Shown: positions 1 to 64,000 of the stretch, piece after piece | How the letters are laid out: each line of letters opens with the position of its first letter | How positions within the stretch are numbered: the stretch's first letter is position 1 | Assembly: GCA_021613535.1 (NCBI GenBank) | Contig: CP075495.1 | Location: forward strand, 7,812,001 to 7,876,000 | Reading direction: 5' to 3' | DNA from: Adineta vaga | Lineage: Eukaryota; Animalia; Rotifera | Length of the DNA: 64,000 nt | The notes under the pieces: generated by a model | The model's database searches: none | Told to the model about the DNA's origin: nothing | Seen by the model: the letters and a program-made list of their open reading frames with translations, nothing else | Program-made: the position numbers and the translations under genes

Positions 1-455
1 ATCTCTACGTTTTTTTCGTTTTTTTCCAATTATTTCAACTTCATCATCATCGTCATCATCATCATCGACTCTTTCATCACTATCTTCATCACTAATATAA
101 TCTTCGGGCAAGATTGATTTCTTTTTTGTTTCTTTTCTTGGTGGTTTGTTCTTTTCAACTTTTGATCCTGATTTGAAACCACCACTAACAAAAGAAATTG
201 GTTGAGCTATACGACTATAGGATGATGATGCAGTTGTTGTAGGACGATTCGATGCACGTTCTGAACCTGTTGCCCAAATACCTACAATAAAAAACATATA
301 TTTAAATTGAAACAAATTTTAATCGATGAATATGACATCTTACCATAGATAGATTCTTCTTTACTTTGTCGTCCTCGGCGGCGTGTTGGATTAAATGCAG
401 AATCTAAATCGCTTTCTGTAATATTGAAGTCTTCAATAAAATCATCATCAGCCAT
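1..455 (-). CDS. TFIP11: Tuftelin-interacting protein 11 (spliceosome disassembly factor), 5' part; gene continues beyond the window start
   Basis: Manual translation from ATG at 455 gives MADDDFIEDFNITESDLDSAFNPTRRRGRQSKEESIYG, then a GT-AG intron (282-343), then IWATG...PISFVSGG. This matches the TFIP11 N-terminus (FEITDWDLQNEFNP...QTKEEATYGVWA...PVNFISAG). Confidence 0.85.
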
Positions 456-647
456 TGATTATGTTAATATTGAGAAGAATGATGGAAAACAAAGATATAT
501 TTCGTAAAAATACGCATTCTGTTGAAAAAATCAATAAAAATGAGTCACAGTTAACTTTTATTGGTTTATTCTGAGAACCAGTTATATCATTTAAGAATAT
601 TTCTGTCGTCGTCAGCATTTATTTTTAATGATACACATTTGTTATAA

Positions 648-670
648 CATACCATACCATACCATACCAT
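648..670. repeat. (ACCAT)n pentamer microsatellite between divergent genes
   Basis: cataccataccataccataccat is visible directly. Confidence 0.8.
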
Positions 671-763
671 ATTTTTTTCAAACTTAGAAAAGAAGAAGGA
701 CAAAATAATACTTTTTTTTGTAGATATTTCAGAGTAGAACGTCTTTAGTTTTGATTTATCAAT

Positions 764-2247
764 ATGGCAAAGGTAAAATAATTGAATTCTTCTTCATTCA
801 AACGAAGAGAAGAACTTTTTAGGAAAATGATGGTGTAAAACAAAATAAATCTAACGGTCACACAATGCCAAGAAATGAACAAAGACCAAAAGGTCGTTCA
901 TCATGTTGTTCAATATGTATCTATACATTTATTTTTGTTTCCGGTGTCATTGTTGGTAAGATAACTTTAATAATTACAACTGAAGATGAATATCTCGTTT
1001 CGTCTATTTAGCAACAATTTTACCTGATTTAGCTGGTCATCAATTTAAACAACCTTATGGAAAAGAATACGGTATGGTTTGAATTAGAAATTTTCATTTA
1101 AAGAGATTCTTTTGTATTTGAAGGTGTAATGCTTGAACAAGCATTTAAAGATTTACCAAAACACATGACTACTTTAGCAGAAACAGCAGTCGTCGTTGGT
1201 CGTGATCTAATGAACCGATTTTGGAAAATGAAAGCAGAAATTGATCGTCGTGTCGCTGACATACAAGCCAAAGAAGGTGATAAATCATCATCGTCATCGA
1301 CAACAACAAAACGTACTGCAACAACAAGTAATAATTAACATATACAAATAACTAAAAACAAAGTAATTTCTCGTATTTTTAGCGAAAGGTACAACCCAAC
1401 GTTCAACAACAACCAAAACAACAACAGCTGGTTTGTATTTTTGTTTTATTTTTCCACTTGAAATTACGAGCAAAAAAATTCGTTTAGCTACTACAAAACA
1501 AACAACTACTACTCAACGCACAACACAAACAAGTTTGTAGATGCATTTTTATACCTAAAATTCATTTGTTTCTTTTAGCAACGACAACACGTCGACCAAC
1601 TACAACCACTACCAGCACCACCACTACTACCCCACGTCCAACTACTACCACTACCACTACCCCACGTCCTACTACTACTACCACCACCACTACTACCCAA
1701 CGTCCAACTACCACCACTACCACTACCCCACGTCCTACTACTACCACCACCACCACCACTACTACCCAACGTCCAACTACCACAACCACCACTCAACGTT
1801 CAACTACTGCTACAGAGACAACTACAGCAGCAACTACTCAACCAACTACTACTACCACCTTCACTGAAGCAACCACGCGTGCTGCAACTACTCAACCAAC
1901 GACAACAACAACAACCACTCCTACAATTCAAACAACAACTATTCCTCCTGCTACCACTCAAACAGCAACGACTCCTCCTACTACCACCATCACCACTACC
2001 ACCCAAGCTACGACACGTTTTACTACTTCTGCCACAGGTAGCAACATATCTTTTGCTTTTTTTTATTACTATTCTAATATTAATGATTTCATCATTTATA
2101 GCGCATCAAGATCATGTTCACACAGTTCGTGCACATGATACAACAAAAGCAACACCAGTCGTAACGACTGAAACAATAGTTCTCGAACCTGCAACAGTTA
2201 AGTCTCAAGAAAAAGCAAAAGATACAGTACCAACCAATGAACTCTAA
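764..2247 (+). CDS. Type II membrane protein with Thr-rich mucin-like ectodomain (multi-exon)
   Basis: Spliced frame MAK|ENDG...SSCCSICIYTFIFVSGVIV|ATILP (one TM segment after a basic N-terminus), then a helical segment and several Thr-rich exons. Stop at 2247. Introns have canonical GT-AG ends. Confidence 0.7.
1580..2000 (+). repeat. Coding low-complexity tandem repeat (P/Q-R-P-T7-10)
   Basis: Repeated cccacgtccaactactaccaccac units encode PRPTTTTTTT. Confidence 0.85.
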
Positions 2248-2656
2248 GAAGAACAATCTGTTGTTAGATAATTCTCATGATCATCATTCCGTATAAATGG
2301 TTAATTTCATCGTTATTCTTTCTTTTGTATTTCTCACTTTTATGATTTGTTGGATGTTTTCTGTTCCTTGTTATTCATCTTATGTTATTCTTTACCCACA
2401 AGGGATTAATAAAACATTCGTGGTTTTGATTATCATTTAATATAATTGTTGAAATATTGCATATCTTAAGCATTCATCTGATTGATGTTTTCAATGGAAG
2501 GTGAAAAGTTCTGCTGATCAGAAATAAAAGACAGTTGAATGCGCTTCATTTGATCTTTCTACCTGGATGATACATTAATTTTCTATTGTATTCATTCCAT
2601 ATTTCATTCAATTTCCGGTTATATTTTAATCTTTATTCAAATCTCGAAATACTTAT

Positions 2657-4063
2657 TCAACAAAAAATCGGTTTAAAATCTATATGATGTGGATGTGCCA
2701 TTACATCAGTGCGAGGACCATAAATACCAAAGTTATATTCCGAATCAGCCTAAAATAGAGAAAAAAAACACATTTTTTATACTACTGTTGTATCAATCAG
2801 AATTTAACATCATACCGAAAATGTATGCGCAAACCATCCAATTTGTTGTTGTTTAGAATATTGACAATTACTTATCCAAAGTTTCCAATATTCATTAGCA
2901 CCTTCTAAGGAGACACCTTTCCATACATCTGATCCGCAATTTGATCCACGATTACGTCCATACCGATTCGAACCCCATGGATTTTGAGTTATCATTATTT
3001 GTTTATTCGGAATCATTTGTTTGAACGCTTCAATGTCGTTCTTAATAAAATTCCAAACATTTCCAGGTAAATCACATGTTCCATAATATGGCATAACTAT
3101 CAAAGCATTCTTCAATCATTTCAAATATATACTCGACAAAAAAAATGATTACATACCATGTGCTGATATAAAATCGATGTTTTTTATAACAGCATTTCTT
3201 GCAGCTGCAGGAGCTACATCATAACCATATTTCATCTATAGTAACCTCAGTGAGGGAAAAATAAATGATCAATTCGGAAAACTAAACAATAGACATACTT
3301 CGCTAACTGTCAATGGAATATCCAATGCATTTAATTCGCCTTTAATTTTTTCTAACTCAGCAACAAATGTACCAGAAATACTCCATGAAAACAATGGTTC
3401 TGAACCAAATGAAACCGAATGAACTACATATTTACTCAATGGTTTTCTGAGTACGTTCATCAGAGATGTTTTTCGTTCTTGCCATTTATTAAGTTCAGTA
3501 TCACTGTAACCATGCCAAACAATACCCAGTACTCCACTTTAATAAATAAATAAAATAAACATTCAAAAGATAGTAATCAATAGAAAAGAAACGAACAGAT
3601 TATTTTCAGCAGCTGCTTGAATAATATTATCCCAGACCATTTCTTGTTCACAAATTGGACCATATATACGAACCAGTTTTGCTCCATCATCAGCCATCCT
3701 TTTAAAATCTTGTCGAAGACGAGCAAGTGAGTAAACAGCATCACCACAAGACCAACCTTTGAGGTCACGGACATATCTATTAAAATAATAGAATTATATA
3801 CTTATCAATAATAACACTTATAAGAGAATAAACACTTTAACAAATGAAAATGTCAAAACTTAGAAATCTATTGAAAGGCAGAATATGTATTACCCCAACC
3901 ATCCATAGAATCTATTTGCAGGACACCACCATTGATTACGTGCTACAGTTGGAACTTGAATATTATCTGCAACTTTACTAAATTTAGTATCATATGGAAA
4001 ACATCCATCGACTATTACTATAAACGACAAAAAAGTCCACAATACTTGTAAATTAACATTCAT
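2657..4063 (-). CDS. Secreted GH17-like glycoside hydrolase (fungal-type beta-glucanase fold), 6 exons
   Basis: Signal peptide MNVNLQVLWTFLSFIVIVDG. Spliced protein carries AKLVRIYG, GVLGIVW, VSFGSEPLF (acid/base Glu), IPLTVSE, IDFISAHVMPYY, IMITQNPW and YNFGIY, the motif order of GH17 TIM barrels. Confidence 0.75.
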
Positions 4064-4727
4064 CCTGCTAATCGAAAACATGTAATTAATATAATGAAAC
4101 TGAGATTTTATACTGGATGCATCATAGACGTTCGAATCAATAGAGATAAAACGACATGTGTGTGTGTGTGTGAATTGTTTACAGCTGTTAAATATTGAAA
4201 ATAGTCATAATAAAGGTGAACGAAAATATTTTCTTTTTATGCAATCATCATTTCCTTACATAACATACTGACAGCATGCGGGATAAGTATATGTTGTTTG
4301 ATAATATGATTCTGAATGTTATTTTGTAAATATAATAACTAATGTCACATGCTTCCGAAGAAAAATGAAATACTCATCTATTTCTACTAATTTGATGGAT
4401 GTTTAGAAGTCTTTTTTCTACACACGACATTATACACATATCTAAGACATTATTATAAGCAAGAAAATTTAATTTAATTCAACAGAAAGTATGGACAGAA
4501 CATCGAACTTGGAGTCAGTACAGTAGAATGTTTCAGTAATCTTAAACACTTTTAAGTTACATTACATCTCCCTACAAAACGATACTTCTAGTTAAAATAT
4601 TCAAATGATTTCATTTAATTTGAATCTGATACATGTAATCGTTTTGTTCACAATCATAATTTTTAATTTATATCACAAAATATTTCTTTTTTAATTTAGA
4701 AAAAAAACACATCGACATGCGCATAGA

Positions 4728-7351
4728 TTAACTATCAGGTTTATTAATTCGTCGATATAATTGAATGGTTCCATTCGTATGTGATGTCATACACATATCT
4801 TTTTCTTTATTCCAATGTACACATGAACTTGGAAAAATACTATCGGAATTCATTGTTGGAAATTGAAGTTTATCATCTTCCTCGCCAGTTGATAAACGAT
4901 AAAAACGTGCATTTTGTGCATTACATGTTATCAAACGATCCGAATCATATGGATCAATATCAAAAACACTCCCAATTGGAACGAAATTATTCATATTAGT
5001 ATTACTGTTATTAAATGCAGATATTCGTTGAGCAGAAAGTAATGGTATTTGATTTTCGATGGATGATGCTAGAGTAGAAGCTTGAAAGGGTCCTACAGCC
5101 GAATAAGGTAATTCATAAGATTGTACGAATTGATCAAATGACGATAAATTTGATTGATAAATAATATTATCATTACCAATAGAATATATATCATCATTCA
5201 TAAAATGAATATCTTGAACTAATCTTGTATGTTGTTGTTTTTGATGAATAAGACTATTCGAACGAATATCATATAAGGCTAACTTTCCATCATTAAAACC
5301 TGATAAGAAAAAGTCGAATACTTTAATTTTATTTGCTTTTAAATAAAACAATGCATTACCCAAAACAAGTATTTGTTTATCTGGATGTATATTCATACAT
5401 GTAACAAAATTTTCATCATCGTCGGCTAACACACGTTCAACTGCCCATGTATTCAAATCAAGGATCGATACACGACCAGAACGTATTCGTGTATTATCGG
5501 TCGTATTCAATCGACTTGTACTTGCTAACGAAACAAATAAACGATCTAAATGTTAAATTAAAAAAAAGATATTAGATGCATTGAATAGAATTTTTAGAAC
5601 ATACTTTGAACTGGATGTGGATGAATATACATCACTCTTGGATAACTTTTATCAATAATTGCTTCATTAACAATACGTTTCTCTATTATATGTAGAACTT
5701 TAATAGTTGATACGGATGTTCCGAGATACAGTAATGGTTCTCGCATATCAAATGTTTGACATTGAAGAGCTGAACGAGATGTTAAAGACGTTATAACATC
5801 AAAATCTTCCGTACTTGACCAAACTATTGAATAAAAAGATATGAAAATACGAATATGTTTATTTCGATCTTACTTTTCACATGACTCTGAACATCTAGTG
5901 TTGAATAGAGTGAACCATCGATGTTTACTTTACAGTCTATAATTGTACTTGAATGATGTTTTAATTCTGCTAAATGAATTAGTTTTTCATCGTCAGCATC
6001 GATCTGATCATTAAATACAAAAAACCAAATAGATAATGATCATTATTCAAAATTGTTCAAATCAAATTTTTATCAAAACTTCACAAAGCATTGTGATAAA
6101 AAAAATCGAGCAAAATGAGATGAAAAAAAGAAAATCAAACCACGTACGTGGGTGCACGAGCAGATCTTTATCATACATGAGCATCATTGTGAACAAATGT
6201 TGCAGATTTAGGTCGCGTTGTTAAAAGTGATGATGATGATGTTGATTGAGATGGTACTTTGGTAGTTATTGCATCGTCGGTTGATAATAAAATTTGATTT
6301 CCAGTTGTCGATTCTTGAGATGGTTGAGCAAAACTTGTTTTGGATATACTTGAATATGAAGGTAGTTTACCTTCAAAAAAAAGAAGGTAGACAATGATAA
6401 TTGTATAGGAAAAGATGAGTTATTTACTGCGTGAAGATGTGTATTTGGTATTTGGTAAGAAACTACTTCGAAATTTAGACATAATTGTTGAATTTGCTTG
6501 CCGTTGTTGTTCCATACCAGATGAATTTGGTGATATTTGAATTTCATCCAACACTTCAGCGAATTGACTCATGGTTGGATCAACACGCTATAGAAATCGA
6601 AAAAGTAAACATGAATAGTTTTTCTTATTTGAATTCTATGGAAAAAAAAACATTTACTGCTGATGGTGGAAGTAATACTTTTGGACTTGGTGCTTGTTGA
6701 CTAATTAAATTTCCAAATTGTTGAGAGTTATTCTCTTCTATTGAACAGATTTTTGGTGGTGTCATACTAAATCGAAACGAAAAAAAAAACCAAATTTCTA
6801 CTATTGTGTAAATCAGAAGTTAGTTAATCGTACTGATAGAATGCTATCGATAGAAAATTTTGTAACGAAATCCAAAAAAGATCATTCCATTGTTTAGAAA
6901 AGTATAATTGAAATGTTGAATTCTCTTCAGGATTTCGAATGAATGGTAATGCAAACCAGTCTTTAGTCCATTCATTTGATTGTTGTAAAACTTTTGTTAA
7001 ACGTTCGAAAAATTCATGAACTTTATCCGTTTTCGAAGATTGTATTGCATGAATTAAATAACATCGATATAAATTTGTACGAATTTTAATTAAAACATTC
7101 GTTTGTTGTTGAGAACGTACGATTAATGTTGAAAAAAGACGTTGTTCTATTTGTGTCCAATAATCAATTAAATTATTGATATCAAACTGATGAATATATA
7201 ATGTTAATTGTTCTGTAATACGATCAGCACGAAATTGTCCAATGGGAATCTTCGATATTTCATTATCAAATGTTCGTAATGTATTTGTTAAACCACGATA
7301 ATTAAAATAATCACGTATAAGATCATCAACAAATGAAAATGTGCTTGCCAT
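4728..7351 (-). CDS. WDR91: WD repeat-containing protein 91
   Basis: N-terminus VDDLIRDYFNYRGLTNTLRTFD...FRADRI...DWFALPF...YFSKQWND...SLQNFLS matches WDR91. C-terminal WD40 repeats occupy 4728-6000. Multi-exon. Confidence 0.9.
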
Positions 7352-7806
7352 TGATGTAAAAGAAATGAAGAAAACAAAAGAAAGAACGTTATATACTTTT
7401 ATTTGTCAGCAGTTGTTTATTCGTGTTTTGATTGGTCAGATATATTCGTCTATTTGTTTATTTATGTGTTCCTATTTGAGTGAACGATATCTGTGGAATA
7501 TCGAATCAGAGATGAAATGATCAATTCCTTTTTTTTCTGATAAAATACAAAAGTAAGGTTTTATTTTTTCTAGATATGAAATTATTCATTCCGTATTGAG
7601 TAGATCAATTTTTCGAGAGCAAATGTATAGCTAGAAAAGTAGAAAGAGATTATCTGTTGTATATTGCTGATGTAATGATTCTTGCCAAATCTTTTTCCTT
7701 TGTTAAATTTTCAAGATTTTATTTTTGAGACAGATGTTCACAGAAGAATTTCTTTTTTTTTCCATAAAAATATCATTATTTTCTTCTTCTTCTTCTCTTA
7801 AATCAA

Positions 7807-8121
7807 TTAACGACGTCGTTGATAAATTCGACATTGTAGTTGAATACAATTATCTCTGCCTGTATCAAATGCCTTTGATTTCGATTGTTGTTGTTGTTGA
7901 GAATGATTCTCCATACATTTTTGTACACAGTCATTGATGTATTTGTATTCCTCTTCAGCTGTATAACTATTTTCATGAACAGTTAAATGAAGTATTTCCG
8001 GAGCGAGTGTTGTTGTCGATAATGGTTCTTTGGGTTTATTGACGTTGAGTTGAAGACTTCGAGATGTGACTGAAGAGATCAAACCAATTAGAAAGAGAAG
8101 ACAATAGAATTTCATGATCAT
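7807..8121 (-). CDS. Small secreted protein with 4 Cys (CxxxC...CxxxxC), single exon
   Basis: 104-aa ORF with a clear signal peptide (MKFYCLLFLIGLISSVTS) and a paired-Cys helical C-terminus. No family recognised. Confidence 0.65.
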   Translation of the reverse strand: MIMKFYCLLFLIGLISSVTSRSLQLNVNKPKEPLSTTTLAPEILHLTVHENSYTAEEEYKYINDCVQKCMENHSQQQQQSKSKAFDTGRDNCIQLQCRIYQRRR

Positions 8122-8250
8122 CTTGTCTCGAAAGGGTTTTTCAATGGAATGGATTTATTTTCATTGTTTTTCGTCAGTTTCGATAAACATCTGTTTGATT
8201 TTCTCATCATAGCTTTATTTTTTTTTCTTCTTCTTCTTCTTTCATTGCAG

Positions 8251-9467
8251 ATGACGTCGAACGATAATTTAACCATTTCAGAATTATTTGATACTTCTTT
8301 TGATCTTCAACAAAAATTGAATTCGAATAAAATTGAACAAAACAATGAAACATTTACAACTCTTATCAATCAATTAAAATTCGCAGAAGAAAAACTCGAT
8401 GAATTACATCTATTTTCTGATAATGAAGAACTTAATGAAGTTTCATCGAACGAATTAAGGTAGAAGATGAACTTTTGCACTCAATTACTTATTGTTGTCA
8501 AATAGATATTTTATTATTTATGCTTTAATTGCTTGGTCATATGAATATCGTTCATTAGATCGTGAACAACGATTAAATGATATTCATTCTGCTATTAGTT
8601 ATTTTATTAAATATTTACAATTATGTAAAAATTATGGTTTAGTAAAACACATTCCCAAAGAACAAGATGATGATAATGATAAATATCGTATATATGTAAC
8701 AGAAGATCGTCAGATGAAAATACAGAAGTAAAAATATTTTCGAAAAGTAACTTTTGTTGATTTTTCAAATTTAGATTAAAAGAAAAGAAAACATTGGAAA
8801 AATCGATTGAAAAACTACGTGAAATGACAAAAGATATTGATCGTGTCGATGATGAAATCAAACGACAATTGTATACCGAACAAATTAAATGGTGGATTCA
8901 ACAAGCAGAAGAAGATATTATTGCATTGAAAGGTTCAGTTTTTATATTCAATTGATAAAGATTGTAATTGTGTTCTTGTAGATGAAATCAAATTGATTCA
9001 ATTTTCAAAAGACCCATTACCACAAAATAGTAATCCAACAACATCAACGAATAAACTACCTGTCGATGGACCATTTACAATAGTAACAACAAAAGATCGA
9101 TTATATAAAGAAGCAATTAGTGGAGTAGGATATCCAAGGTGAGAATATATGACTTTTTTTTACACATCAATCTAATGAATTTTAATCTTCTATGTTATTT
9201 AGTTTACCAACAATGACGGTACAAGAATTTTATGATGATCTAGCTAAAAGACAGTCTCAACAACCAGGTAGAGTAGTATCTTAGAAGAGTAATCAATTTC
9301 ATTTTATATTTGACATTATTTTAGTACCTCCACCAAAACCAGCTCCATTATCTGATGAACATCTAAATGAAATCGATGATCCCACCCATCGACGTAATGT
9401 TCGTCAAATGGATGAATATAAAGATGATAATCCACTTGGTAGTGGAAATCGTTATAATCGTAGTTAA
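8251..9467 (+). CDS. IGBP1: Immunoglobulin-binding protein 1 / alpha4 / TAP42 (PP2A regulator)
   Basis: Motifs LFSDNEELNEVSSNELRY, REQRL...YLQLCKNYGL, R..KIQK, GVGYPSLPTMTVQEFYD and the C-terminal RQMDEYKDDNPLGSGNRYN. Multi-exon. Confidence 0.92.
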
Positions 9468-9558
9468 TCATATTGATTTTTCTATTGCGAAATAACTTTC
9501 ATGTTAATTTATTTTTTTCAAATATACACAATGTTTCTTTTTTCATTTCAGATAAAAT

Positions 9559-12500
9559 ATGTCTACACCTTCGAATAATTCGAATGAATATCGTGAACAA
9601 GGAAATCAAGCATTTAAACAAGGCAAATTTCAAGAAGCTATTGATCGATATACTGATGCATTAAAAATTCTTAAAAATCTTCAATTAACTGAGGAAAATA
9701 GAAATAATTTAACGAAATGTTATAGTAATCGTGCGCAATGTTATATTAATCTTGAACAATATGATGATGCTATTGAAGATGCAACACGAGGTAGATCAAT
9801 GAAGTTATTAATAGGGATATCTATCGATTATGTTTGTTGTTATATTTAGCTTTGGAGTATCGCCTACTGATCAGAAATCATTGTATCGTCGAGCAAATGC
9901 TTTTGAACGTTTAGGAAAATTAAAAGAAGCAATATCAGATGCTCAAAGATTAATGTCTGTGACATCAAAAGGAGCAACTACGGATGATCAAACATATGCT
10001 CTTCTTCGAAAATTACGTGAAAGTGCACAGAGCAAAGTATGTGAATAGAATCTTTTTCTATATTTTATTTTATTTTATTTTATTTTTTTGTTATTGAAAG
10101 ATTTCACAACAAACACAAGTAAACAATCAAGTTCAACAGATGTTCGAAACAATCACATCGAAACCAGATCAACTAGAAACTGTATGAGTGAAATTTAATA
10201 TGATTGTGATTCGAGTGATAGCAGAAACTATTTATGCATGTTTCGCATGAGTTGTGTTTTTTTTTCTCATTTCTATGCACGGATTATTGCAGTCGATAGG
10301 TAAATGATAAACAAATCTTGATTTTAAAGATGAAACTCGCATCGATTACTTTCTTTCAGGCATTAAATAATCTATTGGTCGTTTCACGTGAGGCTGCAGG
10401 TGCTGAAGCAATTATTACCTATGATACAGATCTACGTAATTTAACTGAATTTATTCAACGTAGTGATCGAATGAGTGTGCTTGGCACTTTAAGAATATTG
10501 GGTGCATTGGCTAAAAATTCGTATAGACGGGTAAGTTTCTCAATTAATCTATAATTGAAAATGAATGTAATCAGTTAAACATATTGATTCTATTGTTTAG
10601 GCTGAAATAATTTATACTAAACTTGGTTTAAAACTAATCGGTCGTTGTTTGGCAATGAATGATACGGAAATTCCAACGAATGCTGCTATATTAATTCATA
10701 ATATGCTCATGTCAATATGTGATTTAGAAAATCGTCGTAAAGTTCGTAAACCTATGAATGTACCATACAATTTCGGTAATGAATGATTATTTCATGCAAA
10801 ATCTATCTATACATGAAAGTTTATTTTTTCAATTTAGATCAATTTGTTATTGAATTTATTAATGAAGTATTTCGTATGCTTTTGGATTTGATTGATGATA
10901 AAGCATGTTCAGGTATTGGTCGTGATTGTTGTCTTGATCTTATTGTGAAATTCGTTGATCGAGCAAATGGTTGTAATTGGACAAGTAAATTTATAATATC
11001 AGGTAATAATTAGAATAGACATTTCTTTGGATTTTGCTTCTATGTAACATCTTTTTATGTAGGTTTACCGAAAGTATTGCGAGTAGCAGCAACAGTACCG
11101 GAACTACCTGAAACGGAGAAAAAACATTATCCATTAACAGAACAAACAAAAATGCATATCTCAATGGCATTGAGTATTGTTTATCATGATTTAGTTTCGG
11201 ATAAGGAACGTGAAGATTTTAATAATGAATGTATTGAATTTGTTAAGTAAGTTCAATCGCTATCAACGTTGAATATCTCGCACAACTATGACATTTTTTA
11301 CAAAATCTATTTCAGGGCATTACATGAACGAGATGATATGCAATCACGTGTACGAACAATTTCAGTTCTCTCTATTCTATTGCAAGGTCCATTTGATACG
11401 GGTAATGCCATCTTAGGTAGTCAAAATTTAGTTGATCTAATGATACAAATGGCTGGCTCGGGTGATCCATTACAAGAAGTAACGATTCATTCATACCTTT
11501 GTTTATAAAATACTTTTTGAATTTTGTAGCGTATTGCAGTTGAAGCAATTGTTTTATCCGCTTCGAAAAAAGATAAAGCTGCTGGTATTCTATCATTAGG
11601 TTCTGAAATTCTCAAAAATCTATATCAATCAGCTAATGAACAGATTAAAGTGATTGCATTAGTGGTAAGTCGATTTTTCGAATGTAGAATTTAATTTCAA
11701 AATCTTCTTTCTAGGGTTTATCAAAAATTGCCTCTAGTAAAGGTACTGATTCAGATGCAAATCTTGTTACAGAAGGTTCATGTCAAACACTAGCTCTCGC
11801 ATGTTGCAAGTAAAGAATTTAAAAAGAATTTTTTACGATATATCTACGAAATATTTTGCAGATTCTTAACTACAAGTCCAAATTTTGATATTCGTCGTTG
11901 GGCAGCTGATGGTCTTGCTTATTTAACATTGGATGCTGATGTGAAAGAAGATTTAGTCGATAATCTTCCTGCAATTAGATCTCTCTTTAGTCTATGTCAA
12001 TGCGATGATGCACATGTTCTATATTCGATTACAACCATATTTGTAAATTTAACCAATACATATGATATACGAAAGAAGGATAAGCAAATGGAAGAATTAG
12101 CGACATATGCAAAACAACACATCCCTAAAGAACATTCAAAAGTAAAAAGGAAAAGTTATTTGATCAATCGTCATTTTAATTTTACGCTTTTTTCTCCAGG
12201 ATGCAACGGAATTTTTTGAAGAACGTCGTCGAAAATTAGTTGATGCTGGAATCATACCTGTTATAGTACAATTATGTAAACATAAGAGTGAAAATTGTCG
12301 AGAACAAATAGCAAGGTAGAAAAAATAGAAGAACATGTTTCTATAGATTAACATTCTATTTTACAGAATCTTTCTTGGACTTTGTGAAAATGAAAAATAT
12401 CGTGGACCGATCGTTGCCGCTGGAGGAGCTAAAGTATGTTTTAGACATCAAGATTCTCTTGAATAGAAGGAACATATATGCATTTTTTTCAAGGCTCTAC

Positions 12501-13582
12501 TTCCACTAGCACTAGATGGTACACCAGTTGGTAAAACAAAAGCAGCACAAGCATTGGCGAAAATTGCTATTACAACAAATCCAGAAAATGCTTTTCCTGG
12601 TCAACGTGTATGTTGCAAAATATTTATCGATTCGTCTTCAATTTGATTTCTTCTTAGACATTGGAACTCGTTCGACCAATTCTCAAACTTCTTAAAATGG
12701 AAAATACTGCATTAGAAAGTTTCGAAGCACTCATGGCTTTAACTAATCTTGCAGGTGTCGGAGAACATGTTCGAAAACGTATTTTAAAGGAAGATGGATT
12801 TCCCAATATTGAACAATATATGTATGAAGATCATCGAATGCTTCGACGAGCAGCAACGGAATGTATGTGTAATTTAGTTATACAAGAAGAAGTAAGTGTG
12901 TAAATTGTTCGATTTCATAAATCTATCGTTTTAATTTAGGTAGTGAAACTTTTCACTGGTGAAAATGATCGTATTAAATTATTGATTTTATTATGTGGCG
13001 AAGAAGATGATGTATTAGTAAAAGCAGCCTTAGGAACATTAGCTACTCTGTCATCATTACAAGTTGATCTTGATGATTTCAAAGATGTTGAATTATCCGA
13101 TGAAGATCGAAAGAAATTAAATGAATATATTGAAGATAATCGAATAATATGTGAAAAACTTGTGAATGTAAGTTTGAAGTGAAGAGAATGAAATCATCTT
13201 CTTTTCTTTTATTTAGGTTGTATCGTTTACGGAAATCTTCAAACAACTCTGTGCTTCAACTGATTTCGAGATACAATTTCGAACTTTATATATTCTTCGT
13301 AATTTAGTTAAAGCAAATAAAGACATTGCTACACGTATTGTAGCATCAGAGTTGATGGATGTTCTATTTGCGCTCAAGGAAACAAAAGATGTACGATTAA
13401 CGAATGATAAAGTAAGTTAGTCAGTCGCAAGAGAAACTATACTATCTAAGATCACTTTGTTTCACTTTTAGAATCGAAAAGTGGTTTCAACTATTCTTCA
13501 ACTATGTCTGAAATATGGTCTTATTCAACCAAATAAAGATCTTGCAATTGCAGAAGAAGATGAAGGTGTCGATGCAGAATAA
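9559..13582 (+). CDS. UNC45: UNC-45 myosin chaperone (TPR + UCS)
   Basis: N-terminal TPRs ([32 protein letters not shown]), plus [34 protein letters not shown] and [11 protein letters not shown]...[11 protein letters not shown]. Many short introns. Confidence 0.95.
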
Positions 13583-13739
13583 AACATTTGATAAAAAAAA
13601 ACGTTTCTTTTTTGCTGTGTTTGTTTTGTAGTGTCATATAACCTGAGTTTGTTTTTACACATTAAAGAAACCTACTGTTTACAAATAAAATAGATTGCCG
13701 TGTTAGATTGTTTTCTAGATCGAGAAAAAAACATTCCCA

Positions 13740-14823
13740 ATGGCAAGTTCTCATGCAAAAAGTGAACCGATGGATACAGCTACATCCGCTGATACATCTG
13801 ATTTTGATCCTGTAAATTTGGAATCAGAAATAGTTCAATTATGTTTACAATTTCCAAATGGTGTTACTGATAAAATTCTCGAAAACTCATTTCGTAGTGC
13901 AACCATTCAACAACGTGTTAGTGCACTCAATCGTTTATTATCATTGAATAAAATTGATTTATTAAAATCCGCAACTGAACCAGGCACATTTCTCTATCGT
14001 ATACGAGATACAACTGGTACATCAGGTTCATCAATATCTGTTGGTGGTGGAGCAACTGATCAAATGGAACGTGTTGTCTATCAATTAGTAAAAGAAAGTG
14101 GAACTCTAGGAATTTGGATGCGTGATATACGGATAAAAACGAAATTATCTCAAACAATTTTGAATAAAACATTGAAATCATTAGAAAGTAAAAAATTAAT
14201 TAAAGCTGTCAAATCAGTGCATGCAAGTAAAAAGAAGGTATGTATTGATGACATAAAAGTCCTTTCTGATTTTATTGAAAAGATAAAAATTAAAATCTTC
14301 GTTCATTTTGTCGTAGGTGTATATGTTGTATGAAATGACACCCGATCCTTCGATTACTGGTGGTACTTGGTATTCTGATCATGAATTTGAAGCAGAATTT
14401 GTTCGCGTATTAAACGAACAATGTGCTCGACTATTAGACGAACGATTAGAAGAATCAATGAAAAAATTTCCGAATGATCCTTTCATTCGACGAAACAGTT
14501 CATTCGTGTCCAGTAATGAACTTGTTACACTTATTAATGAAATGGGTATTGCTACAGTGTCATTAACTGTACAAGATATTGAATCAATATTAAATACACT
14601 TATTTATGATGGAAAAATTGAGAAAACAACAGTAGCATCAACAACAACTGTTGCTGAAAATGGTGCTAAACAGAATTTATATAGATCTGTTGCGTCCATA
14701 CTTGAATCGTCACCTGTTGTAAGAAATCCATGTGGAATTTGTCCAGTTTTTAAAGATTGTCATGATGATGGTTTGATTACACCTAAAACATGTATTTATT
14801 TAAATAAATGGTTGGATTTTTGA
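13740..14823 (+). CDS. POLR3F: RNA polymerase III subunit RPC6 (RPC34/RPC39)
   Basis: GIWMRDIR, LKSLESKKLIKAVKSV.ASKKK|VYMLY..PDPSITGGTWY and the C-terminal Fe-S Cys motif PCGICPVFKDC...PKTCIY. One intron at about 14238-14316. Confidence 0.95.
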
Positions 14824-14998
14824 TATATACGTATGTAATATTTAAGCCAGAAACTGTCAATTTTATTCATGATAAGAATTGAAAACGAAATATTCCTATC
14901 GAATTATTACTATACACTTTATGATTAAATTGCATTGCAAGAATAAAACTGCGTTCTTTATTGTAGTAGATATGATTAACACAAGAAAATATGAATCT

Positions 14999-16377
14999 TT
15001 AAGAATTTAGTGCATGAATACTTTTCACTGTTTCGATTGCTGCTTCAATGCATCCTTCGAAATTAGATTCCTTTGCGAAACTATCACCAGCAAGCAATAA
15101 CAATGGTTCTTTGTTGAGTAGAATATAGCCCGGTTTATCTGGATAAGATTGAATGATCTGTATCAGAAACAAATTACTAATCGTATTTGTATGATATAAT
15201 TTTAAAGATTCATTACTTGTGAATACTTCCATTTATGATATTTTGTATTACAAGTTTCACGTGGAAGTTCAGGTAAAAATTGGAAGATTTTTTCTTTAAT
15301 TTCTTCTCCAACGATCATCTTATCATCATCCGTATGTTTTGCACCATATTCCACACTTGTATGAGCAATCAATGAAAATGGTGGTTCATCTAAAATTAGT
15401 TTTACGAGCAATTATTATAGAAAAATCAATAACAAACTTTTATTTCGTTTTGCATTATCAATAGCAAGAAAACGAAGATATTCATTATCATTTTTATCCA
15501 CATAATAAATACGCCATGGCATATTAAGATTTATTATTGATTTGGGATAGAAAAGACCAACAGCAAATCGAGTAGAATATTTCACTTGAGAGAGTTTATT
15601 CTTAACTTCTTGATTTTGATCTTTTAAAATAAAGAATTTCTTGATAAGAAAGAATACTATTATTTGTAGGACAGTGTAAATATATACCTATCAATTGAGT
15701 TATAGAACCTTTCAAATGAGAAAGTATTTGTGGTACTGGTATAGTTACAATAACTGCTTCAACTTCATCTAGTTGCTCTTCATTTGTCGATATTATAAGT
15801 CTATCATTTTTTGCATTGAAATCGATCTTTGTGATATGTTTCGAAAGATTCATTTCCACAACTATAATAATTATTGTATGAATGTCTATTTATATGAGGT
15901 GAACAACCTGCTTGTTCGAAAAAATATCGTACGACAGATGATATTCCACGTGATGCAACATAATCAATTTTATCTGCATTTTCACGTATTCCAATAGTAT
16001 TTGTTTTGTCAAGCGGTTCAATAATATGATCATCAATTAGTTGTTGAAAATATCTATTATCAATATTTATTTATTTTTCAATAATTAGTACAATTTACTT
16101 TGTTGTAATACCATTTGATTTAGTTAATGTTAAATATTGAGCACCTGTATCGACTGAACAATGTGGATTATCTTCATTGTCATAGGTGGTTGTCATTCGA
16201 CCACCTTCAATCGAGAGGGAATGGAATTTATAAAAACCTTAGAAATAATTCACAATTTTTACCGATGTTTCGAGCTTTATCAAAAACAACAAGTTTAATT
16301 CCTGGACCGAATTGACGACGAAGTAAAAGTGATATTAATGCACTTGATATACCAGCTCCAATTAATGCGATCCTCAT
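14999..16377 (-). CDS. RNLS: Renalase (FAD-dependent oxidoreductase)
   Basis: MRIALIGAGISS (GxGxxG-like), FDKARNIG|GRMTT, DTGAQY, VIVTIPVPQIL, YSTRFAVGLFY, HKWKYSQ and AGDSF..SNFEGCIEAA. Multi-exon. Confidence 0.88.
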
Positions 16378-17665
16378 CTTTATTTTATTATTGTCTATTC
16401 AACAAGTAATTCAAATGATTGTATTATAAACAAATATTATAAGTACACCTAACATCGAAATAAATTACATTCACGAATCGCCATATTTCATCAAATGCAC
16501 TTAGCCCTGTTTGTGAAGAAGGAATGAATAGATGACGTTAATTGTTAACATAATGTAACATATATGTGTCACAAATACGGTTTAATTTCATTTCATGATC
16601 TTCTATGAGTGTATAACGATTTTATCATTTATATTTACTGATAATTGAATTAGTTTGAAGAATATTTGCTCACATATGAATATATTTGATTCTAAGATAT
16701 TATAATAAGAAAATAAAAATATCAATGCTATGAATACTTGATTATTTGACATGTATTAGAGAGTAAATAACTGATAATGGTTGATTAATTGAAGCAAAGC
16801 CCAGCAAAAATTATTACAAGATGTTTTTTTACTTTTATTTTGATTTAAGTGCATAAATATGAGAAAATTAGATATTTTAATTTTTAATACCTTGAACAGT
16901 TTTTTTGATGGATCTCTATTTAATTATTCTTCTAAAGTATGTTTCTGTCTTTCCAAAACAGTTTTGAACGAGCTCGAAGCACTATCAATACATTGCTGAC
17001 TGAAAGAATGCAAGAACTAATACAAAATGTGAATGAATTCGTTCATAAGATACTTTAAGTAAATTTGTTAAACGGTAAAACTTTTTTCAATTTATTATTT
17101 TAGTTTCGCAAAAAAGTCTTTATATTAGGAAGAGAAATTGTGTAGGAAAGATCATGTGATAATAAACTTCTCTCACTAAGTATTAAAATATTTTGAATGT
17201 GTGTTAAATAGAGACAAGCAAATATTTGTTTCTTTTTCCATTGCTCAATCATACTGCATTGCATGTTTTTTTTTCTTAAACTTGAAAGTGTATCAACCAT
17301 TATTCTTATGTAAGGTAGTGCGGGGTAAAGAAAGCTAAGAATATTTGATCGTTAAATAAACAACTGTACGACATAAAATAAAAATAATATCAACAATATT
17401 GTGATTTGTCTTTGGTCTCAACTAACAAATAGTGACAACGACAATCAGTTTCTCATGAATTCTAACGGATACTAATAGCATTTAGCAGAAGACAGTGTGA
17501 ATATAAATATAATCTTTGTTGATTATTAACAAATAAAGAATATTTAATAAAGTAAACAATTCATTTCATATATTTTATTTGATTAAAAATTAAAAAATTA
17601 CAAGAAAAAAGTAAAGTTCAAATTGAGAAGACTATTATAGAAAATCAAACTAAAAAACGGCTTGG

Positions 17666-17840
17666 TTATAGTGAAAAACTACCGAATAATATGATACTGA
17701 AAAGTTCCTTTGGAGCCATTGCCTTGATGGTCTCGATCGATTTCTGAAAAGAAGAAGAGAAAGAAAAAATACAATGGTAACAACTATCTTCAGAATAAGA
17801 TTTTGTCTAACTTTCAAATAGCGACTAAAAATACACTTAC
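17666..17840 (-). other. Putative terminal intron (17744-17840) and last exon of a minus-strand transcript crossing the array
   Basis: Strong donor GTAAGT at 17840 and strong acceptor tctcttcttcttttcAG at 17744. The exon reads KSIETIKAMAPKELFSIILFGSFSL* in phase 0. A minus-strand AATAAA lies at 17574-17579. Confidence 0.45.
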
Positions 17841-18399
17841 TTTATTACTGACACATTCAACTATTCAGCTAACTCAATAAAGATATTGATGACGTTGAAT
17901 ATTGGCTCATAAGTAAAGAAAATTGAACAGGTAATGTTCAAGTACTGTTCAAATGCTCCACCACGACGCAATAAAATATTTTTTACTAAAATACGACGTG
18001 AGGACACACAGCGTATGAATGAAAAAGTTACATAACTGTTCATATATTTCGTTATATTCAAAGCGCAAATAAATAGTTTGAAGAACTCGTTGGCATGAAA
18101 TTGTTAAATACAATAAACAAATGGTTATCTCAAATATTTTGCTTTGTTTTATGATAATATGACTAATTGATGGAGTCATACGCAGAATAAACGATATATG
18201 AATTACTCAAAACACAATCATTTTCTACTATAAGGTAATGGTAAACGACAGAAGAATATCGCAGTAAATGATACAATATGAAATCATCAGTGAACAAGCA
18301 ACAAAAATATTGCATTCAAATATAGTATTATAGTTAGCATGAAATAGTATTAAAAATTGATAAATAAAAACAAACGGTAGATGAATAGATTACAGAAGA

Positions 18400-20170
18400 A
18401 TAGTATTCAAATATTGCACTGTAATCAATATTGGATTATTATTTAACTTCAGAGTGCCGAAACACCTGATAGACAAATATATCATACCAGAACAGTAATC
18501 AAATATTGCACTGCAGACTACATTACACAAGTATCCGTGCCGGGAGTTTTGAAACAAATGATAAACAAATAACTCACAGTAGAATGATATTCAAATATTG
18601 CACTACAGACAACATTAGACAGCTATGCAAGTTAGCCGTTTTAAAACAAACAGTAGACAAATAACTTATAAGAAAACAGTATTCAAGTATTGTACTGTAG
18701 ACAACATTATACAACTATCCCTATTAGCCGTTCTAAAACAAATAGTAGACAAATATCTCATATAAGAACAGCGTTCATATATTGCACTACAAACAACATT
18801 AGACAACTGTCCGTGTCGCAACTTTTGAAGCAAATAATAAACAAATAACTCACATCAGAACATTATTCAAATGTTGCACTACAAACTACATTAGGCAACC
18901 ATCTGTGTCAGCAGTTTTGAAACAAATAATAAGCCAATAACTTACAGCAGAGCACTATTCAAATATTACATTTCAGACAACATGAGATAACTATCCGTGT
19001 CGGGAGTTTTGAAACAAATAAGAAGCCACTAACTCACAACAGAACACTATTCAAATATTGCACAGCAGATATCATTAGACAACTATTCGTGTAAACCGTT
19101 TCAAAACAAACAGTAGACAAATAACTCACATCAGAACACTATTCAAATATTACACTGCAGACAAAATCAGATAATTAGTCAACTGAGTATTTTCAAAACA
19201 GTTGGTAGACGAGGAACTCATACCAGAACAGTATTCAGATGTTGCATTACAGATAAGATCAGATAAATATCCGTATTATGAACTTTGAAACAAGTGATAG
19301 ACAAATAAATTCTATTATAGCAGTATTCAAATATTGCACTATCGACAGCATCAGATAATTATTCAAGTTCACAGTGTCAAAATAAACAGTAAATAAATAA
19401 ATCGCAGGAGAACAGCATTCATATACTATGCATTACAAACAACATCGGAAAGTTACTCCATATTACAGTTTCAAAACAAATGCTATACAAATAACTCACA
19501 TTAGAACATTATTCAGATATTTCACTGCAGGCAACATCAAACAACTATTCAAGCTAGCCGTTTCAAAACAAATGATAGACAAATGACTCATAACAAAACC
19601 GTATTCAAATATTGTGCTGTAGACAACATCAGATAATCATTTAATTTCACAATTTCAAAACAACCAATAAACAAATAAATCGCAGCAGAACCGCATTCAT
19701 ATACTATGCATTAGAAACCACATCGGAAAGTTAGTCGACATTACGGTTTCAAAACAAAGGATAGACAAATAATCCATATGAAAACAGCATTCATATATTG
19801 CACTGCAGAGAAAGTGAAATAATTAGTCGACTTCACATTTTCAAAACAGTTAATAGACGAGTAGCTCATATCAGAACAGTATTCAGATATCGCACCAGAA
19901 GCAACATCAAATAATTATTCGATATAGCATTTGAAAAATAAACAATACACAAATAACTTCTATTATGGTAGTATTTAAATATTGCATTGTGGACAGCATT
20001 AGATATTTATTCGATTTTATAGTATAAAAACAGGTGGTAGACGACAACTCTCCATAAAAATAGTATTCATATATTTCACTACAAATAAAAATAGAATTGT
20101 TAGTATTAGGGTTATTCTGGAAACACACAATACAAGTTGAGCTGACAAGAAGATTGTATTCATATTTGCT
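18400..20170. repeat. Homogenised 92-bp sub-array (about 20 copies)
   Basis: Consensus approximately tattcaaatattgcactgcagacaacattagacaactatccgtgtcggcagttttgaaacaaatagtagacaaataactcacatcagaacag. Confidence 0.92.
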
Positions 20171-21634
20171 GTTGAAATCAACTGCAGAATTGTCTCACAA
20201 ACTAGATTCTTGAAAAACAAACGTCGATAGTATATTATTAACAATTATTATATTCATTACTTTTTCTCAGCTGTAGCCCACATTCAGTTTCGAGAGAGAC
20301 ATGGACAATCATATGACATATGAAGAATTCATACTTGAGTTACGTTCAAATATGTTAATTAAAACAATCTCAACTTTTCATTATGAGTCAAACAAATGTA
20401 AACAAGCTTTGAATGAATAAAACGATTTAGAATTACAATCATATACTCTACGTGATGCAGAAGAACATATGAAATAGCTGCACAAATGACATGTATAAGA
20501 TGGTGGAACAATCTGAACAACTAATCAATTTAAATATTGTGCGCATTTCGAAGTATCATTTTGTTTCTATGCATTAACTAAGCATATAAATAATGAATGA
20601 ATAACTCTTATTAATAATGTCTTTGAATATTACAGTATCTTCACAATAAAATATTGAACCGATCAGAGAATTGAAAAACAAATGATAAGAGGATGATGCC
20701 TACTAGCCTCTCGTTCGATTATTGTATTGGAATCGACATTCGATGTAGATATCAAACATGATAATTTAAAAAGAAATGAGAAAGAAATGATTTTCACCAG
20801 AAGTATATTCAAATAATGTGCTACAGTCTGTGATCGAATACTTTATACTCTACATAACTAGAAAGCAAACTAGAAAGAAATGAGTTACACCATGACTCTA
20901 TTCGTATAAGATATGAAAATACTGCTTCTGTTTGCCATGCAGATCAAACACTTTATGAATACGTGACACATGAATAGAACTCCTGCCAGGATTGTTTTCA
21001 AATATTACATCGAATTCTATATCAGATATATCTTGCACATCAAATGATTAAAAACCAAATGTTCAAGGAACATGACAGACAATTATTTCATTCAGCAATT
21101 TTCCTCAGTTATAGTTGACAAAGAAGTTTAACGAAGATGTCGATAATCAGATAGTAACTATATATGTTACATCTTTGATACGCCCAGATATGTTATTCGA
21201 CACAATGGTGCATCTCTATTCTCTATCGTACAAATACAATGAACTGTCAAATGAATGAAACGATTGAGTATTGTATTCACATACGTTACTTTATTTGAAA
21301 GAACTTACAGACTTTTTGCAACGAATGATGAATATAAAAATACTGAACTGCACGAACAAATGTTGGATACATATATTTTATTCACTTGTGAATGAGACCT
21401 CGGATCTCTGAATGGATATGAAAAGGAAACGATGAACGAATAAATCATAGAGAAATCTTCGGATATATTATGAAAATCGACTTTAAATGTACGTCACATC
21501 GGATGATTAAAGTCAGTGTAACACAGGAATAACTCAAAACACAACTTTGTTCATGTATTGAAACGAAATCACTATGAAATAGCTTCGAGATTCGATAGTT
21601 CGAAGATATATAACGAGGAAACAACTCATAGAAA

Positions 21635-22405
21635 GATCTTATTTAAATATAATAGGAAAATCATTGTTGCAGATATCTCACACATCAGATCACTCAGAAT
21701 AACATTACAAAGAAACTACTCATACGAGTATCTTATTCAAATATGATAGGCAAATCGATATTGTAGATATCTCACAGATCAGACCACTCAGAACAACATC
21801 AGAAAGAAACAACTTTTAGAAAGATCTTGTTTAAATATGATAGTCAAGTCGATGTTACAGATATCTCACACATCAGATCACTCTGAACAACATCAGAAAG
21901 AAACAACTTTTAGAAAGATCTTATTTAAATATGATAGTGAAGTCGATGTTGCAGATGTTTCAGACATCAGATCACTCAGAATAACATTAGAAGGAAACTA
22001 CTCGTACGATGATCTTATTCAAATATGATAGGCAAATCGATGTTACAGATATCTCGCACGTCAGACCATTCTGAACAACATCAGAAAGAAACTAATTATA
22101 TTAGGATCTTGTTTGCATAAGATAGTCAAATCGATGTTGTAGATGTCTCACACATCAGACCACTCTGAACAACATCAGAAAGAAACTACTTATATTAGGA
22201 TCTTGTTTGAATATGATAGTCAAGTCGATGTTGCAGATATCTCACACATCAGATCACTCAGAATAACATTACAAAGAAACTACTCATATGAGAATCTTAT
22301 TCAAATATGATAGTCAAATCGATATTGTAGATATCTCACAGATCAGATCACTCAGAACAACATCAGAAAGAAACAATTTATATTAGGATCTTATTCAAAT
22401 ATTAC
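21635..22405. repeat. Homogenised 94-bp sub-array (about 8 copies) with 282-bp higher-order structure
   Basis: Unit tcttattcaaatatgatagtcaaatcgatgttgcagatatctcacacatcagatcactcagaacaacatcagaaagaaac. The variant gaataacatta...aaactactc recurs in the units at 21643, 21925 and 22207. Confidence 0.92.
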
Positions 22406-24185
22406 ACATAACTGTGCATTACGAATTTAGTAAATTAGTTTTTTCGAACAGAAGTGTTTGACGATTAATTCTAACAACGATTATATTTAACAACCTTGTG
22501 TAGTTTATGATTATAAAATAGGTTGTATCTCTACGTATAAAGAATGACAGTATACGATCAATTAAGACGATAACTGCATTCAAATATTTACTGCAATTCA
22601 TACATTAGATCTCAGCCATAGAAGATATTGAAAAATCGAAAGAAAAATGAATATGTTACACCAAGTTTGTATTCAAATACTTTCTTCAACTCGAAGTGAT
22701 AGCATTTTGAAAATGAATTATTTAATGGCTATCATTCAGAATACGATCTACTAAGTATCTGTTTGAATATTTTCAGGAATCTCAAATTCATATTCGGATG
22801 CAACTACATGATCTAACGGAACACAAAAGTCAGATAGCATGGACAATAGTTATAATCAAATATGATGAATATTCTAATAAAAATTCCAGGTATAGAATAT
22901 TCGAGCAGAGATCTGCCATTTAATGAACTGTGAAAACACTAGTTCTGTCTAAATTTAGTGTAAAAATCTGTAAAAGTTCTTTTTATGTTTGCTACGAATA
23001 ATATCTACAAAGATTGCGAATATTCGTTTGATAATACTATTCAGTAATACTGAGTTGTTTAAAGAAATGATTCTGGATGATATAATCAATGGACAACTCG
23101 TCACAGTCGAATATATCATACGGTTATGAAGTTGTTCAAAAAACTTAGTAGCTTGAAAAAACAACAATCCAAATTATGATATCAATATCCTTTACATAAA
23201 CACATAATAGTTCAAAACAATATATTATTCAGGAAACTGATTCACCTGAAGCTAAGGAAAGAGAATTTTATGTTTGGTAGATACATCGAAAACGAATGCT
23301 TTGAAATAGAATTTGATCAACATATTGTATGTAAATTAACGGAGAACTGTCAACTATCCCAAATGAATGTCTCTTGAATAGTATATGAACTATTCAAACA
23401 CAAAATCTGTTCAAATATTGATATTTTATTTAAACATGAGCAAATTAACAGGCATTATATATAAAATTGTATGTTGTACAAATAGGTTCATTTCCAAAAT
23501 ATATTCATATACTTGATTTTAGAGCAAGCAACAATAATTGCTCGTATGAATATCATAAAATGATCGATGATGAATAGAATATACCAACGTTCTGATCTGT
23601 TATTAGTATGGCACTCTATCATGAAAACTACACCACTAGTATCTCTCGCAAAACATAGTGTTCTTGAACGGATAACAGTATAATTCTATTCGAGTATTCG
23701 GGTTTTGAACAAGTAAGATTAACCACAAATATATGTAATATGTATAATGCAATAATCGGTCATGAATAAGGTATAAGAAAGCTTTGATCGGTTACTTCTG
23801 AGACAATCTGGTGCAGAAACACTAGTTTCGATATCTTTGCTAAGTGCATTACCTGTGAATGGTTAGCATTACAGTTTTGTTCAAATATGTGTGAGAAAAC
23901 GAAATTTTATAACAACAATTATTATGTTGTCAGTAACTATCTAGACAATGTACGACGGGCAAAACATTGTTCAATATATACGTCGAAATGAAAGTAGTGT
24001 TTTATTTCTAATATCGAATTAGTACACCTGAGACAAATGACTAATTCACACAAATTTTCAATCCTAATATCGTATAATTGAAAGCAAACACCGATTGAAC
24101 TTGTTATCTGGTATGGAAACGAATAGTGTATGAACTATTTCAAACGAATTACTATTCGAATATTTATGCAATGATTTTTTACATT

Positions 24186-24401
24186 TCATAGTGCAAAATT
24201 GACCACTGATATCTGACTGAAAAACGAACAGATTTTGTCACGCTTCTGGAAGTTTCCTTGAAGTAGTGATTTCAAACGAGCAATACGACGTTGGAAGCTA
24301 CTGGTCTCTTCAGAATCTTCATCCGAGTGGAAGCCATTGCAAGTTGTTGCAAGAACCATCATGCATAAAGTAATGCCAAGTATTGTAATATTGTTGACCA
24401 T
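24186..24401 (-). CDS. Secreted prepropeptide (signal peptide, acidic pro-region, dibasic KR site, short mature peptide), 71 aa
   Basis: MVNNITILGITLCMMVLATTCNG-FHSDEDSEETSSFQRRIARLKSLLQGNFQ-KR-DKICSFFSQISVVNFAL*. An upstream acceptor tttttcattttAG lies at 24422 and candidate donors at about 24845 and 24995 indicate 5'UTR exon(s). Confidence 0.65.
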   Translation of the reverse strand: MVNNITILGITLCMMVLATTCNGFHSDEDSEETSSFQRRIARLKSLLQGNFQKRDKICSFFSQISVVNFAL

Positions 24402-25506
24402 CTTGTGCTTTTCAATAATATCTAAAATGAAAAACAAGCAGAGATCAATAATAAGAAAACGAATAGAAAATATGTATTGTATGTTGTTTGAAAACAGCTA
24501 GTTAAATACACAAGTTAAACCGAGAGAGATAAAATATAAATCCAGGACACAGTTGAATTAATAGGCCAATGAAAGAAATACATCGTCTTTGTCGTCAATA
24601 CAAAACATAGCTTCCATTGTATGGGGTATAAACTATACTCATCCATGTGCTACCTATACCTACACAGAAATACTTTCTACCATTATATCTCATACATCTC
24701 TTATTTTCTCTCTCACATATTTTGTTGACGTGTTAAGCTTCGTCAAGGTTTTGTTTTGCTCTTTACTCAACGATTACTAGTTCGAAGTATAAATAACTCA
24801 AAAAATAATTATAAAGGATAGATAAACAGATTCTTCATATAATACCTTTCACAATGTATGTACACAGAGAATGCAAAATTAAACGCAAAAAATATGCTTG
24901 TCAAATTTTTTGTTGCAACAAAGAGCCGATATACGTTTTGATGATGAAAAACATGAATCAATCAAACGTTAACAAGCAACGTGGTGTTTATTTACCTGTC
25001 CGTATACAGAAGAAAAACAGAAAAAAATGAATATTTTTTCCTTATATACATAATCGACGCAAAACTAAAATAAAAAATCTATAGAAAGAATATGTTGTTC
25101 AGATGATACATAACTGAAACAATAATTTTCATTCACAATATACTCTTCAACAGACTTTTTTTTAGGCACGCCATCACGAAGTTTGTTCTCTTTATTCAAA
25201 AACGAAAGCGTAAATAAAGTTGTTCATTTCACATTCCTTGATTTTAAAAAAATTATTTATGTTCTGTAGTGGTAGAAAAGTCATTAGTTTATAAAGAAAG
25301 AAGAATTTAACAAAAAACTCTACTAATTTATTTCGTTTCACTTTCGTTACCCATTTTGTTGAAATTATTTCAAAACTATTATGCAAGCAATGATCTCTAA
25401 CGAGCAAAAAGAATAAAATGTCATTAGATTCTTTGTCAACAAAGTGCTCTGCTCTATCAAACGAAACGCAAGAAAACGAAAGAACGAATTAAAAAAGCCT
25501 GTTTAT

Positions 25507-25898
25507 CAGAGCTCGGACGAGTATTTCTGATATACTTGAACTAAACAGGCTTTATTTATATTAGAGTTTCGTTTTGAGGACGATCTATTAGATTCATTAG
25601 ATGCAGCTTTTTAACTTCTACAAAATGACTAGGGTCACATATTCGCATTGTCTTTGCAATCGATGATAATTTGTAAATAATGAAGAAAATACTTGTACTT
25701 GTCAAGTACAAGTATATTTCATGGTTTTTCGATTGTTTTTACTTAGTTAAATTAGAAGTGGACAATGTGATCCCAGCCATTTTGTATAAGTTAAAAAGCG
25801 GCATCGAATGAATCTAATGGATTGTCCTCAAAACCAAATTATAATAGAAATAAAGCCTGTTTAGTTCAAGTACATCAGAAATACTCGTCCGAGCTCTG
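25507..25898. mobile_element. Non-autonomous hAT-like MITE / foldback element (392 bp)
   Basis: Long imperfect terminal inverted repeats begin CAGAGCTCGGACGAGTATTTCTGAT and end ATCAGAAATACTCGTCCGAGCTCTG. Exact 8-bp TSD CTGTTTAT at 25499-25506 and 25899-25906. Central palindrome tacttgtacttg-t-caagtacaagta. Confidence 0.9.
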
Positions 25899-27367
25899 CT
25901 GTTTATTCAACAATTTTCGGTATTTCAATATTTACAATAATTATAAAAGCATATTTATTCGCTTATCCATCTATATACATTCGAAGAAGCTCAATAATAA
26001 ATCTGTCAATATTCGACTATTTTTAAAACTATATTAATTTTGAATATATCATTGATTAATTCGCAAATAATCAGATAAAAATAAATTCAAACATATATAT
26101 CGCTTCAAGTTACATGTTATGTTGCTTCTAAAACAGTATTACAAATATCAATAACGATATTGGTGATGAACTTTCATCGACAAGTATGATGATGTTTTTT
26201 CTCTGGATTAGATTTTATTTCGACAGATTTTTCCTTATTTTTGTTCTTTAGAATCAGGCTAAAATAAAACCAATATTTTGTTTGACTTTATTATGGTGAT
26301 TTGTGTCAAGTATGATCAATGAGTGTAACAACAAAAATTAATAATGTCTCAGAAAGTTTTACACATCACTTTAAATTTTACGATTTGACTAAAATTATCG
26401 GCAAATAATAATCATATTAAGTTTATATTTAAAATTGAATCGATCAAAATTAACGGAGATGCTCAATAGTTCCTAATTCGATCAACTTCCAATCATTGTC
26501 ATATTTTCTTTTTTGCACGATGCATAGGTATTATTAACGATGATAGTAGGAAATCATTTATTGATCTTCATCATGGTGCTGCTAGTGATCTTTTCAATAA
26601 TGTACATAAATGCTTTTGACGATCAGCTTTGTTTTTTTAACATCGATGGAATCATATCAAATATGTATTGATTATTCTATAATTGGACAACTGAAATATG
26701 AAAAACAAACATGTAAATATGTACATATATGATGTGCTGATTTCTCATGTCTACAAAACAGTATTTTAAGGAGAAACTATCTGAATTTATTTTATTGGAA
26801 TTTATTGAGACTTACCAGTTTTATCTATATTTCTGGGCATCCTCATCGTTGTTTCTACCTCTACCTTCACCAAGTTATCGCTCTCATCGACTTTTATTGT
26901 TCAATCAGCTAGACTAATCGAATGGATCTATTTGCTGTTAAGTTTTCAAAACGTTAATGAAACTAACTATGCTTTATTATCAGAAGATTTATTGGAAACA
27001 CAATGATATACTCGTCATATATTGCTAATTGCTGTTGATATCATTTCATGAAGTAAGACATATAAAAAATCAAATAATATCTTGACTGTTTTCTATTACC
27101 GTTCTTATCTATCATTCTCTATCAATTACAGTCTTCTGGCATGAAATTGAATTTATATTTAAATAGGTGCTACTTATACTGGCAACATTAGGTGACAAGC
27201 CTCGGGTGACACTCCTATTTATCATCTAACGTCTTCATATACTCATGAGAGAAATCTGAACGCACAGTGGAAATCTATTGTGTTAAGTTTTCTTGTTTTT
27301 TGGCAAATCTGTTGATTTTTCAATCTAATTCATCATCTTTTTCAAAGACAAATTTTTATTATCAATC

Positions 27368-29254
27368 TTATTTTCTTGACATTCTCATTATATTATTACG
27401 AATAATAGTCAAAGATCGATGATTTGACGGAAGAGTTTTTTCTAAAATTTCTAATGATTCTTGATAACATGAACGTGCAGAAGATTTATCACCAATTGAA
27501 TCATAAATATCACCAATATTATTATACAATGTTCCTATTGATGGATGACCTGGTGGAAGTTTATCAAGAAAAATATTCAATGCATTTTGAGAATTTTTTA
27601 ATGCGTCTGTATATTGATATTGATCCATAAGAACAGATGCAATGTTATTATAATCAGTAGCAATTTCTAATGGATCAGGTTGAAGAGCATGAAGATCAAT
27701 TTCAAGTGCTCGTTGAAAATTTTGTAATGCTCCATTCAAATCACGTTGTTCGAGAAGGACAGCTCCAATATTTGAGTATGTTCCTGAAAGTGCTGGATCA
27801 GTCGATGATAAATATTTTGATTTCAATTCTAATGATTTTTTATAATATATCAATGCTTCAGAAAAATTTCCTTGTTGTTTTTTAACATATCCAAGTTGAT
27901 GATAAAGAGGAGCAAGTTCTTGAAGTTTCTTTTTATCTGTATTTTTCAATAATGTACTATAAATTTCTTCGGCTTTGTCGAAATTATCCATTTTTGTCAT
28001 TAAATGACCTAAACAATGCCAATCAGTGCCACCAGTGATTTCCGTTCTCATACGTTCGGTTATTTGTACTAAATGTTCGTCATTATCGCTAGTTAATTCC
28101 AACTGAACTTTCCATAAACGTTCTTCCAATTGTTGACATTGTCGAATTCGAAATATTGTATGCATAGAAAAGAGAATTTCTTTTTCACTATCAGCAAAAT
28201 AACTAAGATTATCCAATGGTGCATATGGTGTTGTAGAAATCGATGGATTAATATGCATTTCAAATAAAATCGCTGTTAAATCAGGATTATTCAGTGCACA
28301 TCGAGCAAAACCTAAGGATACATCACGTGTAACACTTGTTGATAGAAAATTATTGAATGATAAGAGACCACCTTGATTCGATTTCATTTTTTCAAAATCT
28401 TCATTTAACATTCCTTGACCACGATAGACTATTAATGATATTGATTTATCAAGTTCAGAATATAATTGTTGAAGTTGTTGATGAAGATCTCGAACAAAGA
28501 AACCCATTTTAATAATTATTTCAATATCTTGTGTTCGTAATGCTTTATTTAACATTGTATAAGTAAAACATTCACGTGTATACCACCAAATTGGTGATGG
28601 ACGATCATAATCAAGTTCGAATTCATTGATAGTTTTCAATTCATATTTATTTCCAGAATATTGTTCACGACAAAATGCAACTAAATCTTGTTTAGCTCGA
28701 TCATCGAATGGTAATCGAAGTAAGATATCTTTCAACAATTGAGAATACATAAATGATTGATCAAGTTCATTTGATTTTGTTGAAACAATACTAACTGCTG
28801 TTAAATCTTCATCACGCCGACGAATATCTTTTTGAAGTTTTTTACAAATAGGTTCAATTTCATTGAAGATTCCTTGAATTTTCTTATATTCTTTAATCCA
28901 TGTCGTATGTTTAGATGGATTATTACAAAAAATATAGACAGAATCAAGTTGAGTCATATCATTAATCATCGGTAAAATATGTTGACCGATTGAACCAGAA
29001 ACAATCATGAAGATCTTTTCAGTTTTTATTTGATTTAAATAATTCAGACAAGTTTCGATCTCAGTAAATGTTTTAATTGCATTCGCAATACGCTGCAGTT
29101 GATGAATCGAGTTTTGTGTATGTTTATTGGATTCACTGATATTTGTATCTAACCAAATAATAATAAAATTTTCTACAATACGTAAACGGGATACTGCTGG
29201 TTTAACACGCGCTTGATTCACTGTAGAAGTAATGTTTGAACAGGTACTACCCAT
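27368..29254 (-). CDS. ADP-ribosyltransferase (R-S-E type) + TPR-repeat protein with receiver-like N-terminal domain; intronless CDS
   Basis: WWYT...LNKALR, VYRGQ (R), NNFLSTS (S) and SEKEILF (ExE), followed by kinesin-light-chain-like TPRs (YHQLG, YSNIG, YNNIA, YNNIG). N-terminus MGSTCS. Confidence 0.88.
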   Translation of the reverse strand: MGSTCSNITSTVNQARVKPAVSRLRIVENFIIIWLDTNISESNKHTQNSIHQLQRIANAIKTFTEIETCLNYLNQIKTEKIFMIVSGSIGQHILPMINDMTQLDSVYIFCNNPSKHTTWIKEYKKIQGIFNEIEPICKKLQKDIRRRDEDLTAVSIVSTKSNELDQSFMYSQLLKDILLRLPFDDRAKQDLVAFCREQYSGNKYELKTINEFELDYDRPSPIWWYTRECFTYTMLNKALRTQDIEIIIKMGFFVRDLHQQLQQLYSELDKSISLIVYRGQGMLNEDFEKMKSNQGGLLSFNNFLSTSVTRDVSLGFARCALNNPDLTAILFEMHINPSISTTPYAPLDNLSYFADSEKEILFSMHTIFRIRQCQQLEERLWKVQLELTSDNDEHLVQITERMRTEITGGTDWHCLGHLMTKMDNFDKAEEIYSTLLKNTDKKKLQELAPLYHQLGYVKKQQGNFSEALIYYKKSLELKSKYLSSTDPALSGTYSNIGAVLLEQRDLNGALQNFQRALEIDLHALQPDPLEIATDYNNIASVLMDQYQYTDALKNSQNALNIFLDKLPPGHPSIGTLYNNIGDIYDSIGDKSSARSCYQESLEILEKTLPSNHRSLTIIRNNIMRMSRK

Positions 29255-30150
29255 GTGAGAGCGGGTTCTATATAAGAAGGGAAAAAATTAGAAAGTGAAA
29301 TAGAAAATAACTATATTACTTAGATAGTTTCTTCATTTTGTAAAAGTGTTCTATTTCAATTGAGAAATTATTTTTGTAAAGGAGTTTTTCTTTTCTTTTC
29401 TTTTCTCTTCCTGTTGTGTTTGTCTTCGTGTGAATTGGTGCAATCTATTTATAAGTGAATGTTTCGATGGAAATGTTTGTTCTTTTCTTCAAATAGAGTG
29501 CGGTTTTAAAACAAATAGAACAGATATTCATGATTCCTTGAGTAATTTCACAACAAATCAAATAGGTAATCTACTATTAGATTTAAAGGTAGATCAAACA
29601 GATGAAGTGCAATATTGAAAACTATTATATGATGTTCACTAAACCACAATGAAGTGCTCGACAAAAGTAATTCTATTCGTTAAAACTATTTATTTTGAAA
29701 ATTGTTTTCTCTATTTAGAAACTACTTACATTAATTAGTTGTTGTGGAGATCGAAGAGTAGATTGTGTTGTTTTTCATTAATAAAACTGTCATTTAATTG
29801 GTGTGATCAGATAAATTGTAAATAAAAAATAAAAAATAAGGAAGTCATTCGATATCGTCACTTTAATGTCTAGACATGTGAGCTGTAAAAAAATATCAGG
29901 TTTAATGATTAACATATGCGAAACAAATGTATAGTTGGAAAATACCAAAATATTTGCGTATAGGAAGTACGTAAAAACGTCACTAGGTGCAAAACATCTC
30001 ATGTTTATGAATTGACTCTTATTTAGAAATAAAGTCATGATTGTTATCTAATCCATACTGAAAACCATCCATTTTTAAAAGGAAATAATCATTTATTAAC
30101 TGAAATCACATAAAATAAACTAATAATCTCATCATATGTCAAATAAAATT

Positions 30151-31458
30151 TTACATCTTATGAAAATTAACTCCATTTCTAGTTGATATCGCTAAAAGAT
30201 TCGATCCAAATTGACAACATCGATATGGTATTTCATCATAGACACATGTCGATTTCATCTGTCCATCTTTTGTAATATAAAGAAGTTGTGATGATTTCCA
30301 ATCGATGACAATCCATTCATCACAATTAAATAAACATAAACGATACGGATTATGGAGAGGATCAACAAAATCAAATCGAACTGTCCAGAGTTGTTCGAAT
30401 GTTTCCATCGATCGAAGTTCCATACGTTTCGTACAATCGACTTGATTTTCAATAATAAAACCAAAAGTTCCTCGATGAAAAATAATGTCCTGAATAGTCT
30501 CATTTGCTTGACAGAGATCTGCCGGTTGCCATCGATTAATTATTTCAATAGTTGGTCGTAAACTAAATTCATATACAGACGATGCTATTTCATTAGTTGT
30601 TATATATAGAGCTGTTTCTGAACATGTACATGCACTCAAAAAAAGATTTTCTTTTGTTATTACACGTTCGACTAACATATTCGTTTCATCTAATATAAAT
30701 ATGTCATTGAGAGTTATGATAATGAAACGAGATAGAGTCGATGACCAACACATATCCCAAATCCAACCATGAGGCCAAAATGTACATTGTGTAATGATCA
30801 TCTCTTTATTCAATAAACATATTCGATTATCATGATGAATTAGTACGACTCTATTATTAGTTGCCATAGCTTTTGCACTTTCTGTAGTACGATTGATTGT
30901 ATGTAATGGTGGTCCTAATGTAGATAGATCAAAATCAACTTTCTTACATTCTTCTTCTATTTGAATTAATTTTTCATCAATTTCTATAGGATTTACAATA
31001 AGTTTGAAAGATTTTTGATCTAAATCAGTTATTTCTTTTCTAAGAGAATGAATAGTTGATGAAATTGATTGAAGATCTTGGATAGTTGTATTTTGTTTTT
31101 GAGCAAGTTCATTCAATAGTATTCTTAATTGATTGATTTGCTCAAATTGTCGATGAAGTTTTCTGCTCATATATTCTTCAAGTTCTCGTTGTTTTCTGTC
31201 GAAATATTCTTCGACAAGTTGATGAAAATATTCACGCCAATATTTTAATTGTTTATAATCATTTTCAACTATCATATTAACATTTATATGATTTAATTGA
31301 TCATTAAGTAGATTAATTTCATCAGCAAATGGATTCAATTGATTGTTTAATATATCATCATGTTCATTTAAATGATCGCGACACAAGTTTTGATTACAAC
31401 AATGACATAAAGCTCTCGAAATACGTCCGCAATTTGGAATATCACATGGATGAGACAT
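30151..31458 (-). CDS. B-box-like Zn finger + coiled coil + beta-propeller protein (TRIM-NHL-like), intronless CDS
   Basis: CxxxxC...CHCCNQNLCRDHLNEH, a long heptad-rich segment, then beta-strand repeats (IWDMCWSSTLSRFIII, IQDIIF, WIVID). Confidence 0.75.
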   Translation of the reverse strand: MSHPCDIPNCGRISRALCHCCNQNLCRDHLNEHDDILNNQLNPFADEINLLNDQLNHINVNMIVENDYKQLKYWREYFHQLVEEYFDRKQRELEEYMSRKLHRQFEQINQLRILLNELAQKQNTTIQDLQSISSTIHSLRKEITDLDQKSFKLIVNPIEIDEKLIQIEEECKKVDFDLSTLGPPLHTINRTTESAKAMATNNRVVLIHHDNRICLLNKEMIITQCTFWPHGWIWDMCWSSTLSRFIIITLNDIFILDETNMLVERVITKENLFLSACTCSETALYITTNEIASSVYEFSLRPTIEIINRWQPADLCQANETIQDIIFHRGTFGFIIENQVDCTKRMELRSMETFEQLWTVRFDFVDPLHNPYRLCLFNCDEWIVIDWKSSQLLYITKDGQMKSTCVYDEIPYRCCQFGSNLLAISTRNGVNFHKM

Positions 31459-32917
31459 CTATAAAAGAAAATTTCATTGGTTAACATCGTTAAAATGACG
31501 TAAGAAGAATTGCAACTGACTATGACTACCAAAAAGTCTGGTACATATATAAATGAGATGATAAATGTTAGTCATAATAGTGGAATTCTCCAAATAGTTT
31601 TTTTTCACACATTTCGAAGGAAAGAATAAAAATTCACGTGTTTAACTGATGATTGTACAAATTCTTCAGTATTATAAAGAGTAAATAGGAAAAAACACGC
31701 AATTACTACGTTTGGTATTGGTATATTTCCCTTCATTTTTCGGAAGCACATGTGACACGTTCTAATATCCATAATAATTTGGAAAATATCAAGTACATTA
31801 CTATTTGAATATCCCTTATTCATACAAGTTGATTAAACTAGTAGAGAGCCTTATTCGTAAAAGACATGAGATTATTGTATGTCAATGGCAGTGGAATACG
31901 ATTATGTGCGATAACAATTCATAAGCAGAATATTTATTTTTGAAATAAAAGTATCAAGTACCTTAGTATTTTTAAAAGAATTTGTTGGATCAAATGGAAG
32001 ATTGTGTTTTGTATTTAACCAAGCCATGCCGTTTTATGAAAAATATTTATTATAGACGAAATTAATACGACTTACACCCACGTCTTTTCGATCTTTCTTC
32101 GAAATATTTCCAAGTTTTTGCGTTGTTATGGGTTGTATTGAAACTAGATCAACACGATATTTGGCTTTTTCCAAGCAAAAAGGAAAAATTCAAAACAACA
32201 GATTTTTGTTGTTCTTCATAAGTAAAAACAATGTAAAAATAGTGTTTAGACATTCTCTTTTCGTCACAACACGAATATTACTTTAAAACATGTCTTATCA
32301 ATTGAAACAAATGTGCATTATTCTGAAGAGTTTGAATATATAATTTCGGAAGATCATTACTCCTCGTTGTAGTTTTAATGAAATCTTATATTTTCTTCCA
32401 AAAACCAAAATATCTTCATTATGAAAAAGTATCTATATTGATTCAAAAAGTAGTTTATGCTAAGTGTTATTAGCTATAAGCTAAAACCTTGGGAAAGAGG
32501 GTGGATAATAAACTAATGATTGTTACTGCTAAAATCCTTCTGCCTTATTTGACATCTCTAATTAATCTTGAACATCCTGAACAGAAAAAAATCTATTCAT
32601 ACTAGTTTAATCATATTGAATGTCCTATAAGATTATTATCTTGATAAAATCTTTTCTAATGGATTTTTTTGTTAAATTTTCTCATTTCGCTCTATTGTGG
32701 ACTAGTGACATCATATCTATGCAAATGATTGCATAAGAACATAAACGTATAGCAATACTCACCGAACTGAAGGAAGAAAAAAAGAAAACAAATAACAGCT
32801 GAGTTAAAGAACTTATCACAAATCAAACAGTTAATTCAAAACAATTTTTCATCTAACCGGAAAGTCTTTATCTCGAACGATTTCATTTATCCTGATATCA
32901 AACTGTTTTTCATCGCC

Positions 32918-33821
32918 ATGCTGATGGCATCACCAACAACGTTTAATAATACAACAAATATCACCAATGGTAATGATTCAAAGAATCTCTCAATAACCGA
33001 ATATTCCGTAGAAGAAATTGGTAAAATCTTTTTCTTTTTTTTCCCATATAATTATTTTCTTTTGAATGAAAATTTATTTAGAACGTATAATCAATGATTT
33101 TTACTCCCCAACATCACAATTAACTGTTCCACAACGTCAACAATTAAATAATATTCTCGAATGTTTACAATATTCTCCATTAGCATGGGATTTTTCTTGG
33201 AAATTATTAACGACAAATAAATCTCCAAGTGTTCAATTTTTTGGTGCTGTTGCTCTTTGTAATAAAATATCCAAACATCTGTAAGATAAATTTCTTCAAA
33301 AGAAAACATATTTATCGATTTGTTTTTTTCTTCTTCTTCTATTTAGATCAGAATTAGATGATAATCAAATTCAACAATTATTTCAACAACTTATTCAACG
33401 TTTAGTATTTTATATATCAATTAATTCCAAACAAATAACTATTAAATTAGTTGTTGCTGTAAATATTTATTGATTTCGAACAAAGATTTTCTTATCAATT
33501 ACATCTATTTATTTAGTTAGGACATTTGATATTAAATATGATGCCAGATAAATGGAAGAATGGAATAACAGCAATTATTACATTATTTACTCAATCAGAC
33601 AATGAATTTTTAGTTAAACATGTTGGTTAATGAAACTTTTTTTTGTTTTCTATTAAAAAATTATTTTTCATCTTTTTCTTTCTAGCCTGAAAAAGCACAT
33701 TTAATTGTTTTAAATATTTTAACTATTCTTCCTGAAGAAGTAAGTTTTCAATCAATGAAAGATCGAACATCTGTTTCTTTCATTTCGGTGCATTTTGATT
33801 TTTTTCTTCTCTTTGCACTCG

Positions 33822-33863
<42 letters not shown>

Positions 33864-36800
33864 ATTCCGTTCTCGTCGTCTATGATGTACTGGATCGAAT
33901 CGAGGCTAACACTGATGTCAAAATAATATCTGAAAGATCATGATATAGACTAGTCAATAAATAAAACTTTATTCTTTATTTCAGTTCTCGCGTATTGTTG
34001 TATCTAAAACTCAACGTGCATTGATTCGAGTTGAACTAGAAGGTCAATTCCCTACTGGTAATATTCACTGAAAAAATTTACTTCGTTCTCCGCTCACTAT
34101 TGAATAAATCTAGTGCTTAACTATATTCAATTTATCATTGCAACATACAATCAAGCGGATGTTCTTGGTAAAATGTTTTCATGTCTATCCAAATGGTTGG
34201 AATTTGGTATCTCAATTATTAAAGTTGATTCACTTTTTGATTATTTATTCAATTCATTAAATAATGAAAGTATCTTCGATGATGCTTCAGATTGTATCAT
34301 TGTACTTTTTACATCGCCTGATGCATTAAAGTAAATTTCTTTTGAGAATTCTTAATAGTTTATTTTATTCTTGAAATTTAGATATCCAACGGTATTTACA
34401 CGTTTGTTACCCTATGTCTTACAATTGGAAAACATACTTGATCAATCATTAATGATTGGTGATAAAGTAAAATTTCAAAGTCGAAACTATTTGATGAAAA
34501 TAATGTTTTTCTCCATTGTTATTAAGGAAAAAGCGGAATGTATAACAAAATTAATAACACAATTTGGTGAAAATCTTGCTCAACTTATTATTCAAATGGC
34601 TATTACACCTAATCAACAAATGCAAACACTTTCACATAGATTTTGTTGTCTTGTTATGGTATGTACTTTCCTTTTGACTAAATCATCAGATTTCAATTTA
34701 AAATAAAAAAATGAACATTCTTTTCAGAAATGTACGGACATGAAAGGACAATATCCTGTTGAAGAAACATGTTCTGAATTAACATTTAGTTTTTGGTATG
34801 CATTACAAGTATGTCAAGAAAAAGTATCTTTTTTTCTGAAAGAAATCATCTTCTATCACAGGAAGAAGTTACATCAACAGACGAAGATGATAAACAAGTG
34901 ATTCTACTGGAATTATTTCGGCCATATTTTGAACGTTTAATCGAAGTATTAATTTGTAAAGGACAATTACCAGAAAATGATAGTATGTTTACAAGTGAAG
35001 ATAAAGAAACATTTCGATGTTATCGAGTTGATATAACAGATACAATGGTAAAAAAAAGAGCAAACGATTTGCTTTTTTTCTATAAGAAGGTTAAAACATT
35101 TTGATTTTCTTTCTAGATGTGTATGCATAATGTTTTGGGCAATCGAGCTATTGAAGGTATATAATCTTTCTTTAATCAAAGAGTCGAATGAAACGTTATG
35201 TGTATATTTATATTTTGTTTTAGTATTAGCCAATCATTTATTATTAGCTGTTGAACAAAATCAAACTTGGCAGGTATAATTGCATGAATTTGATTGAATT
35301 GTATGAAAGATTTTGTAATTCTTATGACTAGCGACAAGAATCCATTATCCAATTGGTCGGTGCTGGTTCAGAATATGTTCCACTTGATGAAAATCAAGTT
35401 TTACCACGGATTTTTTTACTTTTACCTAAATTAAATTTTTGTAATAGTTCTATTATTAATGCAACTCTTATGGTGCTTGGTAAATCGAATTTTGATTTAT
35501 CATAATCTCATTGACAAACATCTGCTTTTTGTTTATTAGGACAATATAGTAGTTGGTTAGGTCATCATCAAGAAACTTTACAAAATTGTGTACATTTATG
35601 TATTAATGCTTTATCAAATCCTGAATTAATTCAATCAGCTTCCATTGCTTTAAAAGAATTAACAATGGAAAATCGTATACATATGTCAAAATATCTTAAT
35701 GATATTTTTCCGATAATTAAAGTACGCACAACTTTTACGGCAATAAATAGCTATTTTATTCTTTATAGAATGTTCTGGAGAATGTTCATGTACAACCAAA
35801 TGATCGTATTCGTTGTGTAGCAATAATTGGTTATATTCTGTCAGCATATCCATCAAAAATTGTCATTGATCATTTAAATATATTACTTGCACCGGAAGTG
35901 AATAAATTATTAGCATATTTATCCGAAACTGGTGCTGATCAGGTAGAATAAGAAGAGAATATGGAGGTTTCTTTTTCTCAAAATGTCATTGGATTAATGT
36001 TTTCTTCTAGAATGTTGTATTACGAAAACAAAATATTTGTACAACATTAAGTTTCATATCAGTTTTGATAACGGCTATTGGTTATTGTGGTGATCAAAGT
36101 GATAATGACGAAAATGATCAAGAACAAAAAGCAAATGAAGTTACTAGTGACATACCTGAAGTGGTAAGATATCGAATTTGACAAAAACAAAAAAAAAGAG
36201 GGAATAAGAATTACAAATAACGAAGTTCATATGTTTTTATGAACATTGTAAATCTGTTACTTGACGATCGGTTGAATTAATCGGATTACATCTGGTTAGA
36301 AGATTTTTTCTCTATCTATTCAACGTTTTTCTTAGCTGTGTTGTGTTCTACGTGATCTTGATCCAATTCTGCATATGGTTCTTAAACAATATGCTGACGA
36401 TAATGAAGTTACAGAAGTAAGAGAGAAAGATCTGTTCATTCCATATGAATTCATCAAATAATTTGATTTTAAAGAAATTATGTGAAATTCTCTCACGAAC
36501 AGTAACAACATTAAGAGAATCCAGTAGTCCAATCTTGAACATACTTTTACAATTACTTCAAAATATTGGACCCACTATATTACATTTACAATTTCTGAAT
36601 TTTGTTAGAAATGTAAGTTAGCTTATTCAATTAAATAAACATAATTGCACATATTCTATCTTCTACTCGTTTTCATAGACTTTACTTCTTTTCTCTCAAG
36701 ACACAGATAAACAAACATTTAATTTATTTCTTGCTGTTCTTCAAAGATTTGGATGTCTTTTCAATGGAGGTTTGATGAAACTGATTTATTTAATTCATCA

Positions 36801-37734
36801 GAATTTACGACTATCGATGTATTCTAGATATTCAATGGTTAAAAAATCATGTTGATATTGTCGGAGACTTTGCAAATTTTCTGATACAAGTAAAATAAGT
36901 ATTTTCCCTTCTCTTCAAATATTCATTTCTATTGCATATAGGTTATCAAAAAGCTACCACATGTTGTACATCACTGTCCCAATGAAGCGTTTATTTTACT
37001 TTTTCAATTTGGTATAGATCTTTTGTTTTTAGAAGAAGTTTATATGTATAGACGTATTTTTATAGTAAAAAGTGGTCTACAGCTACATGAACAAACAACG
37101 TTAAGGAGTATAATCATGTTTACGGTAATTCGATGACAAATTTTAAAAATTAACTTTTATTAACTTCGTGATTTGTTTTGTAGTCAAATTATATTGAATA
37201 CACAAAGTCAAACCAACGTGCTGCTGATCTTTTGCAACAGAATGGTCTTGAAATTGTTCAGATTCTTCTTAAGGTACTGACATACACTTCTTAATGTAAC
37301 ATCAGATCTTGAATGTAGAGCAGAATTCACCTATCATAAATTTTCATTTTAATAAAATCTCATCATCTACTTTATCTTTTAGTGTATCGGTGGTACAAGT
37401 CCACGTCATTTAGTTGATACATTATCATTACCATTATTTACTCTCTCAAAATTATATATTGATTGGACATCCAATTGGGTTCAACAATGTTTAAATGATC
37501 CAAATTTCCCTACACCATCACCTAAACGTCATCATCGTGAAGCATTAATCAAAGCGTTAACATCGTAGATATTTGTTTTCATTAGATCATTTGCTTAAAG
37601 AAATTTTCTATTTCAAATTTCATTTTAGTGAACGTACCAGTCGTGCAAATTTCAAAGATCATATCAATACATTCTCATCGGCATGTCGTGGAATAGATTA
37701 TACTGGAGCAATGTCGAATAAAAATCGTACATGA
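32918..37734 (+). CDS. IPO13: Importin-13
   Basis: LQYSPLAWDFSW.LL, VQFFGA, LTILPEE, GQYPVEETCSELTFSFWYALQ and FRPYFERLIEVL..KGQLP...EDKETFRCYRVDITDT match importin-13 rather than transportin-3. Many short introns. Confidence 0.85.
33825..33859. repeat. (AT)n microsatellite in an IPO13 intron
   Basis: About 17 AT dinucleotides are visible. Confidence 0.9.
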
Positions 37735-38066
37735 CAAACTGGAATTTCTTAAAACAAAAACAACTAAGCTATTTGGACATATATTCTTTCTATTACTTTC
37801 TCTTTCTCTTTTTTTTCCTTCTTTTGATTTGTTCATTTATTTATATAAGGATGATTAGTCGTCTTTCATTTTTCAACTAGCTGATAACACTGTTTCTCAT
37901 GTGTGTACAGTTCTTTTTTTTTGTAAAAGTGAAGATATTTTTTTTTCACTATCCTTCATATGTGTTTTCAAAAGATAAGAAACACACGTTGAAGAACTTT
38001 CGACTAAATAGTTTACTGCATTCTTTCTTTCTTTTTTTTAAAAAACTTTATGTGTATTTTGAGATC

Positions 38067-39296
38067 ATGTGTATTCTTTTCTGTTATTTACAAGACGAAA
38101 ACATTGATACAGGCTATGAATTGATTCTATTATCCAATCGAGATGAAGATTTTCAACGACCAGCTCTTCATGCTCATGTTTGGAAAGATACGAAATATGC
38201 TATTGGAGGTTGGAAATCTTACTTCTTTTGTTTGATATAATGTAGACGCATACTTTTCATGTAAAGGACAAGATCAGACACCAACACGTGAAGGTGGAAC
38301 TTGGTTATGTTTGAATACTGTTCAAAAAAAGATTGGTGTTTTATTAAATTTAACTTCACGTTTATTAGACGAGAAAAATCTAAATGCACAAAGTCGAGGC
38401 TATTTGGTAACAAATTTCGTCAATAATCCTGAAGTTCATCTTGATTCATATATGGATGAGTTACAAAAGTCTAAACTAAATTATACTGGATTTAATTTTC
38501 TTGGTCTCGAAAGACAAACGTATGGAAAGTGAGTCATGACGACTTCTTGTACTCCGATGACATCCATATTTTGTTCTATTGATAGAAAATGGCGTGCAAA
38601 ATATATCAATAATATTTCTCTTGAAACATTACCAGTTGAAATCGATACAAGTAAGTTATTGTCATCGATGAATTTTATTTCTAAGTCAATTCTTTGTGTA
38701 TATGCTAGCGATATTCGGTTTCAGTAATCATATTTATGGTGATCAATATGCATTTGAAAAAACGCGCCATGGTTGTCAATTATTAAAAACACATCTCGCA
38801 GAATTAACTGATAATTATACAAAGACAATTACTGATGAAAATGAATTAATTCGACGACTATTTTCTATACTAAGTGATAGTACAGTGTAAGTTTATTCTG
38901 ATGAAGAAAAATAAGTTATGTAAAATGTATGTGTGTATTTTTATTATTTAGATTTGTTGATGATTCCAATGTTGCTAGTGTATATTCTCATTATACAACA
39001 GCAAATCGAAATCAAATTTCATCCATTAATGTTCTTACGACAGATGAAGAACGAACGTATGGAACAAGGTTAGTGATCTTTTATGTAATTTATAAATCTA
39101 TATATGTTTCATATGCTTTTCTCTGTATAGAACATCGACGATAATTCTTGTTCGTCGTAATCAAACTGGTCTATATATTGAGAAAACACTTGGTGATCCA
39201 TTAGTTGATTCCTCAGTTTGGATAGAACATCAGTGGCATTTTGATTTGAATAATATAAATGAATCTCCCGTTCTAATAAATTCATCCGATAAATAA
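38067..39296 (+). CDS. TANGO2: TANGO2 / NRDE-family protein
   Basis: MCILF...LILLSNRDEDFQRP, G|QDQTPTREGGTWL, SRGYLVTNF, YTGFNFL, GFSN and YGTR|TSTIILV. Confidence 0.9.
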
Positions 39297-39543
39297 AGAG
39301 AAAGAATAATTACAAGGTTAAAAACAAAAGAAACAAGAAAGACTGCAATCTTCTTCTCTCTATGTAAAATAATTGATTATCTTCTTCTTCTTCTGTGAAT
39401 TGATAATACGACAGATACAGAGACACAGAGAAACAGAGAGAGAGAGAGAGACCGGGGAAGAAAAAAAGAAAGACAGTAGTACCATTCATTGTTGGTTTAT
39501 ATCTCAGCAAGGTTAGTTATCATATTCTTGGGAATTTGAGCTT

Positions 39544-40620
39544 ATGTCATCAACAAATGATGTCTATCATCATCTATTTGTTCAAACTTTACCGAAAAGT
39601 ATCTTAAAAAAGTCACCATCACCAAGATTTTCTGATACATCAATCAATCTTGAAAATGACTATAATTCAACTATGACTCCATCATCATCTTCAGAAATGG
39701 AAAAGAATGATATTGACAAGAACGAACTTGATGATAATCAATCCGTTGAAAACGATATTATGTTACTTTCATCAACGGACAAAACAATCATGACATCTGA
39801 TGAAAATTTATGTCCATATGAAATTGATCATGGATCAATAAGAACAGTTCCATGTGCTGATTCATCGTCATTATCTTCGGCTTCAGATGATGAACAACAA
39901 AAACGTATGAAAGTCAAATCGAAGAAAATTTATTCGCGTACATTAGTTGTTAATGATATAAGATCGTCATCAGCATCGTCAAGTGATAATAATAATGAAA
40001 GAAAAGTAAAACGATCTATGCTAGGATCTAAACTAACGACTATGCGCCTTGATAAACATCGACATAAAGATATGCAACTCGATGAATTCATGCGCAAGTA
40101 TCAACAACTAGGAGGCATTCATGTCCCGACTAAAGATGATCACGTTAAAGAGCAGACAACCGAAGAAAATCTGACAAACAATGATGGAAACAATTATCAG
40201 CAGTAAGTGCAGTTAGGCCATCTGGAGAATTTTGTTGAAATATTTTTTCATTACAGATCGTCGATAACACATCAACGAACTTCTCAGATTACTAATGAAT
40301 CAGTCAATGATGAAACAACAAAGTTTTTAAAATCGTTCGATACAATTCATCTGCCAACAAAATCTCTATCACCATTACAATTATTATTTGATGTTGCACG
40401 AACAAATTATTGTGATCGACGAACTAAAATTGATCATATACGACATTATATTGAAGAACAAATTGGAATATCAGCTTTTCTAACCATGTATAAATTAATC
40501 AAATCATCGCGAATACCTATTGATATACGAAACAAACCTTTTTGTTATTATGCAAATTTTATTCCTCATATCTGCTGTTTAATTTTGCTCGAAAGTGAAC
40601 AACAACGAAATCGACTATAA
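39544..40620 (+). CDS. Uncharacterised Ser-rich protein with a NEK1-like C-terminal helical domain (no kinase domain)
   Basis: Two ORFs joined by a GT-AG intron at about 40203-40257. KSILKK near the N-terminus. KIDHIRHYIEEQIGISAFLTMYKLIK resembles the NEK1 C-terminal [25 protein letters not shown]. Confidence 0.6.
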
Positions 40621-40700
40621 AATCGAAGAAAACGTACTCTACAAGAGAGAATGAATGAAATTGAAACCAATTCAACATGACAATTGTATTTTGGTTCTTT

Positions 40701-41351
40701 TTATGGATAAGCATGTGATTCTGATTTGTTTTTAGAAGAAGAAGAATACGTAGAACTATAGTCATGTGTGGATGATTCATAAACCATTTCTTGATAATAT
40801 AATCTTGTATAGCAATCGGATACGAAGTATGGGCAACATGAAGCCATATTTGAATAGCAATAATAACCACAGGAAGATATTGGTAAATAATTGTAGATTG
40901 GCGGGTACGGATAAAACTGATTTATGTTTGGTACAGTTTCAGTAAAAGTTGACGACGAGAATTGATGAGAAGATTTTTCATTTCTATGCATATATGTTGA
41001 TCGTTGAGATTTTGAACGATGATGATAAGTATCAATATGAGAATTATTTCGTTTTCGTGAAGTTTTTGATATGCTATATTGATAACGATGACGAGCATGA
41101 AATAAATCATCATCTCCCAAAAGATCACCAATGGTTGGATTTGATTTTTCCTTCTTGACTTTACTCTTTTCGATATTCCATTCACTTGGTTTATAAAACT
41201 GAAATTTTGCTGAACACGATCTGTTGTGAAAAGTTAAACTACTACTTCGCTGTAGTTGTAACGTTCTATTCGGTTGAAATTGAATTGAAATATAAGGAAG
41301 TGATTTACAAACAATAGGTTTGTTAGTCAAACAATTCAACTTCTTTTCCAT
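40701..41351 (-). CDS. Uncharacterised 216-aa protein
   Basis: Long ORF for AT-rich DNA with a Tyr/Cys-rich patch (CGYYCYSNMASCCPYFVSDC). No family recognised. Confidence 0.45.
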   Translation of the reverse strand: MEKKLNCLTNKPIVCKSLPYISIQFQPNRTLQLQRSSSLTFHNRSCSAKFQFYKPSEWNIEKSKVKKEKSNPTIGDLLGDDDLFHARHRYQYSISKTSRKRNNSHIDTYHHRSKSQRSTYMHRNEKSSHQFSSSTFTETVPNINQFYPYPPIYNYLPISSCGYYCYSNMASCCPYFVSDCYTRLYYQEMVYESSTHDYSSTYSSSSKNKSESHAYP

Positions 41352-42807
41352 GAAGAATTTTAATTACTAATAACTTCTAGATTTCGTTTGGGTATGTATC
41401 CACTATTGAATATCGCGTATCAAATATCAAGCATAATGTACTCGTCATTGTCAGAAATGGATGTCAAGAAAGATGAAAAATACGCGCAATATGAAAAGTT
41501 AGTTTTCTATCAATACAATTTGTTTTAGAAAATAATGCTGTGAAGGAAAAAGACATTTTAGCGGAATGGTAGATATGAAAAGATATACAAAAATAGAGAC
41601 TTGAGAGTACACAGTATAGAATTACCTTACGTATATACTAAACAATTCTAGATATACGCGGCAATGTTGATGATGATTTTCCATAATTTCTACGCTCGCT
41701 ATTCTATGTTTTGCGCATGTGTCTTGCTAAAATGAATTAAAATGAATGAAGCGCAAAGTCAGCATTGTTTTTTTTATTACTTTATTAAATATCTATAATT
41801 GACTGTAGTTCATCAACGACACACAAAATTAAGTTCAGATAAAGAAGAATTTTGTCGAGCATTATTGAATAATAAATATCCAATATGGGTATAATTTGAT
41901 GTGTTATTCTATCACCTAACTAAAATATATTCAAGATTGATGAAGATAGGATGAAAAAACGTAAAAAATGTTGTTACCTACCTCCTGATAATTATGTTTA
42001 TGGTCTTAAACATCCGAAAACAAATGGTATAACAGGTGTAGCAGCATGTATGTGTGAAATTGTGTATTAGTCGAAAGGATTTTTATCGTAGCTCTGCAAT
42101 ACTATGAAACTCCAATAAACAACAATATATCAAAATTTAGAACTATTCCTAATTTTATCCTTATGAACAAACTTGCCGCTCAATTAGGTTTGACGAAAGT
42201 GTCAGACATCCACCCATATCGGTAGATTACGACTCTTTTTATCTCTTTACACCAAATTCTCTTCTTTCTTGTATTCATCAGAAAAATAATCACTAACCAT
42301 CCAAAAAATCAATGTGCTTGTTACCATACATATCTAAAGAAGAATCCCATACCAGATATTATTCATGGACGAAAAACATGGTACGCCTTTTCATCATAGA
42401 AATAACTCATGCATTAAATCATACAGTGCACAACAATCCATTCGAGATGTTATCGAACATAAGTATATCTCTGAATGACTTCTCTAAGTTAAGTGCCATT
42501 CGTTGTTGTAAAAACATCGTGAATAATTCTCCACATTATACCTAAAGTCAAAACAACAATAGTTTTCTAACAATTTTTGGACTTCTTTTTATTCTGCATC
42601 AAATGCCAACATCTTGTTTAATTACTAAAAAAGCGGATTTAATACAAGGAAAAGAAAATAAATATAGAGCAGATGGTATAGAAAAAACGTGTTCAAGAAA
42701 ATCAAGAATTGACATCGAAAGTTTTTAATGATCATTCGATTTTGATATATTGAAGATGGACAAACAAAGTTTTCTTATTAAAAGTTGTTTTTTCATAAGG
42801 ATCGACG

Positions 42808-44202
42808 TCAAGTAATATCTAGTTTAAGTAAAAGACTATATATAATTATAGTAAATGGAAAATCAATTGTATACTTATTGTAAATTCGACTTGATTTTTC
42901 TTCGACTTTACTGACAGATGGCTGTACGACGGATTCAATATTGAACTTTTCACCATCTATGTTTTGTAGATAGAACAATAAATAAAATTTAGAAAAAAAA
43001 GAATTGATTAGTTGTTTTACCATCTTGAAGATGAAGATTTGTTAATGAATGCCATTGGGCTTTAGTTGTTGCATCGATTGAATCCATTGAAAATAATTGT
43101 TCAAGATGAGTTGGAATTCGTCGTTGTTGTTGATTATTATTCAACAATTCATAATCAGCTGTTGATGCACATAAGGCATCAATCGGATGATGTTTAAATG
43201 TATCCAATAATGCTGGAAGATTTTCCGATTTTTTACAAAATATTGCTGAATCAAATAACCATGGAGCTAGTAGATGTATTTCATTTTGATTTTTCATCCA
43301 GATTAAACGAGACGTTTGATTCATATTTAACAAAAGACTAAATATTATTAATTGAATTTGGAAATACCTTTAGAAAAAAAATGAATTCAATCTTTGGTCT
43401 AACTTACGCAGTTGAGAGCAAATGACGATTAAAGCTTTCTTGTGAATGTTGTATCACGTCATTCGTTTTTGATAATAAACGAATAACCGGTAGATTTGAA
43501 TGATTTTTAGTTGGTTTCTTATATTTACTGCTCGCTTTATTAGCATAATGAAGGAAATGACTCCAACCGACAGTTAATAGATTCGATGTTGATTCCTTTA
43601 TAATTAAACCTCTTTTTAATGGTCGTAATGGATTTGATGTATATTTTCTTATTAATTCGAAACTATCTTCATCAGTAATAATACAATCAACTGCAAATTT
43701 CCGAATTAGTTCAGATATTCTAACAGTTGTTAGGTCGTTTGGATCACATGAAGAATAAACTATACCACTTTGGTGACATGCCAGCTGTAATAAAATGCGT
43801 TCCACTGATGCATTAGGTAAAATAACAAGTATCTATTGAAAACGAGAATGATTGATTTCGAAAAAGAATAACAACAAAATGATGTACTGTTTGGCCTGCA
43901 GTTAAACCATATACTTTTCCCGTGAGTACATTAGCATATTGAGATGATTGAGCATAGATATCGGCACAGGTATATTTTTTATATCGATTATTGTCATTGT
44001 CACATATCCATAATGCGTGTTCGGTTGGATATTCGACAGCTCGATAATGTAAGATGTCATGAGCAAGATTCGATTTAGTCTTGCTCAATATTTGTAAATC
44101 TTTGCTAATTAATGATGTTACTCTCTCATCTTGTGACGTAATAGATAATTGTTTAAAAACGTCCTTAGTCCAAAGTCGCTGTATATTACGTATGAATCTC
44201 AT
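42808..44202 (-). CDS. Truncated, degenerate medium-chain acyl-CoA synthetase-like (ACSM/ANL fold) protein
   Basis: NLAHDIL..ALW..SSQYANVLTG..GLTAGQT|ILVILP..LAC..SGI and LAPWLFDS..LLDTFKHHPI..YELL..HLEQ..QWHSLTNL align with the ACSM N-terminal domain. Splice sites are canonical. The 3' end is uncertain. Confidence 0.65.
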
Positions 44203-44649
44203 TTTTTTTGTAATGTTACGACTATGCAGAAAAAAACTATTCATAATATATATATACATATATTACTCACGCAAAACACTCACATGAAGCGAAGGCGTCT
44301 ATAGAAGTAAAAAAATGTGAGCGCGTTTGTTTCCGCGTGTTTCTTTTCTTATATTTTAAGAAAAAACCAACTTACACAGTAAACTTCCTTGTTGGATTTT
44401 TCCTCTGTGATTACATCAGCATATTTGATTCATCAATAAAATATGACGTCTTATTTCTTTTACTTCCTACATATGATTGAAAACGAAAGTTTTATTTAAA
44501 TCATATTCATCATTTTATTACGAACAAAAATAACATGTAAATCTATAATACATTTTTTTGATTTTTTTCATCAACATTCATATGTACATAAGTTAATTAG
44601 AAAGTATTTTGATTGCACAAAAACAGAAACAAAAAGACAATGAAAGTGC

Positions 44650-45574
44650 TTATATATCATCGAGTAAGATATATTTAATTAATTGTTTATTATGTATTGG
44701 TAGAGTTTTGATACGTTCTCGAAACTGACTACTTGCTATGTGTCGACGAATGTCCAAACGACATAAACTTTTTAATGAACGTGGTCGCTGTTGAAATAAT
44801 GTTCGAGAAGGATTATAACCAGCTTCCATTAATAAACATGCTAAACGCATATGTTTATTAAGAACTAACCATTGAAAAAGATTTTTATCATTGATATTAA
44901 ATGTTATAGCACCATATCGTATAAGATCATTGAGAATTGATAAATTATATTTAACAAAATCAAATGCTGTCAAATGATATTGATTATAGATACGAACATT
45001 GGCACCGGCATGTTCAAGTAATAAACGAACAATTTCACTATCTGAATGAAGTACAGCTAACATTAGTGGTGTTGTACCATGACGATCTTGTGCGTCAACA
45101 TTTGCACCTATGAAAAGACGAGAAAAAGAATCAGATAAATGATCAATTGAATTCTTATCTTATTTACCATGTTGAAGAAGAAATTGAACGATATCAAAAC
45201 GATTTGATTTAGCTAATACAGCGAAATGAAGTGGAGATTTCCAACCGGGTAAATGTTGTTTATTTACATTTGCATGAAAATAATTTACTAATATGTCAAC
45301 AATTTCATATGAACCAAAATGACATGCAGCAGCTAGAAAACAACGTATATTTTCATTTCATAGATATTACAAACAAAAGAAAATTACCTAATGGTGTTAT
45401 AGGATGATTGAAATCATCTCGATATGAACTAAAATAGAAACTTTGATTGATTTTCAATCGATATCGATTCGATTCAAGAATGTATCGAACTGCAGTTAGA
45501 TCACGTTGATTTATAGCAATAATTAATCGATCATCAATATTAGTAGATGTAAGAAAACGATGAGCAGGCAACAT
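44650..45574 (-). CDS. Ankyrin repeat and SOCS box protein (ASB-like)
   Basis: Ankyrin repeats (TPL|AAACHFG, SPLHFA, GTTPLMLAV, TAFDF) and a C-terminal SOCS box PRSLKSLCRLDIRRHI...IKTLPI..QLIKYIL. Confidence 0.85.
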
Positions 45575-46875
45575 AATTAAATTTAACAAAAAGAAATGGA
45601 TATTCGTACTATTGTTGTTTGTTAAGAAGTTAATTGATTGACATTTAATTTGAGCGATTGCTGCTGTTATGTTGAATGATTTAAAGATAAGGATAGCGAA
45701 AGCTAGTCCATTCCATAGAATACCAAAGATTTTGATTGGTATATAACGGTAAAAAGATAAGACAATGGTTTTTTTGTTATCGAATTCAAGGAAATTATAT
45801 ATATGAAGATTGTTTTGATACCTTGAATGTTATCTGTTGAAGAGTTGTGACTAAGAAATAAAGGAAGAATACGTAAATAATCTCAATTCTGAGATTATAT
45901 CTTATTCCTTTATTTTCTAACGATAAAGATTTTTATTCAATTGACTAGATATCTGAACTGAATGAAAGATTCAATAGGAAAGTATTACAAAACAAAACAA
46001 AAAGCAGGTTTCTTTTCTAGAAGGAAGATTCTCGTAATATGGCTTAAACTGAAGACAAATTTACTATTTATTTCATATCTTTTCTACTTGAAGATGTTAG
46101 TTTCAGAGAAAAAGATGTACTATAGATGAAGTAATAATTTATTTAGAATAAAACTAGTTGATATCATCTATTGATAATAAATGTTCGGAATAAATCTCTT
46201 TCAAGACAATTAACTTATATATATTCTTATTCAATATACATGTAAGAAACTGGTGACATCTATAAGTTTGATAAAAATATGATTGCAACATCCATTTGGG
46301 TAATCTGCAATTTCGAAATGGCTTCTCAATCAATTAGTTATACACATATATATATATACTATTATCCATTGAAAATTGAAAAAAGAGAAAAAGAAATTCT
46401 TTCCGTTGTTTCGTATAATTTATTCTATCGCGTATATAAATGTATTGAAATGCATTTAGACGTCGACGATATACCATTGTTCTCTAGTCTATATTCATTT
46501 AACCTTTTAAATCACTTCTTTTCCTTCAATTTCCATCATTCATTATTCTAACTGATTATTCCAAAGAATTTATTCAGTCAATAAAATCGTCTCTCGACCA
46601 TTATCATCATCAAGACCAAAGTAAACTGTCCATCATCTTATAGAAATTTTTCTAAATTCTTCTGCGATTGGAAAAAAAATTGAGGAAAAGTTTTCCTCAC
46701 GTTTCTATTCTTTCTATTTTTTTTGCATAAATCATACAGAATAGTAATGATTTTTTCCCACCTCTTTCAGAGACAACAATATTGGTCATCAGATAACTAC
46801 TTTCTATGTGGTAGATGATTAAAATTGAAAATAAATAGAAACAATTCTTTTCTTTTTCATTTAGTTGATAAATTA

Positions 46876-49800
46876 ATGGATGCTGAAAATATCAATGATG
46901 AACAAAATCAAATGTTATCAAAAGAAATCCTTCCAAGTAAGATGCGCATAAAAGAACGTAGTCGTTCTCAAACAACAGAAACTGATATAAATGATCCGGA
47001 AAATTTGGATTATGAAGATATTGATGATAATCATCAAAATAAACAAATAAATCATACAATGAAAAAGAGTAATGAAGAAAATAAATCAGCAATGGATATT
47101 CAAGTAATAATAACGAAACATTTTATTTTATCGTAAAATACAAAAATCTTTTCTTCTTCTTTAGAATGACGACGAAGTGACAGATGTGCAAAAATCCAAT
47201 CCTAGTTCATCATCAAAAACAAATAATCCCGAAACAGCAAGTGATGAAGGAGAATTAGTAAGTCGTCGAATAGTTTCATTCTATTATGTTATAAATAAAT
47301 AAAAATTTATCTTCTTTTAGGATGAGGCCGATTTAGAAGATGGAGAAATTCATGATCCAAGTACATCAAAAAATAAGAGCGAATCTCTTGATGATAAATC
47401 AGAAGAACAAAATCGTAATCAAACAAATATCGATGGACCAATATCACCTTCGACTAAAGTTCATTGTCGTTTTTTTCTTCAAGGTCGTTGTCATTGGGGA
47501 CCTAACTGCAAATATATTCATCCAGCTAATGATTCCATAAAAAGTATGAATTAAATAAGTTCTTCGTGTTTTTTTTCTGATGATTATATATATGTAGATT
47601 CGAGTGGTACAGCTATCGATGGTTTAGCAGCATCAAACAATGATATTTCACCACCAACATCAGCAGGACTTCCCCTTTCACAAACAACAAAGAGTCCATG
47701 GATCTCACCACAAGCAACAGCTTTAGTAAGAAAAAATGCAAGCTTGTTTTTCTTTTCCTATTATTTTATTTAGGCACCTTCATTTTTTCCCAATTCACTT
47801 CTTCGTGGTCAAGCACCACCCATTGGCATTCCTCTCGTACCATCAAGTGGTACAGAATCAGCATGGGAACGTGGATTACGTTCAGCTAAAACAGTTTGTC
47901 TATTTTAGTCTTGTAAATTTGAATCCATTTCCTTTTTTTTTCTTATTTGTCATTAGCTTCGCGAACAATCGATGAGACGTAAACAACAAGATAAAGATTT
48001 TAATGATAAAAAATTTAATTTAACTATTCGTGATGCACTTGATGAAAAAGACGTCGATGATAATTTTGCTAATAAGGATCGGTAAATATGAATTTTGTTT
48101 CTCATTTATAACTACATCTCAGTTTCTTTAGACGATCATCACATGAATACGATCCATCTGGATCAAACTATTCTGATCAACGTAATTATCCTGATCGATA
48201 TCATCCATATATGTATTCAGGTTCATCCGGCAATTCAAATTATAACAATCAATCTCATCGAATGAATAATAATTCTCGACATAATAATTCTTTACCATCA
48301 AATGATCATTTGGATCGTCGATCACGACATTCAGATGACTATGTTGATTCACGAAATGATAATCGAAATCGAAAAGATAAATTACCTACAAAGGATAGGT
48401 AAGATTTTGCTTTTGATTTCTTGAAAATTCCACCTACTTGTTTTCTTCTTCTAGTAAAGCAATGTCTAAACGAGATAATTCATCATCTTATCGACGAAAT
48501 TCATCCCAACAACAGTATGCATCCGGTTCACATCATCATAATAATGATGAACAATTACATCTTAATCCATATAGCAATCGACGAGGAGATGATTGGCATG
48601 ATCCATGGGAAAGGTATTTCACTTTTTCTCTCTAACAGTTTGAGAATCTTGCAAAGAAACACAGTATTAATCATAGTTTTCAACGTTTGATTAGAGCATA
48701 CCACATTCAAAATTTCACACAATTCGAACTACTATTTCTATTCTTTTTTTAGATCAAAAAATCATGGAGGCAGTACTCGTCGTTCATCTGGTGGTGGTCG
48801 TGAACGATCTTATTCACGATCATCTTCATCTTCCAGGTAATTATTTCATCTTGCATACATATTCATTGATTTCTTCTATTAGTTCATCACGATCATCTCG
48901 TTCACGTTCAAAATCGACATCATCATTCAGTCGATCAAGGCAAGTTTCATAGCTTGATATTATTTATTAGCTTCGTGTTATATTTTATTCATTTTGCTTT
49001 TTATTTTCATTTTGATTATACTTTAGATCGAGATCAAGAAGTAGACCAAAACGTCGTTCACCCTCTGTAACACGTGCAACACGACCAACAACCACAACAA
49101 AATCATCCGAGTATTAAAATTTGTTCTTTTATTTGCACAACATAATTACAAAAAACAGGAATATGGATTACTAAATTTGTTTTTGTTTTTAAATAGAATG
49201 GTGAAAAATGGCAATGATAAAAAATCGAATGGAAATAGAAAAACAGTCTCACCATCGACGACAGCAAATAAATTTCTTCCTGGTCGACAAATATCAAGTC
49301 ATATATTGAAAAAAGCAGAAAAAAGTAGTCATAGTAGTCATTCGATCACCAATAATCATTCAAAAGATCCACGTGGAAAAGATTCAGATAATAATAATAA
49401 TACGAAAAAACAAAAGAAAAAGGAAAATATCAGGTAAAAAAGTCTGATTTGATAACAATCCGATTTGATTGATCTCATTGAAATTTAGTCGATCGCATAG
49501 TACGAGTTCATCATCATCATCAGATACTGATACAAATCGTGTCAAACATCGATCATCTAGTTCATCATCGGATAGTTCAAGTTCTGAAAGTGATTCACGT
49601 CCAATAACAAAAACAAAAACAGGTAGGACTTCATTTCAATTCATATTTGTACTTCGAACTTTTTATGTTTAGATTCTGGTGGAACTAAAATATCAGCTGG
49701 TAGTAAAACTCATTCAACAAAATCCATCAATCGATCTGTACCGTCGTCATCAGGTGCTGGTGGCAGTAGTAAAAATTCTACTACAAAATCTAAACCTGAT

Positions 49801-50206
49801 TCTGCAACACGAGAATCATCATCGAATTCAACTAAAGTAAGTAACAATCTTTACTAATGACTTATGAAACTAATAATCTTTTTTTTCTCAAAGAAACGAC
49901 GTGATACTTCATCATCGACGGGTTCAACAAGTACTACAAAGAAAACAAAATTAAATGGTATGTTGATACATATATGTAACATATATATCTGTCAATACTT
50001 TATTTGAATAGATTCTCATAAATCATCAACAGATACAAGCAATGCGGAAAATTCTGATTCTAGTATGTAGATTGATAAAAAGAAAAACAAAACTTACTCT
50101 GTCCTTGTTTTATTCAGATAAAAAGAAAGAAAAACAGAAGATTTTAAAAAAACTACAAGAAGTAGAAAAACTTATAAATCAACGATCAACTAAAACATCA
50201 TCTTGA
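46876..50206 (+). CDS. ZC3H18: Zinc finger CCCH domain-containing protein 18
   Basis: LEDGEIHD, CRFFLQGRCHWGPNCKYIHP, ESAWERGLRSAK, DDWHDPWER, an RS-rich region and C-terminal ILKKLQEVEKLI. Many exons. Confidence 0.85.
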
Positions 50207-50845
50207 CTTGAATCATTATAAAACAAACTAGACTCTAATTGTAAATTTCTTTTTTTTTTCTTTGCCATTGTTCGAGCCTTTTTCTCTCTTTCTCTGTGTG
50301 TGCGTGTGTATGTATGTATGTCTCCTTTATGTATATGCATATCTGAAAAACAAAACACAAATATATCTGTGTGAATTCATCTCTCTATTCTACATTCATG
50401 TATATATATATACAATGAGTTTCTTCTTGAAATGTGGATTTAGTGTATTCTGTTGTTTGTTGTTGTTCTTTGTTTTTTCTTTCTTTTATGATTTCACATG
50501 GTTATTTTTATGCAATTACAATAGAAGGAGACAAAAAAAGAATGAACGATCGATTTCATGTTCTTTAATTTGATCAACAGAAGATGAAAAGGAAATGAAG
50601 TTGTTATGTTTAGACTTGAATAACTTATGTATGTTCATATCGATGTCTTTTTTTCTCTCATGATTAATAGATAAAAAAATAAACGATGTAAAAGATATGT
50701 TCTTTTGATCTTTCGATGATATAGAACGAAATAAAAAGTCAGTCTCCGGAAAGATATTTATAACAATTCTAAAATAACTTAAAATACTGTTAATTACTTA
50801 TAATCACGACATAACTCAAACAATCATATTTTTGCTTATTAAAGT

Positions 50846-51349
50846 ATGAATAATTTGAATAATGTAACTTATGGCTCGAATTTTCAGATGGTTTCATTAA
50901 GAAAGTTATCTCTAAATATTGGTGTTGGTGAATCGGGCGATCGATTAACGCGTGCATCTAAAATCTTAGAAGAACTTACTGGACAAAAGCCATCTGTGGG
51001 TCATGCTGAAAAAACAATTCGTTCATTTGGTATTCGACGTAACGAAGAAATTAGTGTATTTTGTACCGTTCGTGGTTCATTCGCACATGATTTACTTGAA
51101 CGTGCTTTACGAATAAAAGAATATTGTCTACCAGCAAAATGTTTTACTGACGAAGGAACATTTTCTTTTGGTATTGATGAACATATTGATTTAGAAGGAA
51201 TGAAATATGAGCCAAATATTGGAATATTTGGAATGAATTTTGTGGTTGTTTGTGGAAAACCTGGAATAGATAATCGAGTAACAAAAGAAGAAGCGATTGC
51301 ATGGTTTCAAAATACATTCGGTGGAAATGTGACGAAAACGGGGAAATAA
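50846..51349 (+). CDS. RPL11: Divergent intronless paralog of 60S ribosomal protein L11 (uL5)
   Basis: LRKLSLNIGVGESGDRLTRASKILEELTGQKP, IRSFGIRRNE, CTVRG, FSFGIDEHIDL and KEEAIAWFQ. Confidence 0.85.
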   Translation: MNNLNNVTYGSNFQMVSLRKLSLNIGVGESGDRLTRASKILEELTGQKPSVGHAEKTIRSFGIRRNEEISVFCTVRGSFAHDLLERALRIKEYCLPAKCFTDEGTFSFGIDEHIDLEGMKYEPNIGIFGMNFVVVCGKPGIDNRVTKEEAIAWFQNTFGGNVTKTGK

Positions 51350-51452
51350 CATTCATTCATGTTGTTATTCTTTGTTTTTTCATTTCAATGACATAAACAA
51401 GATATTGAATCTTCTAAGATTAAAAGTAAATTTTGAAATGCATTTTAGATTG

Positions 51453-52805
51453 ATGTTTTTTCGTTCGAAATTTAATCTTTTAAATCTCACTGAGAACTTT
51501 CTTCGACAATGGAAATGCAATTTATCATCGGGTATTGAATATTGATCGAAATTAAGAAAAATTCTATCTTCTTTTCTCGGTTTTGTTTTCGTAGTGACAA
51601 CACGTTTTGATTCATGTACAGGTTGTGAAATTCCTTGTACTAAACATGTTTCCTATCCAATGGAAATTCTTCAAAAGATAGATCAAAGTAGTATGAATAA
51701 TTCTGTAGAAAAATATCGTCGTCATCTATGTATTGCACAATCGATTTCACCTTCTCAATGGCCGAAGGATGTGAAAGATTTACCTGGAGGTTACATAAAA
51801 GAATTAGATCGAATTCTCAAAGCAAAACAAGATACAATTGGTTATTCAGTTAAATTAACATCTGTATTTATAGAGTCAAAAAATTCTACTGAACAAACAT
51901 CAGATTGGTATCTATTTCCTGATCAATTGAAATTGAACAATGTGAATGTAACACAAATGGAACAGGTGATTGACAAATTATTTGTTAAAGATCGATCAAT
52001 AATTCAAATAAAAGAGAAGACAAAAACTATTGCAAATCACCATACTTTGCCCGTGTTTAATGAAGGAATTCAATGTGAAAGATTAAACGGTGTATGGATA
52101 CTGGTTTGCTGTCATTCTCAACGTGATCAAAGATGTGGTAAATGAAATAAGAAAGAAAAATATCGTATTTAAAGTACTCGTAAAATGACATAATAAGAGT
52201 AAATTTGCTCGTTTAGAAACAACCGGAATCTATAAATCAAGATTTTGATTGAAGATTTTTTCTATATAATCAAAGCTGTTGACGTATCTAACAAATTTTG
52301 CTTTCAGGAAATCACTTTTTTTATATGTCAGAAAAGCCTTTTCATTTTTTTATCAAGGTTTCTTCCGAATACTGTTTCATCAAATTTTTCTCTCAGTTTA
52401 CATTGTAAAAATAAACAATCGGTGATGTTTTTTTAGGAATTACTGGACCAATTTTAACTGATGAAATAGAAACATATGTTCGTCATACAAATCAAAGCGA
52501 CACTGTTCATTGTTTAAAAATCAGCCATATTGGTAAGTGAAAACAATCGTTTAAAAATATATACAACTTCTTTCTTTCTGATACGTTTTCGATGTTTCCA
52601 AACACAAGCAGAATCAATAGTATAATGTTTATTTTTAGGTGGACATCGATTTGCGGCTAATGTTATTGTATATCCATCAGGCACGTGGTATGGGCGAGTA
52701 TTAACATGTCATGTTCCATTATTAATCGATGCTTATACTTCATTATCGGATGAATTAAAAGAAAAACTCCAACCACTTTTACGTGGAACGATAGATACTA
52801 GTTAA
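51453..52805 (+). CDS. Sucrase/ferredoxin-like (Apd1/Aim32-type) thioredoxin-like [2Fe-2S] ferredoxin, possibly mitochondrial
   Basis: Spliced MFFRSKFNLLNLTENFLRQWKCNLSS|VTTRF (presequence-like), YRRHLCI..W, LVCCHSQRDQRCG|ITGP (Cx8C) and ISHI|GGHRFAANVIVYPSGTWYGRV (HxGGH). Four exons. Confidence 0.85.
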
Positions 52806-54498
52806 AAAAAAGCGTATTAATCTTATTTTTTATGATCTAAATAATATGATAGAATAAAACCTCATGAATAAAAATTACGTTTTTTTCTCGTAAGATTCTG
52901 ACCTAAGAAGAGAAATGTGTATTTTGATGAATTATTTATTAGTATTTCATCGCCCTGTGGCTGATCGATGTCTGTATCATGAGCTTGGCGAATTCAATCA
53001 TTCATAATACATGCTCTCAGATGTGTAATAAAAACGCGAATGTGTCAGAAAGTAGGAACTTTCTGGATCATCTTTTGTACCCAGACAAAAATAAACAACT
53101 ACATCAAAATATCGACTTTGATAACAATTCTAATGACTTTTCTGATAAATCGTTCTTGTTTTCTTCTCTATCTTCGATGTTTGTAAGCAAAGAAAACCGA
53201 AGCCGTACTATTTTATTGATGATTAGTATATCTACATCAATCGAAGCGAAGATTACAATGATTTCCTGCATTTTCTTTTCTTTTCTCTGTATACCAACAT
53301 TTGTATAGCAATAATTGTGTTCACTTAACATCACCTTGATGTATGATTCAATTTCTTCGGTTATTTTTTTATTCTATTTTGTTGTATCAACGTTTTTGTT
53401 CGAGTTCCTATAATCGTCAAAGAACAATACGTACTTGACTGGAAAAAACGAGAAGCAGAAGAAGATGATGAAGAGAAAGAAGAAGAACAACAAAGAATTT
53501 TGCCAAGATGAGAAAAGAGAAGAAATTTGCGTTTCTTCCTTCTTCTTCTTTCTCTTGCTTTTTCCTCAGATTACCTAAATAAAGTCATCAATAGAAATAA
53601 ATCACTACCATAGAACAAAACCCGTGCTTTCAGTTCTTTTCAATTTGTTTTTCAATGGAACTTTCATTGACACTTATCATCACCATATAGAAGTGACAAG
53701 TGTGATCATACACACACATACACACACATTCATTAATTAATCAAGAAGATCAGGTAAATAGATCGTCTTAGTCTATTTGAGTGATTCTCTCAAGGCTTAT
53801 CTTTTATTTGCTGGATAAAAATCTTCTATTTTTCCTCTTTTGTTATTGAAATAATCAATAAGAACTCGTTAGTTAGCCGATTCCATCCACATGTCTCTGC
53901 TTAAGTTGAGTAGACCTACTTGTTAATCTAAACACAACAACACATCAGTGGTTGGTCGTCAAATGAATAAAGTTCGATTATCGACAGATTTTTTCGATTG
54001 TTTCAAATGTTATCAACTGCTTGTAATTATCACGATGTTTCTTCTTTTGATTCTCATATGATGATTTGTGATATTTACTTACCTTCAAAATCTGATTTTT
54101 TACTCCAATTCATGTTTATAGATGCTGAATCATAACAGCAGGAAACAATTGATAGCCCATATTCATGATATTTGTAATTTTGGATTTGCTCTTTATTCTC
54201 CTCTGTAGAAAGCAATCTACTCAAACATATGTAATTCATTCTACTTCACTTCATCCTTTATATCATTTGACTTCTACTCCTTCGATTACTATCTTTGTCT
54301 TTATTCGTTTTATAACAGTTACGCGCATGGTTATTTAGCAAAAAAAGTCTATAAATGGCTAATCTATATGGAATATTCTTAATACAATTATCATGATTGC
54401 TTTCAAGTAGAAGATCATCGTTGAATGAACAAAACAACATCGATCGAAATCGATATGAGAGAAACAGATTGATTATTAACGATAATTAGAAAAACAAA

Positions 54499-56782
54499 AT
54501 GTTATTAGGTCAAATCATTTCTTTCTATTTATTATCTCCATTAATTCTTTCAAGTTCAATCGATATCAATTTATCAGTAGAAGAGACACGTTTAATACGT
54601 ATACTTTTAAATGAATCAACATATTTAAAACGAGTTCGTCCAACGAATAAAGTTATTGTAGATATTCGTTTTATTTTCAATCAAATTATATCTATGGTTG
54701 AAAAAGAACAAATTATTGTTACGAATTGTTTTGTCGATCAAAAATGGACAGGTAAAATTTTGAATAATAAAAAGCAAAAACGAAAACGGAATTTTTTTTC
54801 TCCATCTAATTTCAATATACGATTAGATCCTCGTCTTGTATGGAATCCCTTAGATTATAAAAATATTACTTGGATTCGAATGTCAGCTACATCACTCTGG
54901 TAACAAAAAACATCGGTTAAAACACTCAGTTGAAAATTGAAAATTTCTCTTTTAGGTATCCGGATACATTTTTATATAATACAGCTGATAATGCTGGTTT
55001 TCTTCTTCCACAAGATTCACAAAATATGATTGTAAGCTACAATGGAACAGTTTTTTGGCCATTACCTCTCGCACAATTACGTACACGTTGTCGAATGACA
55101 ATTAAACATTTTCCATTCGGTAATTATCTTTTGGTCTATTAACAGAGAGTTTAAGTTCGTAGTTCTTTGTCTGAAGTACACATGATCTTATCATCTATAT
55201 ACATGCATAAATTACAATTAATCAAGAGATTTTCTTCTCTTTTCCTCTTGTTTATGTCATACGATATGAACTGAATAAATCATTAGTCCAAATTTGAAAA
55301 GAAGAATAACATTACAAAATCTAATTAGAAGATTTCTTTCTGTAAAAATGAAAAGGAAATTGTTATTTTTTTCCAATGAACTAAAAATTATTAATGAGAC
55401 ATAAATGTATCGGAAGTAAAGAAACAAAAAAAATCTTTCCAGAATATGTCCAACGAATCTAAACATATTTCTCTCACGTAAATAATATCTATTTAGATGA
55501 ACAAACTTGTGATATGATATTTGGTTCATGGAGTCATACAAGTTCTTTAATACATTATCAATTCTGGGAAAATAAACCTGAATTACCTCAATATACGCCC
55601 AATAATGAATGGAAATTATTAGCTGTTACACAATCACTTAAAACAATTGACTATCCAAATTGGGTGGAACCAGATACATTTTTCGAAGTTAACTTCACTA
55701 TTTTAATTGTACGAAAACCTTTACAAGCTATTTATAATACAGTTGTACCTGCATTAATGTTAACAACTTTAACATTAGTTTCATTTTTTGTAAGTTGAAA
55801 TCAAATACGAAGAAAGAAATGATCATTATAAATTGCTTTTATTTCTCTTCAGATTCCTTTTGCACAAGAAATGCAAATAGGTATTAGTATTATGTTAGCT
55901 TATTCCGTGTTTAGTTTACGTCTCTCCGAAGATGTTCCATCTCAAAGTGATAGTGTACATTTAATAAGTCTTTATTTAACCATATGTATGTTTTTCTCCT
56001 TATCGGCTATGACATGGTTTGCTATCGTAAATAAATTACGTGAGAAAAAACGTTTGCCATATTGGCTTCGTTGGCTGGCACTTGATTATATCTCTTGGAT
56101 TGTCTGTGCAGCAAGTATGCATCGAAAAGCTTCACGGGCTGTTAAACAAGAACAAATGAAAACGTCTCCAATCACGCCATCCACGCCAGTTGCTATTCCA
56201 TTACAACAATTAACAGGAATAGCTCCAACAGAATATTCTGATAGTTATTATTTTGAACGTGATTCTTTATCGGCCGATGCATCACCAAAACTTCCGTTAC
56301 TTGTTCCACGAAGTCCAAGACAATCCAATGCTGAACAAACACATCAACCTATAACTACTACAACAGCAACAACTCAATTCACTACAACTTCAATTCAAGA
56401 TACGTCCTGTCCAAATCCTAATGTATCATCATCCGTATGGATCCCAAAACGTGGAACACATCATCCATTTTCATCATCTTCTAATGGACCATCCAATAAA
56501 AGATGTAGTCATTTATCGAAAGCGTCAACACAATCACGTTCAACAAAATTAATACATAATTACGCTGAAATAAAAAATAAGGAAAGTTTATATGCTATTC
56601 ATATCTATAATCGATTCGTATTTCTCATCTTTTTTCTCACGGTTATTGGTATTAATATCTACACATGGTTTATCTATTCACGAACAGTTCGAACAAAACT
56701 ATTCGATAATCGAACAGTATGGTCATGTTATGATGAATCTAGCCTTTCGATTATTAATTGTACTGATCTAACTGAATACTGA
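54499..56782 (+). CDS. Cys-loop ligand-gated ion channel subunit (nAChR-like, non-alpha)
   Basis: Signal peptide, VRP, W.DPRLVWNP, WYPDTFLYN, Cys loop CRMTIKHFPF|DEQTC, FGSW, RKP-M1, M2/M3, a long intracellular loop and M4 (NRFVFLIFF). No vicinal CC in loop C. Confidence 0.9.
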
Positions 56783-57397
56783 TGTATATAATAGATATTT
56801 TTTAAATAAAATAGAAAAAACTTAGTTTTTTTTCTACCCTTGTTCTATCAATACAAACAGACATGAGATCGAAAGAATGACAGTTGCTTAGATTCTCTTT
56901 TTTTCCACCAAATTGAACCATTAATTAACTGAAAACATCATTGAAAGGATTGATTCTGCATCAACAGAAATGAATCAAGATTAAATTATTGAATCTTTCC
57001 AACTTAATTGTGATTTCTTTAGAAGAATGTCCGGTTTGTTACTTGTACTGAATGGCAACTATGTCTAGAATGTATTTTAAAATATTTCTCTTTTTCTCTT
57101 AATTTATCATTGAAACTCTTTTATCAACAGAGATAATATATACGACTAACCAAGTGTTCGTCCAGAGAACCGCAAAGCAACTTGTAGTTTATATCAAGTA
57201 AACACATTGTTTTTCATTTGTTTGTTATCAATAAAGATGACTATCTTTCACTTTGTCTTTAAGACGTAGGAGAATAAAAATTTAAGCGAAATAAATACAA
57301 CCATGATAACAACAACGGTATATATAAACTAATGTAATATTTCAGTGTTGATTCTTTACATTACATAGTCGTCGCCATCTTCTATTATTCTTCAATA

Positions 57398-59532
57398 ATG
57401 ACGAGCAATTTCGAACAACGACAAACAAGACAATCACGAGATTTCGATCGACCTGAAGAGACAAACTATGATACATTATCATCAAATTTAGCAACAACAA
57501 CAACATATCGATCAGCAGTCAGTCCACGAGTAACTAATGTTCAACGTTCACGTCCAACAGGCTTAGGTATTACTAGTGCATCGACACGAATTTCTCAAAA
57601 TTATTATTCTACAAATAGTTCTGGCTTTGGACCAGGTCTTGCTTCTTTGGTACACTTTTCTGGTGTACCAATGCGTGGTGGTTATGGTGGTACTGATACG
57701 GCTGTTGCAACGATTAATACAGCTCGAAAACGTGATAAACGTGATCTCGAACTTTTAAATGATAAATTTGCACAATATGTAGAAAGAGTACGATTTTTAG
57801 AAGCACAAAATCGAAAATTAAATATGGAATTAGAAGCTTTACGAAGTCGTTCAGGACAGTAAGTGATGAAAGAAAGAAATAATTATAACTGAAAAACTAT
57901 TTTCATCCAGAGGTTCATCACGTATTAAAGAAATGTATGATATTGAACGTGCTGAAGCAGAAAAATTGATTGCTGATACACAACGCGATGCTGCTAGTGC
58001 TAAATTGAAAGCTGAACAACTTGAACAAGACGTAAAACGACAAGCAGCACGAATGAAAGATATAACTGGATCTACTGAAGCTGAACGACGAGAAATTGAT
58101 AATATTCAACGTCAAATAGCTGAAAACGAAGCAGTAAGAGAATATTCAAATTCCGATTGTCATATTCTATTCTGTTTTATAGCAAATTGCTTTATTCCGT
58201 CGTCGTATCGCTGATCTTGACGATGAATTACGTCGATATAAAATTGAAAGTCAACGTTTATCATCAGAAATAAATCGTCTTCAAAATGAAATTCAAAATG
58301 AATTATTCATTAAAGTATCATGTGAAGTAGAAAAAGTTGCTCTTGACGATGAAATTGAAACTCTTAAACAACTACGTAAATTCGACTATTTTAACATCAT
58401 ATTTCATTAGAATTGTTTCTAAATACATCATTTAGATGAAGCAGAATTAGCTGAAATTCGTTCTCAAAGTGTATCCAATGATCTTGATCCATCACAATTC
58501 TTTCGTAATGAATTATCTCAATCAATTCAAGAAATTCGTAATGATTATGAAAATGCAATTGATAATCGACGAAATGAATTACAAAATCGTTATCATCTAT
58601 TAGTCAAAGAAACAATTATTCGTACTCAACCAGCAAATACTTTCGTAAATGTTCAACAACAAAAGCAGACCGAACTTTTACGTACAGAAATTCTACAAAC
58701 TCAAAATCAAAATGCTCATCTACTTGCTAAAAATAAACAACTTCAAAATGCAATGGAAGAACTAAAACGTAAAATTAAAGATTTACAAGATGCAGGTAAA
58801 AGAAAAGATCAATAGACAAAAACATCAAATTTCGAATTTCTATTCTATAGATGCACAGGCCAGAGCGAAAGGTGAACGAGATATTGATGAAGCACGACGT
58901 CATTTACAACGTGTTAAAGACGATTATGATCTAATACTTGAATTTAAAACATCACTTGAAAAAGAAATTGAAACTTATCGAAGACATCTCGAAGGTAATT
59001 CGTATAATTTTTCTCTTTATATTCTAGGATATATTCTTTGTATCTAGGTCCTGATGGTCTTCGAGGATGTGTTGATCGAATTGTACAAAATGCTGAACAA
59101 CAAGCTCTTGATCGAACTGGTGGTTCTGGTTCTTCTAAAAATATTTATGCCAGTGGTTCAACGACGATTCAACATACGTATATCAATACGACTAGTTCAA
59201 ATTATGGTCATGGAGGTTCAACACCCGGTGCTACTATTAGTAATCTTATTAATCAATCTCCTCCCAAATCAAGTCCCTATCAAACACTATCGAGTACTTT
59301 TAGAGATAGTACATTACGAAATGCACCACCTACCAGTAGTACACTTCGAAATAGTACATTACCTGATGATACAAATTATAATCGTTCATTTCGTGAGAGT
59401 TCAATACATGAATATACCAATCAAAATAGTTTAAGTCGTGGCAGTGTTATACGAGATAGTATTCCTGTACGGCAAAGTTCTACAAATGATTATCGAGAAA
59501 GTGAGATTTATGACACTATCGAAGATTCTTAA
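57398..59532 (+). CDS. Cytoplasmic intermediate filament protein
   Basis: Ser/Thr-rich head, coil 1A DKRDLELLNDKFAQYVERVRFLEAQNRKL, linker LSQSIQEIRNDYE and rod end KTSLEKEIETYRRHLEG. Low-complexity tail with no CaaX. Confidence 0.9.
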
Positions 59533-60806
59533 ACAATTTTATCGAAAGATTTCCAAACGAACTTTAAATCAAATCTTTCTATTTTTGTATTTCCGAAAGG
59601 TATTTATAGATGTACTCACGGATAATAAATTATTATTTTTTTGATTGTGAAAAATAAAAAAAAGTCTTAACATATTCATAATGAATCTTTTATTCAAAAC
59701 AGAAATTACTAAACAACTTGATTTATTTCATTTCATCCAATTGTTTAACCATAAAAATAAATGAACTCTTCATTTGCTGTACATTGTGTAGTATGTATTT
59801 TCAACCTATCAGAGGAGAAACAAAATTTTGTCAAAAAGACGAAATCTTTATCCGCATATGTTTTCAATCCAATCAATTAATCAATGTTGTTAAAGATTTG
59901 TTGAAAATTGATCAAATGAACAAGTTATTGCTTGTCTAGTTAATTGAAAACAAATTTAACATATGATCGTTAGAAATTAAACATCAGAACAAGTGACAAA
60001 ATTCAATAAAGAAAAGGAGAAAAAAATGATCAACACATCATTAGAGTGAATATCCGTTACGGAAAAGAAAAATCAACGACTATCACTATAATTTTTCTTT
60101 CTAATGACAAAAATTATTTCTTGAGATGTTTATTTATTGTTTAATGTAACAAAAGAATTTATTCTAAAGTATAACATCTAAGAGACGAGTTTATTTTTTC
60201 TCTTTGTTTTCTATTTATCGATGAATCATATAATACTTTCTCATATAAACTATATCGTTCTAATACGATCAAACTGAGCATGAATATAACGAAACGATAG
60301 AAATGAAAAAGACACAACATATAGCTATCGATCTATAGAAGGATAAATGATGAGATATAACCCCTATATGATCTAGTTCGTTATAGTTACATATCGAATT
60401 CGAGAGGCACGTGTGTTGTGAGCATCATATTTAAATAGGGTCTTGTTTATTCTTTTTCTTCTTCGTTATTTTTCTTCTCCTTCGAATAGATCATATATAC
60501 TAACGAAATCTCTTTGTTTTCTTCATTCTTCTCATCAGCTGTTTGGATATTTCAGTCAGCCGAATCTTGACATATATTAACTAAAAAATCATCAATGTAT
60601 AATTGATCAAATATCAATTAGGAAATTTTTTTTCTACTTTTATCAACGACCAATACAAATTGTCGCTTGTTTGAAATTTTTGACCAATTGAACAATTTTT
60701 TTCTTCTTCTTCCTTTCTCTTTTCTCTTTTCTCTTTTAAGATTGTTTGAAATTTATTTCCTTACGTCATTCATAGAACAACAAGACAAGTAATCAAACGA
60801 AACAGA

Positions 60807-62259
60807 ATGAATCGTACGAAGTATACCATTAAACCAGATCCTGATGCTTTAGATTTAAGCAATCGTCCTCAACATTTGTTATCGCCGTCGATTGACAATG
60901 AAGATGATGATGATGAATATTTACATAGTGAAGATGAACAACATCATGATCCTTTACAAGAAACAAGCGATTTTATTATTAAAGTAATTCGACATGTTTA
61001 TCTTTTACTTCTTTTTCTTATATAAATTTTCTGATTTCTTAGAAAACAACCTATGATAGTGGTTTTGTTGATACAAGCGATGAGAATAATGATTTAACAA
61101 TGGTAAAACAAGGTAAGTAAGAAGCGATTTTTTTTCGAAACGATATTCCCATACTATCTATCATTAAATTTCTATATCAATAACGATTAAAATTAATGAA
61201 AAGAAAAATGTTGAGGTAGATAATATAGAAACAATAGAGTCGAACTGGTTATTCATTCATTCGCTTCTTCAACACCTTTTTTTTTCGTTGCTATTTCGTG
61301 AACAATTAAACACCTGAGGATACATTGTTCATTTTGTTAATAGAACGACATCGTCATCATTATCATAGTACACCACTACGACCTCAACAAATTCATTCAC
61401 ATATACGTCATCCGAGTACAAGTAGTAGTACGTGTTCATCACCAACTAATCAAGAACGATCGCATTCGCCTGTTGATGATAAAGAATGTCGAAATACAAG
61501 GTGAGATAGAATTTTTTCAAAAAAGAAAGTGAAATAGTTTCGTTTGAATTGAAATATTTCAAATAGATTTCTTGGAAGTCGTGCTGTAGCTGTTTTAAAT
61601 CAATGGTTTCAATCAAATCGTGATTATCCATATCCTGATGATGAACGTACTGATCGTTTAGCTCGAGAAGCAGGTACTGAAAACAAGAATCTTTTATTCT
61701 ATAATTATCGAATTTGTTTATCACTTTCAACAGGTATCACACAAAAACAAGTGAAAAAATGGTTTGCAAACAAACGTGTACGAAGTCAAATGTGCTATAA
61801 ACCACTCTATCGTTCTCGAAAAGTAATCGAACATTTGTATGATAATCATTTATGTAACGAATGAAATTTCAGTCTCGTAATTCATCAACAATTCGTTCGA
61901 CACAAAATCAAGTTCCATCAACTGTTTCGACACCATCATCGGCAACGACACAACCTCGCCGTCCTCAAACAAATTATAACTATATTATTAATCATAACAA
62001 TATTGCAACACCAAACTCATTACCAGATTTTAGTAACGTTTTTCCAGGCCCAAATCCTGCTCTATTCAATCCAATGGCTGCTTCAATGATGATGTTTATG
62101 ATGCAACAACATTTAATGACAACAATGATGGCTGCTGCGGGTTTACCGCAATTACCTTCTGTACCAATACCACCTCCAACACCAACACCTTCGACTAATT
62201 CCTCAGCGACATCTCCAAAGAAAACAAATGTTGATCGTATTACAAGATTTTGGTTATAG
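60807..62259 (+). CDS. TALE-class homeobox transcription factor (atypical, WFANKR)
   Basis: Spliced homeodomain RNTR|FLGSRAVAVLNQWFQSNRDYPYPDDERTDRLAREA|GITQKQVKKWFANKRVRS, carrying the PYP loop. It is split over 3 exons and so is absent from the ORF track. Confidence 0.88.
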
Positions 62260-62927
62260 AATAGAAAAGCAATACTCTCCAACGAACATCGCACAGATAC
62301 AAACATAAGTTTTGACATTTGTTTGTTTTGTTGAAATCAATGTGATTTTGTTATTGCTGTTTTTCTATTATACTTTGTTTTGTCCTCTTTCTTTTTTCGC
62401 AGTGCATTGAAATTGAAAAGGAAAAAAAGAAACTTAAGTTGTGTGCGTTTTGTGTGAGAGTAAAACTTTCTTTTTTGCGATTTTTTATCTATTAAAACTC
62501 ATGAACAAAAAAATGAAACTAAATCTTCGTCTTTCAATGAAAAAAACAATTGACTAAATGTCTCCAACAAGTTATAGAGAATGACGAAACATAAAATAGA
62601 TGGATTCACAATATGTGATCAGAAGAAGATTGATTAATAATCGAGGAATTTGTGCGAAGTTCACTGAAAGTGTGTCAGATACTATGGGAGAAAAAACTCA
62701 TTCAGTTACTCAGCATCCTTTGTTGACGAATGCTTTTGTTATGGTTTTTAGGCAACAAAAACATAACAATTCGTTTTTTTAATTTCATTTAGTTATTATA
62801 ACTAAACAAATAAGAATTCAACTAGAACTATCGATATCTTTGATTATCAATTAAACCGCTGGAGTTTTCTTTTCACTTATGTTTACATTTTTCCGAATAG
62901 AATTTTTTCGAAAAGCAGAATAAATAA

Positions 62928-63631
62928 TCAATTGTCCTCTAATGTCGAAACTAATTGTGTAAAACGATCATCTTCTGTTGCTGTTTTTTGTATATGAGAG
63001 TGTCGATTATAAGCACTTTTCTTTCGTGCTGCAATCATATGTTTACGATTCATGACTTGTGATGAATGTGGTGCAAGAATGATTTCTAGCATAACTGGTT
63101 GAAATTGAAGGAAATTTTGTTTGATTCTTTCATTTGCTACTGCCGGAACATCATCATCAATTCCGTCGAAACGATGTAATGGAGAAATATTTACTGTCGA
63201 TGTATTTTTCGTTGGATAAATACTTGGAAGAAAAATATGGCTGGTTCGACCACTTTCTTCTGTTTTACGATTCCATGATGTTCGACATGTATCTCGAAAT
63301 GCTTTATCAGCATCAAACCATTGATGACGTTTCGATAATAAACCATAAACAAATACGTGATTCTGTGCATTACGACGGCGAATAGCATCAATATTATCTT
63401 TATCGATTTGTTTATGTTTACGATTAAGTTCACGTTGATACTCTGTTTCAGATTTTAAGAGAGTTTGATAATATAAACCTGGAAGACGATTTGTACCAGT
63501 TTTCTTCTTACTAAACAAATATATATATATATATATATGTACATATTGTGAAAGTTCAATTGTGATGTTTTCCATTAAAGATTAAAATCCTATTCCGAAG
63601 ATAAGTGAGATATTTTTACTTACAAGTTCAT
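62928..63631 (-). CDS. Uncharacterised basic protein
   Basis: ATG AAC TT, then a GT-AG intron (63511-63623), then T AAG AAG AAA gives MNFKKKTGTNRLPG... in frame with the long ORF. No family recognised. Confidence 0.55.
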
Positions 63632-64000
63632 ATTCTAATAGAATTCTACTGTGTATATTTCAGTTGACAAATTGAGAAGAAAAGAAAAGGAAAAGGTGTC
63701 AATAATTTTGTTTCAATCGATGTTTGCTATTTGAAATACGTCATTTTTTTTATCAAGTTTAAAAGAAACAATATAAATTAATAACAATTTAATGCGTTGC
63801 GATGCAAAAAGAAAAAGAAATACGGTACTTGACACAGCAAAAATAAATGTGTCTTGTGAACTGTTGAATTTGTCTACAAAAGAAATTCAAAAATACTCTC
63901 TTCTCAAGTGTGAAAAAAATCTTCGCTTAAATAATAATAACAAATAAAGCGAAGAAAAAGAATTCTTTTCAATTACACAAAAGAAAACTAAAATAACTTC

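What the first reader, a model, noticed from the sequence alone, without database searches (positions are those of the whole stretch)
17570..24430. A ~69-unit, ~93-bp phased array fills the space between a secreted prepropeptide ORF and a spliced terminal exon
Seen: a TATTC(A/G)AATA-like anchor recurs about every 92.6 bp from 17857 to 24156. It keeps its phase even where the ~80 bp between anchors is barely alignable. The array begins about 30 bp after the stop of the minus-strand signal+pro+KR peptide ORF (24186-24401). It ends about 15 bp before a strong minus-strand donor (17840), which is followed by an intron, an exon and AATAAA. Inference: the array looks like the cargo of one Pol II transcript (leader ORF, unit array, terminal exon) rather than a free satellite. 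Units of 92 and 94 bp cannot be a simple coding repeat. Candidate functions are a precursor cut into many variable small RNAs, a cassette array spliced onto the secretion leader to diversify peptides, or a phased protein-binding scaffold. I know of no described system with this layout.
Basis: partly seen in the sequence, partly recalled or inferred. Interest (0 to 1): 0.8.

Follow-up and report, generated by a model that had tools for sequence, protein, structure and literature searches.

The report
Conserved 93-bp rotifer repeat array
The 6.3-kb array is real and non-coding, and it belongs to a previously unnoticed family of 93-bp repeats found at many places in this rotifer genome and in other rotifers; every unit keeps the same 40-base motif, so the motif probably binds something, but what it binds is unknown.

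Summary
Window 17863-24166 (minus strand) holds 69 head-to-tail units of 89-98 bp. The anchor stays in phase even where the rest of the unit has decayed to random similarity.

The array is not a one-off. The same unit occurs at 10 or more other loci of this genome (Adineta vaga) and as arrays of 100-145 units in other rotifer-like metagenome contigs. All share a roughly 40-nt module, AAAATATTTGAATAGAAyyyTnnT(n6)TATTCAyTTG, and a 93-bp period.

No reading frame is protected from stop codons. No unit-wise splice sites are conserved. There is no hairpin, no covariation and no Rfam match. Peptide cassettes and small-RNA precursors are therefore not supported.

- At five other loci the array starts 0-60 nt after the stop of a same-strand ORF. 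Two of those ORFs (three with the window's own) have a signal peptide, an acidic stretch and a dibasic site.
- At three other loci, one in another species, the array ends just before a canonical intron and an AATAAA.

Best reading (about 0.45): the arrays are the non-coding 3' body of Pol II transcripts, and the module is a reiterated landing site. The nearest known analogue is Drosophila hsr-omega. A DNA-level binding box (about 0.3) remains a serious rival. No RNA data could be reached.

The parts
17863..24166 (-). Array of 69 tandem units (89-98 bp, period about 92.7). Each unit is a conserved module of about 40 nt plus a free-evolving spacer of about 53 nt.
24153..24162 (-). First anchor (TATTCGAATA), at the start of unit 1. 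The module consensus on the minus strand is AAAATATTTGAATAGAAyyyTnnT(n6)TATTCAyTTG.
18410..19985 (-). Recently homogenised 92-bp sub-family, about 17 units, with 184- and 278-bp higher-order periods.
21618..22405 (-). Recently homogenised 94-bp sub-family, 9 units, with a 282-bp higher-order period.
24186..24401 (-). ORF of 71 aa: signal-peptide-like N-terminus, acidic stretch, RR and KR sites. Its stop lies 24 nt before the first anchor. It has no detectable homologue.
17744..17840 (-). Putative 97-nt intron just after the last unit: AAA|GTAAGT donor, 24-nt pyrimidine tract, CAG acceptor.
   Evidence: the same arrangement occurs after arrays L144, L157 and L167
17570..17743 (-). Putative terminal exon with AATAAA at 17579-17574. 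A weak module-like match at 17576 lies about 8 bp off the array's 93-bp phase.

Best explanation
The feature is one large member of a bdelloid-wide family of non-coding 93-bp tandem repeats.

Each unit has two parts. The first is a module of about 40 nt that is kept by selection: anchor TATTTGAATAG, two near-invariant T's separated by two free bases, then TATTCAyTT. The second is a spacer of about 53 nt whose sequence is free; its length looks conserved.

Arrays sit on the sense strand directly behind the stop codon of an upstream ORF. Here that ORF is 71 aa and looks like a secreted prepropeptide. Several arrays end just before a canonical intron, a short last exon and AATAAA.

Most likely the array is the long non-coding 3' body of a Pol II transcript. 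The module would be a reiterated landing site for a sequence-specific factor, either an RNA-binding protein or a small RNA. The transcript would then act as a multivalent scaffold or sponge, or the array would act as a cis-regulatory 3' UTR.

Shown: the array, the family, module conservation, absence of coding or structural constraint, and the recurrent layout. Inferred: transcription through the array, and binding.
For: Family:
- The module pattern, with up to 3 mismatches, hits 260 places in the genome against 35 for the reversed control.
- Phased arrays occur at C1:4.45 Mb (17 profile hits in 3 kb, lag-93 z 6.1), C1:11.50 Mb, C1:15.87 Mb, C2:8.21 Mb and C2:8.31 Mb.
- Other organisms: L144/L082, about 145 units, whose flanking VWA-RING protein is 71% identical to an A. 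vaga gene; the L051/L058/L059/L083 group, about 120 units; and L126, L131, L132 and L054.

Constraint:
- The same consensus appears in every array. T21 and T24 are conserved at about 90% or more in every array (invariant in the 71 exact-93-bp units of L144), with free bases between them.
- The anchor is retained where spacers are randomised.
- 93 bp is the modal unit length in L144, L058, L126, L131 and L054, although that length range is partly set by the search method.

Transcript context:
- The first unit lies 0-60 nt after a same-strand stop, with no AATAAA between, in the window, L165, L166, L159, L160 and L164.
- The tail of the L165 ORF is itself a unit (z 6.1).
- A donor lies 14-20 nt after the last anchor, followed by an intron and AATAAA, in the window, L144 and L157; L167 is similar, with its donor about 230 nt downstream.
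Against: - No RNA data could be reached. The leader ORF is not on record in the contig index and has no homologues among 5.8 billion proteins.
- AATAAA is not depleted on the sense strand of the arrays: 5 observed against 4.9 expected here.
- The three signal-peptide-like leader ORFs show no significant BLASTP similarity to one another.
- The anchor is a near-palindrome, and the conservation peaks are about 11 bp apart. This suits recognition of double-stranded DNA at least as well as RNA.
- One array (L157) is separated from the upstream gene by that gene's own AATAAA and a telomere-like junction.
- The orientation count rests on six loci. For three of them only forward-strand ORFs were searched.
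Confidence: 0.45

Rival explanations
1. DNA-level element: a satellite-like array whose 40-bp module is a box for a sequence-specific DNA-binding protein, for example a chromatin, insulator, pairing or replication factor. The 93-bp period (about 9 helical turns) would place all boxes on one face of the helix.
For: - The anchor is a near-palindrome, TATT(Y)(R)AATA.
- Conservation peaks at about positions 8-12, 21-24 and 33-36, roughly 11 bp apart, with fully free bases between T21 and T24.
- There is no RNA structure or covariation.
- AATAAA is not avoided on the sense strand.
- The period is the same across species while the spacers are free.
Against: - A symmetrical DNA site does not explain why arrays share the strand of the upstream ORF in 6 of 6 loci and abut stop codons.
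- It does not explain why arrays end at a donor, intron and poly(A) signal on that same strand.
- The arrays are not centromere-like: they are many and of very different sizes, not one per chromosome.
Confidence: 0.3
2. A selfish or mobile repeat with no host function: a 93-bp unit or 3' cassette that spreads between gene ends and expands by slippage or unequal exchange. The module would be conserved because the spreading machinery needs it, or would be maintained by short-tract conversion between units.
For: - The family is multi-locus, ranging from single or few units to 69 or more.
- Arrays lie behind unrelated genes: RING, NHL, a coiled-coil protein and small ORFs.
- A telomere-like junction scar lies beside one array.
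- The window's array is flanked by a dispersed repeat (16467-17378) and a foldback element (25506-25903).
Against: - No shared termini, target duplications or coding capacity were found. The head and tail flanks of different loci share no sequence.
- Old units keep the anchor in place after their spacers have randomised. A dead mobile copy would not do this.
- The same module is kept across distant taxa.
Confidence: 0.15
3. A precursor of many small RNAs (snoRNA, miRNA or phased small RNAs), one per unit.
For: - The units are of uniform size and strand.
- A few sub-threshold C/D-box matches appear in metagenome arrays.
Against: - The Rfam matches are all far below the gathering score and lie on mixed strands. 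There are none in the window.
- Single units fold no better than shuffles.
- There is no covariation between the two complementary motifs.
- There are no conserved C/D boxes.
Confidence: 0.05
4. An array of coding cassettes: alternative or serial exons, or a decayed multi-copy peptide precursor, that diversifies the peptide behind the secretion leader.
For: - A prepropeptide-like ORF lies directly upstream at three loci.
- The consensus of L144 and L126 is open in one frame between anchors.
- The L165 ORF reads into a unit.
Against: - Every module carries stops in all three frames.
- Stop-creating substitutions are as frequent as other substitutions of the same type: ratio 0.98 in L144 and 1.38 in L126+L131. 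The L058 consensus has 9 stops in that frame.
- AG at the putative acceptor is present in 49 of 71 L144 units and in few window units. GT at the putative donor is present in 38 of 71.
- Units of 92 and 94 bp break frame.
- The L165 ORF uses a different unit frame from the one the window's KR codons occupy; the L166 register was read by eye only.
Confidence: 0.03

Closest known systems
Drosophila hsr-omega (93D) lncRNA gene
   Same: Both have a short, poorly conserved ORF, an intron, and 5-15 kb of tandem repeats. In both, the repeat sequence diverges fast while a short motif (nonamer ATAGGTAGG in hsr-omega) is kept by purifying selection. That nonamer has binding affinity for hnRNPs and is proposed as their landing site (10.1101/695486).
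   Different: - hsr-omega repeats are unique to one locus per genome and have units of about 220-280 bp that differ between species.
- Here the family is multi-locus, the 93-bp period is itself conserved, the module is about 40 nt, and the intron lies after the array.
- No heat-shock elements were found upstream.
- Transcription is not shown here.
Satellite DNAs with a conserved protein-binding box (for example alpha-satellite with the CENP-B box; from my own knowledge)
   Same: Head-to-tail non-coding units, locally homogenised blocks, higher-order periods, and a short box conserved within variable monomers.
   Different: - These arrays are short (0.3-13 kb), numerous and embedded between genes.
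- They are strand-locked to an upstream ORF and bounded by splice and poly(A) signals.
- There is no sign of one array per chromosome.
Repeat-bearing regulatory RNAs: NORAD (Pumilio sites), Xist A-repeat, CDR1as (miR-7 sites), Xenopus Xlsirts (79-81-nt repeats) (from my own knowledge)
   Same: A reiterated short conserved motif separated by unconstrained spacers, all on one strand of a transcript, which sequesters or recruits a factor.
   Different: - No binding factor or transcript is known here.
- The module matches no known element that I could name.
- The unit length is strictly kept.
Dscam-type clusters of mutually exclusive exons
   Different: The units lack conserved acceptor and donor sites and lack an open frame kept by selection. 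It is not a member.

Membership tests
Tandem-repeat (satellite-type) DNA family | Head-to-tail units with a common consensus, non-coding | tested here: met
   69 units in register; no long ORF on either strand; no frame protected from stops
Tandem-repeat (satellite-type) DNA family | The same unit present at several loci or in several species | tested here: met
   260 module hits against 35 for the control in the genome; arrays at L156, L159, L160, L165 and L166; arrays in L144, L058, L126 and L131
Tandem-repeat (satellite-type) DNA family | Heterochromatic or centromeric location and chromatin state | not testable with these tools
   No chromatin or cytological data. The window's array lies between ordinary genes: Rpc34 and an ART-TPR gene.
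hsr-omega-type repeat-bearing lncRNA | Short ORF plus intron plus a long tandem-repeat tract on one strand | tested here: met
   By sequence only: the window, with the ORF part repeated at L165 and L166 and the intron part at L144 and L157
hsr-omega-type repeat-bearing lncRNA | A short motif conserved in otherwise divergent repeats | tested here: met
hsr-omega-type repeat-bearing lncRNA | Repeats unique to one locus; stress-inducible promoter (heat-shock element) | tested here: not met
   The family is multi-locus. No heat-shock element within 200-1060 nt upstream of the four leader ORFs.
hsr-omega-type repeat-bearing lncRNA | The array is transcribed and nuclear-retained, and binds hnRNPs | not testable with these tools
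   No RNA or protein data could be reached
Alternative-exon cassette cluster (Dscam-like) | Every unit carries a functional acceptor and donor | tested here: not met
   G15 of GAATAG has a mean frequency of only about 0.4 across arrays. GT at the candidate donor is present in 38 of 71 L144 units and absent from the other consensuses.
Alternative-exon cassette cluster (Dscam-like) | An open reading frame kept in each cassette | tested here: not met
   Ratio of stop-creating to other changes is 0.98 to 1.38; the L058 consensus has 9 stops; only 39 of 71 L144 units are open in the best frame, and no frame is protected from stop-creating changes
Polycistronic small-RNA cluster (snoRNA or miRNA) | Each unit matches a known family or forms a stable, conserved structure | tested here: not met
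   Rfam: nothing in the window and only far sub-threshold hits elsewhere. No covariation.
Multi-copy peptide precursor | Units translated in one frame with dibasic sites between the copies | tested here: not met
   Stops in all three frames of the module consensus. The dibasic site occurs only in the leader ORF.
Spliced-leader RNA gene array | A conserved mini-exon followed by an invariant GT donor and an Sm site in each unit | tested here: not met
   GTGAGT is seen only in the window's 92-bp sub-family and in no other array consensus. The known rotifer leader sequence was not searched for.

The most novel reading that the evidence does not exclude
Bdelloid rotifers carry a lineage-wide class of Pol II transcripts whose 3' body is an array of 3 to more than 140 copies of a 40-nt landing pad at a fixed 93-nt pitch. 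The array is attached behind small secreted-peptide ORFs and other genes. It would act as a multivalent RNA scaffold or sponge, or as a 3' UTR switch acting on decay, localisation or translation, for a still unknown rotifer-specific factor.
Probability: 0.3. Interest if true: 0.8.

Novelty: new variant of a known kind. Interest (0 to 1): 0.6.

Why it matters
If the reading holds, this is a deeply conserved, abundant non-coding element of bdelloid rotifers that has escaped annotation. A crude extrapolation puts it at hundreds to a few thousand units per genome.

It has three useful properties:
- A sharply defined 40-nt motif that can be used directly as bait for the factor that reads it.
- A fixed pitch.
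- A fixed position relative to genes.

It would give an independent, non-insect example of the hsr-omega principle, in which repeats diverge while a landing motif is kept. It would also flag a set of small secreted-peptide genes whose expression may be controlled through their 3' arrays.

If the element acts at the DNA level instead, it is a candidate for a phased protein-DNA array in a genome whose chromosome biology is unusual. Either way, the profile of the module allows a genome-wide census.

Tried and rejected
Searches for copies of the array:
- BLAST of both homogenised blocks against the whole genome found only the array itself. A two-anchor exact pattern found no other array. I first read this as a unique locus, but the mismatch-tolerant module pattern overturned it.
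- Iterating an nhmmer profile drifted to the L144 family and lost the window. I replaced it with an equal-weight 44-nt matrix.
- A second module pattern had its spacing off by one base and was uninformative.

Paralogues and synteny:
- Weak paralogue hits of the leader on C6 and C1 carry no array.
- The A. vaga orthologue of the L144 flanking gene (C4:10.60 Mb) has no array within 20 kb.
- Flanks of the window, L144 and the L051 group share nothing but a Thr-rich low-complexity tract.
- Head and tail flanks of different A. vaga loci are not alignable.

Leader ORF:
- Exact look-up and two large protein searches returned only the window's own protein.
- A MAFFT alignment of the three leader ORFs looked like a family, but BLASTP finds no alignment at E of 100 or less. 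I therefore claim only a shared architecture.

Functional ideas tested:
- A hairpin between TGAATA and TATTCA: no covariation.
- Depletion of AATAAA as a sign of transcription: none.
- The anchor as the general poly(A)-site consensus: real 3' ends in the window do not resemble it.
- Heat-shock elements: none.

Literature and notes:
- Papers gave no description of this repeat.
- Earlier scan notes have nothing at this place.

Blocked steps:
- Looking up the L144 protein returned only the same contig.
Full report
**What the window is.** The window is G000:C2:7,812,001-7,876,000 of a 100.8-Mb, six-contig assembly at about 30% G+C. Earlier notes of this scan name the genome as Adineta vaga.

TATTYRAATA occurs 23 times in the window against 2.8 expected, and 17 of those lie in the array. 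All 14 exact TATTC[AG]AATA sites are inside it. Walking from anchor to anchor gives 69 units of 89-98 bp between 24166 and 17863 on the minus strand. That walk only looked within about 6 bp of the expected next anchor, so the length range is partly imposed by the method. Tandem Repeats Finder reports only two young blocks, a 92-bp family at 18460-19958 and a 94-bp family at 21618-22402. Lag 93 is nevertheless the strongest autocorrelation lag in the decayed parts (z 4.0 and 4.8) and is absent from the flanks.

In the 41 units outside the young blocks the spacers are 31.3% identical pairwise, against a random expectation of 29.5%. The first 40 nt are 44% identical. Relative entropy is 0.68 bits per column in the anchor and 0.10 in the spacer. 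The phased anchor therefore survives where everything else has been randomised.

**Anatomy of the unit.** On the minus strand the unit begins AAAATATTTGAATAGAA, followed by yyyTnnT and then TATTCAyTTG at about positions 31-40. T21 and T24 are nearly invariant, and the two bases between them are free. In one metagenome array these two T's carry 2.0 bits each, against 0.1 bits for the bases between them.

**The array is not unique.** BLAST and an exact two-anchor pattern found nothing else in the genome, because spacers diverge too fast for those methods. A module pattern allowing 3 mismatches hits 260 places against 35 for the reversed control. Most of the 3-kb loci it returned carry units phased at about 93 bp. 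L156 (C1:4.447-4.450 Mb) is array from end to end, with lag-93 z of 6.1. L165, L166, L159, L160, L161, L164, L157 and L167 hold about 3 to 15 or more units each. Only 4 of the 69 window units pass that pattern, so the true number of units in the genome is probably in the hundreds to low thousands. That figure is my extrapolation.

**The family exists in other organisms.** A three-anchor pattern scan of metagenome contigs, followed by nhmmer with a unit profile, found several arrays:
- L144/L082: two overlapping contigs of NCBI assembly GCA_016307145.1, about 145 units, at least 13 kb.
- L051/L058/L059/L083: one organism at 26% G+C, about 120 units.
- L126, L131, L132 and L054: short contigs that are entirely array.

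The L144 contig also encodes a VWA-RING protein that is 71% identical to an A. vaga gene on C4, so that organism is another bdelloid. All of these arrays share the module consensus, including the T..T signature. In L144, L058, L126, L131 and L054 the modal unit length is 93 bp. Outside the module the arrays are not alignable with one another.

**What the units are not.**
- Not coding. There is no long ORF on either strand, and the module consensus carries a stop in each frame. In L144 the one frame that is open in the consensus is open in only 39 of 71 units. Stop-creating substitutions are as common as other substitutions of the same type (ratios 0.98 and 1.38). The L058 consensus has nine stops in that frame.
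- Not exon-plus-intron cassettes. The G of GAATAG and any candidate GT are among the less conserved positions, and no donor is shared between arrays.
- Not structured RNAs. Single units fold no better than shuffles; that run stopped after 38 minus-strand units. The complementary TGAATA and TATTCA motifs show no covariation in 346 units. Rfam gives nothing in the window and only far sub-threshold, mixed-strand snoRNA matches elsewhere.

In the window a 71-aa ORF has a hydrophobic N-terminus, the stretch DEDSEE, and RR and KR sites. It stops 24 nt before the first anchor. Two other loci look the same:
- L165: a 76-aa ORF (MVATMKLAYCIALLMLVLTSC...KAKR...) runs straight into the array. Its last roughly 90 nt align to the unit consensus of another species with z of 6.1.
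- L166: an 86-aa ORF (MNTYTVIFAFLFLALATNHC...RRR...EKR...) stops 9 nt before the first unit.

These three ORFs are not demonstrably homologous. BLASTP finds nothing between them, and none has relatives in the protein collection. I therefore claim a shared architecture, not a gene family.

At L159 (a RING protein), L160 (a coiled-coil protein) and L164 the first unit lies about 40-60 nt after the end of a larger same-strand gene, with no AATAAA in between. That makes six of six loci on the same strand. For three of them I searched only forward-strand ORFs, so the count is suggestive rather than rigorous. L157 is an exception: its array is cut off from the upstream NHL gene by that gene's own AATAAA and by a head-to-head telomere-like junction.

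**The layout also recurs at the 3' side.** The window has AAA|GTAAGT 14-20 nt after the last anchor, then a 97-nt intron with a long pyrimidine tract, an exon of about 170 nt, and AATAAA. L144, from another species, has GTATGT 17 nt after its last anchor, a 68-nt intron and AATAAA. L157 has GTAAGC 20 nt after its last anchor, then an intron and AATAAA. L167 is similar, though its donor lies about 230 nt past the last unit. The terminal exons share no detectable sequence.

**Interpretation.** Three things are consistent: the strand relative to the upstream ORF, the position directly behind stop codons, and the closing intron with a poly(A) signal. Together they make it most likely that the arrays lie inside Pol II transcription units as a long non-coding 3' part. 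The module is sequence-constrained but neither coding nor structural, which points to a reiterated recognition site.

The closest described system is Drosophila hsr-omega. It has a short, poorly conserved ORF, an intron, and kilobases of fast-diverging tandem repeats that keep a nonamer, which has binding affinity for hnRNPs and is proposed as their landing site (10.1101/695486). The differences are substantial:
- This family is multi-locus.
- The pitch itself is conserved.
- The motif is about 40 nt.
- The intron follows the array.
- No heat-shock elements were found upstream.

**Why confidence is only about 0.45.** No RNA data could be reached. AATAAA is not avoided on the sense strand. The anchor is a near-palindrome with conservation peaks about 11 bp apart, and 93 bp is close to nine helical turns. 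All of this would fit a protein binding double-stranded DNA equally well (about 0.3). A selfish, spreading repeat (about 0.15) would explain the many loci and the unrelated upstream genes. It would not explain why anchors are kept in place in old units.

**Verdict.** It is a conserved, lineage-wide repeat family with a recurrent gene-linked layout. The exotic coding and small-RNA readings are not supported, and the function remains open.

Noticed in passing
L144:12504-14417 (+); A. vaga orthologues at G000:C4:10599691-10601628 and C4:300338-301927: A 638-aa protein whose first 17 residues after the initiator Met (ARTKQTARKSTGGKAPR) read like the N-terminal tail of histone H3. A VWA domain and a C-terminal C3HC4 RING finger follow. 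It is 71% and 63% identical to two A. vaga genes, so it is a conserved possible histone-tail mimic fused to an E3 ligase.
   Followed up: partly
window 25506-25903: An element of about 400 bp that matches itself on the opposite strand (79%), so it is a foldback or palindrome. Copies lie on C5 at 10.195 Mb (82%) and 16.687 Mb. It sits 1.1 kb upstream of the leader ORF.
   Followed up: no
window 16467-17378: A dispersed repeat with copies 67-73% identical on C2, C4, C5 and C6. It lies between the array's putative terminal exon and the next gene. It was not classified.
   Followed up: no
L157 about 1090-1190 (G000:C1:17.0355 Mb): Head-to-head telomere-like tracts (GTGTGGGTGTGAGTGAGGG ... CACTCACACCCACACCC) lie between an NHL-repeat gene and a small 93-bp array. 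This resembles the junction scars described in earlier notes on this genome.
   Followed up: partly
window 1566-2138 (+) and L051 1011-1573 / L058 about 12050-12700: Thr-rich, mucin-like low-complexity ORFs (ACC/ACT repeats). They produce the only nucleotide match between the window and the L051-group contigs. In L058 such a gene starts about 440 nt after the array ends.
   Followed up: no
window 27368-29254 (-): A single-exon 628-aa protein that joins an ADP-ribosyltransferase exoenzyme-type domain (PF03496) to TPR repeats. It is the nearest upstream gene on the array's strand.
   Followed up: no
L164 (reverse complement) about 1290-1400 (G000:C1:6.593 Mb): The last intron of the upstream gene (GTAAGT ... 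CTGAACAG) appears to end on an anchor-like GAACAG at the start of the array. In this one case an anchor may serve as a 3' splice site.
   Followed up: no
window 10034-10077 (+): A solitary match to the module (12.7 bits). Its first 15 nt are the last codons and stop of an ORF (…SKVCE*, AAA GTA TGT GAA TAG). It may be chance or a single unit.
   Followed up: no
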